Assembly: GCA_951804945.1 (NCBI GenBank)
Contig: OX638156.1
Span: 39,556,001-39,620,000 of the forward strand
Direction of reading: 5' to 3'
Length of the DNA stretch: 64,000 nucleotides
Source: Podarcis cretensis
Taxonomy: Eukaryota
How positions within the stretch are numbered: position 1 is the stretch's first letter; every line of letters begins with the position of its first letter. The notes below the pieces were generated by a model. It was not told the DNA's origin. It searched no databases and worked only from the letters and a program-made list of their open reading frames with translations. Made by a program: the position numbers and the translations under genes. Shown here piece after piece: positions 1 through 64,000 of the stretch.

Positions 1-1374
1 AAAACAATATAAAATATGCATTAAAAGTAGTGATAAATACAAAATTCTAAAACTGCAGACGTAATAAAAGTATCAAAATATAGACAAAAAAATCAATCAC
101 TTTAAAAGCAAATGTACATAATAAAATTACATGTCAAGGTAGGCATGACTAAACAAAAAAAAAGGTTTAAGCAGGCATCAAAAACAGTACAATGAAGGCA
201 CTTGCCTAATATCAATGGGTAGGGAGTTCCAGAGGATAAGTCCTGCCACACTAAAGGATTGCCTTTATTATAACATCACAAGGAATATAAAGTTACAATC
301 CTGATCTGAGTGGCTCCTACTAAATATACAACCTACTTTCAAACAAAGGAAGAGTGCCACCAAATTACATTACAGTGAACTTCCAAGCTTTGATGAATGT
401 TAGCTTTCATGCCTGAAGAATAGCAATCCCATTCGCAGATGAATTCCACACACACATCCAAAAGAAAGAGAGATTTTTCACACTCTTGAGTTTTCAGACT
501 TCATCTGGGGCTGCCAGCATGCACTAAATTTCAGACGTTCACTGTAACATACATGTTAATTAGCTGGATTGAAGGACGAGAATGTTAGATTAGATGTTTA
601 TACCCTGCTTTTATATCACAATAAGGCACAAAATGGCTTACAATACAAAACAGAAATGCAATATAAAATACTGAATGCAATATAAAATATAATACACAAT
701 AGACTAAAGATTACATAATAAATACAATAATGTCAAGAACAATTATCTTCCAGCTGCTGGGTTTTTTGTTTTTGCTTTCCCTGGTGCAGCAGAGGCTCCC
801 ACACTTCAACCCAGATCCCCCACAAGACCTCCCCAAATACTTTCTCCCCCACCCAAAGTCAGCATTAGCCCCGCACATCTGAGGGGTCTCCCAGCCCACC
901 CATCTAATGTTCCAGGTGATCACCCTTGGTCAAGAATCTCCATGCAATCTGAGAGAAACTGTATTATAGCAATCTCCCCCAACCTGAACCACAACTCGTA
1001 TCAGTCCCAGCACCATATAATTGTGCAGGGTGGGGCTGATGGGAGTTGTGGTCCAAAACTTCTGGAAGGTACCATATTGCAGGAGGCTGCCTTATAGCAT
1101 TGCAAAGGATGCTGGGATGCCCCCCCCCCAGCCTTGTCCTATGCCATGATAACACAGGGTAAAGGTTTTGCTCATTCATTGTCTCCATTTTCAGATAAAT
1201 CACAAGTGTATTCTGTTACACACATGCATTCCACTTCTGGGCAGTGAGAAGTTTTAGTGGTGCCGTTTCCTTGGAATAGAGCTCACTGGAAACTGATGGT
1301 GCTTCTATAAAAAAAGGTTTTATTTATGCATAAATACATAGTAAGGATCAGATCATGGCATTAACACTCCAGTC

Positions 1375-1600
1375 CAGTGGTACCTCGGGTTAAGTACTTA
1401 ATTCGTTCTGGAGGTCTGTTCTTAACCTGAAACTGTTCTTAACCTGAAGCACCACTTTAGCTAATGGGGCCTCCTGCTGCTGCCGCGCCACCGGAGCACG
1501 ATTTCTGTTCTCATCCTGAAGCAAAGTTCTTAACCCGAGGTACTATTTCTGGGTTAGCAGAGTCTGTAACCTGAAGCGTATGTAACCCAAGGTACCACTG
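1375..1600. mobile_element. Tc1/mariner (pogo/Tigger-like) MITE
   Basis: TIRs CAGTGGTACCTCGGGTTA…TAACCCAAGGTACCACTG; TA on the right, TC on the left; internal TAACCTGAA repeats; second copy in opposite orientation at 24577-24803. Confidence 0.85.
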
Positions 1601-1969
1601 TAGTTACTTCTTTCCCCATTACATTTTAGGAGGCCACCAGCACCGTCAGATACTTCCAGGAATCAACTAAGCCTACTGTATTTCTTTGTTCATCTCAGAA
1701 TTACAGGGTTAGCTTGTCCCCTCCCCCTGGCCAGGCGAGGGACAAAAGGATGAGTCTTCCTCTCTGCACAAACACACATACACCTCTCTCCTCCAATCAC
1801 AAGGGTACAAACTGAAATAATAACCACAAGCTAACACAGGGCATGCCTGGGCACTTAATTGTCAGTGCAGTTCCCACACTCTTACTGCATCTAGATAATT
1901 TACAGTCAAGAGTCACCGGGTTAGAAAAGATCCTCTTCTCATTCAGACCTTTGGGATGTGAGACAAGAA

Positions 1970-2283
1970 CTTCAGTTCACATTTTTAGGCAAACTAGTAC
2001 GCCAACCAAAAGATACCCTTTGAAATTTGCAGTTCCCTGAATATTGCAATGCAGTTCTCCAACCAAGAAATGCATGCCAGAAAACATGTGTTGGGGGAGA
2101 TTAACAAACACAAATGCATATGTTTGTGAAACTAACATACTAAAAATGCAATATGTTAAGGAAACATTGTCTGCAAATATGTGCAGGGGAGCAAAACCCA
2201 AACTGATGCAGAAATGGGTCGAGAATTTCAGAGTAGAAAAACGAAAAACTGAGGAAAATAATAATTGACAAGTTCATCCATCT
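1970..2283. mobile_element. Degenerate copy of a TAGGGATG-ended non-autonomous DNA element (hAT-like)
   Basis: Reverse-complement similarity to 12617-13030; boundaries approximate. Confidence 0.5.
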
Positions 2284-2469
2284 GTGTAATCAGATCCACC
2301 CTCAGACCCACAATACTACAATTAATCCTTTCGCAGGCACCTATGATCAGCAGAAGGGCTCAAGTGTGTCCATTTCCTTCTGGGGAAAGTTTTCACTCCA
2401 CTGCCTTGAAGATGTCCCAAGTGCCCACAGCCTCATCTCAGTTCCCAGGTCAATCTTCTAGGTCCAGAA

Positions 2470-2679
2470 TATTGGAAACACTGTAAAAAAGAGAATAAGG
2501 GAATAGGTTTATTTAAAATAAAAGGCAATGTTAAATTTAGAATTGCGGATAGAAGATTAGAAAACGGAAGATTCGCAAATGAGCTGAAGGAAGTCAAAAT
2601 TACGTATCTGTGATAATATTGAAAATGTATGTTTAAATTTTGTATTGGAAATTGAATAAAAATAATTTAAAAAAAAAAA
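2470..2679 (+). mobile_element. 5'-truncated L1-clade LINE 3' end (ORF2 stop, 3'UTR, poly-A)
   Basis: 15-bp TSD CTTCT(A/G)GGTCCAGAA at 2455-2469 and 2680-2694; AATAAA and A tail; shares CTGTAA, GAAGGAAGTCAAAA and TTGGAAA..AATAAAAAT with the L1 3' end at 54180-54380. Confidence 0.8.
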
Positions 2680-3590
2680 CTTCTGGGTCCAGAAGGCAAT
2701 TACCTCTCTGTATGTATGGTATGTATGTCATTTGGTATTTCGTCTTAGCTGATAGCCAGGGGGGTTGCTGCTGTGCTGTCACGTTCTCCAGGCTTCTGGG
2801 TTAAGAAGCAATCTTGGGAAAGTCAGCTCCCAGGTACCTCCCAGGCCACCCCAATAGTTCCTGCTTTGGAACTTGGTCACAGCATGGGAAGGCAAGTCTC
2901 GTATACATGTGAAGTATTAGAGCATGCTTTTCGACATATAAAGCTTGGGAGCCAGATATCTGGAAGTCCACTTGCTCCCTTATAGACCTGCCCAGTCCCT
3001 GGAGGCACTGGGGGATGCTCTTCTCATGGTGACGCAGTTCTCTCAGGTACAGCATGTGGTGACTCGTGAGAGGGTGTTCTCAATAGTAACAAGCACATCA
3101 ACTTTGGAATGCCCTCTTCCTTCAGGTGTGAGCAGCACCACCATTGATGACAATTAACCACCAAGGATTTGACTAAGATGGTGCCCCTGGCTTGGTTGAT
3201 GCGGTTATATTGCTAGTACACTGTCTGTTTTTACACTGAATTGAATTTACACTTATTTATTTCATTTATTTATTTCATAAAATTTATACAATGCCTGATT
3301 GTAGAAAGAAAACCTCAAAGCAGTATACCAAAAGATAAAATAAGAAAACAAGAAAGATTTACAGCTATACTTTTAAAAACGCAGAAACGTTAATACTAAA
3401 ACAAATTAAAATTACCTCAACTTTCTATGCATCTGGGTAGCCTTGTCTTAACAAGAATGTTTCAGCAGGCACCAGGAAGGGTAAAGTGAAGGTACCTGCT
3501 GGACTTCAACAGGCAAGGAGTTCCAAAGTGAAATACGATTTTCTTGTATTGTTTTCATGGGGTTTTTTTTTGCTCTAGAATGGTGTAAAC

Positions 3591-3726
3591 CAGGCTTCCT
3601 CAACCTCAGCCCTCCAGATGTTTTGAGACTACAATTCCCATCATCCCTGACCACTGGTCCTGCTAGCTAGGGATCATGGGAGTTGTAGGCCAAAGACATC
3701 TGGGGGGCCGAGGTTGAGGAAGCCTG
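3591..3726. mobile_element. Palindromic hAT MITE
   Basis: TIRs CAGGCTTCCTCAACCT/AGGTTGAGGAAGCCTG; perfect 8-bp TSD GTGTAAAC; near-perfect hairpin. Older relatives at ~970-1095, 18680-18775, 21350-21450, 43555-43630, 45685-45790, 53360-53490. Confidence 0.9.
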
Positions 3727-4364
3727 GTGTAAACAGTGAGTAGCATATTATATTTTTTTCTTTTTTAGGGTGAAGGGCGGAGGGAGGACAAGGAGATTCT
3801 TCAACTCCCACAGCTCTGCTGCCATCACCAGAAAATGGCAGCCGCCTCTTTGGGCACCCTGGCTCCAGCAAGTTGAGTTTCCAGAGATATTCAGGCCAAC
3901 TCCTCAAAGAGAGGCTTCCTAATGGCTCCAAGCAGCTCATTTGCAGCACTTATTTATTTTTTTCATTTTCATTGGAAAAGAGCATAAATGAATAAAGAAG
4001 CCTATCTCCCTTCCTCGCTGTCAGGAAGAAGAAAAGCCCATCCTTTCCTACATAGGGAAGTGACACTGTGGATTAGCCCCATAGCCTAAGAAGAAATCCT
4101 CCTTGGCTGACATCACTACTCCACATAAAGCAGGCTGCAATGCCGCTGTCTTTTTGATCAGGGGGAGGGGGGCAATCCCCCCACCAAGGCCTCTCTTCCC
4201 CTGACAGACTGCTTGTCCTTTTTAATGCTACATGAGAGCACCAGCCGGAGTTTTCCTCCCCTCGGAGCTAGTGGCACTGATTAGAGAGGCTGGTGGATGC
4301 CTGGGGGGGACTCACTTCTCTGGCCAAAGCAACTCACTCTGTCAGGCTCCCTTCCCTTTTCACC

Positions 4365-4403
<39 letters not shown>
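4365..4403. repeat. (TTA)n microsatellite, probably a minus-strand LINE tail
   Basis: Direct reading; followed by TTTATATACCGCCCT, resembling a reverse-complemented L2-type 3' end. Confidence 0.9.
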
Positions 4404-4405
<2 letters not shown>

Positions 4406-4744
4406 TGAATTTATATACCGCCCTATACCCGGAGGTCTCCTTTACAGGCTGGGCTCCCCCTCACAGGTCTCCATTGCTTGGCTGACCCTGCAATGCCAGT
4501 TCTCCTAAATAAGCATCCTCTGCAGTCACCCTGCCTCTCAGGTCTTCTCCTTAAACCACTGCCCAGTTTTGTCCCATGCAATCTGGGAGCATCCTCTTTG
4601 ACTGCAAGACTTGGAGTCCAGCAGAGTCTCTATATTAACCTTCCAACAGATCTTGCTTGCCCATTAGATTTCCAGGAGAGGCCCAAAGTGCAGCACAGAG
4701 CAAATGTTTATTTTGACTCACCAGCATCCAGCATCAGCCAAACA

Positions 4745-4805
<61 letters not shown>
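4745..4805. repeat. Compound (CT)n(CA)n microsatellite
   Basis: Direct reading. Confidence 0.95.
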
Positions 4806-4808
<3 letters not shown>

Positions 4809-5739
4809 TCACATACACAGTCCCTCTTGACCTATTGTTCTGTCTCCTGGGATAATGTGGCATCAAGCCAGCTGAGGTGAGAAAAGGCTCACCCATGTGT
4901 CTCTATGGCAACCTCTTTAGGCTTGTGAATCACAGGGCTTAACCGGCCAGCCAAAGACATTAACAAGGAACTGGACTGGCCGATTTCCTCTTATAGATTC
5001 TAGCCCATATACACAGGATCGCAGCTTTGGAAGGAACCCAGGGTATCATGCAGACTGATCCTCCAAGCTCATATTGATACACTTCCTGATGCTAGCAGGA
5101 TGCTCAGATTGTTATGTAAGCGAGCCAGGGTAGTGGTAGAGAGAACCTCGTGTCTTGGCAAATTTCATGTCTGAGTTTGCTTCTTTTCTTCTTCCCTTCC
5201 CATCCCCTTTTCCTTTCATGTCAGGTCTTTTTAGATTGCAAGCCTGAGGGCAAGGACTATGTAATCTTTTATTTATTTGTAAGCTTCTCTAACTGTATGC
5301 TCTGAATGAATGAGTAAATAAACACCAAGTTACTTTGCCCAATCTGCAATTCCTCACCACAGAAAGAGCAATACTATACATTTCACTTCTTAAACTGTCT
5401 AGCTTTCCCCCTTACATGGGACCAAGAAAGCAGCTGCAATTAGATTAAATAAGTTAATCAACTAAAGTGATAGTTGATTAACTGATGAAGCTGATGTTAA
5501 ATGGTGAGGGAATGTTTTAATTAGTGTGTGGGTACAAATTAAAAGTACCCGTTTATTTTCTGAGATTTTAATCCATCTGAATTACTGTAGCAAGAAATAA
5601 AGAAGGAGGAATTATAAACGGCTATTTCCAACTTGTATTTATTAAATTGCAAGTTACCTTTTGCATACATCCATATTTCAAACCAGGCAACTTTATTTAG
5701 GGTTTTCTTCTTGTTTTGTAAGATGCAGAGCCATTTCAA

Positions 5740-5740
<1 letters not shown>

Positions 5741-5785
<45 letters not shown>
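5741..5785. repeat. (GATT)n microsatellite
   Basis: Direct reading. Confidence 0.95.
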
Positions 5786-5989
5786 CAATGACTTGATTGC
5801 ACAGCAGATGATTAATCAGTTAAAGTTATTTCATTCTGCTCACTTTCCACATGGATGTTCTCTTTGCACAACAGAGCCCTGGCCAACAATGCCTAGTTGT
5901 TGTTTTTATCTAGTGTTTCTTGAACACTTGTTCCCGACTGAGGCAGCTATGACCTTAGCTAGTGAAAACCAGCTTCAAATCCTTACACA

Positions 5990-6915
5990 CAAGGACACAA
6001 GAAGAACCTGCTGGATCAGACCAATGGTCAATCTAGTCCAGGGGTCGGCAAACTACGGTCCCCGGACCAGATCAGTCCCACCTGGGTCCTAAATCGGACC
6101 CACACCGCGAAGCCGGAACCCACCGCGATTCCGAGTCTCCCGGCAATGGTGACGGAAGGAAGAGGCCGAGCGACGGCAGCTCTGCCAATCAAACGTAGCA
6201 CCTGGTTTACCTCAGCGACGTTTGATTGGCAGACATGCCCGCACCATGCTGAGGTAAATCAGGCATGGCATTTGATTGGCAGAGCCGCCACCACTTGGCC
6301 TCTTCCTCCCTCTGCCGCCACCGCTGCCGCCACCCTGGTGCTCCTGTGGGCCCGAGAGTGGAGTGGACGAGCTCACTCTGCCTACCCACTTCACAAGAAG
6401 CAGCAGCAGCAGTGGTGGCGGTGGTGGTGGCAGCAGCAGCCCCTGGGAAGGTAAGTGCAGTGCCTTCTTTCTCTAGGCGGGGAGTAAGCCCATTTTGTGC
6501 CACCACCACCAGCGAAAGAGGCAGGCGGCAAACTGAGAAGGCTGCAGGGGCTGGGGGTGGCTATGTGCAGTGTGCATAGGAATTGAGAGAGAGAGAGAGT
6601 GTCCAGCCCTCCACAAGGTCTGAGGGACAGTGGAACGGCCTCCTGTGAAAAAAGTTTGCTGACCCCTGATCTAGTCCAACATCCTGATCTCACAGTGGCC
6701 AACTAGATGCCTGTGGAAAACCCACAAGCAGGACCCAAGCACATGAGCTCTCTCCCTTCCTGCAATTTCCAACAACGGGTGCTCAAAAGCATTAATGTCT
6801 CTGGGCATGGAGGCAGAGGATAGCCATTGTGGCTAATAGGCATTGATAACTTTATCCATGAATTTCTCCAGTCCCTTTTAAGTCATCCATGCTTGTGGCC
6901 ATCACTTCCTCCTGT
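5990..6915 (-). mobile_element. CR1 LINE 3' end, split by the hAT insertion at 6039-6668
   Basis: AAGAAGAACCTGCTGGATCAG…ATCTAGTC|CAACATCCTGATCTCACAGTGGCCAA… is colinear with the uninterrupted copy at 11846-12222. Confidence 0.75.
6039..6668. mobile_element. Non-autonomous hAT (Charlie-like) transposon
   Basis: TIRs CAGGGGTCGGCAAACT/AGTTTGCTGACCCCTG; perfect 8-bp TSD ATCTAGTC (6031-6038, 6669-6676). Confidence 0.9.
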
Positions 6916-7659
6916 TTAAGAGATGGAGTGAGGATTAAATCTGTGGATTAAAATACACCTCCTATCCCATGTGTGTAAGAGAAATATGAAAAGTAAGAGG
7001 GCTGTGAAGCCTTTTTAGCAGGGTAAAACACTTCTATGTTTTGCAGCTTACTAAAGCTTAGGAATAAGGCAATTACACCTCTTTATCCCATTTATTTGTG
7101 CTCTCCTGACCTGCCCCTCTTCACCTCAATTGCAGAGAATGAACCACATGTTTTTGTAAGATAAACAACAACAACAAAGGTTTATCTGCATTTCAATGCA
7201 GGCAGCAAATACAATACAGGTAAGAAAACCTCTCAGGTACAAAATACGAAAGTACTGAATTTGTTGTGTGTATCTGGAGCCCCAAGACACTCACCTGATT
7301 AGCTTGGAAGCATGGTGGAGAGACAATCTCCTCAGCAGCAGGAAGAAGTATAAAAGATTATATGCTTTGTTGCAGAATTCTCCTTTGTTACAGAATTCCT
7401 GCCCAGAGGAGGAAGGGAAAGTGACCACACAGAGGATCTTCTCCAGGAAGCTTAAGAACTCTCCATGTAGTAGCCATGCATAATTTCATAAACTTCTGTC
7501 ATTTCACCTCTTTTGGGGTTTTTCTCTAAACTGGAAGGTCCTTTATGCTGTACCCTTTCTGCACAGGGGAATTGCTCTGCTCCCTTGATCAGCTGACCTT
7601 GGCTGATCTTGCGAAGCTCATAACTTCTTGGCCTGACCTACCGCCCTTGAGGATAAGAT

Positions 7660-7960
7660 TGTAGCTCTGGGATAGAGCATCTCCTATGCATGTAGAAGGT
7701 GCCAGAATTGATCCCTGACATCTTCAGGAGGGACTGGGAAAGCCCCCCTCACCTGCTGCCAGTCAGTGCAGACAATACTGTGTCAGATGGCACCAGGGTC
7801 TGACTCTGTGTTCAGTAGCTTGCTCTGGTTATACTGGGGCAGAGCTTTGCCTTCAGAAAGTCCCAGGTTCCTTCCCTGGCATCTTCAGCTAAGAATGCCT
7901 GGCACCCTGAAGAGAGGCTGCCAGTCAGTGTAAGCAATACTGAACTAGATGGATTGGTTT
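7660..7960 (+). mobile_element. Two head-to-tail tRNA-derived squamate SINE copies (Squam3-like)
   Basis: GTAGCTC…AGAGCATCT…GCATGTAGAAGGT tRNA-like head, and GCTGCCAGTCAGTG(C/T)A..CAATACTG body present twice. Confidence 0.65.
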
Positions 7961-8071
7961 ATGTCACAGGGTGATAGAAGAGGAATGGCACTTTCAGGGA
8001 TTTGCGGGACCTGCTACTTCTTTCCTGTGGATAATTTTTCTTCTTCCTGTCCCCTGAAACTAAAACATGGA

Positions 8072-8120
<49 letters not shown>
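8072..8120. repeat. (TTG)n microsatellite
   Basis: Direct reading. Confidence 0.95.
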
Positions 8121-8122
<2 letters not shown>

Positions 8123-8297
8123 ATAAAAGTGTTTGCTCTTTGCTAAGCTTCAGCTGCAAATTCCAACAAAACCCCTATGCCAAGTAGCTGGACAGAGCCA
8201 GGCTGAGAGATTGGGTAGCCCTTCCTTTGGTATCCTAGCAACTTGCCTCTGCCTGGAGGCAAGAGGTAGTTTTATCCCAGATGTCCACCACCTTCCC

Positions 8298-8342
<45 letters not shown>
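8298..8342. repeat. (AC)n microsatellite
   Basis: Direct reading. Confidence 0.95.
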
Positions 8343-8345
<3 letters not shown>

Positions 8346-9008
8346 GGGGGGAATGGACCAGACTGTGGATCCACCATGAAGAAACGGCATTTTAAAACGT
8401 TTGCCAATTGAGAGAAATCACAGGGAGAAATCTTATTCCCTCCCGAAGTATAACAACTTCTGGCATAGGAGATCGACTCTAAAACGCTGTTTCTAACCTC
8501 ATGCAAGCACATTTGATCTGTATCCATTCATGGCGATGCCTTAAGAAAGAAATGCTGGAAGAAGCAGAGAAAGAAATCCTCTCCACCCGTGCCCTGCTTC
8601 TGGGTTGTAGGTCAACTCTGCTGTGCAGTCAGATGGGATCAGCTCCTCTTGCCGCCGTCTCCACCAGAAGAAGGAGCCCACATGGCCTTGGCCAATAAAA
8701 GGAAATGATTAAGATCACTGAACCCCTGTCAGAATGCTTTGCGCTCTGCAGCACAGAAGCAGAAAGACAAGAGGCAGACCTGCTGCTTCAAAGGGGAAGG
8801 AAAGGAGGCAGGGGCTGGCATTAGGCTAGAGTCATGGGATTGTAGAGTTGGAGGGGACACAAAGGGTATGCTAGCCCAACCTCTGCAATGCAAAAATCAC
8901 AACTAAAGAATCCCCCTGGACAGTTTCCAGCACAGTAAACTGACCATTGCTCCTAGTCAGAGGAGCACTACACAAAAACTGCTCCTTACTTACTCGGAAG
9001 TAAACTCC

Positions 9009-9228
9009 ATAAAGGATTGCCATACGTCTGGAATTTTCCCGACATAGTCAGGTATTGGATGTCAGAAAGTGTTCAGGCAGAAATCACTGAAATATCCGGG
9101 AAAATCCGGACTCTTCTCTCTTTTTTTGAGATTTTGCAGAAAAAGTTCAACAACTTTGGGCAAAACTAAAAAGCTTAGCAACTTTGCACCCCTCCGGATA
9201 TTCACTTTTTGAAATATGGCAACCCTAC
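9009..9228. mobile_element. hAT-like MITE with TAGGGTTGCCA-type ends
   Basis: AAGGATTGCCATA…TATGGCAACCCTA inverted ends; degenerate flanking duplication GTAAA(C/G)TC. Confidence 0.6.
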
Positions 9229-9814
9229 GTAAAGTCCCATGGAGCCTCGCATAAATATGAAGCAAGGCACAACCTCGGAGGAGAGGAAAAATGCAGATTA
9301 TGAGGCAAAACAGTTGCTGATTTATTTTGCAAAATTTCAATCAATCAATCAATCAATCTTTATTATGGTCCAGAGACCCAACAGATCATTACAAAGTAAT
9401 ACACAATTCAGACAGCCTACCTCCAGGTTAAACCAACATTTTGTTCAGATTTAAAGATAGGGATCATTGGTTCTTGCAACCACCGATAAAAACTTCACCA
9501 CTGCTAATGTTCAAGCATTTGTCCGGTCTTCCAATAGGAACCTGACATAGTGAGCCTCTGATTTTCCCTGGAAAGGTACCAGCAAGGGTATTATCAGTTC
9601 AGCCCTGGCTTGCTCGTATTTCGCAAAAATTATAAAACACTTCACAACCCAAGATTACCAAAGTAATGAGATAAAATGCAAAATAAACCAAAAGCATCAG
9701 GCAGGATTCAACTAATGAGTCCTATCAGCAGAATCCTGCACCAGCTTTACACCCTCTGCTGCCCCCACTCCAGTTTATTTACTTATTTATTTATTACCCA
9801 CCCTTCACCCCAAA

Positions 9815-10050
9815 GCACTTCTTTTCATCTGTCCTGAATCTTCAAACATTCAGCTTCATTGGAGGCCCACAAGTTATTGTGGTTATGAAAGAGGGAGAAA
9901 AAAATTTCTCCACCCACTTTTTCCACACGAGGCATCATTTCATAAACTTCTATCACATCACTTCTTAGTCAACTTTTCTCTAAACCAAAAAGTCCCAAAC
10001 ACTGCAACCTTTCCTCAGAGGGGAGTCACACCACAACGTTGATCATTTCT
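9815..10050 (-). mobile_element. CR1 ORF2 3' fragment
   Basis: Reverse complement matches the CR1 ORF2 end seen at 27301 and 39400-39587. Confidence 0.65.
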
Positions 10051-10415
10051 GGCAAGGAGTATGTCACTGCAATCATGCATGTTGTTGCCGGGATTCCAAA
10101 GGATGGTGGAATGTTGGGGATGGATAGATGAGAGGTAACTGATGGTCAGCATCTTCTCTGAATGTTCTGTGGGCCAAATTAGATGGGACATGTGGTTTCC
10201 TCTGGTGCTTGCTGTTCTTTTTCTTTTTCTTTAATTAAAAGCAGCCTTGGATACAAAAGTGGTCACAAGAGGGACGGTTTAACCTTTACAAAGCATCCAT
10301 AATCTTGCTCTGCAATTAGACACCCAGAGGGACACTATTTCAGTAGGTGGGGATGAGATCCTCAACACAGTTTAAAAGTTTCCTCTTCAATATATCAGAG
10401 AGCAAATTCATCAAA

Positions 10416-11227
10416 TCATAGAATTGGAGAGTTGGAAGGGACCCTGAGGATCATCTAATCCAACCTCCTAGAAAACAGGAATATGCAGTAGTCCCATACA
10501 AGGACTGAACCTACAACCTTGACATTATCAGCACCATGCTCTAACTAAGCTTGTTATTGTTTAGTGGTTTAGTCATGTCCGACTCTTCGTGACCCCATGG
10601 ACCAGAGCACGCCAGGCACTCCTGTCTTCCACTGCCTCCCGCAGTTAGGCCAAACTCATGCTGGTAGCTTCAAGAACACTGTCCAACCATCTCATCCTCT
10701 GTCATCCCCTACTCTTTGTGCCCTCCATCTTTCCCAACATCAGGGTCTTTTCCAGGGAGTCTTCTCTTCTCATGAGGTGGCCAAAGTATTGGAGCCTCAG
10801 CTTCACGATCTGTCCTTCCAGTGAGCATTCAGGGCTGATTTCCTTCAGAATGGATAGGTTTGATCTTCTTGCAGTCCATGGGACTCTCAAGAGTCTCCTC
10901 CAGCATCATAATTCAAAAGCATCAATTCTTCGGCGATCAGCCTTCTTTATGGTCCAGCTCTCACTTCCATACATCACTACTGGGAAAACCATAACTTTAG
11001 CTATACGGACCTTTGTTGGCAAGGTGATGTCTCTGCTTTTTAAGACGCTGTCTAGGTTTGTCATTGCTTTTCTCCCAAGAAGCAGGCGTCTTTTAATTTT
11101 GTGACTGTTGTCACCATCTGCAGTGATCATGGAGCCCAAGAAAGTAAAATCTCTCACTGTCTCCATTTCTTCTATTTGCCAGGAGGTGATGGGACCAGTG
11201 GCCATGCTCTAACTAAGCTATCCAGGC
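10416..11227 (-). mobile_element. tRNA-Ile-derived SINE with CR1-type tail, interrupted by Bov-B
   Basis: Segments 10416-10551 and 11202-11227 join into the reverse complement of the SINE at 24976-25128. Confidence 0.75.
10552..11201 (-). mobile_element. RTE Bov-B LINE, 5'-truncated, 3' end of RT ORF plus tail
   Basis: Peptides MATGPITSWQI…FTFLGSMITADGD…IKRRLLLGRKAMTNLDS…ESWTIKKADRRRIDAFEL and RVPWTARRSNLSILKEISPECSLEG are typical Bov-B; (CAA)-like tail; perfect 18-bp TSD CCATGCTCTAACTAAGCT (10534-10551, 11202-11219). Confidence 0.95.
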
Positions 11228-11845
11228 TGATTGCAGGGAAATGGTATCCTTTCAGCAGATGCATTGCAGTTCTACCAATTCTGATGGGCAGCAGCTCTCC
11301 AGGGTTTCAGGCAGGACCTTCCGCATGCAGAACCGACTGCTTGAATCGCTCCTTGACTTGCAGAGAGGCTCCCAGTTCTGAGGGCAGAATGAATTTTTTT
11401 GCCCTGTTCCATCTAAAGGAATCCCACTCCCTAAGAGGAGGATGCAAGCGGCTTCTCTGAGCCCTGACGAGAGGCAGGATATCAAGGCCATGCCTTGCTG
11501 CAGCTTTTATTTTGCAGGCACAAAAGGGGGGATTGAAGTCTGGGTTAAGGGATTCGGTTTGAAAAGCTGCTGCACTCCCTTTATGTGAGGAGTTCATTGT
11601 CTTTATATCTGCAGCGCTCGTCTTCCGCGGATGGCAATTCAATGAACTAGCCCCGGAGCTGCAGATTGGAGCTCAGCATTCAAAAGCCATCTGTGCCGGC
11701 AAGTACCAGAAGCAAGGCCTTCTCTGGGCTGCCGGAGAGTTAAGCCAACTGTTATCCTCTCAGATACTGTCTTACATATGCTGGGTTTCTCATCAGCCTC
11801 ACCGAGTCATTGCCTGTGGAGCTGGACTGGTATATGCACCAGATT

Positions 11846-12222
11846 CATAAGAGCATAAGAAGAGCCTGCTGGATCAGGCCAAGGCCCATCGAGCCCAGCA
11901 TCTTGTTCTCACAGTGGCCAACCAGATGCCTGTGGGAAGCCCAATAGCAGGACTCCAGCAAAACAGCACTCTCCCTTCCTGTGTTTTCCAGCAGCTGATA
12001 TTCAGAAGCAATGCTGCCTCTGACAGGGGAGGCAGGGCATAGGCATTGTGCCTAGCAGCCATTGGTTATATTGTCCTCCATGAAAATGACCAATCCTGTT
12101 TTAAAGCAATCCAAGTTGGTGGCCATCTCTGGCTCCTGTGAGAGTGGGTTCCATAGTTTAATTATGAGCTGGGTGCAGAGGTGTCTTCTTTTGTCTGTCT
12201 AAAATCTTCCAGTGTTTAGTTT
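11846..12222 (-). mobile_element. CR1 LINE 3' end
   Basis: CATAAGAGCATAAGAAGAGCCTGCTGGATCAGGCC octamer-repeat tail followed by 3'UTR and ORF2 end. Confidence 0.8.
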
Positions 12223-12533
12223 CGCTGTGGGTTAAACCACAGAGCCTAGGGCTTGCCGATCAGAAGGTTGGCGGGTCGAATCCCCGCAACGGGGTGAGCT
12301 GCCGTTGCTCGGTCCCTGCTCCTGCCAACCTAGCAGTTCGAAAGCACGTCAAAGTGCAAGTAGAGGTACCAGAGGTACCGCTCTGGCGGGAAAGCAAACG
12401 GCTTTTCCGTGCACTGCTCTGGTTCACCAGAAGCTGGCCACATGACCCGAAAAAACTGTCTGTGGACAAACGCCGGCTCCCTCATCCAATAAAGCGAGCT
12501 GAGCACCGCAACCCCAGAGTCATCCACGATTGG
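12223..12533 (+). mobile_element. Sauria SINE, truncated at both ends
   Basis: Colinear with the full copy at 15152-15502. Confidence 0.9.
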
Positions 12534-12616
12534 AGGGGTTTCAGCTCTTGGAAAAGTTGGCAAGGCAAGAAATGAAGGAAATGGTGCACAATCAAGAACC
12601 TTGTGAAAGGCTGCAG

Positions 12617-13030
12617 GTAGGGATGGAAGGATCTATCCATTTCAGTTCTCTCAGTTTCTCCCCCCTTTTTTTTCAATCTTAAGTCCTCCACATTTCTGCC
12701 GAGATTTGCATTTTCTTGGTTTTTTTAATCCTTGTGAAAATTGTTCAGCGTTTAGTGCAAATCTCTCCCAATAAACACGTTTGTAATTTATCCTAATATG
12801 CTTTTTTTGTATGCTTTTTTCATTAATACACCGCTTTTTATGCACACCTTCCCCTAATCTATGCATTTCTGCGAACGTTGGATGGTTGGAGAACTGCTTG
12901 CAAAATTTAGATAAGTGTGAATTTTGATAGATGGCTATGTTTTGGTTCCCATATTATTTCAGAAAGTGCAAAGGTGATAGACAGACATGTCTATAAATGT
13001 GAACTGAATAGAATTTCTCCCTGCATTCAC
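12617..13030. mobile_element. Non-autonomous DNA element with TAGGGATG terminus (hAT/Ac-like); dispersed family
   Basis: Related degenerate copies at ~1970-2283, 32660-33085, 36827-37040, 41945-42318, 46720-47185, 48870-49090, 57690-57870. Confidence 0.55.
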
Positions 13031-13074
13031 CCCTGGCTTTAAGGTGTTCAGGCAGGGTGAGGAATAAGCACACC

Positions 13075-13280
13075 ATGACGTAGTGGTTAAGAATGTTGGA
13101 CTAGGACCTGGGAAAGAACAGGGTTCAAATATCCACTTGACCATGAAGATCACTGGGTGACCTTCGGCTGATCACTGCCTCTCAGCCTAACCTACCTTAC
13201 TGGATTGTTGTGGAGATTAAATGAGGAGGGGGGAGAATCATGTGAGTTCCTTGCAGAAAAAGGTGGGATATGAATGCAGT
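13075..13280 (+). mobile_element. MIR/CORE-type SINE
   Basis: GTAGTGGTTAAGA A-box, GGTTCAAAT B-box, CORE-like CTGGGTGACCTT…CTCTCAGCCT…CCTACCT…GGATTGTTGTG..GATTAAATGAG; other pieces at ~18970-19080 and 57470-57590 (-). Confidence 0.75.
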
Positions 13281-15151
13281 CAATCCAATTTTCTGCCCCA
13301 AATTCCCTCTGAATGTTCCCTTTGATATTTCTCAAAAGCTGGAAAAGGGGTGTGGAAGCAAACTCCTCCTTAGCGTCTCACCCAGAAAAGTAGAACTTTC
13401 AGAGCAAACTTTCCAAAATATATCACAGTGAATTTGCTTAGCATGGAAGATGAAGAAATGTTTGGGGTAGCACTCTGCTTCCCCCCCCCCCCATGCTAGA
13501 TAACAATCCAATGTACCCCTGGGCAGGTTACCTTCTCTCTCAACAAAGGTGTGATAAACTGCCCCTTTTGCCTTTATTATTAGAAAATACCCCATTGTAA
13601 TATGAAAAGGACTGTATTCCATATTAATGCCTAATGCGCAGTTCCAAGCAAAGCAAAACAAATTATGTGAAGAAAGAAGCCCAAGCTGTACTGTAGGCTG
13701 GCGGTGGGATCAATTACCATAACCCCCCGTGAATACAGAGTATTTTCTGCCTTCCCAGAAGCAATAGATCTTTGCACTAAAGATTCTCACCTCAACCCTA
13801 CTGTTATACATCATCTGCAAAACATGCCGCTAATGTAAGCATCTTAAAAAACACTTACATGTACACAAGTAAATACTGGAAGGAAAAACAGGGAATAAAC
13901 CAAAAAAAACAACAGCTGATGTCTATGACAGATCAAGAAAAGTCTAACTTTTCAAATATGAAGAATGAACTTTGGCAAAGGGACGGGCTAAATCTTCACC
14001 CTGTCCTCGGAATTTGTAGTCAGTGCATCCGATTCAATCTGCCTAAAGTGCCAGCGTTGCAGAGCAAAGACCGAGGCATCAGCCCATCTCATTAACACCA
14101 AGCCTGGGTTTCTTGCACTTAAAATCCTGCAAAAGACTTCAAAGGCTGTTCACCTCTTTTAGCAGGTCTGAGCGGCTGATGTGCCACAAGTAGGTTTAAC
14201 AAAGGGACAATGGAGAGGAGGGTAAACGCATGCTGGGTTGGGGGGCGGTTTAGGCATGCATAAAGGTGGTTTATATGTACACCTAAAAAGGTAAACTCTG
14301 AATACAACATCCCACATGTATCGTATTTCAGGCAGGAGGCAGGGAGCGACCATCTTCAGGTCAAGCTGATCCACCTAGACTACCCAAGTCATCCCTGTTC
14401 TGAAACCAGGGTGAACACCAGATTTGGGAGTAGGGGAAATGTAAGCTAGTTCTGCTGCTGTTTCACATGGCTTCTCTTACTAATTTCAGCATGAAGAATG
14501 TTTATATTATGCTAAATATATATATAAAAGCAACCCAAGAAGCCTCAGGGAATAAAATAGCAAAAACACAATATGGGTAATACATCTGTAGAAAAGATGG
14601 CCAAACTGCAGCCCATAAATCACACCTGGCTACTAGGAATGTTTTAAGGAATTAAAGAGTAGTAGCCCGAGTCCCTGGTATACACAGAGGCTACAGCGGA
14701 AATTTGTTTAATTACTTTTATTTATACAGGTATTTGCTGCTTCTAAGGTGTGGCTCCCAGACCCTAACCAGACCGAGATCTACTTAGCTTTAGAGAGATA
14801 GTAGCCCCATGCAACTTCAGACCATGTCCTGCGGCAAATTTTGGATACCAGTAATTACTAAATGCGGTCGTCTTAAAAACTGTTTTAAAATTTGCTCCTC
14901 TTTCCCTCCAAACACTTCTCTCAGGAACACTGACAGAAAATACAGATGTCCCACGAGGTAAATTCCAGCAAGATTCCCATGCCCTGGCCATATAGTTTAG
15001 TACACCTTATTAGGGGGGAAACGGCTCATTGTGTTTCAAGGTTCCCCACTCACAACTATCCTACTTGCAGCTATCCTGGGGGCAGTGGGGGGAGGAAGAA
15101 AAGAAAATTAGGTAGTTTTGTGGTATCAGGCCCTATGCAAGATTTTGGAGG

Positions 15152-15502
15152 GGGACGTGGGTGGCGCTGTGGGTGAAACTACCGAGCCTAGGACTTGCCG
15201 ATCAGAAGGTTGGCAGTTTGAATCCCCGCGACGGGGTGAGCTCCTGTTGCTCGGTCCCTGTTCCTGCCAACATAGCAGTTCAAAGGCATGTCAAAGTGCA
15301 AGTAGATAAATAGGTACCGCTCCAGCGGGAAGGTAAACGGCGTTTCCGTGCGCTGCTCTGGTTTGCCAGAAGCAGCTTAGTCATGCTGGCCACATGACCC
15401 GGAAGCTGTACGCCGGCTCCCTTGGCCAATAAAGCGAGATGAGCGCCGCAACCCCAGAGTCGGCCACGACTGGACCTAATGGTCAGGGGTCCCTTTACCT
15501 TT
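15152..15502 (+). mobile_element. Full-length Sauria SINE
   Basis: GGGACGTGGGTGGCGCTGTGGG head through GGTCAGGGGTCCCTTTACCTTT tail; ~13-14-bp TSD AAGATTTTGGAGG(G) at 15139 and 15503. Confidence 0.95.
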
Positions 15503-15539
15503 AAGATTTTGGAGGGCAGTAAAAGAAAAGCAGCTGCTG

Positions 15540-15960
15540 TTCTGCTTTGAGCACTGGCTTCAGCACCATGGAAGTGTGACGTAGCTTTCATGGACAGCTA
15601 CAATGGTTCATAAGAACAGAGCTTGGATGTTGCTTCAGAAGCAACCACCCTCAAACTGAGCCTTAAATAGGAGCTGGCTCCTCCTTCTGTGGGAGGAGCC
15701 TCTTTAAAGGGGCCCCACCTTCTTTAGCAGCCATTGGCTCCAATAGGGTGGAGGAGGCTGTGGGTTCCATTAGAGCTTCTGAACTGGAGATCAATTCAAC
15801 CTCTGCAGACTGGAGAGGCAGGCACACAACGGACTCCTCTTGTGCCAGAGCCCAAGGTTCAGTACGTGTAGCCGGGGCCAGTAATTTCTTCTCTCCCCAC
15901 ACCTTGGAATCTCTGGCTCCATCATCTGGAGAAGGGGAGCCTGGCCACAGGGTCATGACA
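15540..15960 (-). mobile_element. Possible LTR remnant
   Basis: Minus strand starts TGTCATGA at 15960, is GC/purine-rich and has TATTTAAGG near 15665; no 3' CA end or TSD found. Confidence 0.3.
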
Positions 15961-18147
15961 TCTGCTTCTGTTTTGTCAACTCTCAGCCACATGGGAATTG
16001 TGGCGTGTGGCTCTGCAGGTTCCTGGGGGCTGGCCACTCTGAGCTCTCAGGCAGTGCAAAGGTCTGCTCATGCCCTTCCCTTTGCCAACTCATATTAGAT
16101 TTTTAGCTCAAATATCTTTGGCTCTTTTCCAGATTAAATGCCAGTTAGACAGACCTGCCCGCTTACCCTTTCGAGGAAGATAGCAACAGTGGTGAGCTGT
16201 AATCATTTACAAAGGTCATGATCGGAAGCTAGCCCGTAAGCAGTCATTTAAAATTCGATTGATCCCTATTTGTAGGCAGGGAAGGAAAATGGACATTTCA
16301 GCTGTATTGTAATTATGAGGCTTCCAGGCAGCTGTAAATAGATGTGTGAATCCCTGGCACTGTCCAACACCTGCGAGAAGAAATTATTGCCATCCTCTAA
16401 CATAGAGATGAGAAAAGGTTGGAGATAAAAACGGCATATAAAAAAGATGAATCATCTTTTCTGCTAATTTGCCACAGTCACCAGCCTCAGAAGGTTATCA
16501 CAATTATCCCAAGTCAGCTGAACAGCTAAGCCAGGGCCAAGTGCCTTGGAACCATCTCAGAAGAGTAGGGAAGACAGTGTGCATAGAGGAAGAGTTTTAA
16601 TTTCCTGGGAGGTGAGGGTCAGAAACACAGTATGAAAAGTGAAAACATTGACAGTGGAAGTGGTTCTGGCACGATTCACCCAACTTGGGCCATGCCCAGC
16701 TCTTACAAAACACAGCATGGGTGGGCAAGAGGAGTGGGGGGAGACATCCTCAGCCTCTACTTCTTTTCTTTACATAGACCACTGATGGTCAGCGGGGTGA
16801 CTTCCAGTTTTACAGCCCCACCTGGAGGAAAAAAATGACTGGTGGAAAGGAGCAGGAGAAGATTGGGGTTGCCCCTCCAATTGCTAGATAACACACATGA
16901 GATGACAGCACAGCTGGCTATTCCATGAAGCGGTCTGAAGCAAGTTACCTCAGCATGGCACCCTGAGAAGAGGAATTGGAGAAGCCACCACCCAAAGCAG
17001 TGAGTTGGGGAGCTGCACACCCTGCCGCCTCACAGCTAACAGCACCACTCCCCATAGCATCGTGCCTCCCCATTTCACAAGAGCAACCAGCACCCAGCAC
17101 CTGCCACTGTGGGGCACTCACCACCACTGGGTATTTGCCGTCTTGTGCTTCTCTACTTTGGCGGCTGCAGCAGTGCACTCATGGAGGGCGGTGGCAGTAC
17201 GCTCCTTTACTTACCTCTGGGCCCCCATCTTCCTCCTGCTCATCCTCTTCAGGGCAGCCCAGGGTTGAGTAGAGGAGTGTACCGATGATATCCATGACCA
17301 CACTGCCACCAGGATCAAGGAGCGAGAGGCAGCAAGTGGCAGTGTGTGCCCGGAGGTGGCAGGTGGCAGAGGACAGGAGGTGTGGGGCAGTGTTGGAGGG
17401 GTTGCCTCTAGCTGCAACATGGCTTCAACCCAGCCCCAGAAGGGCCATTGGCCTGATCCAGCAGGCTCTTACATTCTTAAGTTTGCTTGTGCACCTGGGC
17501 CAGCCTGGATATACTCTAGTTTATCCCCATTCCTCCCCTCCCTTTAACTCCTATTCCACATCCCCTTGAACTGTGGCCTTGTTGACATTGTTCTTTGCCT
17601 CTGTGAGGACTGCTCCTTGCAGCGCTTCTTGCACAGATGCAACATAAGTTTGTAAAGCAAGCACCAGCTAAATTCACTTTTGAATATGTTTTCACAGCCA
17701 GAATTAATAGGTTGACCTGTGAATGGAATACACCTATTAGGAGTCATTTACTGAACCAAAAGAGGTAACTAATTGAAAGAACCCCCTTAAATAAATGTAG
17801 TACCTGTTAACAACACACAACAGATAGAATAAATTATCTGAGTAATGATGTTCTGTAATTAGCAGGTTTTAACTATTAAAACAAGAGCTACTATATCAGC
17901 CAGAGCGATAGACTGACTTGACTATCAGCTTGGCTACAGGAATGTGATCCTGCCCCTCCCCTGAGCTCCTGTTTCAGAGTCAGCGAAAAAGTGAAGCAAA
18001 CTCTCACTAGGTTCCTAGTCTTTGAACAACTGCACATTAAATATGAAAACGTGAATCACCGCTCCCAATAAAATCAGGAAATAGATTGTGCATTTCTGTA
18101 CCCTCATCCCAAAGCACCCCTCCATCCCTACCACACCACAGTTTGCA

Positions 18148-18330
18148 CAGGGCTGGCCCAAGACGTTTTGGCACCTGAGGAAGACCCCCAAAATGGGGCT
18201 CCCTCCTCCCCACCAGGGAAAAAGGAGTCAGGGAAGATCTACATCAGGAATGGGGGGGGGGAGAGAAAGATTGACATTGGGATCTGCTGTGCCAGTCACC
18301 TCACCTTGCCTCATAGATAGGCCAGCTCTG
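18148..18330. mobile_element. hAT (Tip100-like) MITE
   Basis: TIRs CAGGGCTGGCC/GGCCAGCTCTG; 8-bp TSD AGTTTGC(A/T). Confidence 0.75.
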
Positions 18331-20512
18331 AGTTTGCTCTCTGACCAGTTTTCTAGCCATACAGAAATAATGTTTCCCCCTTTTCTTCCTAATGTAACAC
18401 TAACGTCTCAACAAATGAAACTGATAGTGTATGTAGAAAATGTAATTTGAAAGAAGAGACATTTCACATACTTTTGTAAACCAAGAAATCTTTAATAAAA
18501 AAGATCTTGTTTGTTTGTTTTTAACTTATCTAAGCACTGCCTTCCACTCAGCATCACTTTCACAGCTCTGCCCATCACTTAAAAAAAATGGGTACCGAAT
18601 TTCTTTATTTTAAATGGTGATAGCCTACCTTTCAATCAAATTTATGCAGGCACCTTACAGATGACACTGAAAATAGACTTCCCCAGCCAGCAGCGAGGCC
18701 TTTCCAGAGAAGAGGGCTGGGGCTGATGGGAGTTGTAGTCAAAAACATCAGGATCACACCTGTTCAGGGGAAGCTGTTTTTAAGTGCATGCTGTAAGGTG
18801 CCTGGATAATATTTTATTGAAAGGTGGTATATAGACTTTTAGAATTTATAAATAAACAAACCGTTCTCATGCAAATCGGCCCCATGGCAGTAGTAATTTT
18901 AATACAAATTTATTATTGCAACATTGTGCTTTTATTTTATTTTATTTTTTAAAAAGTTTAAAAGCTGGACTGAGTGATTTAGGGCCAGTTCACCATCTCC
19001 CAGCCCAGCCTACCTCACAGGATTGTTGTGAGGATTAATTAGGGCAAGGGAGAACCGTCTCCTTGAGCTCCCTGGAAGAAAACAGTGATTGGTTAAGGGC
19101 AGCTGGCTTCTTCCTTTTCATGCTTGGGATTCATCTTTAATCCCAAACCACAACATGGAATCCACTTCAAAAAACAATCATTCCCAGATATTCTGACATG
19201 ACAGCACATCTCCAATTGCCTCTTCCTCTCTTATGCAGAGAGCAGAGCCAGCCTCTTTTTAAAGGGCTGTGCTGAAGAGGGAATTTTGGCATATATAATT
19301 TTTTAAAAATATGGATTAATATATTCGTTGTGAAATAAGAAACACACTTCATTTTTACATACACGTGTATTGTGGAATGATATTATTATTGTATTATTGC
19401 AGTTTTGATTGATGTGAACCACTTTGGTATTCCCTGAATGAAATATGTAATAGTAATAATAATGATGATGATGATGATGATAAGAATAATACAGTAATAG
19501 ATATTTCCTCCTCTACAAAAGAGGGAAATGCCCCTTTTAAAATGGTGTCACTGCCATCTGCAGTTTTTATATGTAGTTGTATTTTAAAAATAAAATAATG
19601 AATGGGTCAGTTTTTTAAAGATACAGCCTGCACCTGTACGACAATTGTTTTAAGTAAGTTTTTTATTATTTGTTTACTTGTTATTTGCTGACGGGCTTCC
19701 TTTAGGAGGAAGAGTGGGATATGAATTTGATAACTAAATAATAAATAACACATTTAAAAAATTGATTAATCCCCCCCAAGTTGCTTTAAAAATTGCAACC
19801 CCAGTAAAACACAAGCAACGATGCTTTAGCCTTGACTTCCCCCATTTAATATGCACAGACTTTATGTAGCATACAGATGGCAGAATTCAGCAGAAGGAAG
19901 TCATACTGGAATCAATCAGATTGTGCAGATCTTTTTTTTACTCCCAAGTCCTGTTGAATCCGTTGTACAATTCAGGATTTTTCTGTGAACTTGAGTTCAA
20001 TTGATTTCAATTAAAACTTTGCATCATGACTAATGCATGGCAGACTGTAAGAGAATAATCATGTTTCCCAGTCCCTAGTAGGTTAAATCTTGGGCTATAC
20101 CAGGTGAGACTCTGTCCCCGGGCAAAACTTGCATGCTCTGTGACATTGTGCATCTGAAGGCTCCATAAGAAACACAAATAAAATCTTCCTCCAACCCCAA
20201 CAATCAGAAGCATGACAGCTGCTGAAATCTCTATGGCATGCGGATGGTTTTCCTCTTCAGTGATTGGGAAAGCAAATCCCCAGAGAGAAAAGAACGAAAG
20301 TGCATTGAGATCTACGAAGGTTTAATATGGGAAATGACAGAGGTTCTCAATTTAGCAGTAATTCTAGAACATATCTCTTCCCTCTCGCACATACACAATC
20401 TAATTACAATATATCACTTTTTGTTTTGTTTTATTTTTATCTCATAGAATTGCACTTCTGCATACATTCAACGTAGCTATGGCACAAGCTGCTTTGACAA
20501 GAACAGTCTCTA

Positions 20513-20516
<4 letters not shown>

Positions 20517-20561
<45 letters not shown>
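20517..20561. repeat. (TC)n microsatellite
   Basis: Direct reading. Confidence 0.95.
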
Positions 20562-20565
<4 letters not shown>

Positions 20566-23234
20566 TTTTCTTTCATGATCTAGAGCAGTGGTTCCCAATT
20601 GGTGGATCACTAAAGGCATGTTTGAGTTAAAAGTGGGTCATGGGTCTGAAAAGGTTTAAGATGCCTAAATGTAAGATAGACATTCACTATCACTTCTGTA
20701 TCCAAACTCTTGACTGGAAACAAAAACATGCTTAGAACATCTGTCTCTGCCCCCCCCCCCCCCATTTTAAGAAGGTCTACCATTTCCCCCCCTTTTCTTT
20801 TTTTGGGGTGGTGGGGTGTGTGGCTGAGGAAATAGGAAGGGGTGAAGGAATTTCTATCATTTCGTAATCTTAAATTGGTTTTCTTAGCCACGGTTCTCGT
20901 TTTATTTGGGTGTGAATGGACCTTTTCTCGTACGCTTTTGTCATTAGTCACCCCCCCAAAAAATCTCTTTGAGACGGGGAAGCTATGATGCTGAGGAATC
21001 TTTTCTCTCTTTCTCTTTTACTTTTAAGTTTGTGTCTCCAAGCAATTACAGAGACAATCCCATTGTGCTTCTTCTCAGTCGCTTCCTCTCGCTCCTCATT
21101 ATCATGCAAAACAAATGATTGCATCATGTAAAGACATGCACACAGAATCTGCCCATCCACACGCCAGCGGTCTGTTTCCCAGAGCGGCTGCTCACACTTC
21201 TGCACAATAAGGCATCCTAATCATAAATGGTTTGACAGCTTGGCAAAGAACATGCTCGGTGTATAATTATTAGAGGCCACTGGGTCCAAATCTCAGTTTG
21301 CTGAGATCAAAAATCGAATGCTTTTCTCCCCTTACAACTGATGGACTAAGACAGCCTATGCTAACTGCATGCCCTCCAGATGCTTTAGCGTGCTGGCTGG
21401 GGATGATGGGAGCTGTAGTCCTAAACATCTGGAGGGTGCCAGGTTAGCAAAGAATGTGGCCGTAGTCCCAGTTCCCACTCACAGCAGCCCTCCTGCAAAG
21501 TCTTGGCCTCTGCAAAGATTCCTGTGTGGGAAGGACTTCCCATTCTGCCCCACAAGCCAGCCCTGGGCCTCTGTGGCTCCTTCTGGGATGCTGCAGGCTG
21601 CTTTTCCCACCACCTCCTCTGAGTCCTGGGAGTGCCTCGCGGGAGCACTCCTGTAAATAAAGACGATAATGTCAGAGGCAGCCCTCAGCCAAGGCAAGAG
21701 CCGCCCTCTCACCCAAACACGGCTATAACAATGGCGCCTTGCGAAGGTTGTTTCTATGACAAATAGGAAGTTTTCAAACTTTAAAAAATGATGACGGCAG
21801 TTCTGGAAATATCAGGCCCATGGAGGTCGTTCCTCCACCCGCACCTCCGGCACCGCAGCCAAAGACACAGCCCCAGACACACACACACCTCTAGCTTTCA
21901 AAACATGATGATTGCTTGGCGCGCTTGTGCTTTCCCCATTTTTAAAACCACCTTCAGGCAGAGACTGGGCTGGGAACATTTCAGCCCCCAGGGGGTTGTT
22001 TCACAAAGTAATGAGCATCTGAATATTGTTTGGAAGCCTCCACTAGGGCAGACTCGCTTCCCAGCAAAAGCGTCTGCTCCCAAAGAGCTCTGCTCTGCCT
22101 CCTCCTCTTTTCTGTACTTAAAATGTGAGATCAACAAGGCTTTGCCTGGTGCAGACCTTCTGTTCTCTTGCTTGGAAGGGCACAGCTGTATGACACCATC
22201 ACAAGGAGGTCAAAGGCTTTATTAGGCTATTTGGGAGGCTCTCCCTTCAAAACCTGGGACTTGGGGAACGAAGCAGTTTAGCAGATTAGGTTCTGAGAAT
22301 CCCCAGACTGGCTGTGTTCGGCAACTTTAACAAGTTTGTCTCACCTATGTTTTATTGATGGCTGCTTTCCTAAAGCCACACCCAAGGTCTCAATTTTGTC
22401 ATCGTTTACCTTTGACAAATTTTGAAAGAGAAAGATTAATAGCTGGGCTGCAAAGTTTCAATGACTGAGTTAGGTAAATTTATCAAGTGAGGTTCTGTCT
22501 GATTTCCAGCAGTGTTAGCATGTTTGAATCACTGTCAATCCTGCTTTTAATTGGTAGTGATGTGAGTTCAGAGCTGTTGTTGGTTGTTGTTCTTGTTGTT
22601 GTGGCAGCAGCAGCATTTTACAGCTGTGTTGCATGACCTAAGTCAACAAAGCCAAAGGACTATTCTGCCAGGCCTATGCAGACAATTAAGAGCACATCTC
22701 CCACAATGGTTTATTGATGCTTGTTTTTTACTTTTTTGCATTTAAATTGTTTTTAATTTTTTTAATGCTTTGATTGTATGGTTTTTTATCTTTTTAATGC
22801 TGTAAACTACTTTGCTTTGTGTGATTTAGTAGTGTAGAAATAATTTTATAAATAAATAAATAAACTACAACTCCCAACTCTGGAGATATCTTTAACCTAA
22901 AAGGGAATGGGAAAGCACAGATCTCCAGGAGCACAATCAGCTGAGGACCTAGTGGATCCATGGGTAGTACAGTTCTGCCCCACCCCCATAATGCTCTGGC
23001 GGGGGGGGCTCTGTGATGGGACCATCACCATCAATAGCTTATTTACCAACTGCAGGAGAAATGGTGGGCTCCACAGATGCAGAATCACCACCACAATCAC
23101 CAACAATCTCACAGCAGAGCAACCCCTCTGGCCTAATCCTAACCCCTTCCAAGAGAAGTGATTGGTGGTTAGGATCGAAGTCTAACAACAGCAGCTAAAA
23201 TCAGCCTATCCACAGAATAAAACAGACCCAGGAT

Positions 23235-23490
23235 CATTCAAAAGCTGGCCAGAATAAAAACACAATTAGGGTTCTCCTGAAAACCAACAGAGCAGGAGCC
23301 AGACATATCTCCAAGGGGGGAGATTTCAAAAGTGATGGGGCCAGTGCAGAAAGGGCCCTGTCCCTGATACTTACCCACTTAACAACTCTTCCTGCAGGAC
23401 CAGAAAGCAGGGCTTCAGAATCTGATGACAAGGCTTGGGGAGATAGATATGAGTGCATGTTGTCCTTCAGATGAACTGCTCCTCAACCAT
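23235..23490 (-). mobile_element. L2 LINE ORF2 3' fragment
   Basis: Minus-strand translation DRALSALAPSLLKSPPLEI…LLVFRRTL…LF…AF resembles the L2 C-terminus (RAFSV.AP.LWNSLP…FK..LKT.LF..AF); similar pieces at ~150-260, 2940-3130, 3430-3530, 56600-56880, 58140-58300. Confidence 0.65.
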
Positions 23491-24576
23491 TTTCTTCGAA
23501 GCACGGCAAGGCAGTAGTTGCATTGCAAATTTCAGAGAGCTCACTATCTATCTCTAAATAATTCCCAAATTGCTTGATAATCCCAAATAACCTTTTAAAT
23601 TGCTTGTCTGAGCCAGACGCTCAACAGCAAAGCAACTACTTTGCATGCAGAAGATCTTGGGTTTCTGCCCAAATCTTTAATGCTTAGATCAAACCTGAGC
23701 AGTTTGTTCATGCTGGCACTGCCATCTCTGTGACCTCAGAGATGGAGGGGGGAGTCAGTGCCCACTTGGCTTCCAAGTTGACATCAAACACCTTTTCCGA
23801 AAGAGAGGGCTCACGTATTTCATATCTGAAGTGCTTCCCACACTTTTGAGTAGGTAGCACAGTTCACCCAGTTAAAGAAATATTTGTTCATCAGCTCTTT
23901 AAGGTAGTTTTAGTGGATTAATCAATGAATTAATCTACGGAATGTGCATATGCATCTGAGCAAATTTCTTTGTTTTAAAATGGTGTAGGCGGGTCCCACA
24001 TGCTCCAACAACTTGGCTTCTGAAATATTAGCTATGTTGACATAAAAACGGCAGAAAAGGCAGGGAGCCCCAGGCAAATGAAGTGTATAACAAGAGGCAA
24101 AGCGTCTGTATTTGAAACTCCCTGATGAAGGACCTGAGATGTCCCAAATGCGTGGGATATTACACTTTCTCTTCTACCCCTTTGCTTCCTGCTGGGACTT
24201 TCTTTTTTATTTCTGCTCTCTGGCTCCCAAGGGACCTCTGTGTCTTGCTTGGGGCTGGAGACAGGTCCAGGCAATGGCTGAGTTTTACATTTTCACAACT
24301 AAGAGATCAGCCATAATTTGCTTCTTTGTCCCAGTGATTGTAGGCACAACCTGAAATCTCTACTGAGCCTTGGAGAGCCTGGTGCAATTAAGGCAGCAAT
24401 CCTATAGGCCAGGGGGAGGACATCTTTTTCGGTGGCATTCCCTTCTGGGCGACCTTGGGGGGGGGCACGTGCCAGTTGTGGGCGAGGCCAGAAGCAAAAG
24501 TGGGCAGGACAACAAATGTCAATATTACATTTGCACAGTCACTCACCACTGGATTGATCGTCCATCCAGAAAAGTA

Positions 24577-24803
24577 CAGTGATACCTCGGGTTACATACG
24601 CTTCAGGTTACATACGCTTCAGGTTACAGACTCCGCTAACCCAGAAATAGTACCTCAGGTTAAGAACTTTGCTTCAGAATGAGAACAGAAATCGGCGATA
24701 GCAGGAGGCCCCATTAGCTAAAGTGGTGCTTCAGGTTAAGAACAGTTTCAGGTTAAGAACGGACCTCTGGAACAAATTAAGTACTTAACCCGAGGTACCA
24801 CTG
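24577..24803. mobile_element. Tc1/mariner (pogo/Tigger-like) MITE, second copy
   Basis: TA|CAGTGATACCTCGGGTTA…TAACCCGAGGTACCACTG|TA; reverse complement of 1375-1600. Confidence 0.9.
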
Positions 24804-24975
24804 TAAAAGCCATGATCAGAATTCAAGGAGAGGCAAAAGCACTCAAGGAGAATGAAAGGTGTCACCTAGATGTTGAGACACAACACAAATACCTGGGAGT
24901 AGGCCCCATTGAGTTCACTGGGCCTTACATCCGAGTAGATATACATAGGCCTGTGCTGTTAAGAGTGTGAACTTG

Positions 24976-25128
24976 GCCTGGATAGCTCAGTTTGTTAGAG
25001 CATGGTGCTGAAAACACCAAGGTTGCAGGTTTGATCCCCATATGGGACAGCTGCATATTCATCTCTCCATTGCAGGGAGCTAGAAGATTCTCAAGGTGCC
25101 TTCCAACTCTATGATTCTGTGATTCTGT
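24976..25128 (+). mobile_element. tRNA-Ile-derived SINE with CR1-like tail
   Basis: Head GCCTGGATAGCTCAGTTTGTTAGAGCATGGTGCTGAAAACACCAAGGTTGCAGGTTTGATCCCC resembles vertebrate tRNA-Ile; ends CCTTCCAACTCTATGATTCTGTGATTCTGTG, a CR1-type tail. Confidence 0.8.
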
Positions 25129-27300
25129 GTCAACTCTGAAGTATGCCCTATGGACCTCAGAGGGTCTTATTCTCAGGTAAGTGGGTTTAGCACTGCAGTC
25201 TTCACCTCCAATCTCCTCATATGCTCCATTGTAAGACTGTGACTAAACAAAGACTAAAAGAAAGTGCTTATTCACATAGCTCATTGTTAAACTATGGAAC
25301 TCACTCCCACTGGATTAGACAATTTGATTAGACAAATTTCCACATCCTGCCACATGGACTGAGGTATGGTTCCTTAATCCTGCAACCCTTTTCTGGGAGG
25401 ATTGTGATGGTGTGTTTGTGATTCCTGCATTGCAGGGGTTGGACTAGATGACCCCTTGGGTCCCTTCCAACTCTACAATTCTCTGGTGTTATGATTGTCT
25501 GATATGGATGGTCAAGCTGTCTACAGGAGGAGCAATTTCAAAAAGTTTTCACAGGGTCATGCACCTCAGGAAAGCCCGGTCCTTCTTGGAAATGACGCAA
25601 ACAGGCACCGACCAAATCAGTGTTCTCAGCTTGCACGCCTATGCTCTTTAGTTTCAGGAAGAGCTTGCAAACCAAGGTTGCTTTGAGATGTCAGTACACT
25701 AGATCTGTTGCACTTTAAAAACAGAGAAAGGAGCCAGAAAACACACAGTCTCTTAAGCAGATGCTTGTTTCGAACAGGAGAGCTTCTTTTCCTTTTACTG
25801 GGAGATGTGAGTGTGTGGCAGTTGGGAGCCTTGATTTATTGTGTCATTATTTATGTCTGAAAATAAATGAGGCATAAGCCTAAAAACATGAAAAAAGAAA
25901 ATTAGATTCTACCTAGATTCTCTGACTTTTCTGTAGCGTATTTACATGAAATGTACAATTTTCTGTTGTATTTTTTTGTCCGTGACACGGGGGCTGTGCC
26001 TTTGTTGACCGTGTCTGTCCGCCAGGTCTGGGTGCTTGTTTCCACTGGCTTGTCATGTTCACTAATTAGAGAGCTGCTGCATGATTCACCTTGTTAATTA
26101 GAGGGACTCGCACACACAAAGCCCCTTCGGGCAGTGCGAAAAAAGAGCCTCGCACCAGTGCCCTGAGAAAGCTGCAGCCTGTGAAGTAATTCTTCTCATC
26201 TACCTTCTATTTTTTATTTGAAATGAATAAATCATTGAGATTTTCCTTGTGGAGTGAGAATGCAAGAATTCACATCTTTGTAAGATGTAAATTATATGTG
26301 ATCAATAGAAGGATGACTACTATATTGTACTTAACAAGCCTCCCTAATTTGCTGCTTGTCTGTCTATGAAAAATTACTTGAAATATTTTGTCCCGATACT
26401 GAGGGTGATTTCCCCACCACCACCGTATCTTGTCTGCCCCCCCTTTTTCTGCCCTTGATGTATAAAAGAAATGAGTGATAGCCTGTTTCGTATAGTTGAA
26501 TCTGAACTAGAAATTATGTAGATTATTTAAAACTCAGGCTAGCTTTGCATTCCAGGGAAGCAGTGGGCATTTTGCAAAATGGGACCCCACTCCGAGGCAA
26601 CACTCACCCAGCTCCTTGTTTGTGGTGCAAAGGGGCAGAGGAGGCTCTGTGTGTGTGTGTGTGAATTTTTGCATTGTCTCTGCTCTACTGTTGGAGAACA
26701 CTTTTGCCATGTCTTGCCGGGTCCTCCAAAAGCAAACGTACTCAATGCAATAAATTAAAATTGTTTTTCTCCTGCCACCGTGACTTGATCAAACCATCAT
26801 CCAGACTGCTAAGGAGCGTGTGGCACTAAAAACGGCGCTTGCCACATTTCCCATCTGTTTAGGAGGCTCTCAGAAATGAGCTTCTGTGGCTTTCTCTATA
26901 ACTATTTGATTAAAATTACTTAATAAAGCCAATGATTTTTAGTGAATTGCTACACTTTTGTCATTTATGCAAATGAGGTTTGACGCTTAGAAACTCAAGC
27001 AGTCCATAAGAATAGAACAGAATTGGGAATAACAATAAACCAAACCCTTCCAGTCTTGAAGGAACTGGGCAATAATAGTTTTTCACTGGGAAGTCATAGC
27101 CTTTATGCTCAACTCAGGCCCACTTTGCACTGGCATGTTGATGGAAAGTAGGGCAGGGAGTGTTGAATCCCCACAAGGGCAGCAGGTGCAGCCCAGCAGC
27201 AAAGGGGGGACGCCCAATCTTAAAGAGGCAGAATCCACAGAAAATATAATTAGAAAACTGGAAAATATAATTGACATATTATTGAAAAATATCCCTCCCC

Positions 27301-27810
27301 CATAACACCAGAACTAGCGGACATCCAATGAAGCTGTATGTTGGAAGATTCAGCACAAATAAAAGGAATGCCCTTCTTCATGCAACGCATAGTTAACCTG
27401 TGGAACTCCCTCCCACAGGAGGCAGTGATGGCCACCAGCCTAGATGGCTTTAAAAGAGGATTGCACAGATTCATAGAGGAGGAGGCTTTCAATGGCTACT
27501 AGCCATGATGGCTAAGCTCTGCTTAGCAGTGGGAGGCAGCAATGCACAGGCGGGGAGAGTGCCCTTGTGCTCGGTTCCTGCTTCAGAGGCAGATTTAGGG
27601 GAGCACAACCAGTTTGGTCATATTGGGGGTGGAACCTCGGGGGCGCCATTGCAACTATGGTGTGCAATAGAAGGCAAGAGGCACCAAATTTTGGCATCGC
27701 ACAGGGCACTGCTGAAATTCCTGACCCCAAAGCCCACCACTGCCTGCTTAATGGCTTCCTACAGGCATCTGGTCGGCCACCATGAGAACAGGATAGGCCT
27801 GATTCAGCTT
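27301..27810 (+). mobile_element. CR1 ORF2 end and 3'UTR, with a hAT-like MITE inserted at ~27584-27735
   Basis: HNTRTSGHPMKL start, GTTAACCTGTGGAACTCCCTCCCACAG and GATGGCTTTAAAAGAGGATT motifs; insert begins CAGAGGCAGATTTAGGG and is related to 44951-45140. Confidence 0.75.
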
Positions 27811-28368
27811 AGGCTGAGACCTCTTTCAGGGACCTGCCTCTCCAGTAACATCCACTTGCATCCAAAACACGCATGAGCAAAAGAAAACAAACCAGCAATG
27901 TGCTCATGTGGTGGAAGATGGGAGTGAAGGAGAGAGAGAAACATTGCAGCTGGCAACTGGCCCAGAAGCAGGGAAATCAAGCTGGCTGTGTCTGCATCTG
28001 GAATGAGGCTCACCTAAGGCCACTTTGGGGGCCTCCTCTTGCGTTTGCTCAAACTTCCCAGAAGATCCTCTGGAAGGAAGCAAGAAGAGGCTGTTGGCAG
28101 CCTGCTCATTTGCTTGCGCTCTGAGTTCCTTGGCTGCATTTAGACTCTGCTTTTTGCCCTTTTGTTTTCAGTGTCCCTAAATGCTTCACTTCAGAACATA
28201 CAGTGGCTAAGAAGCTCCCCTTTCATGCTGATCGGGTAGCTCTAGGATGCTAGAGGCACAGACTCTGAGGCAGAAATAGCAAGGGGACTTCAACACCCCA
28301 TGACTCTGGGCCATGACACCGCTGGTTGTGAGTGCAGTAAAGCCACTTCTGACCTCGGGAGGAGGTGG

Positions 28369-29094
28369 TGTTGCGGGCTTCACGCCCCCAACATGCGTGC
28401 GGGGGCTGGCTCCCAGCCCCCGTGCAATCTAGGGAATCCTCGGGCCACGTCATCCCCTGGCCAGCCAATCGGCTGGCTCAGGGGGTGTGGTGTGCCTCAT
28501 TTAAGGCAAGCGCGGCCAGGGATCTCCCTCTTTGGCCGCTCAGCTGCTCTGGTTTTCCCACCCACCCTCCCTTCAAGGTTCCCCTTCTGACCTTGCTATG
28601 GACCTCAGTTGGTCGCCGTTAAGGGGCCTGGTAGGATTTTTTTCCACTTGGCAAACTGGCACCAGCCATTTGGTTTTTTGCCTACTTCATAGGTTTTTTG
28701 CCTACCTTGGTGGTTAGGCATTGGTATGAGTATTGTTATGTAGATGGGGGGAGGAGCGCCATCACCTCCCCCAGATATTGAAGGGTAGTCCAGTAAAGGA
28801 TTCCGGGGGGCGTGGCCTTGTCCGAAGCCTATGGAGGTCAAGGCCTAAAGCACAGCCCCGAGTGGTGACCCTGGGGGAGTCCCTAGTTGATGTGCATCAG
28901 CAGGGCTCCCCCTGCTGATGTTAACCCTTCCCGGTCTTCAAGCAAACAGGCTGAAGCCGGATAGTCAGATAGGACCAATGCCTAAGCCAATACTGCTCAT
29001 CACCTGTAACCAATAAAGTTGTAGCCCATTAACCTAAAATAACGGTGTCATGTGTCTATTCCTACTGGTGGGAGGCGGGAACTCGACACGCAAC
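28369..29094 (+). mobile_element. Putative Ngaro-type (DIRS/YR retrotransposon) solo A+B terminal repeat unit
   Basis: 28708-29094 (B) is the reverse complement of 40962-41366; 28369-28707 (A) has CCAAT (28465) and a TATA-like CATTTAAGG (28498); AATAAA at 29012; ends TGTTGCG…CGCAAC; no TSD. Confidence 0.6.
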
Positions 29095-29207
29095 CAGCCT
29101 GCAAAAGTTAACATTCACATTTGTTCCTCTGCCCATTTTTGCCTCTGGCATCCTGAAAGTTTGCCCAGATGAGAATCAGGTTGGATAATGTTCCCCATCA
29201 CTACACT

Positions 29208-29316
29208 AAAAAGGTAAAGGTAAAAGGACCCCTGACCATTAGGTCCAGTCGCGGACAACTCTGGGGTTGCGGCGCTCATCTTGCTTTATTGTCCGAGGGA
29301 GCTGTCATACAGCTTC
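29208..29316 (-). mobile_element. Sauria SINE 3' fragment
   Basis: AAAGGTAAAGGTAAAAGGACCCCTGACCATTAGGTCCAGTC tail. Confidence 0.9.
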
Positions 29317-29681
29317 TTGCTTCCTTCATGGTATGGTTTCAATAACTTTCCCCTCCAATCCCTCTTTATGAAGATCTGACCCTTTTCGGCAGACCCAGCC
29401 CTCGCCATTTTGCCATGCCTCCGTTAACATCACCACAGCAGAGGAGATAATCGGCCAGCAAGTGAGCAGTGATCTGCCATATGCACCAAGGCAGCGTTCT
29501 GCAAACCACCTGTCAGAACCTCTTATTATTTCGACGGCCATCTCAGGAGGGACTTGGCTTCTCAAAGCATGGTGCTGACACACTGGCAACAGAGTCCCTC
29601 TCAGATGACAGGCAGCCGTAACAGGGAAAATGTCCGGGGAGAAAAACATCAGATAAGATGACTGACAGTTTCAAGGGGTAG

Positions 29682-29687
<6 letters not shown>

Positions 29688-29743
<56 letters not shown>
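29688..29743. repeat. (CT)n microsatellite
   Basis: Direct reading. Confidence 0.95.
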
Positions 29744-32725
29744 GTATTGTTGTCTCAGCACCTCTGACAAAAAAGGCCTCCAACACAGATGACAAATTAA
29801 CACCCATTTAAACTGCCCACACTACGTCAATGTTCAAACTAAATCCCACTGTAGAAAAGAGTGCTTTATTGTGAGATTTGAAATGTGCATTCCAGAACCA
29901 TGTCCAACAATGGATAAACATTTAACACAACAAGCCTGTCCATGCCTACCTGGGAGTAAATCTCCTTGAGCATGGTGGGACTTACTTCTTTTCACAATGC
30001 TCTCTTTGCAGTTCAGGTATATGGTTAACCTTTCATGGTTTCACATTTCCGAGTCAGATCAAGGCATTCTGAAGACAATCCAGGAGTGCCCATCTTTCAT
30101 AAAAGTCTCCGCTTTTCCATGAAGTTAAATGCATGACCATCTCCCTCATTATTATTTTTTCTGAGAAAGGAAACAAAGCATAGCTGACTGGGGAAATGCC
30201 CAGAAGGGGAGAAGGTGGAGAGGATAGAGGGATGGACAGTTGTAATCACAGTGAATGATTTCCCCAGAGCACTCCCAACACAGTCATTTGTGGGTGGGAT
30301 GCTAAAGTCAACATGTGGGTCATCATTTTCCTCTGAGTTTTCTGGCCATGAGCAGACAGTGTAGACTATTAGATGGATCTGCTTCTTTCCCAATCATTCT
30401 TTCTCCAAACAAACACTTCCATATCGTAGCTCTTTCTCACTTTTGGGAGGAGTCCTTCCAGAACGGGGTGGGTGAGAGAAAAAAAATGTGACTTCACCAG
30501 TTGTTGTTTTTTAATGAAGGTGAAATCATATAGCATGAAAGCCCCTGGATCTATTTGTCTGAATTTTGGCAGGTTTCTAACCCAGAGGTACCTCCTTTGT
30601 GTCCCCAGTTTTCAAACTGATTTCCCCACCTCCCAGAAAGAAAAACAACCACCAGGAGAGGGAATGTGATTTCCTCTTTCCCCATACCATGAGGTCTGCC
30701 CTTGTGGAAGAACTCACCAGTTTCGGTGTAAATTATTTATTTTTGTCATGTTCCATCTTGCAACTATATTGTGCATTGCACCTTTAAAAAGGACAAGGAT
30801 GATGAGACAGAACCTGAAGTGAAATGTTTAAGTAACCATTTTATGGTACAGGCAGTCATTAAATGGTCACTTAAGATCAATTGTGTAGCAAAGTACCTGA
30901 CAGAAATCCAAAAGTCATCTTCCTGCCTATAGCTAGTTTCTGAAACATGTGAAATATATAATGGCACTCAAGGTTGAAGAAGCATGCCCTCAGTTATTCA
31001 AAAGAAATTCTACTAGATGGAAGTAAAATGATAAAATTCTTGATTCTACAAGAGGCAGAATCACACTTTAGCAGAATGTCACTTGAGTCAGCATGAACAG
31101 GCAGTTCAAGAAGTCTGGATCCAGGCTGTCTGCATTGTGAACCACACGATGTTCATCAGTTTCTAGTCCTCATGGTCATGAAGAAAACCTTTAAACATGT
31201 GCCCAGCCCATATTATATTTGTAGCAGTTTTTATCTAAACTTTGCAGACTTCAAATATATTTGCATCTTACAGCAGCCCCATCTTAAATTTTTGTGTTGG
31301 TGCTGAGATGTCAAAGACATCCCTACTGTAACAACATCTGCAACACTGGTCACATTCACATCATACATTTAAAATGCTGTGGTACTCAGCTACTGCTTCC
31401 CACAAAGAATTCTGGGAGCTGTAGTTTGTTTAAGGTGCTGAAAGTCATTAGGCTGCTATTCCCCTCCCAGAGCTCCATTCCTCAGAGTTCCCCATGAAGA
31501 GCAATTGATTGAAAAGTGATCCCGACATTAATTTTCACTGGAAACACACACACATATATATGAAATTAAATCCAACTTCCAAAATGATCCAAGTTATTTC
31601 AAAACAATAAAATAGCATTTATTTAATTTAAAAAAACCATAATTCTCCGAAAACATAAGGAATTATTTCTGCATCAATCATAGTTCAAAATGTTAGGTTT
31701 GGGGTTTGGGCTTCCTTTTATTCAGGCTTCAATTCAGGCTATAAAGTAAGACATATGTTAGAAATTTAATAAATGTTAAAGCTAAATGATATGTAATACA
31801 ATTTGCAATGGCCCTATCAATCTCACCTTCATTTTATACATATTTCTTATTAACAGAACATTTTCTATCCTGACTGTCTCCCTGAATACAATTAGCACCT
31901 GATTTCAGATTTATGTTCAGTGCAATTTCCCATTTTGTATCTCTGACACCTCCCTAAAGCCTACTTGACTTGTCTGACACATTTTGCCAGATATTATGAG
32001 CGCTTTTTTTTTTTTTTCAGGATGAATATTTCTTAATCTTACCTTTTGGGGGAGTCAATAGATTTTCATGTGATTTGACATGCGTATACAGCCTTTAGCC
32101 ATCCCGGGGGCAGAGGGTGGGGAACCTTAAAATGCAAAGCCTCTGATGGCATGTCAGAAAGAAAAGATGGAGAACAGCCCCCCAGGAAGTGCTCCTGCTC
32201 AGATTCATGTTCTTGTGCTCCTCTCGCTCAGTGGGATGGGAGAGAGACATGACAGGACTCTTCAAATACCTAAAGGTGCTGTCACAAAGATGGGGGGCGG
32301 GACTGTTGCTGAGAGAACAGCACCATCACTACAGGGCATAAATCATGGGGCTGAGTGCGTAGATTCCAGCTGAACATTCGGAGAAGTTTCCTGATGGTAA
32401 GAATGGTTTGACCATAGAACCAATTAGCAGGTCCAGAGGGCTCCCACACTGGAGGTCTTCAAGAAGACACAGGGCAGCCACCTCTTGGTATATGTGCCAC
32501 AAATCCCATGGAGAAGCTGGTCAGATAACAGAATCATAGAATTGTAGAGTGGGAAGGAACACCAAGGGTCATCTAGTCCAAGCCTTTGCAATGCAGGAAT
32601 CACAACTAGAGAATCCCCAGGCCACGCCCCTCCTCCAACTCTTCCCTGCACCTTCCTAAATTCACATTTATCCAAACTCTGATGCAATTCGCCAACTAAA
32701 CAATGTTGACAGAAATGCACATTTT

Positions 32726-32881
32726 CATAGCTGTCAACCTTCCCTTTTTTTGTGGGAAATTCCCTTATTCCAGCGCCGTTTCCCGCTGCTTCCCGCTGCT
32801 ATCCCGGATTGATAGATACTGTCCCCAGGATAGGTGAGGCTGCTGATCCCTTCTTTTCAAATCTGAAAGTTGACAGCTGTG
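32726..32881. mobile_element. Young hAT MITE (CATAGCTGTCAAC TIR), copy 1
   Basis: TIRs CATAGCTGTCAAC/GTTGACAGCTGTG; 8-bp TSD CACATTTT; nested in an older TAGGGATG-family element. Confidence 0.9.
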
Positions 32882-33314
32882 CACATTTTAGCGGTAACTG
32901 TGCATAAAAATGAAGATGTTACTGAAAATAACATGCAGAAATGCATTACGTTTTGCTTGGATTTTAAAAAATGAGGATTTAAAAAAAAATAAATTCAAAT
33001 TGCTTCAGAAATGTAGAGAACTGAATTTAAAGATTGGAAAAATGAGAAATGGAGAGAACTGAAATACACAGATCCTTCCATCCTTAGTCACACAATAAGC
33101 TGCCAGCCTCTTATACGGTCTGCATGAGGAACTCCTCAGGGAGCAAGAGAAACAAATGTCAACAGGGAAGGCTGAAGTTCTGGATCTCGCTCTTTTATTT
33201 GTGATGGAGAAAAGGCTTGAGGTTTTTCTGAGAGTAGGGCTGAGCGGGGAACATGCCCCCCCTCCTCCACACTGAGTGGGCAGAGGAACACAAGATGAGT
33301 GAGGTGTGTCCCAA

Positions 33315-33341
33315 CCGCCCCGGGTGACGTCACATGACTCA
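33315..33341. promoter_or_regulatory. Candidate composite element: GC box + CRE + M-box/E-box + AP-1
   Basis: CCGCCC 33315-33320; TGACGTCA 33325-33332; GTCACATGAC 33329-33338; TGACTCA 33335-33341; motif matches only. Confidence 0.4.
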
Positions 33342-33924
33342 GAGCGCCTGGAGGAACTGGGGGCAGATGAAAGCTGGCAGCTGTGTGCAGCCTGGAGCGG
33401 AGATTTCTGGCAGACAGGGCTTGCCATCAAGCCAGCTCAGTGCCAGAATAAAAGCCCCTCTGCTCCCCAGCCAACCTATGGGGCTGTTTTCCTCCCTTTC
33501 TTGTGCGGCAGAGGGGGCTGGGGAGAGAATGAAGGGTCACGGGCTGTCAGTCCCCAACTCAGTTCTTGACCCTTTTTCTCAAGGGTAGGAAAAGGCAAGA
33601 AAACACACAGCACCCTGGGTCACATTCAGGGTTTGTTCTGGATTTTAGCCCAAAGATGTGGAAAATACAGGCACGGTGTTAAAGGGCCACCGGCCACAAC
33701 CCCTGTCCTTGCCTTTAAGCAAAAGTCAGGGACCTCAGGCCGGGGGGGGGGGTTGAAAGTGGCCCTCAAACCTTCTCTATCAGGCCCTCATGATTCTCCA
33801 CAAGCAATACCCCTTCCACAGAATAGGGGCAGCCACACTGAAAGCCCTGCTCTGAGTTAATGTAGCACATGTTTGTGATATTTTGGTACCAAAATAATAA
33901 TGTGCTCAGAGATCCCAAGGCTTT

Positions 33925-34240
33925 AGGTAAAGGTAAAGGGACCCCTGACCATTAGGTCCAGTTGTGACTGACTCTGGGGTTGCAGCGCTCATCTCACTTT
34001 ATTGGCCTAGGGAGCCGGTGTACAGCTTCCAGGTCATGTGGCCAGCATGACTAAGCTGCTTCTGGCGAACCAGAGCAGCGCATGGTAATGCCGTTTACCT
34101 TCCCGTTTACCTTACCTATTTATCTACTTGCCCTTTGAGGTGCTTTCAAACTGCTATGTTGGCAGGAGCAGGGACGGAGCAACGGGAGCTCACCCCGTCA
34201 CGGGGATTTGAACCGCCGACCTTCTGGTCGGCAAGTCCTA
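33925..34240 (-). mobile_element. Sauria SINE, 5'-truncated
   Basis: Reverse complement of 15190-15502. Confidence 0.92.
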
Positions 34241-35913
34241 CATTTCTGCCTCAGTTGCTGCCTTTGATGTAACCCAAAATAGAGCACATTGTCACAGGTA
34301 GGTTAAGAAGGCCATTATTAAAATCCTGGGGGGAACTATTTTTATTGATATCCAAACTTATAGAAATCATGATAGCAGGTGTGAGCATTGTTTTTAATTG
34401 TATAACTTGCTTGTCTGTTATTCTACACAGTGCTTTTGCAACAAGTCTCATATTTATCACCAACCCCCAACCCCATGGGATAGGAATTTCTTGGAAGCCC
34501 TATAGTCCTAATTAACAAATTAATAGCAAAGCTTAAATAAATAAAAATGTTCAAAATATTTACAGTACTTAGGGTGCCCCGTGTGTGTTCATTGAGCCAT
34601 TTGACTTGGGGGACATCCAAACTGTCTGGATAATCAGATATCCAGATAATTGGAGCCATTTATGCTCCTGTATTTGGGCTTTCAAAAAGTTAAACCGATG
34701 GAGACTGACTGTTCATCACTTTGACAGAAACAACTGGCACCTGCAATGACAGTCTATACAAATGTTTTCATCCTTAATCTAAATGCAAAGTACCAGACGA
34801 ACAGGCTGCAATGCTTGAGGTTGTAGCATCGGATCAGATGCCCAAAGGGGGCATTCTGTTAATAAAAAATAAAAAAGTCGGGTGTGCCCATCTACCAAAT
34901 GGTTAAACCCATAGACAACCTTGCAAGGTAGTAAGATGCGTTAATCACAGGCACCGACATGACTTTCCAGTAGTGACACAGTTCACCCATGATGCTCAGC
35001 CACTGCAAGGATGAGCCAGAGCGAGCCTCAGTCTCAGATACAACCAGTGATAAAAGAGCCTTGAAGTTCTCTGGATTGCTTGGTGGGCAAGACCTGCAAC
35101 CCCATGTGAAAAATGCAACTGTGCTGTATATGTGTCTGTCTCAGCCCTCAACAGCATTTATTTATTTATTGAGGGGGGAAGCATCAGAGAACAAGACAGA
35201 ATTAAGAAACAACTTGCTCTACCAGCATCAGTGCAATTAAAGGAAATAATTGGATAACTAAGTAATGTTATGTTGCAATTGGTTGATCAACTACCTGTAA
35301 ATGTATTTAGCTTTAAAGGCCAGTCTATGGAAATGTGTATTTGAGGAGACACGCAGGGTAGACAAATTTCTCAGCCTGTTTCTCCCACGTAACAGCAAGC
35401 CACCACTTGTTACATTTGCAAGGTCCGCCCCATGCCATTCCTGCCCATTGTTTGTCCAGATAACATGAATTGTAAAGCTAAAACAAAGAACACTCCATAT
35501 GACCCAAACATTGCGACACTGAAAAATGCTAATTTTAATATTTTGTAGTAAGAATTAATTTTTTAATGTTAAGTAATAGGAAAACAAGTGCAATAATGGC
35601 ACTTCAGATACTCATTTTCACTTTTATTGTTCCAGATGTTATCCTGTTAATTGATACAACTTATTTATTCACAAATAAATTTATTCAGAGCAAAAATATG
35701 GATAATCAAATTTGATACATCTTCCTGCCAAAAATATTTTAACTCCACTATACAGGTTTTTTTTAAATAAATAAATAGCCACAGCTAACTGAAACAAATC
35801 AATCTTAACTGATGGTGTTGGTTGTGATTTCTATAAATCTATTGTTGATGTTCCAGCAGTGGACAATTATGGGGCGAAGCCTCTCACGGTGATCTCAGTT
35901 CCTCATGAGATGC

Positions 35914-36627
35914 TGTCAGGGACTGGAAATCGGAGGAGGAATGGTGGAGACCCTCCCCTGCCAGGAAACTTCCAGAGAAGAGGGAGATGGTATAGATTTA
36001 CAACAGTGGTTTGCAGAAGGTCACGGTTCTAAGACAGAAGAGGGACAAAGCTGGGAGATAATGGGAGAATAGGAGAGGGGGGAGCAGAGCCAGAGCAACT
36101 GGCTGACACGTTATCATTAGAGAACATTCCAGACCTCCCCCCCCCTTTTCCCAGAACCCAGCGAGCAGTGAAAGTAGGAGAACAGAAAACGAAGAGGCAA
36201 TTGGCCTTAGGCAGCCACCGGGTTAGTGCTGTTGACAACTGTAAAGGGAGGGGGAGATTACTTGGAGCAATGCCATTAACCCGAGAGGCAATGTTCCTAA
36301 GTCTCTCTCTGTGAACATTGAATAAATACCTTGGAAAGAACCAGTGGCAGAGCTTCATGCTCCAGCCCCAGGGGATCGGAGAGCAGGCAGGGCTGGGGCG
36401 TGTCCTGGGGTGGGGCACACCCCCTGGAGGGGTGGGGCACACATCCTGGGGGCAGGGCACCCAGCGCAGGGGGGGCAGCCACAATGGAACCCTGCCAGGA
36501 TAGCGCTGCCAGGGGCGGTATGCTCCCCCCACACTCCTCTTCCTCCGCCAGTGGTACGAACTTCTTGTCTATCTATTACTGGCAGCCTGCCGTGATGAGG
36601 AGGGATTGCATTCCCTGAAGCCTGACA
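35914..36627 (+). mobile_element. Solo LTR (Gypsy/ERV-type)
   Basis: TGTCAGG…CCTGACA inverted termini; perfect 5-bp TSD GATGC (35909-35913, 36628-36632); AATAAA at 36321. Confidence 0.85.
36342..36553. mobile_element. GC-rich hAT MITE nested in the solo LTR
   Basis: TIRs CAGTGGCAGAG/CTCCGCCAGTG; degenerate 8-bp TSD GAAAGAAC/GTACGAAC. Confidence 0.7.
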
Positions 36628-37129
36628 GATGCTTGGTTTGCACTGTGACATTCAAAGCAAGATGCAACTCTGATCCCGTTGTAATAGAATGAACTACAAA
36701 ATGGTCATAAGCCAATGGAGAGTGGGGGAACAGCATTCTGCCCTTGCAGCAATTAAGTGACAAGGACTTAACTTCAGAGTCAACTCGCACCCCCCAGCAA
36801 ACTGTTCCTGGACTATACTAATTCAGGTAGGGATGGAGGAGAAAGTCAATTCAGGTCTCCTCCGAAGCCGCATCTATCAAATGCACATTTTCCAAAACAA
36901 TATGTGAACTGAAACACAGCCATCCTTCAAAATTCACACTTTTCCTGATTCTGTGATAGAAAACACTGTTTACGGCAATGCACATTTTAGGGGAAAGCGT
37001 GCGGGGAAATGAAGATGTTAGTGAAAATAACATACAAAAACAGCCTGGCACCCAGAAATCTCTGTGTAGTCACAATTGGACCCACACCAGTAGCAAAACG
37101 TGCCTGGTGCCCAAGGAATTTCAAAAACT

Positions 37130-37412
37130 GCAACTATCTAAAGGGCTGTCACATGGAAACTTGCTTTCTGCTGCTCCAGAACGGAGGACCCAAACCAATG
37201 GATTCAAGCGATGAGAAATAAGAGTCCAATTAAGCATGAAGAAGAACTTTCTGAGGATAAGAGCTGTTTGACAGTGGAATGGACTCTCCTTCATTGGAGG
37301 TTTTTAAACAGATGTTAGATGGCCATTTGTCGGGGATTCTTTAGCTGTGAATTCTACATTTGGACTAGATGAGCCTTTGGGTGCCTTCCAACTCCACAAT
37401 TGTATGATTCTA
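37130..37412 (+). mobile_element. CR1 3' end (ATTCTATG-tail subfamily)
   Basis: AAGGGCTGTCAC…ACCAATGGATTCAAG…AAGAACTTTCTGA…GGACTAGATGA…CCTTCCAACTC…ATGATTCTA; similar pieces at ~25420-25495, 32250-32480, 32530-32610 (-), 46845-46990. Confidence 0.75.
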
Positions 37413-39399
37413 CCCTTCCCGACACTGCCAAACAACCCTCATACAAAAAGATAGTTCTGTGGTCTTTGTGCATTTTTTTAGAAATCATTTTTTTGTTCAA
37501 AGCTTACCTGGACTGTTAAGGATAATAAACATGACAGGGTTCCTGTGTCTACAAAGCAAGTGTGCACATGCATAAATTAGATGTGCAGTGTTGTGAATAT
37601 GTTGCGATATATGCTTTTATCTCAACGCATCTCGGCTTGGGCAGCCACCCCAACTGGATTGCTTTCCTGGTGTCTGCTCTGCGCTCCTGCAGTGATGCAA
37701 CATCCTTAATGCAGAATGACACGCTGCTGTCTCCAGCCAGCTGTGGGTTCATGCCAAGTTCTACAGCTACACAACTTCCAATCCACCGCAAAGGAAGATC
37801 GGGTGAGGCTTCTCTGACTTCGCCCCTCCAAAAACAGGTGAAAAGCTGCAACTGGCAGCAAAAGCATCTGCAGGAGAACTCCCCAACTCAAGACCCTGTA
37901 GTCAACCAGTCAAGAGAGGCACTGTATCATAATGGTTAGCCTTCTGGAAGGCCAAGTTCAAAGCTTTTTGCTCTGTTGATTTATTTATTCATTCAAACAT
38001 CTGGCCCTTCAATCCAACCAGAATCCTCAGCCTGACATTCGGGGGGAAATAAAACCTGAAATAGAAATGGATAACGCTAGAAACAATAGTAATCTAACTC
38101 ACAGCAGGGTAGAGAGAGAAAATAAACATAGGATGGAACACTAGGGGGATGGGGCACACACCTCAACTTAGCAGCTTCCATGGCATTTGGCTTAAGAGAC
38201 TCACAGTCACATTTTCTTAGGGTAAAGGATAATTTATTACTGGCCAGTCAACAATACTGGTAAGAACATACAAGCATAACAAGAGCCTGCTGGATCAGGC
38301 CAGTACCCCATCCAAATGCAGCATCCTTCTCTCATATTGGCCAACCAGAGTCCTGTGAGAAGCCTGCAAGTCAGACCCAGGGACTCTCCCACTGCACAGT
38401 GGTCCAATTCCACCACTCGTTCCTTCATAGCAGAGTCCTCTCCAGTGCCATGACCCTAATTAACCAAAGGCAAAGTAGTCTATGAAGTCTGGGACCATCT
38501 CAAGCTATGAGGCTTAAAAAAAAAATTAAAAAATCTGCATGAGATCAACCTCAACCCTCATCCCTCCTTCCATCCTCCATTCTTTTACTTTCAACTTTGT
38601 GATTCTAATGCCCTAGTTAATGAGCCAATTTAAGGAGCAGTCATTTCCTTAATTCTTTTGTAGATGACTTTTCATCTTTCCCACAAGCTGGAAAGTTTGA
38701 TTTGAAGTCAATTAAGCCTGGAACATGCAGGGTAGACCATCTACCTCACACTAGTTGAAAGGATAATGCCAATGGATTATTACCATCTGGAAATTTAAGC
38801 AACGTATGAACAGCATTAAACCCAAATGAGCAGCGTTTTTTTCTTTCTTGATCTTGGGGCATCTACCAACATCACAAAACTGGCTCGAAAACAGCAAACT
38901 GAGGAAATTTGAGGGCTTGATTTGTGGCATGAAAAAAACGGGGATCCATAACACTTATTGATGGGTGGTCTGCCATTATTCTGAAACAAACCTAAAGTAG
39001 GAAAAATAATTCCTAATGAGGCAACAACATAAAACCAAACAAAAAAATCAAGAGCAAAACACTTTATGAACTTAAAAATCAGCCCAAAGAAAAATTCAAA
39101 ATCATGAAGATGTTAACAAAAACAATCATGAAGATGTTAAAAAAAAAAACATGAAAATTGAGTTGAACCTTATGGTTAAAAAGGACAGAAAGAGACAAGA
39201 GTATGTATATCCAAAAAACTAAATACCATATACGAAAACTCTTTAATACCATAACTGATATAGATAAATCCAAAAACAGAGCATGTATCTAAACAATATA
39301 TCCATCCGAAGAACCATGCAATATTGTGAATAAGAAGAAACCCTTAAGCACATGAGATGTCCTTTAATCATTTTCTTTAGATAGCTGAAACACCAACCC

Positions 39400-39587
39400 T
39401 CACATGCCTCCTGCACCAGAGACTTCCACAGTTCAACTACGCCCTCTGTGAAGTAGTACTTCCTTTTTATCTCTCCTGGATCTTCCAGCATTCATCTTCA
39501 CTGAATGTCCTCAAGTTCCAGTGTTAAGAGAGAGGGAGCAAAACTCCTCTCTATCCGCACACTCCATGCCAGGCATCATTTTGTAAA
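39400..39587 (-). mobile_element. CR1 ORF2 3' fragment
   Basis: Minus-strand KRKYYFTEGVVELWKSL matches the CR1 motif (R..FF..RVV..WNSLP). Confidence 0.75.
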
Positions 39588-39870
39588 TGGTTAAACTCAT
39601 ATTAGTAGCTTCGAGAACACTGTCCAACCATCTCGTCCTCTGTCGTCCCCTTCTCTTTGTGCCCTCCATCTTTCCCAACATCAGGGTCTTTTCCAGGGAC
39701 TCTTCTCTTCTCATGAGGTGGCCAAAGTATTGGAGCCTCAGCTTCACGATCTGTCCTTCCAGTGAGCACTCAGGGCTGATTTCCTTCAGAATGGAGAGGT
39801 TTGATCTTCTTGCAGTCCATGGGACTCTCAAGAGTCTCCTCCAGCACCATAATTCAAAAGCATCAATTCT
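39588..39870 (-). mobile_element. Bov-B fragment without 3' tail
   Basis: Highly similar to 10650-10929; peptide RVPWTARRSNLSILKEISPECSLEG…RRGRQRTRWLDSV. Confidence 0.92.
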
Positions 39871-40962
39871 AGGTTCGGGTTTTTTGAGAAACCTTAGAAG
39901 GTAGGTTTCCTTTATGCTTTTTTGCTGGTGAAAGCTGTGAACATCAAATGATTCACATGAGCCTGTTTCCTGTCACTTGCTGGATCTGCAACTGTGGCTC
40001 AATTTTTGCGCCTTGGCACACCAGGCCAAGAAGGCTGCATCCTTGACCTACCTGTGAGTCAACATGGATATAGCCTTGCAACTGCATTTACAGATTTTGG
40101 GAGAAAGTGGGATGCTTTGAGTTTCTCAACTGCATTGGTATTTTTGTTTGTTTATTGGAATAAATATTCTTATTTGGCCATTTCTCAGGTGGGTCGGTGG
40201 GTCGGTGAGGAGAAAAGCTACCCAGGCATCCAAATTGGGGTCCCAGGTTTACCTAGGTAGAGGTTTCAGCTCCAGTGGAGTAGAAGAAATAAAATATCCC
40301 CCAGGCATTTGCACCGGCCTACAGTTCTGGCTCAAGAGTTACACTTAACATAAAAGAACTTTGGTGTATACGCCTGCAAAATAGTTGGCTCTGGGCATTT
40401 TTCTGCTGAATGCTGACCATGCATGCATAAAATCTCATTTTACATAACAAGTCAGAGAAGAATTGTGGGGGGAGGGGAGAAAGAGGGGGGGTGCTTTATA
40501 CATAATATAGCAGTGCATTATAAGCTGAATGCCATGTAATAAAAATTTGGCAACATCATTTTCCATTATATGTAAACTTCACATATGAAGTGTCAACATA
40601 ATTCAGCAGATAGGCCAGCTCTCCAACACTTGGTATGACACTGGTGAGTCACTAACATGTGAGCTCTGCGTCATCGGAAGTTCTGCTGTTTGGAAACAAA
40701 AGAAGAGCCCAAGAGCAGTATAAAACCAAAGGCCTATAGCCAACCAAACTGAGCACAATAGCATCCTCCCACTTCTGATATCCAGCAACTGGTATTCAGA
40801 GTTTTGATGCATAATACACAGCCATTGTGACTACTAGCTCCTGATAGCCTCATTCTCCATGAATTTGCCTAGTCTCCTTTAAAGAAGCTACCTTATACAG
40901 AGTCAAAGCATTAGTCCATTTAGATCAGTACTGTCTGCAGTGACTTGCAGTGGCTTTCCAAG

Positions 40963-41701
40963 TTGCGTGGCGAGTTCCTGCCTCCCCCCAGTGTAAATAA
41001 AGACACATGACACCATTGAATAGCGTTAATGGGCTAGAATTGGCCACAACTTTATTGGTTACAGGTAAGAGCGGTATTGGCTTAGGCATTGGTCCTATCC
41101 CGCTAACCGGCTTCAGCCTGATTGCTTGAAGACCGGGAAGGGTTAACACCAGCAGGGGGAGCCCTGCTGATGCACCTCAACTAGGTACTCCCCTGGGGTC
41201 ACCACTTGGGGGGGCGCTTTAGGCCCTGGCCTCCATAAGCTTCGGACAAGGCCACGCCCCCCCGGAATCCTTTAAAGGACTACCCTTCAATATTTGGGGG
41301 AGGTGATGGCGCTCCTCCCCCCCAACACATCTACATAACAATACCCCTACCAATGCCTAACCGCCACTCGAGCGAAGCTCACCGCCAATACCCTCAAACC
41401 TGCAACCAATCCCTAATCCCCGCAAATACGTCGTTCAGCCAAACATCGTTTCCCTCATTGGAAAGATGCACGCCATCCTCACGGTAGAGGGCCTCCTTAT
41501 TGAACCAGATGTCGGGGTGTTCAATGACACGAGCCCTCAGTGCTGCCACTCTACGAACCACTGCACATTCCAGGCTCTTCCTGGATTTATTTATTGTGAT
41601 GGGGGAGCAGCAGTCCTTCCAAGTCTTTCAAGCAAAGATGACCAAATTAAGACTAAGTCTGGAAAAGAGGAATGCAAGACCTCTAAATCATAGAAAATAT
41701 T
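40963..41701 (-). mobile_element. 5'-truncated putative Ngaro-type element: SGNH ORF end plus B repeat
   Basis: Flanked by a perfect 32-bp duplication CTGTCTGCAGTGACTTGCAGTGGCTTTCCAAG (40931-40962, 41702-41733); B repeat shared with 28708-29094. Confidence 0.7.
41394..41698 (-). pseudogene. C-terminal ~100 codons of an SGNH/GDSL hydrolase-like ORF, one frameshift
   Basis: Manual translation IFYDLEVLHSSFPDLVLIWSSLLER/fs/TWKDCCSPITINKSRKSLECAVVRRVAALRARVIEHPDIWFNKEALYREDGVHLSNEGNDVWLNDVFAGIRDWLQV*; DGVH is the block-V DxxH catalytic motif. Confidence 0.75.
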
Positions 41702-42874
41702 CTGTCTGCAGTGACTTGCAGTGGCTTTCCAAGGTTTCAGGCAGGAGGTCTCTCCCAGCCCTATGCCTGGAGATTGAAGCAGGGACCTTCTGGGTGCAAA
41801 ACAGATGCTCTACCACTGAGCTACAGTCCTTCACTATGGTCTGTCAACTAAGCTATGCTCTGCCTCCATGGCTGGACGCAGCAGTGCTTCTGAGTGGCAG
41901 CTGCTGCAAACCACAGGAGGGGAGAGTGCTGCTATTCTACTCGGGTCACACTTTCTGAAATAATATGCCAACCCAAAAGCAGCAGTCCTTTGAAATTCGC
42001 TCGCCAAATTTTGCCGTGGAGTTCTCTAGCCAAGTGGTATGGGAAATACGTATGAAGCTGCATATATCGGTGAAAATAGCGTACGAAAACGCATGACCAA
42101 ATAGGAAGTTGCTTAGCAAAAAGCGTGTATATTTGGCAAAATTGCACGGAGAGGTGTGTATATTAGGAGAGATTCACACTAAAATGCTGCTGAATTTTCA
42201 TGAGCACTTTTTTTGGAATGTGGATCGCAAACTGGTATGGAAAGGTAGAGAAATGAATTGAAGAGTGGGAAAAGGGCACACTGAGATGAACCAAAATTGA
42301 CAGATTTGCCCTTCCCTAATGGCCTCATCCAAACCTGATACCACCAGGTAATGAACTTACCGTTTTCCCTGCAGTAGGCATCCTTCCTTCCCCACTTAGT
42401 GCTAAATCTGCCGCTGGAAGCTGCTGTCTGAGCAAGTCCTAAGAAGGAGGGATTACAGTTTGATCCAACAGACATTTTACTCTTTTTTTCACCCTAACAA
42501 ACGCCCTTAGCATAGCAGGAGCCCACAGTGCTCCCCATCAAACTGAAATAAGGTATCGTACTGTATCAGTAACAATTCAGATGTTGTTTTATTGATTATC
42601 TTTGCACAACAAAGCTGGTAAAAAAAAACCTACTTAGAATATTAAAAGAAAAACCTATATAACTTTAATAATTAGAGACACCCGCTGCTGAACAACGTTT
42701 AGCTTTTTAAAAGTGGCAGCATATCACTTGGATGTTGCATTTTACAAGACAAAGACAAAGGGGGCCCCTCTCCTACCCAAACTAAGCATTGCTGCCGTCA
42801 ACAACCCAACAAAAGCGAAAAAGAAAGCTACCTAAAATGGAAATGAAAACATAATGTATGGAAATATGCTCTCA

Positions 42875-43006
42875 NNNNNNNNNNNNNNNNNNNNNNNNNN
42901 NNNNNNNNNNNNNNNNNNNNNNNNNNNNNNNNNNNNNNNNNNNNNNNNNNNNNNNNNNNNNNNNNNNNNNNNNNNNNNNNNNNNNNNNNNNNNNNNNNNN
43001 NNNNNN
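42875..43006. other. Assembly gap (132 N)
   Basis: Run of N. Confidence 1.
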
Positions 43007-43126
43007 AAAAATTAATATGTTCGAGCCTTGAAATGTCAAGTGTAATGATCTCTAGCGCTGCTTACCTCCTTGCTTTTTGTTTCAGTCTAGCTTGCTCTGG
43101 GTCTTCTTGCCTAAAGCAACTCTGCA

Positions 43127-43129
<3 letters not shown>

Positions 43130-43170
<41 letters not shown>
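43130..43170. repeat. (GA)n microsatellite
   Basis: Direct reading. Confidence 0.95.
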
Positions 43171-43173
<3 letters not shown>

Positions 43174-44111
43174 GGAAAAAGTTTAACAGATGGTTAAAGA
43201 ACCCCTCATCTGTTGCAGCAAGTTAAAAAAAAAATATCAACGAGAAGTGAACAGGATAAAGGGTGTCAAAGATGGGGTGGTTAAATTCATAGAAGTGCAA
43301 TCTTTAGCCTACAGGCCTCACCCAAGACACTGTTAAATATTCAGCTGTAAATAAAATCTATGAGAGACTTAAAGAGAGAACACTTGGGTTATTACTAACG
43401 TTAACGTTTCAAGACCCGATTGCATTCTGGATATTTAATGATCATATTTCCTCCTACTCCCAATATTGCGTGTCTTGCAAAGAAGCAAGCAAGCAAATTC
43501 ACTGCAATCATGTAACCGGACAATTGTTTTTTAGCATATGTGTTTTTTAACATTATGCTGGTGCCTTCTAGACGTTTTGGGCTGCTAGGAATGCTAGGAG
43601 CTGTGGTCCAAAATATCTGGAGGACACCAGTTACGGTGCCAAATTCTCACAGAGATGATAAACCCAAGTGCTGCTTTTCAAGCCTGTAAAGTGGCCTATA
43701 GCACTCATTTATGGAGTCTGTAAAGCATCATTCCGCTTCTGGAGTTGAACAGGACAGTTGGCCAGCCAGTCTGAAATAATGAGCTGTGCCTTCTTCTGGC
43801 CTGGGGAGGGGAGGTCTGCCATCCAGATTTTGCTAATATTCCCTGTGAGAGCTTACAAAACCCACTGAGGTTCCAGCTCACAAGATCCTGCCCTCCATTT
43901 CTCATGGCATACGACCTGTATCCCACAAGCATGCACTGCAAGCCCACAGCTTGGCTATTTCTGCCTTACATATTCCTGTTTCCTATTGTAGCATATGCTA
44001 AAATGCAAGAGAGTTCCATGCCTTTTCATAGTTAGAGAAACAGCTTTTTTGCCGCTGAGCAGAGCTGAGAAACCAATGGTTCGCCAGGATCTTCTTTTTA
44101 AAAAAATGTTT

Positions 44112-44469
44112 AAAAAAGGTACCCCTGCCCATGCGGGCCAGTCGTGTCCGACTCTAGGGTTGTGCGCCCATCTCACTTAAGAGGCCGGGGGCCAGCGCTG
44201 TCCGGAGACACTTCCGGGTCACGTGGCCAGCGTGATGAAGCTGCTCTGGCGAGCCAGCACCAGCGCAGCACATGGAAACGCCGTTTACCTTCCTGCTATA
44301 AAACGGACCTTTTTATCTACTTGCACTTAGGGGTGCTTTCGAACTGCTAGGTGGGCAGGAGCTGGGACCAAAGATGGGAGCTCCCCCCGCCGCGGGGATT
44401 CGAGCCGCTGACCATACGATCGGCAGGTCCTAGGCACTGAGGTTTTACCCACAGCGCCACACGCGTCCC
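44112..44469 (-). mobile_element. Full-length Sauria SINE of a distinct subfamily
   Basis: Head …CCCACAGCGCCACACGCGTCCC; tail GGTACCCCTGCCCATGCGGGCCAGTCGTGTCCGACTCT differs from the other copies; flanks TA(n)(GA)TGTTTA on both sides. Confidence 0.92.
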
Positions 44470-44889
44470 TAAAAAAAAAAAAAAAAAAAAAAGATGTTTA
44501 CCAGGCAAATATTTCTGTTGCGTTGGTTGTCAGCAGAAAACATGCGGGGTTCTTGAACAAGGCTTGTGAAAGGCAGGCAAAATAAAATGTGTGTGCGTGT
44601 GTGTGTCCCCCTTTTTATAATAAATAAATCTATTTTATTTTCAGGATCTCATTTTCTGTTTTCTTCCCCTGCGCTCCTGTTAAGAATGTTTGTTCAAAGC
44701 TGACAAAAGAAAGAAATGAAAGCTGTGTTCTGGGGGGTGGGGGAAGCCCAGGCTCCAAGTCTGCAGCAGACATATCCTCAGGGAGCTGTGAGTAACTCAT
44801 AATAACACAAATTATTTGGCACATACCACCAAAGCTTGCTGTATTGCTTCTTCGGTGGGGTGACTTTCTCAGTAGGTAGATATTGCAAA

Positions 44890-45450
44890 TATGTAAGAAC
44901 CAACGTGAACCTAAGGAAAAGCCTGCTGGATCAGGCTACTGTCCCGTCTACAGGGGCAGAGGATGGTCTTTCAAATTTCAGTGGCATCCTGTGGAAAGCC
45001 AAATGCGGCGGCAGCAGCACCTGCCTCTTACCTTCTTTTCTGCTCAGTTCACTACAACATAGTTTGGGTGCCCTACGGTGCCCCCTAGGTTCTGTGCCTA
45101 GTGTGGTGGAACCAGTCGCGCTGCCCTAAATCCGCCTCTGCCATCTGGTCCAGCATCCTGTTCCCACAGTGGCCAACCAAATAGCTCTTCTGGGAAGCCC
45201 ACAAGGAGGACCCAAATGCAAAACCACTCTCCCTTCTTGTGGCTTCCAGCAACTGGTATTCAACCATGGAGGCAGAGCTTAGCCATCATGGCTAGCACCC
45301 CTTGATAGCTTTATCCTCCATGAATTTGTCTCATCCTCTTTTAAAGCCATCTAGGTTGGTGGCCACCACTGCCTCCTGTGGGAATGAATTTCCTAGGTTA
45401 ACTATGTGCTGCGTGAAGAATAACTTTATCTTTCCAGAATCTTCCAACAT
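44890..45450 (-). mobile_element. CR1 3' end with a hAT-like MITE inserted at ~44951-45140
   Basis: AGCCTGCTGGATCAGGC…|CCATCTGGTCCAGCATCCTGTTCCCACAGTGGCCAACCA; insert ends CCCTAAATCCGCCTCTG. Confidence 0.75.
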
Positions 45451-47599
45451 TAATTTCCCCCTGCAATTTGAAAAACAGAATCTCACCTCCTTGGGCCTTT
45501 CCAGATAGGTATTTATTTATTTATTGCTGATGTGTTGGGCAACATGTTCTTGATGCAATAATAGTGCTAGATTTATTCTGGACTGTCCAAACATTATTCT
45601 ACTTTATTAGTTGTTCTTCAGTGTCTCCTCAATGTTAGAGCCTTATTGCTGCTTGGAGGGGCACACCTGAGCTATAGTTTATTTCAGCCTTCCCCAACCT
45701 GGTGCCCTCCAGATGTGTAGTCCAGAATGACTATTGGGCTGGTGGAAGTTGTAGTCCAACACATCTGGAGGGCACCAGGTTGGGGCATCTGTTGCCCAGG
45801 TTAGCCCTCCTCCCTTTGCTCTTGCTTTCAGTATTGCTTCAATCATGGTCATGCTATTCATTTTTTAAAAGTATTATACCGGGTGATTCAGAAACCCATC
45901 TTTCTTACTAAATGAAGTACAGATGCCACTGTAGGTGACATACCTTTGAGAGTCACCATGGTTCCCTACACTTTTAATTTTAAGGCTGTTTCCCCCAATT
46001 GATGGCATTAGAACGGCACCCACGGCTGAAACGGTTTACAGTCTTCACTTTTAATTAAATAAGTTAAATTGGCAACATGAAACACTTTTGCTTTTGCATG
46101 GCTTTGTTAATAAAAAGTGTAAATTGAAAGCAATATAGCTGAAGGTCAAAGCCCCGGTTCAAAGTCACAGCCACATGACCAAGGAGTGCGCCAAAAGGAA
46201 TGGAAAGCGCATAGGGGCCGCACACACAGATTAAAATATTAGGATTGAGGAGAAATAATTAAATGACTAGAAGATCATGTGTTCACTGATGGCTGGCCCC
46301 TTTCTAAAAGCAGTTTTGGTAGATTTAGGCTTCAACAACAGGAAGGTTAAACGCTTATTCTAGAAGCAAATGGAAGCCAGTCTACAGGAACGGCTGTGCA
46401 TTTCTTCATTTACCTAAAACAGAGGTGTGGAACCTCTGTCCCAGGGGCCACTTTGCCCGCAAAGCCATTCCCCCCAAACCACACTCAATTATCCACCAGC
46501 TAATGTCACTGGACAGCAGCACTGGTGAACAGAGAGCTCACTCTTGCCGGTGCTCCCTTGCCAACACCTTCCCTGTGAGAAGCGCACTGGTGAAGCGGGA
46601 CCACTCACCTATGGGTCACCTGACATTATCATCACATTAGCTGATTAACAAGGCAGGAGGCCCCGATCACCTGCTAACATTTGCCCACAGGAGAGGCAGG
46701 CAATAAAGATCTGACCCCACCCTGACCTAAAATATTGAACTTGCACTTTTCCAAATTTTCCGACGCAGTTTTCCAACCAAAGAATGTGCACAGAAAAGCA
46801 TCTGTTGGGACAAAACGCCTACAAAGATGCATAAATTGCTGAGGTTGTGGACTCTCCATTCTTGGAGGTTTTAAAGCAGAGGTTGGATGGTCATCCGTCA
46901 CGGATGCTTTAGCTGAGATTCCTGCATTGCAGGGGTTGGACTAGATGACCCTTGGTGTCCCTTCCAAGACTACAATTCAATGATTCTATGAGTCTCTAAC
47001 ATACCAAAGTTCATTATATATGGGGAATTTTAATGTTAGGGAAAACATGCAGTAAAATATTGAAAAAGAGGACTTTTTTTCAAAGAGGACTTTAAATAAA
47101 ATTGCAGAAATGTGAGAGCCGAATTTAAGACTGGAAAAATAAGAAAGCAAGAGAAAGTGAAGCTGACAGATTCATCTTTCCTTATCTGCAAGCAAGCAAG
47201 GATGCCTTTTGTTCTTCTCCCAAGTTCCGCTAACCTCTCCCAGTGTGACTTTTGACCTTTCATAGTCCTAACTTCCCTTTGCTTATATGTCCAAGAATAC
47301 ACTAGTCAAATATACTCGGATTCAACATCTGGAAAAGAACAACAGGTTATAAATAGACACAGATGAAACAGAAATTTTCATCCTTCTCCCTTCAGATCCA
47401 TTTTCCTTTTGTGTCATGTCTTTTCAGATTGTGAACCTGGAGGCAAGGATTGTCTTGCTTGGGCAGATATGTAAGCTGCTCTGGAAGTTGCTGTTTGTTC
47501 GGTTTGTTTACTGAAGAGTGAGATGAACATTCAATAGATTCGATTGATTTAATAGATGAAGAGATAGGTGAGTGGCTCCCCTTAGGAAAGGGCACTATT

Positions 47600-47890
47600 A
47601 TTTTGTGAGCACAAATATATGAAGCTGTTGGGAGGGGTTATGAGGAGATTGAGGACAAGGTGTCATCAATGCACTGGTGATGCACAGCTGCATTTGTCTT
47701 TAAAATACAATTCAAGAGAGTCCCTGCAGGCCTTGAACTCAGAAGCAGGCTGGATGAGAACAAACAAACTGACTGGCAAAATGGAGGCACTGTGGGTAGG
47801 TAATGCCAGTGTCTGGAATTGCCTGCTTCGTATAGGATCACCCTCCCACTGAAAGAGCAGGCTCATAATCTGCGATTACTCCTGGATCCA
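47600..47890 (+). pseudogene. Decayed L2-type reverse transcriptase fragment
   Basis: MKLLGGVMRR…CHQCTGDAQLHLS…WMRTNKL corresponds to L2 RT 'HQYADDTQLYLS…WM..NKLKLNP'. Confidence 0.7.
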
Positions 47891-50049
47891 TTTTTATTCC
47901 CAGGGGTGGACTTTGGTAATATGGTCCCTCAGCGAGGACAAAATTTGGCGGCACCCCTGCCGCCGCCCTAGAAAAAAATATATTATTTTTATTTTCATAA
48001 TATTCTCTTTTGGTGCAATTGCTTTTTATTAACCTTTTCTGTAAGTATCAATATAAATATGTTGTGCCCCCTTGGCTCGGCACCCTGTACAGGGGAACTG
48101 CCTGCATGGCCCTAAATATGGCATGGCCCATGTCGGCAGTGTTATATTTGGCAATTTTCCTTTTAAAAATAGCTCAAAAATTTCTTCTTTTTTGCAAATT
48201 TTCAAAAAAAACCTCAACAACTTTTCCATCCGGATTTGAAATGTGGCAACCCTATGCACTGGTAACCTCCAGACTGTTTGTGGGTCTGTGCTTGATGTTG
48301 GTATGTAAGCCGTGGCTAGTGCATAATGTGGCATCTTGGCTGCCCACTGGGGCAGGATATTATCAGGGGGGGCATCAAATGTTGCCAAAAGGCCTTGATG
48401 GCCAAATTCAGCCCTCATTGTACTATCCTGCTCTAAATGATGGCATTATGCTCTGTTTTAGTGTAAGAGGATCAGTCATGTAAAATTCAAGGAGGAATGT
48501 TGCTGTAGAATTGTAGCTATAAAGCATAGCCAAACTTTGCATTTTCTTCCTCTGCTTAAAAGCCAAGCTTTAATTCTAGAAACACAAAGTTTCTCACCCT
48601 GAATGCTACAACAGCAGGACAGAGTTGCCTCTATACTACGGCAACACTATTAATAGGATGATTAACATAACTGTGTTATTGGGAACATGAGCCTGTGTTT
48701 TTGTAGGAAGCGATCGCTCCTGGTTAACATAGCACAGGAGGTGATAGAGTCTTAACAGAAATCTGTCTCTAGCTGAACAGCAGCAGCACCAGCAGCAAAA
48801 GCAAGGAAGAATTTTGTGCCACCTCCAAGACTAACAAATATACAGCTTCCGTGGGCTTTCAGAGCTGGGAATGGGGGAAGAAATTCAGTTCAGTTTGCAT
48901 TTAAAGGCAATGTCTGCAACAAAAGACGAACCAAAACATAGCCATCCTTCAAAATTCACATGTCTCTGAACTTTGCAGTGCAAAAATATCCAGCCAAAAA
49001 TGAGCACAAAGATGCAAATACAAGGGAAATGTGTGCATATAAATACATTGGTGAAAATAGCATATGGACATGGATTATATTAGGGGAAGTTGTTGTGGGT
49101 GAGAGGCTGTCAATAAGCAAAGACTGCACTTATACCCAAGAACTGTTAAGAAGAAAGATGGGCTGTATATCTTTTATGAGGTCCTAGAGAGGTTTGAGCT
49201 AAGAGTTGTAGGCAGCAGAGGCTGGTCTATTAAAGCAAGTAGGGCACTGCCCCACAGAACTCAGGGCTACCAAGGGGGGTACAGAGAGCACATATGTAGT
49301 AGGTCCCAAGCCAGCAGGGGCCCAGGCTCTTAACTTTCATCTAAAAAAAATACACATGTTAATTGGACTCTTATTTTAAAAAGTTATAAAGCAAAATGTG
49401 CAGGCAAGTCTTAAACTTCTAAGCAGCTTCTGTGAGATAAGCTGGCTTGGCTTCTCCCACCTTTCATTGTTTTTAGCCAATGAGTGAAGTGGAAGCTATT
49501 ACTGATGAGTGAGTTGTATGCACACCAGGAATGTCTGGTGATTGTTATTTTTTTACCTGCACTTTTCTTTCTGGCTGGGGGCTTCTGTTTCCTTGTAATC
49601 TCCATTTGTGATCAGGTACTGCCTGGGTTATATTTTTGTACACATGGAGGGTAGCAGGATGCTGGCATAGTTGTATTCTGGTCTTTGAAATCTAAAGCTA
49701 CTGCTTAATGGTGGAGTGGAAATCCTTGGGGTTTGCCAAGGGGCTATTTTACATGGCTCCTGAAGACGAAGATGTCAACAATGTGTCTTAGCAGAGAAGA
49801 ATCTCTTGGGACCATAAGTGTTAGCATTCTGTAGATCTGTGCAGATACTCATAAGCATGACTGTTTATCTGAAGGTACAAACTGTTCCCAAATCTGAGGC
49901 ACCTGTGGGAAAGGACACTGTGGCCAAGCTCAGGTGTGCCATTACATAATCAGCAGTAACATGCCTGGTGACTTGTTGTCCTTTTTGGGTTCATTTGGTT
50001 GTATTCTGTACTGATTGCACTTGCCTGGGACTTAGGAAGCTGCCCTAAA

Positions 50050-50360
50050 CTAAAGCACCACCCACACTATGCATTTAAAGCTGTATCATTCAGCTTTAAA
50101 TGGTCGTGGCTTCCTGCCCTCCCAAGAAATCTGGAAAGTGTAATATGTTGGAGGGGCTGAGAGTTGTTAGGAGACCCCTGTTCCCCTCCCAGAATTACAA
50201 TTCCTAGAGTTCCCTTGGGACTGACTGTTAAGACACTCTGGGAATGTAAGGTCTCCTAACAACTCTCAGCACTCTTAACAAATACATTTCCCAGGATTTT
50301 TGGGAGGAAGCCTTGATTGCTTAAATTGGTGCTAGGGTATTTTAAATGTATATTGCAACT
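50050..50360. mobile_element. Large palindromic MITE (possibly PIF/Harbinger)
   Basis: Arms GCTGAGAGTTGTTAGGAGACC/GGTCTCCTAACAACTCTCAGC and CATTTAAA/TTTAAATG; half copies at ~31345-31510 and 59770-60015. Confidence 0.6.
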
Positions 50361-50768
50361 GAGCCAGAAGTCGGATCATTAATCCACCTAGCCTTAAACT
50401 GTCAACATACTGATTGGCAGTGTCTTTCCCCGGTTTCAGAAAAGGGACATTCCCAGTCCTACCTGGAGATGACAGGGAACTGAAGCTGGGACCTTCTACA
50501 TGCAAGGCAGATGCTCTTCACCCTGAGCCCTTATCCTGCACCAAATCAATCTTGCACTGCTTAGGTCTCAGATTGTTGCAGCTCTCAAAGCACCAAAACT
50601 CTCCTCTCTCCCTTCAGTTGATATACCTACCCATTTTGGTGATCGCTTTATGCACCTGATGAAGTAACCTTGGCCCATGAAAGATTTTGCCAGAAAGGAT
50701 CTTCAATAGTAAGAAGCCATAAAAGTATTTGTTGCTTTTGCCAGGACCAACCACTATGGCTCTGGAAC

Positions 50769-50978
50769 CATAGCTGTCAACCTTCCCTTTTTTGTGGGAA
50801 ATTCCCTTATTGCAGCGCCATTTCCCACTGCTTCCCGCTGCTATCCCGGATTGTTAGATATCCCGTAGACTGTCCCTGGGACAGGAGAGGCTGCTGATCC
50901 CTTATTTTCAAGGCTTCTGATCCCTTATTTTCAAGGCTGCTGATCCCTTATTTTCAAATCTGAAAGTTGACAGCTGTG
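50769..50978. mobile_element. Young hAT MITE (CATAGCTGTCAAC TIR), copy 2
   Basis: 8-bp TSD TCTGGAAC; three tandem 23-mers GGCTGCTGATCCCTTATTTTCAA. Confidence 0.92.
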
Positions 50979-51621
50979 TCTGGAACTGGTCACTTGAAGT
51001 AGGCCTCAATTCAGTACACAACAGAGAGGACCCCGAGCGTACAAGCTTGGTCAGCTCTGATGTTTTCCCGCCCTCATATACGAGGGTATATTAGTGCTCC
51101 AAAAAGTCCCAGGTCCTCCCAGCAGCTGCACAACAAGCAGAGCACAGGCGGCAACTTGCTTTGCAAGCCTCCTTCTCCACAAATTTCCTTAAGCCTGCCC
51201 TGGAGGGATCCCCTCTTAAAATGAGGTAGGAGCTCTTCCATCTAAAGAGCTCATTTCATTCCTGAAAGGTAAGGTGTCAAAGGGAAATGTGCCAAGAAGA
51301 GCAAATGCCTGGAAGCAACTGGTGTACAACTGCCAACAATGTAGGGAGGGCCTTGATCCATCCTCTGCATGAGAGACCACTATGGACAAACCCTGTGTGG
51401 GAGCACTGAGAGCCCCATAGGAGGGTCAGAAATGGAATCATCACCTGCCAGCCTGCTAACCAGACCAACTAGCCAGCCTTTATACAAAAAATAAAGGGAC
51501 CCACACCTGACATTTGAAATGGAGGCAGACAGAACTCACCAGAACTCAGTTCTGGCACCTCTCAGGTGGGTGCCATTGCCATTATAAGAGAACAAGGGAG
51601 GTGTTCACGGTGAGTTCCAGC

Positions 51622-52014
51622 TGGTGCTTTTCTTCTAGAAAAAAGATGTTGATACTCACGATGAAGTAAGTGCCACATTTTTCACCAGTGCTTTTCTTCT
51701 AGAACAAAAGATGCCAGTACTGAGTACCGTATTTTTTGTTCTATAAGACTCACTTTTTCCCTCCTAAAAAGTAAGGGGAAGTGTGTGTGCGTCTTATGGA
51801 GCGAATGCAGGCTGCACAGCTATCCCAGAAGCCAGAACAGCAAGAGGGATCACTGCTTTCGCTGCACAGCAATCCCTCTTGTTGTTCTGCCTTCTGAGAT
51901 TCAGATTTTTTTTTTCTTGTTTCCCTCCTCCAAAAACTAGGTGCGTCTTATGGTCTGGTGTGTCTTATAGAGCGAAAAATACGGTACCTATGAGTACTCC
52001 CAGAAAAAGCACTG
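51622..52014. mobile_element. hAT-like MITE (CAGTGCTTTT/AAAAGCACTG ends) inserted in a related element
   Basis: 8-bp TSD (G/A)TTCCAGC at 51614-51621 and 52015-52022. Confidence 0.6.
51727..51984. mobile_element. Tc1/mariner (pogo/Tc2-like) MITE
   Basis: TA|CCGTATTTTTTGTTCTATAAGAC…GTCTTATAGAGCGAAAAATACGG|TA. Confidence 0.88.
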
Positions 52015-53613
52015 ATTCCAGCACCTCTTTTTCTACAAATATAGCAGCGAATATATTTATCTACCATGGACAAGATGGCTGGCTGACTGGATCAACAGAT
52101 AGACAGATAGATAGATAGATACGGATGAGTACAGAGAAAAATAGTAAACTAGCAAGTTCTGTTCTACCTATTTCCTAGCTTGAGATGCAGCAATAAAGAC
52201 TTTATCCAGTCTTTCAAATGTGGCCACCTCCAAGATTTACTTAATGGCATTATAGCATTTGACATTTGATTTTCCTTTCCTAATTTATTTATTTGTTTAT
52301 AAGTTTTCTTGCTCAGTCCTTCACCATGGGTTCCCGAGGCAGGCTACAAAAATCTGAAAACAGATAAAACCAATACAATTATCAAAACAAGCAACGCCAT
52401 CCAAATTGAACAAAACACCATGGCAAAACACTGGAAGAGCCTGCTCACACAGATGGTTGAGGTACAGATGGATAGATCACGGCAAATGTCCTGCCCCTGT
52501 TCTTAATCCACTTTGGGTCAAGTGGAAAATAAAGACAACCACCTTTGTTTGAACATCTGTAGTTATTGAGGTGTTCGCCAAAAACAAAGCAGGCAAGATC
52601 ATAAAATATAAACAGCTTCCTCCAGAAATATCTGCCAGGAGAAGCTACACAGAATGTTAAGCATTTCCATGAAGCTTCTCTTTTATGAAAAGGGCCCAGA
52701 TAGGGACAATGAGGAAGAATAAATATCCAGGTGAAGTTAATGAAAGCCAACTTTGTCAGGGCCACCCCAAGCCATTTTGCTGCCTGAGGAGAAAGAGAAG
52801 ATGATACCTCCTCCCCGTCCTGGGGACAGAAGGCAACTGAGCTGGCAGCTGAATCTTGCCTCAGCTACTGGTGACGAAATAAGCATCCTCCATTGTACCT
52901 GAGGCAGCACGACTGAGAAGGCTGTGTGGGAACAGAGAGGAATAACTTGGGACTCAGGACTAACAGCCAACAGGTTGCTGCCTGATGTGGTTATCTCACT
53001 CTGCCTAATGGTAGGACCGGCCCCAACTTTTGTGGGAGGTCACATCATAAGATGTTAAATAACCCAAAGTGGAAAGGGCTTGCATGGTATTTCCCAATAC
53101 CACACCTTCTTCTCTAAATCAGGAATGCTCCAAGAGAACAAGCTCCCTAGGGTGTGGAGAGACCCTTGGGGAGTAAGGAATTCACCACCAACCCCAGAAG
53201 AAAGCTGAGGTGGCTTCAGAAAGGCTCTGCAGAACACTCTCATCCTCCACTGGACACGTATTGCTCCAAAAAGCAAGGCCAGAGAATCACATACTGGATG
53301 GAGAACATTTGCCCCCAGCCCACCACGCTCTTTCCTCCCAACTCAGTTCTACTACATCAGGTGTTGGGAGCTTTTGGCCCTTCGGACATTGCTGAACCTC
53401 AACACCCATCATTCCTAGCCACTGGCCATGCTAGCTAGGGCTGATGGAAGTTGTAGTTCAGCAACAACTGGAGAGCCAAAGGCTCCCAACAATTGTGCTT
53501 GTATCTGCATCTCTTGGCCACCTCTAAAGTGTCTTCTGCCTTCCTGATTCTGCCTGCTCCCTTGAAATCCTCCTGTGTTCTCTGGATAAGGCCACATGAC
53601 AATGATTTTTTCA

Positions 53614-54385
53614 CAATTTGAAGATTGGGGAAAATTGTGGAAATAAAAATTAAAATTTACTGCATGCACGGCGTTGAAGGAAAACGTTATGAAAACATTT
53701 TATAGATGGTACATTACACCGGTAAAACTTGCAAAAATGTATAAAACATGTAATAAGTGTTGGAAATGTAAAGAAAAAGAGGGAACGTTTTACCATATGT
53801 GGTGGGAATGTAAGAAAGTGAGGAGTTTCTGGGAAGCGATATATAATGAATTGAAAAAGATGTTAAAAAACACATTTGTTAAGAAACCAGAAGCTTTTCT
53901 CTTAGGAATTACAGGAAATGAAATAAGAAGAAAGGACTGTAAACTCTTCCAATATGCAGTTACAGCAGCAAGAATCTTACTGGCCCAGAAATGGAAACAA
54001 GAGGAAGTACCGACGATACAAGAATGGAGATCGAAATTAACGGACTATGCGGAACTGGACAAATTGACTGGGAAAATAAGATACGTTCGAAACCAAAAGT
54101 TCATCGAAGATTGGGGAAAGTTTGTAGATTATCTGAAAAATGTATGTGATGTGCAAACAATGCTAGTGGGGTTTCAAGAAGCACTGTAAAAGTTTGAGAT
54201 GTATTGCTAAAAAGAAATAGAAAGGGGAGGGAAGACAAATGGCAATACAATGAAGGGAATGCGTATTGAAGAGTAAATATGGATGATTACCAGAGAAGCG
54301 GAAGGAAGTCAAAAAAGATTAATTTGTTAAAACATGGAGAAAATTGTATAATTGTGTTGGAAAATTAATAAAAATGTAAATGAGC
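53614..54385 (+). mobile_element. 5'-truncated L1/Tx1-clade LINE
   Basis: Perfect 16-bp TSD GACAATGATTTTTTCA (53598-53613, 54386-54401); ORF2 end, 3'UTR, AATAAA at 54367. Confidence 0.92.
53674..54189 (+). pseudogene. L1 ORF2 C-terminal fragment with CCHC zinc knuckle
   Basis: RWYITP.KL…CWKCKEKEGTFYHMWWEC..VRSFW…AARILLAQKWK; disrupted frame and truncation upstream. Confidence 0.9.
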
Positions 54386-54902
54386 GACAATGATTTTTTC
54401 AATATTAGTAGAACCAGTGTGTTTTTTCCGAGAAAAGTAGGTGCTGGAACTCACCATGAATTTATAGTAAGCCACCGGGGGACTCGGGGCAGCCCTGAAC
54501 AGATGCCGGTTTGACAGCAGCCACTTTCACCACCTGAGGAGCTGCTGAAAACTACTGCAAGCTGCTTCCCTAACTAGTTTGGGGGTTGCCGCTGGTTCTG
54601 GTGCAGGTGAAATAAATGTGTCCCACCTTCTTTGTTCTCTTAGATTCAGACGGATGGCTAAGGCAACTTGCAAACGCACACAGTGAGGCATGGCCTAGAA
54701 AGCTTAAAGTCTACTGCCACTACACAGGAGATGGATTGGAGAAAATGAAATATGAATTGGCCCCATAGCTTGACCAATCGTGACTAGGAACAGCTACAAG
54801 CTAGGTAGAGACATAGATCTTTTAAAAAGTGTAGATTCACACACACTAGCCAACTTCTGTTTTGACTTGAAATATTCATTTTGGGCTTCTCAGAAGTACA
54901 TA

Positions 54903-55235
54903 CAGTGGTGCCCCGCAAGACGAATGCCTCGCAAGACGAAAAACCCGCTAGACGAAAGGGTTTTCCGTTTTTCGAGGCGCTTCGCAAGACGACTTTCCCT
55001 ATGGGCTTGCTTCGCAAGATGAAAACATCTTGCGAGTCTTGTGATTTTTTTTTCGCTTTTTTCTCCCTTTTTCTAAGCCGCTAATAGCTGCTTAGCCGCT
55101 TAGCCGCTAAGCTGCTAATAGCCGCTAAGCCACTAATAGCGCTAATCCGCTAATAGGGGTGCTTCGCAAGACGAAAAAACTGCTAGACGAAGAGAATCGC
55201 GGAACGGATTCTTTTCGTCTTGCGAGGCACCACTG
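54903..55235. mobile_element. Tc1/mariner (Tigger-like) MITE
   Basis: TA|CAGTGGTGCCCCGCAAGACGAA…TTCGTCTTGCGAGGCACCACTG|TA; internal CGCAAGACGAA and GCCGCTAA(TA) repeats; CpG-rich. Confidence 0.9.
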
Positions 55236-56050
55236 TAAAGGCAAGAAGCAGGCTGGGGGAGCAGTGGTCTGTGATGCCACCCCCTGAGAGGTGCCAGAAC
55301 TCTCCAGCTTACTCCGACTGAGTAGAACTATCTGGGGTGCAAATGACTGTGTGGTCCTAATTGAGCTAGGGAGACCCCCTAGGCAGTCCGTGTCTCATGG
55401 GCAAAAATGGTCAGCAATTATAATATGTTTGTGACAATTAGGTAATTGCCTCCCTTTATCAAATGCGGTGGATAGGCGCTTCTTAAAATATGGACATTTA
55501 ACAGAAAACATGCACCTACACGAATATGGCATATGTGTTACTGTAATAGGTTCCTGCCTATCTGAATTAAACCCAGCAGAACACCCTCTGTTCTGCATTA
55601 TTCAAGTGTGTAGATAAAGAAATGCTGTATCTCTTTCTGTGTTACCCACTGACAATAGGCTCACACTCCACACACAGGCACACAATTTCAGCCACTAAGA
55701 GGCTTTTAGAAAGCCCCACATTCCCTTCAACATGCCATGAAAACGGCAAATTTTGATCTGAGCTGGAGGTGGCAGGCTAATAAATATATGGGAGGTTTAA
55801 AAACAAATATTTCTTTTTTCTGGAGTGCCTATATTTCCTCAACTGGGCTCAGCAGCGGCAAAAGCATCACATGTCTAAAAAATAAAGAGGAATCAGTGAA
55901 CAGTAGTTTTAAATTGATATATACTTCTGTTATTTTAATGATGTGATTTAAAATGAACTGGCAGACCTCAGTATCACCCTTGGCTTTATGTCAGCAATGT
56001 GTTTGGTTCAGTCAATCACTGACATGGCTGAAAGAGTGAGCTGCCAGTCA

Positions 56051-56064
56051 CCAGCAGGGGGCAC
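56051..56064 (+). promoter_or_regulatory. Candidate CTCF site
   Basis: CCAGCAGGGGGCAC matches the CTCF core CCASYAGRKGGCRS, in non-repetitive DNA. Confidence 0.45.
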
Positions 56065-57185
56065 TGCAGGGATTTCTTTCTTTAGGCAAGAACACAAAGG
56101 AAAGTCTCTTGATTATTATTATTCTTCTTTAAATAAGGCATATTTTGAGCACAATGTGAGGCTCACAACAATCGTCCCCTAGCAAAGGAACTTTTCCTCT
56201 CCTGAACAGAAATTATTGATATTGGAAGGGGAGTAGGGGTGTTCCAAAAATGCCAATTTTGAGCTCTACATGATAGAGGTACCTTGTTAGGCTGATGCTA
56301 CAGCTTAGCACAGGGAACAGATCACGTTCCTGAGAGCCATTCCTTACCACAGCTCTTCTCGGATTTCTGAGCCACACTGTCTGGTTAAATGTATCTCCTG
56401 TTACTTCACAATAGCACATCACTCTCACAGTTCCCCAAGCCACTGTACTGATCATCACAGAAAATTCAGTGTGTTGCGCATTTCAGATTATTTTAACAGC
56501 AACGTTAAGCTATGATCCCTTAAGATTATATCCTGCTATCACTGTTTTCCTGTTTTCTCTGCTGCAGTGGTTTACTTAAGAAGATGATTATTACTGTTGT
56601 TGCTGTTGTTGTTACTATTCTATTTAAATTTATTAGCCATCCTTCAGCAGCAGTTCCCAGGGCAGATTACAACTATTCAAAGTTCAAAAATTCAAAACAG
56701 TTAAAAAGAAATTATGGTCACAGGAATAGGGTGGGTCCTGAAAACAAACATCTCAGGGGGCAAAGGGCAAGGTAAGAAGTGTGTTTTCAGCACTCACTGA
56801 AAGCTGAAGAGGGAAGGTGCTGGACGTGCTTAGGGGCTGCCACAGAGAAGGCTTTCTCTCGGGCCACCACCGCCCAAACTTCCTATTTAAAAATAATTTT
56901 ATTAATGTTATATTATTGCAATTTGTAGCCCAAACCATTCTACATTGAATGAAATAAAATGGCAGGGGGTGGGGGAGGGAGAGAGAGAGAGAAAGGGACA
57001 TGTGAAAGGGGGAGGACAACATAACAAACAAACAAAACCTCTATAGATTAAAAGGGGAAATGTCATCATTTACTGTACGTTGTCACTCAAAAAATGTAAA
57101 AGCAAAGCTCACCTCTCAATAATTTTTTTTTTTATTTTACCGTACATGTATTGTGTTACTCTCATATGTAAGTTTTATCATTAAG

Positions 57186-57372
57186 CATAGTTGTCAACTT
57201 TCAGATTTGAAAATAAGGGATCAGCAGCCTCGAAAATAAGAGATCAGCAGCCTCACCTGTCCCTGGGACAGTATATGGGATATCTAACAATCCGGGATAG
57301 CAGCGCGAAGCAGCGGGAAATGGCGCTGGAATAAGGGAATTTCCCACAAAAAAAGGAAGGTTGACAGCTATG
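57186..57372. mobile_element. Young hAT MITE (CATAGCTGTCAAC TIR), copy 3, inverted
   Basis: 8-bp TSD TCATTAAG; two tandem 23-mers. Confidence 0.92.
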
Positions 57373-58367
57373 TCATTAAGACAGTTTGCCAGGTTTTCCT
57401 TAACCAATCAGTTATGGTAATGGGATCTTTATTTGTCCACTTTTGTGCAATACACAGTTTTGCTGCTGTTAGCAATGAGGTTGGTTGGGCTGAGAGAAAG
57501 TGACTGGCTCAAAGGGAGCTTTGTGGCGAAGCATGGATTTGAACCCTGGTCTCCCAGGTCCTAGTTCAACACTCTGGCCACTATGCCACACTTGATCTCA
57601 GATGTCTGCTGCTGCCTGCAAAGGAACCAGTACCTAACGGGAAGGTGTGTAGAAGGCTTATGATTTTTATTTTTGCCTAATTGAATGCATGTTTCTGCAA
57701 CTTATAATATACACATTTTTTTCCGCCAGGAGAACTGCGTCACAAAATCCAGAGAAGTGTGGCATTTTGAAGAATAGCTGCATTTTGGTTCATGCCTTGT
57801 TTCGGGAACTACCGGTACGGATCAGGTTCACATAAAAATGCAAATTGAGCTGAATTCCTTCCCCATCCTTAGGAAGGTGGTGACATAACCTTTGGAGTTC
57901 CTGCCAAGTGAAGGGCAGGCAACCCATCACACCACAGACAAGTGAGAAGAGAGAGAGAGAGAGAGACTAGACATTATTTCTCCCCAGCCCCTTCCTAATC
58001 AAGTGCCATGACAGGAGCCAGAATATGCTTGAACATGGAGCATGTAACAGCTAGAGAAATTCAGCAAAAAGAAAGCAGAACCCCTATAAGTAAACTTGTG
58101 ATTATTGCACATCAGCCCATGAGGGCAGTTGAGAAGGTATTATTTATTAATAATAATTCAATTTATGAACTTCCCTTCACTCTTAAGATCCCAGGGCGGG
58201 CTGCCACAATTTAAAATACAACATTAAGAGCAATTTTAAACAACTTACAATCACAAAAATAGGGTGGGTCCCAAAAATATGCATCTCAAATGTACTGCCA
58301 AAGAGTATCATCAAAGAGTAATAGTAGTAATCACCCGCCCATGAGGCGAGGTGAAGAGGCCTCCTTG

Positions 58368-58820
58368 CAGCGCCGGATTTACGTATAAGCTAAACAAGCT
58401 ATAGCTTAGGGCCCCACTCTCTTGGGGGTCCCCCAAAAAATTAAAGGGAAAAAACTGGATGTACATTTCCAAAATAGAAGATAAAAAAAAACATAAAATA
58501 AAACCTACATACAGCAACAGTGTTTTGTGTTGTGTAGGCTCCTATGATGTAAGTAATGGGCCTCGCCTGCTAAGCTGCTCCCTAAAATATCACTGGTTTG
58601 CTCATTTCTATATATAGGGTGCCTACATTCTGCATGGACTGGTTGCATGGCAACATGTGCAAATGGCTTTAGATACCTATTAGGTCCATAAATTACCATA
58701 TAGCATATATTCAACACAAAAAACAGTGACAATTTGTTGTTGACAAAGGACAGCTGGACATATAAAGGCCCCCATTGCCTTCAGTAGTTTAGGGCCTCAT
58801 CAAACCTAAATCTGGTCATG
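58368..58820. mobile_element. Non-autonomous hAT (Tip100-like) element
   Basis: Ends CAGCGCCGGATTTA / TAAATCTGGTCATG; perfect 8-bp TSD CCTCCTTG. Confidence 0.85.
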
Positions 58821-59210
58821 CCTCCTTGGGTAGCAGACTCTGGAGAGTTGGGGGGGTGGCAGATCTCCATCCATCACTGCCCACTGTCCGTTGCTGCTGC
58901 CCGCTCCCCTTCAGAAAGAGGGAGGCACAGCCTTGAGAGAGGTGGCTGGTGGAGAAGGTGCTCAAACCTGTCAGCTCCCTCTCTCATCCCTGCATCTGTC
59001 TCCCTTGGGAGAGGGAGACATAGCTGCTGTGAATGAGACACACACCCCCTTACTTAATGGGGTTGGTTCACAGTTGCTGCATTTCCCTCTCTCAGGGAAC
59101 AGGGAGACAAAGAGATGAGATAGGAGCACTGCAAAGAAGGGGAGGACTGAAGATCAGCCCAGCGTGTAAAGGAGACCTCCAGGTATAGGGCAGTATATAA
59201 ATTCTAATTC

Positions 59211-59256
<46 letters not shown>
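59211..59256. repeat. (AAT)n microsatellite, probably a LINE tail
   Basis: Direct reading; preceded by GGGCAGTATATAAAT, an L2-like 3' end. Confidence 0.9.
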
Positions 59257-59257
<1 letters not shown>

Positions 59258-62200
59258 TACACTTTTACATTCTCAGTGTTCGCTTCTTGGCCAACACTGC
59301 GTAAGAAATGGCAACTTACACAAACACATATGCTACTGTTGATAAACAGGCAAGTAAAACTGTGGCGGCAGGATGCTTCAATTTATTATTTATTAAACTA
59401 ATAGCAACTGTTCAAAGAAAATTAGACAGAAGGTCCCAAAACCCTCCTGGAACACTTGGTGGAACTGGGCCAGTCGGAACTAACAAGCCTGCCAAAGCAT
59501 TCCTCGTTCTCACTGAAAACATTCTGCTTGGACACACACAACTTTTCAACTGTAGCGTTACACACTCTGGTTCCCGGGATGCATTTAATGCAATTTGAGA
59601 ATCAGAGAGAGAGCTCAGGACATTTTGTTGGTTTGGATGCCTGGAACTGGCACACGCCCAAACAAAGTCAGAACATTTTAAAAGGGTGCTTGTATGGGCA
59701 AGAATCAACTCTTGCAGACAACAGCGGAAGTCAAGGATGGGAAGGAAATAAGCTGGTCAGGATATGTTTTGAGGGTGACTAAACTTTGGTCCCTAGGTAA
59801 ATGGTTCCCTTATCCCCCCTACCCCGAGCTACAGTTAGAATGCTTTAACAAGCAATTCTTCTTCCCAGAGAACTCTGGGAATTGTAGCTCTGGAAGGAGA
59901 ATAGGGGTATCCTAAAAACACCCTCAATAAAGTATAGCTCCCAGAATTCCTTGGGGGAAGCCATGATTATTTAAAGTGATATCATACTGTTTTAAATGTA
60001 TTGTATGAATGTGGCCAATGTCAGAATGAATCGTATGTCTGTATGAATGTCAGTGGGCATGGAGAAAACTATTCATACCAGATAGAAATGTGTCAGTAAT
60101 ACATCAACATTTGCAATGAATGAGCAAAAATGAGAAGCAGCAAAAAATACTTTAAAAAAAAAAACCTATAATGCAGATTAAACATGACCATTTAAAATGC
60201 ACAAATAAAAATGTTTTTACCCAGTGTCCAAAAAATTATAATGTTGGCACCAGTCACACCTGTCTGCGGAGGTCATTCTAGATTTGGAAAGCCATGACAG
60301 CAAAGGTCCTCTTCTATGTAGCTGCATAATATAGATCCTAAAACACAAACATGTTGGTTCCTGAGCGCAGAATGGGCACATGAAGTACCATAAGTCAAAA
60401 TTACAAGGAAAACTGGAAGAATCTGCTCTAGCACCAGATCCCTTTGAAGATGGAAATGGAAAGAATGTCTGATTGGCCGTGGTGTCCAGCAAGTGATCTT
60501 TACTCTCCTGCCCAGGTTGCAATGAAAATATGAGCAAAGACTCAGTCTCAATCAAGAGATAGATTTTGAAATAGTAAAGTTCCTACTCTCCCCACTGGGG
60601 TGGGGGGGTGATAAAACTGTCAGTAGTCAAAAGGACAGGAAGCAAAATTATGTTGGAAATGGGTGAGAATGCTGTTTTTTCCAGATGTGGCAAGATCAAT
60701 AACCATATTGCTTACACCCAAAACAAGCTTTGGAGTGTAGTTCTGCCAAGTTTACTGTAGAGATAAGAATGTACAATATTTTACGAAGCAGCATCTATCA
60801 CGGTAACTTTGAGGCATTTGGCTGGTGGTGACTGCCAAGGAGAAAGGAGCATCTGCTCTCACTTTAGGAGTTTATATTCTGGGTCTGGTGAAAGGAGGCA
60901 AAAAATCTCTGAAAGAGCCTTTGGGGAACACGACTGAGTTTCTCTACATAGCTCTAAAGGGGGGGGGGGACTAATATTATAGAAAACTTGAAAGGGACGG
61001 CTTCTGAGAGAGGAGCGAATAACATCTTCCTAATACTGAACGTATTGCAAACCTTTGACTAAAACATTAAAGTGGTTCTCTAAAACTAGAGCAATTATTA
61101 AATATGAATAGCTTTAAAGATAGAATATAACCCAGCCTTTTTGTTTTCAATTCATTTGATACATCGAAAGAAAAACATGCAGCCTTCTCCCATCTTCTGC
61201 CAAGATGTGTAAGGGGAAGTGCATTTTATGGAGGAGGAGGGTCGTTAACTTGAGCCTTTTTCCTTAATCAGGCTCCAGATGCCAAATATGGGCTAAGAAA
61301 ATGTTCTGAAGAAATCAGATGGTTGCTTTGCAGTTCCTGAAAAATATGCCGCAACCATTTCTGTTCATGAAGCAGAATTGTTTTTTAAGTGACTGTGTCG
61401 ACTAGAAACTTCGGGTCTCTGATTTACAATAAATAGTTGAAAAGAAGACCTTAATCTTTTTTTCTTTTCTTTTAAGAATTTAGAAAGTAAATGGCCCAAA
61501 TGCTGATGGAACCAATACTGCCCCAATACCTCCCACATTTCATCCGGGAGGAGATCTTGTTCTGCCCTTAGGAGAATCTCAGCTCCACCAGAATCCTCAG
61601 CACATCCCAGGACTGAGGGGGGGGGATGGGCCTCTGTCAAGGGGTCTGAATGGCTTCACCTTACTGTGACAGCAGGTGCTCTGAACAGCTGGCTCTAAGC
61701 ACCCGTTCAGATTGATGCACAATCAAGGGCATTGTGGGGAATTTTAAGGGTGGCCAGATCCTGCCCCCTGCTGCTGTTCCATTCGCCAGGGTAGAAGAAT
61801 ACAGGGTGGGGGGGTGTAAACTATATTAAAATACAATTATTTCTTCATCCCCCTTCACAGCTTGTACCTTGCACTTCTGCAAGTTCCAAGGACGACTCAT
61901 AAAAAATCAAAATAACAATAAAAACATTTTTTAAAACGTGAATTGAATTGTTTATTATAGTCATGGGCCAATAAAATTCAGTACAAAATAGAAGATAATG
62001 TTGCAATTACATAGAAATATACTTTTTTTTTTTCCTTCCCCAGCAGCCAGCAAAAAAAAAATCTCCCCTGATCTACATTGAGATCAGGGAGGAAACTGGA
62101 AACTCTCTCGGTGATATAAAAAGACATACAACCTTAAGCAGAATACAAAGTTTTCAGGAGATCTTTCCAGAAATCTTCTTAGTAGAGAGATGTGAGGAAT

Positions 62201-64000
62201 ATCGCGCTAGTTTTCGTGAAGATAATGCAAGTACTTATTTCCCATTTCCTAATGTTCTTTTCCCACTTCAGTACCTGTTGCGCTATGGAACTGTTGCTTT
62301 TTTTAACAATATGGCGCCATGTTGCACTAAATTTCATTCATAGCAAGGGGCGTGGTGTGACACAACAGCAGACCTCATCAGACATGTCGCCATCCTTTAT
62401 GTGCAAGTGAACTTCTGTTCCCCCATAATTCACCCAGGAAAATGGCAGGAAGATCTGCCTTCCGGAAGACTGCCCTGAATTTCATCACATGGTGTAATCC
62501 ATGAAAACAACGGGAAAATTACAGCACAAACCTCCCATGATTTCCCAAATTAAGAGGGTTGCAAACACTTTTTTCCCCTTGGAGGCAATCCATATAGAAA
62601 TGAGTGCTAAACTGCATTAGATTCCACTGGATTTCCAGGGCCCTTTTTGTCATGCAGAAGATTGCATAAAAAGTGGAAATTATCAGGTAAGGAAACATTG
62701 GGGAAACAGAATTCAAGTGTTGTCTGAATGCAGCAAGAGAACCAAATTGGTACATTTCTTTGAAACAGGGTAGTGAAAGAAAGAGGTTGGTCGCGGTCTA
62801 TGTTAGGGTGGAATGACCTCCTTCAGGCAACATCATGGAAGATGAAGGCAGGCATCAGAGTCCATGCCTGAATGCTGCAGCAAGGCTTTTGAAAGGGTGG
62901 GGTATCTGGCCTCCACTTCCAGCTCCAAAATATCTCAATGCGACACTGAGCTTGAGGTAAGAAGCTGAACGAGACACCACAAAACGTTTCCTCTCAACCG
63001 ATTCCCATCAGAGTCCACTCCTGCTAGTTGCTTTCCAGCAGGTATTGGATGGAACACAGATGCCACCCAGTGGTAGACGCCATTCCAGTGCTTCACCACA
63101 TGCTGATATATCATCATCGCAGCATTTCAACCTAGGGTGAAGCTCGCCACAACGCTGGCAAACCTGTTGCCTAAATCTGGGTATCTCCATTCACCTAAGG
63201 AGGTCATTCAGCATCTCAGCTAAAAATGCAACATATAGACCATCAAAATACTGTTAAGTGCCAGCAGCAAGAATCTCCAGGGCTGCCTGTGCTTTCCCAG
63301 GGTTCATCTTCCTTGGAATGAAGGTCAGTGGAGAGGGTGGCGTCCTTAGGGAATAGTGTTTCATTTACACTTATAGGATGAAAGGGGTCACAGCCTTAAT
63401 ACCGCAACAGATCTTGCTTCTCCATTAAGTGTCCAGGGGAGCCTCAAGTCCAGCACAGAGGCAGGAGTAAGGTTTAGTTAATAAAGCTCAATACATGCTT
63501 CTGTATCTCCAGCTTCCAGCAACAGCCAAACTCTCACACAATATGGCATGAACTACGCCCCCCCCCTCCATCCTAGGATGACATGGCATCCAGCCAGGTG
63601 AGAAAGGGCCCGTCTATTTTTCTCTCCAGCAACAGGGCAACCTCTTTCTAATCTTAATGGCAGCACTTAACTGGTCAGCTAAGTGCATTACCTGTAAAAA
63701 AAGCACTGGTTTGGCTGGTTTCCTCCTTTAGATTCTACCCCACATTACACAGGGTCAAAAGATTGAAAAGGGTCCTGGGTATCATCTAGACTCACCTTCC
63801 CCCAAACTCATAAAACAAGAAGACCTCAAGGAGGTAGCTTGCAGAATGAGGGTTTAGCTCCCCTCTCCTGCATGCTCCATTTGCTCTTAAAATCAGCCCC
63901 CCCCCGCCCCCGTGTTGCTGGGACTGGCGGAAACCCTGTTGCTGCCACTGCGTAACCCATGCTGTTTGCTCATCGTCAAGTTCAGCCAATGAAAAATCAA

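Follow-up and report, generated by a model that had tools for sequence, protein, structure and literature searches.

To our knowledge the integration of DIRS and Ngaro retrotransposons has gone largely untested, and the standing model is of a double-stranded circle that leaves no long duplication. Amongst described elements, Xenopus DIRS-53_XT and DIRS-54_XT (PMC9210276) resemble the lizard element considered here in having split repeats arranged as A1-ORFs-B1-A2-B2, overlapping gag, RT/RH and tyrosine recombinase (YR) frames, a fourth ORF of SGNH type and no methyltransferase match; the lizard element differs in the spacer of around 160 bp between A2 and B2 and in a B repeat of around 390-404 bp. 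As the main text of that paper contains none of the terms 'TSD', 'target site' or 'truncat', it does not describe the scar reported below. DIRS-1 of Dictyostelium is likewise a YR retrotransposon, with a cDNA that is single-stranded, mostly linear and can be incomplete; however, it has inverted repeats and an ICR rather than split direct repeats, and in the model outlined for it the integrating form is a double-stranded circle, from which no long duplication is expected (PMC7192593).

The same scar is known from one-ended integration of HIV-1 and ASLV, in which one end is precise and made by the enzyme, whilst the other is often truncated and joined by the host, with duplications of hundreds of bases. 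Those events involve a DDE integrase and were forced in culture by drugs or mutant ends (PMC5041404), whereas the lizard case involves a YR, is natural and fixed in the germ line, and has a shared two-base core. The integron integrase on attC is a YR that acts on a folded single strand, exchanging one strand and leaving the host to finish (PMC4792948), and the lizard B|A junction also folds; however, the integron is bacterial, with a circular cassette and a replicative resolution without duplication, and single-strand use by a Ngaro YR would be an analogy only. Solo AB repeats of Cafeteria Ngaro (PMC8547959) and the SIRE of VIPER (PMC6681497) are like a unit at 28339-29093 of the window, by which is meant the whole 64,000 nt stretch of Podarcis cretensis DNA that was analysed. 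Unlike these solo units, the insert that is the subject of this report lacks A, keeps coding sequence and is flanked by a long duplication. No report of a long-duplication scar at a Ngaro element was found in the literature searched, which included PMC3783388, PMC13465315, PMC8547959 and PMC6681497. The element itself is of an already known kind; what is added here is a count at the level of the class, its control, a test of target bias and a limit on the A arm.

The window insert and its Ngaro relatives

The insert interrupts a tRNA-type SINE, and the relevant features, in window coordinates, are the following.

40931..40962, no strand assigned: host duplication copy after the precise B end, part of the SINE
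41702..41733, no strand assigned: host duplication copy at the truncated 5' end
40963..41366, minus strand: Ngaro B repeat in the B1 position, directly after the SGNH ORF, 404 bp, ending ...CGCAA
40963..40964, minus strand: AA at the terminus, common to complete copies and their target, and the putative YR crossover core
41051..41056, minus strand: AATAAA inside B, 88 bases before the end
41394..41627, minus strand: SGNH ORF remnant, the C-terminal 77 codons with DGVH (block V), then a stop
41624..41701, minus strand: SGNH ORF remnant, 26 codons in the other frame, with a frameshift near 41624
41734..41735, minus strand: target dinucleotide at the core position, AC rather than AA (GT on the plus strand, like most SINE relatives)
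40884..41832, minus strand: interrupted tRNA-type SINE, tail side 40884-40962 and head side 41702-41832
28339..29093, plus strand: solo A-spacer-B unit (the 'other B copy'), AA at both ends, without a long duplication

The two 32-bp copies form an exact direct repeat with 739 bp in between, as an earlier note made from the sequence had stated, and the computed chance expectation for such a pair is around 5e-12. They represent a single SINE stretch, the left and right flanks mapping to the same positions in 9/11 loci of SINE relatives. The SINE around the insert has, on the minus strand, words at 41823-41807 and around 41780-41772 that resemble A and B boxes, which we take to mark a tRNA-like promoter; ARAGORN called no tRNA gene there. 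The loss of one base from the duplication was considered and dropped, the SINE relatives having the same two bases as the target.

In contigs from eight runs under eight organism labels, the SGNH piece is joined to the duplication copy at 41702, and those of the X14 and X10 runs also extend more than 31 bases across the 3' joint, with X14 continuing across the 41702 copy into the far flank. A single difference, at 41704 inside the second duplication copy, was present in two runs. The insert and its duplication are real, and common to the organisms of the eight runs. No empty site was found among these runs; the listed skips had sides of less than 30 bases and resembled other SINE copies, and an X10 row running from 40958 to 41735 was rejected, as its sequence is not that of the empty site.

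The insert is the 3' end of a Ngaro retrotransposon, composed of a frameshifted SGNH piece and a B repeat. Read on the minus strand, its codons, 26 (41701-41624) and 77 (41627-41397), come from a single ORF split between two frames; the two peptides from which the earlier note had proposed an SGNH-type ORF of around 100 codons are both present, but in different frames, the frameshift having gone unmentioned. The B repeat is 86% identical to 28708-29094 and both copies end at the same base, in keeping with the terminal repeat of about 400 bp and shared terminus that had been recognised there. The truncation, the lack of poly(A) and the end well beyond AATAAA were also correctly read: the 5' break lies at 41701, with around 1 base of microhomology, no poly(A) was found at the 3' end, and B continues for 88 bases past the AATAAA.

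Elsewhere in the window are a 278-bp repeat pair, 96% identical, at 10652-10929 and 39593-39870, and a run of 132 N bases at 42875-43006, around 1.1 kb from the insert and not part of it. The first nine bases of the A repeat, AAAGCCACT, occur in the duplicated target on the minus strand at 40949-40957 and 41720-41728; lying five bases from the B end and off the crossover, AAAGCCACT may be present by chance or may aid YR binding.

The genome holds thousands of candidate relatives, with 3522 at first look, 40 of which were scored. The order A1-gag-RT/RH-YR-SGNH-B1-A2-spacer-B2 was present in 9/20 stretches around uninterrupted SGNH ORFs, one with B2 cut short. These nine have split direct repeats, with A of around 220-233 bp, B of around 384-404 bp and pairs that are 97.7-100% identical; the window piece represents B only. 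Older copies, nearer to the window insert, have the same ORF order. Eight ORFs of relatives were scanned against Pfam, giving RVT_1 at E=1e-12 and 5e-13, above the cut-off, and Phage_integrase and Phage_int_SAM_4 at E=0.001-0.025, below it, with no match to rve (DDE integrase), APE or methyltransferase in the eight. The Ngaro identity and SGNH cargo suggested by the earlier note are thereby upheld by the layout, the RT and YR and the SGNH ORF, the full-length relatives having RT/RH and YR and, in the eight ORFs scanned, no match to an APE or a DDE integrase.

The fourth ORF of the relatives follows YR and extends over 194-231 codons (longer from stop to stop in a few copies). Uninterrupted relatives, to which the window pieces align at 62% and 46%, carry GHS, G, GEND and DGVH (GRS/GKND in one row), which we take to be SGNH blocks I, II, III and V; only DGVH is kept in the window piece. 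Lipase_GDSL_2 matched the relatives' fourth ORF at E=4e-6 and 8e-4, below the Pfam cut-off, and a predicted structure of the SGNH ORF (pLDDT 78) matched GDSL lipases with a TM of around 0.64 and E around 5e-7. A PDB sequence search with one SGNH ORF returned no matches, and a search with the SGNH alignment returned three weak ones (E 0.045-0.22). By motif, sub-cut-off Pfam match and fold, the fourth ORF of the relatives is a predicted SGNH/GDSL hydrolase. The window copy is truncated and frameshifted and its pieces alone were given no family by Pfam; the profile search that the earlier note had proposed hence draws a blank on the fragment itself, the SGNH assignment coming from the uninterrupted relatives.

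Complete copies start with AA|AGCC and end with CGC|AA, and B1 and A2 likewise have this AA in common where they meet internally. Only this dinucleotide is shared with the target; the TG...CA ends and 4-6 bp duplication of LTR elements are absent. All eight complete copies displayed have AA at both ends without a long duplication, L115 lying in a tandem array. Since the family has many copies ending at B1, whether or not internal sequence has been lost, the end point of the window insert is the normal right end of the family.

A number of other arrangements were seen amongst the relatives. Three copies (L111, L114 and L117) have uninterrupted ORFs from A1 to B1 without A2-spacer-B2. Inside an old copy, L047, 1878 bp of the RH-YR part are repeated in tandem at 100% identity (oriented 4890-8646), which may be a recent duplication or an assembly error. 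A second YR family has many near-identical copies on many contigs, with one in-frame TGA in the matched N-terminal stretch.

Long duplications at copies without an outer A repeat

A set of 236 distinct outer B ends, enriched for SGNH-bearing copies, comprised 62 without an outer A repeat, 156 with A and 18 that were unresolved. Of the A-less ends, 18/62 had a duplication anchored at the B end, against 1/156 of the A-bearing and 0/18 of the unresolved ends (Fisher p=3e-10); the sole A-bearing case, L115 in its tandem array (satellite), was kept in the count. The absence of a long duplication at complete and A-bearing copies (155/156) accords with the earlier statement that normal YR integration does not make one. 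Duplications in the 18 A-less cases are 12-330 bp long, with identities of 90.5-100% across the set. A nineteenth, of around 360 bp, is found in 4/5 paralogues of a multiplied block, the chosen representative having scored negative. This block, L061-L065 (G000:C8:13.8-14.4 Mb), is a segmental array in which the one truncated copy with its duplication has been multiplied five times, with a spacing of 110-180 kb. Three candidates were dropped: L323, with a 78% match that is offset and far away, and L238 and L261, with matches of 8 bp.

In a pattern sample drawn without selection, made up of 86 ends out of the first 100 of 368 matches, a duplication occurred at 3/86 ends, equivalent to 3/11 of the A-less ends there. 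The remaining 44/62 A-less copies of the larger set have no duplication, some of them being misclassed through an A lying outside the examined stretch or missed, as in L301. The upstream duplication copy lies at most 9 bases from the 5' break of the element in 15/18 cases and 47-2171 bases from its edge in the other 3/18. Of seven 5' joints inspected, five have 0-3 bases of microhomology and two have short fillers. Duplication identity is weakly correlated with element age (rho 0.55, p=0.015, n=19), the correlation not being significant for the 12 of at least 70 bp (rho 0.16). L356 is very young, its duplication being 99.6% identical and its element 99.2% identical to the nearest copy.

One scar, L105 (716-803, 7713-7801), is a mirror image: the A1 start is intact and the element is cut 60 bases into A2, after which 28 bases of the upstream flank, including AA, are repeated. 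No convincing mirror scar was found among 75 starts selected by A; in 28 of these, often the starts of long elements, B was not in view; a 17-bp match in L384 was rejected, since it lies far past an intact B end. Remnants of A only, around 94-200 bp long and with no B in view, were seen in L388, L392, L399 and L402 from base 1501; were the donor linear, they would be its opposite arm.

The joints, the donor and rival explanations

At the 3' joint, the duplication begins exactly at the terminal AA in 15/19 cases, and AA stands at the core in 17/19. Complete, solo and one-unit copies all meet the host at the B terminus through the shared AA. Normal left junctions (n=144) have A or G at -2 in 125 and A at -1 in 6; the 15 AA-core duplication cases have a purine at -2 in 15/15 and A at -1 in none, and their mean target score was not reached in 100,000 random draws of AA. 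Across all duplication cases, a purine is at -2 in 18/19 (p=1.6e-4). As the duplications start at AA and the flank shows the target bias of the family, the 3' joint of the class was most likely made by the element's own YR. The window site is one of the two cases without AA, having AC at the core and A at -1; a non-AA core is also found at 11/101 normal left junctions, hence the site is compatible with the class but not its best example, and the case for the window copy leans on the class.

Further evidence concerns the donor. In 40 A-deletion-B copies, hand-picked from 74 rows, the A arm extends no further than base 222, where A ends (median 197; 31 at 160 or beyond), whilst the other break is scattered; no A arm in these copies extends into the spacer. 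The 40 exclude copies that are near-complete, carry insertions or belong to diverged subfamilies, together with two small deletions; amongst the omitted rows are exceptions: L319 lacks 68 bp within B, and L371, L389 and L391 retain pieces from beyond A1. Under a model of uniform deletion, the chance of such a stop in 11 short copies is around 1e-4. Because the A arms stop by base 222 and the other break scatters, we infer that the donor is a linear cDNA with one end fixed at the end of A and the other variable, where reverse transcription stopped. The B|A junction folds to a hairpin with AA in the stem, CGCAA pairing with TTGCG in plus-strand folds of 7/7 subfamily copies (CACAA/TTGTG in one), at z scores of -1.1 to -4.5 on the plus strand and -0.3 to -3.4 on the minus strand; six pairs have two-sided changes in 10 related copies, a control that is inflated by their relatedness.

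An explanation has to accommodate the anatomy of the scar, the existence of the class and its association with missing A, the start at AA and the bias in targets. These observations are probably explained by one-ended joining of an incomplete linear cDNA by the YR, finished by host repair. Reverse transcription would yield a linear cDNA of the form [variable 5' break ... B]-AA-[A, at most around 222 nt], the donor being either single-stranded, with one strand exchanged at the folded junction, or double-stranded. Within the B|A junction, the AA core would be where the YR then exchanges with a target of the preferred type, as the junctions suggest, and the A arm would be clipped at AA, where homology stops. 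The host end would copy the intact target past AA for n bases, 32 in the window copy, before being joined to the cDNA break through microhomology of 0-3 bases; the product would be X-AA-Y(n)-[break...B]-AA-Y. Were the A arm instead kept and joined to the break, the common A-deletion-B copies would arise, and pairing of repeats may produce solo and one-unit copies.

A different history, which we consider unlikely but deserving of attention, is that of a normal YR insertion followed by a break in the element whose repair used the empty homologue or sister as template, with synthesis running n bases past the site before it aborted and was end-joined into the remnant. The same sequence, AA start and target bias would result, and mirror cases such as L105 are predicted; nor do the counts, 3/86 at B ends and no convincing case in 75 A starts, suffice to show an asymmetry. 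However, later repair does not account for the A arms stopping at or before base 222, given the small chance of this under uniform deletion. In the unselected sample, two duplications out of three come from the B1 side and not from solo units, although 72/86 ends there carry A, and the duplication in very young copies such as L356 also argues against a later event. The earlier note had favoured capture of element cDNA at a pre-existing staggered break without the YR. This draws on the microhomology at the 5' joint, on the AC core of the window copy and on the existence of linear cDNA in DIRS-1 as described in PMC7192593; yet random breaks would not give an AA start in 15/19 or the family's purine bias at -2, and precise cutting at the B end, case after case, is not expected of cDNA continuing into A. 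Capture independent of the YR is an improbable account, and for the class it is largely refuted, if less firmly for the window copy alone. Half of the idea stands, as host repair probably made the 5' joint, but the 3' joint is most likely the work of the YR; the note's view of a piece that 'did not integrate by its own machinery' is not supported, given a B terminus that is the ordinary family end, the AA starts and the target bias.

The note's other suggestion, mobilisation in trans by a LINE through target-primed reverse transcription, would explain the 5' truncation, fixed 3' end and target duplication, which resemble LINE products. Bov-B would be an example, its CAA tail resembling the B end; it ends in (CAA)n, its duplications start with A, and its target signature, Tn-TA, has a T run around 10 bases upstream and a T before the A (PMC13295347). 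This signature is absent here, with T at -1 in 3/19 and TTT at -14..-7 in 4/19, no more often than at normal YR sites (18/75 and 13/75). There is moreover no tail, the end lies 88 bases past the AATAAA, duplications reach around 360 bp, and the mirror case L105 misfits priming from a fixed 3' end; a LINE origin is thus highly implausible. An assembly artefact or ordinary tandem duplication might be suspected from the 100% identity of the two window duplication copies, given a B repeat 8% from its nearest relative, but can for practical purposes be dismissed: both joints are present in independent runs, two of which have the one difference inside the second copy; the SINE is continuous across the site, and no second element lies beside the first duplication copy. 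The possibility of such an artefact, raised with the original observation, is therefore answered by the runs.

Implications for Ngaro integration

One-ended joining by the YR may be part of something wider. It is conceivable, though we hold it only tentatively and with some doubt, that Ngaro elements routinely integrate linear single-stranded cDNA, the YR exchanging one strand at the folded B|A junction in the manner of an integron and leaving a flap for the host to finish. One pathway would then give rise to the complete, solo, one-unit, A-deletion-B and long-duplication copies alike, and the double-stranded circle would not be the main route. The scar class predicts linear donors ending at the end of A, and the loss of such scars where the YR is dead.

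A 5' truncation accompanied by a target duplication is not proof of a LINE-type insertion. The Ngaro elements studied here themselves duplicate tens to hundreds of host bases at around 3 in 86 insertions, and scars with one end made by the recombinase and the other by repair constitute a countable fossil record of an integration intermediate.
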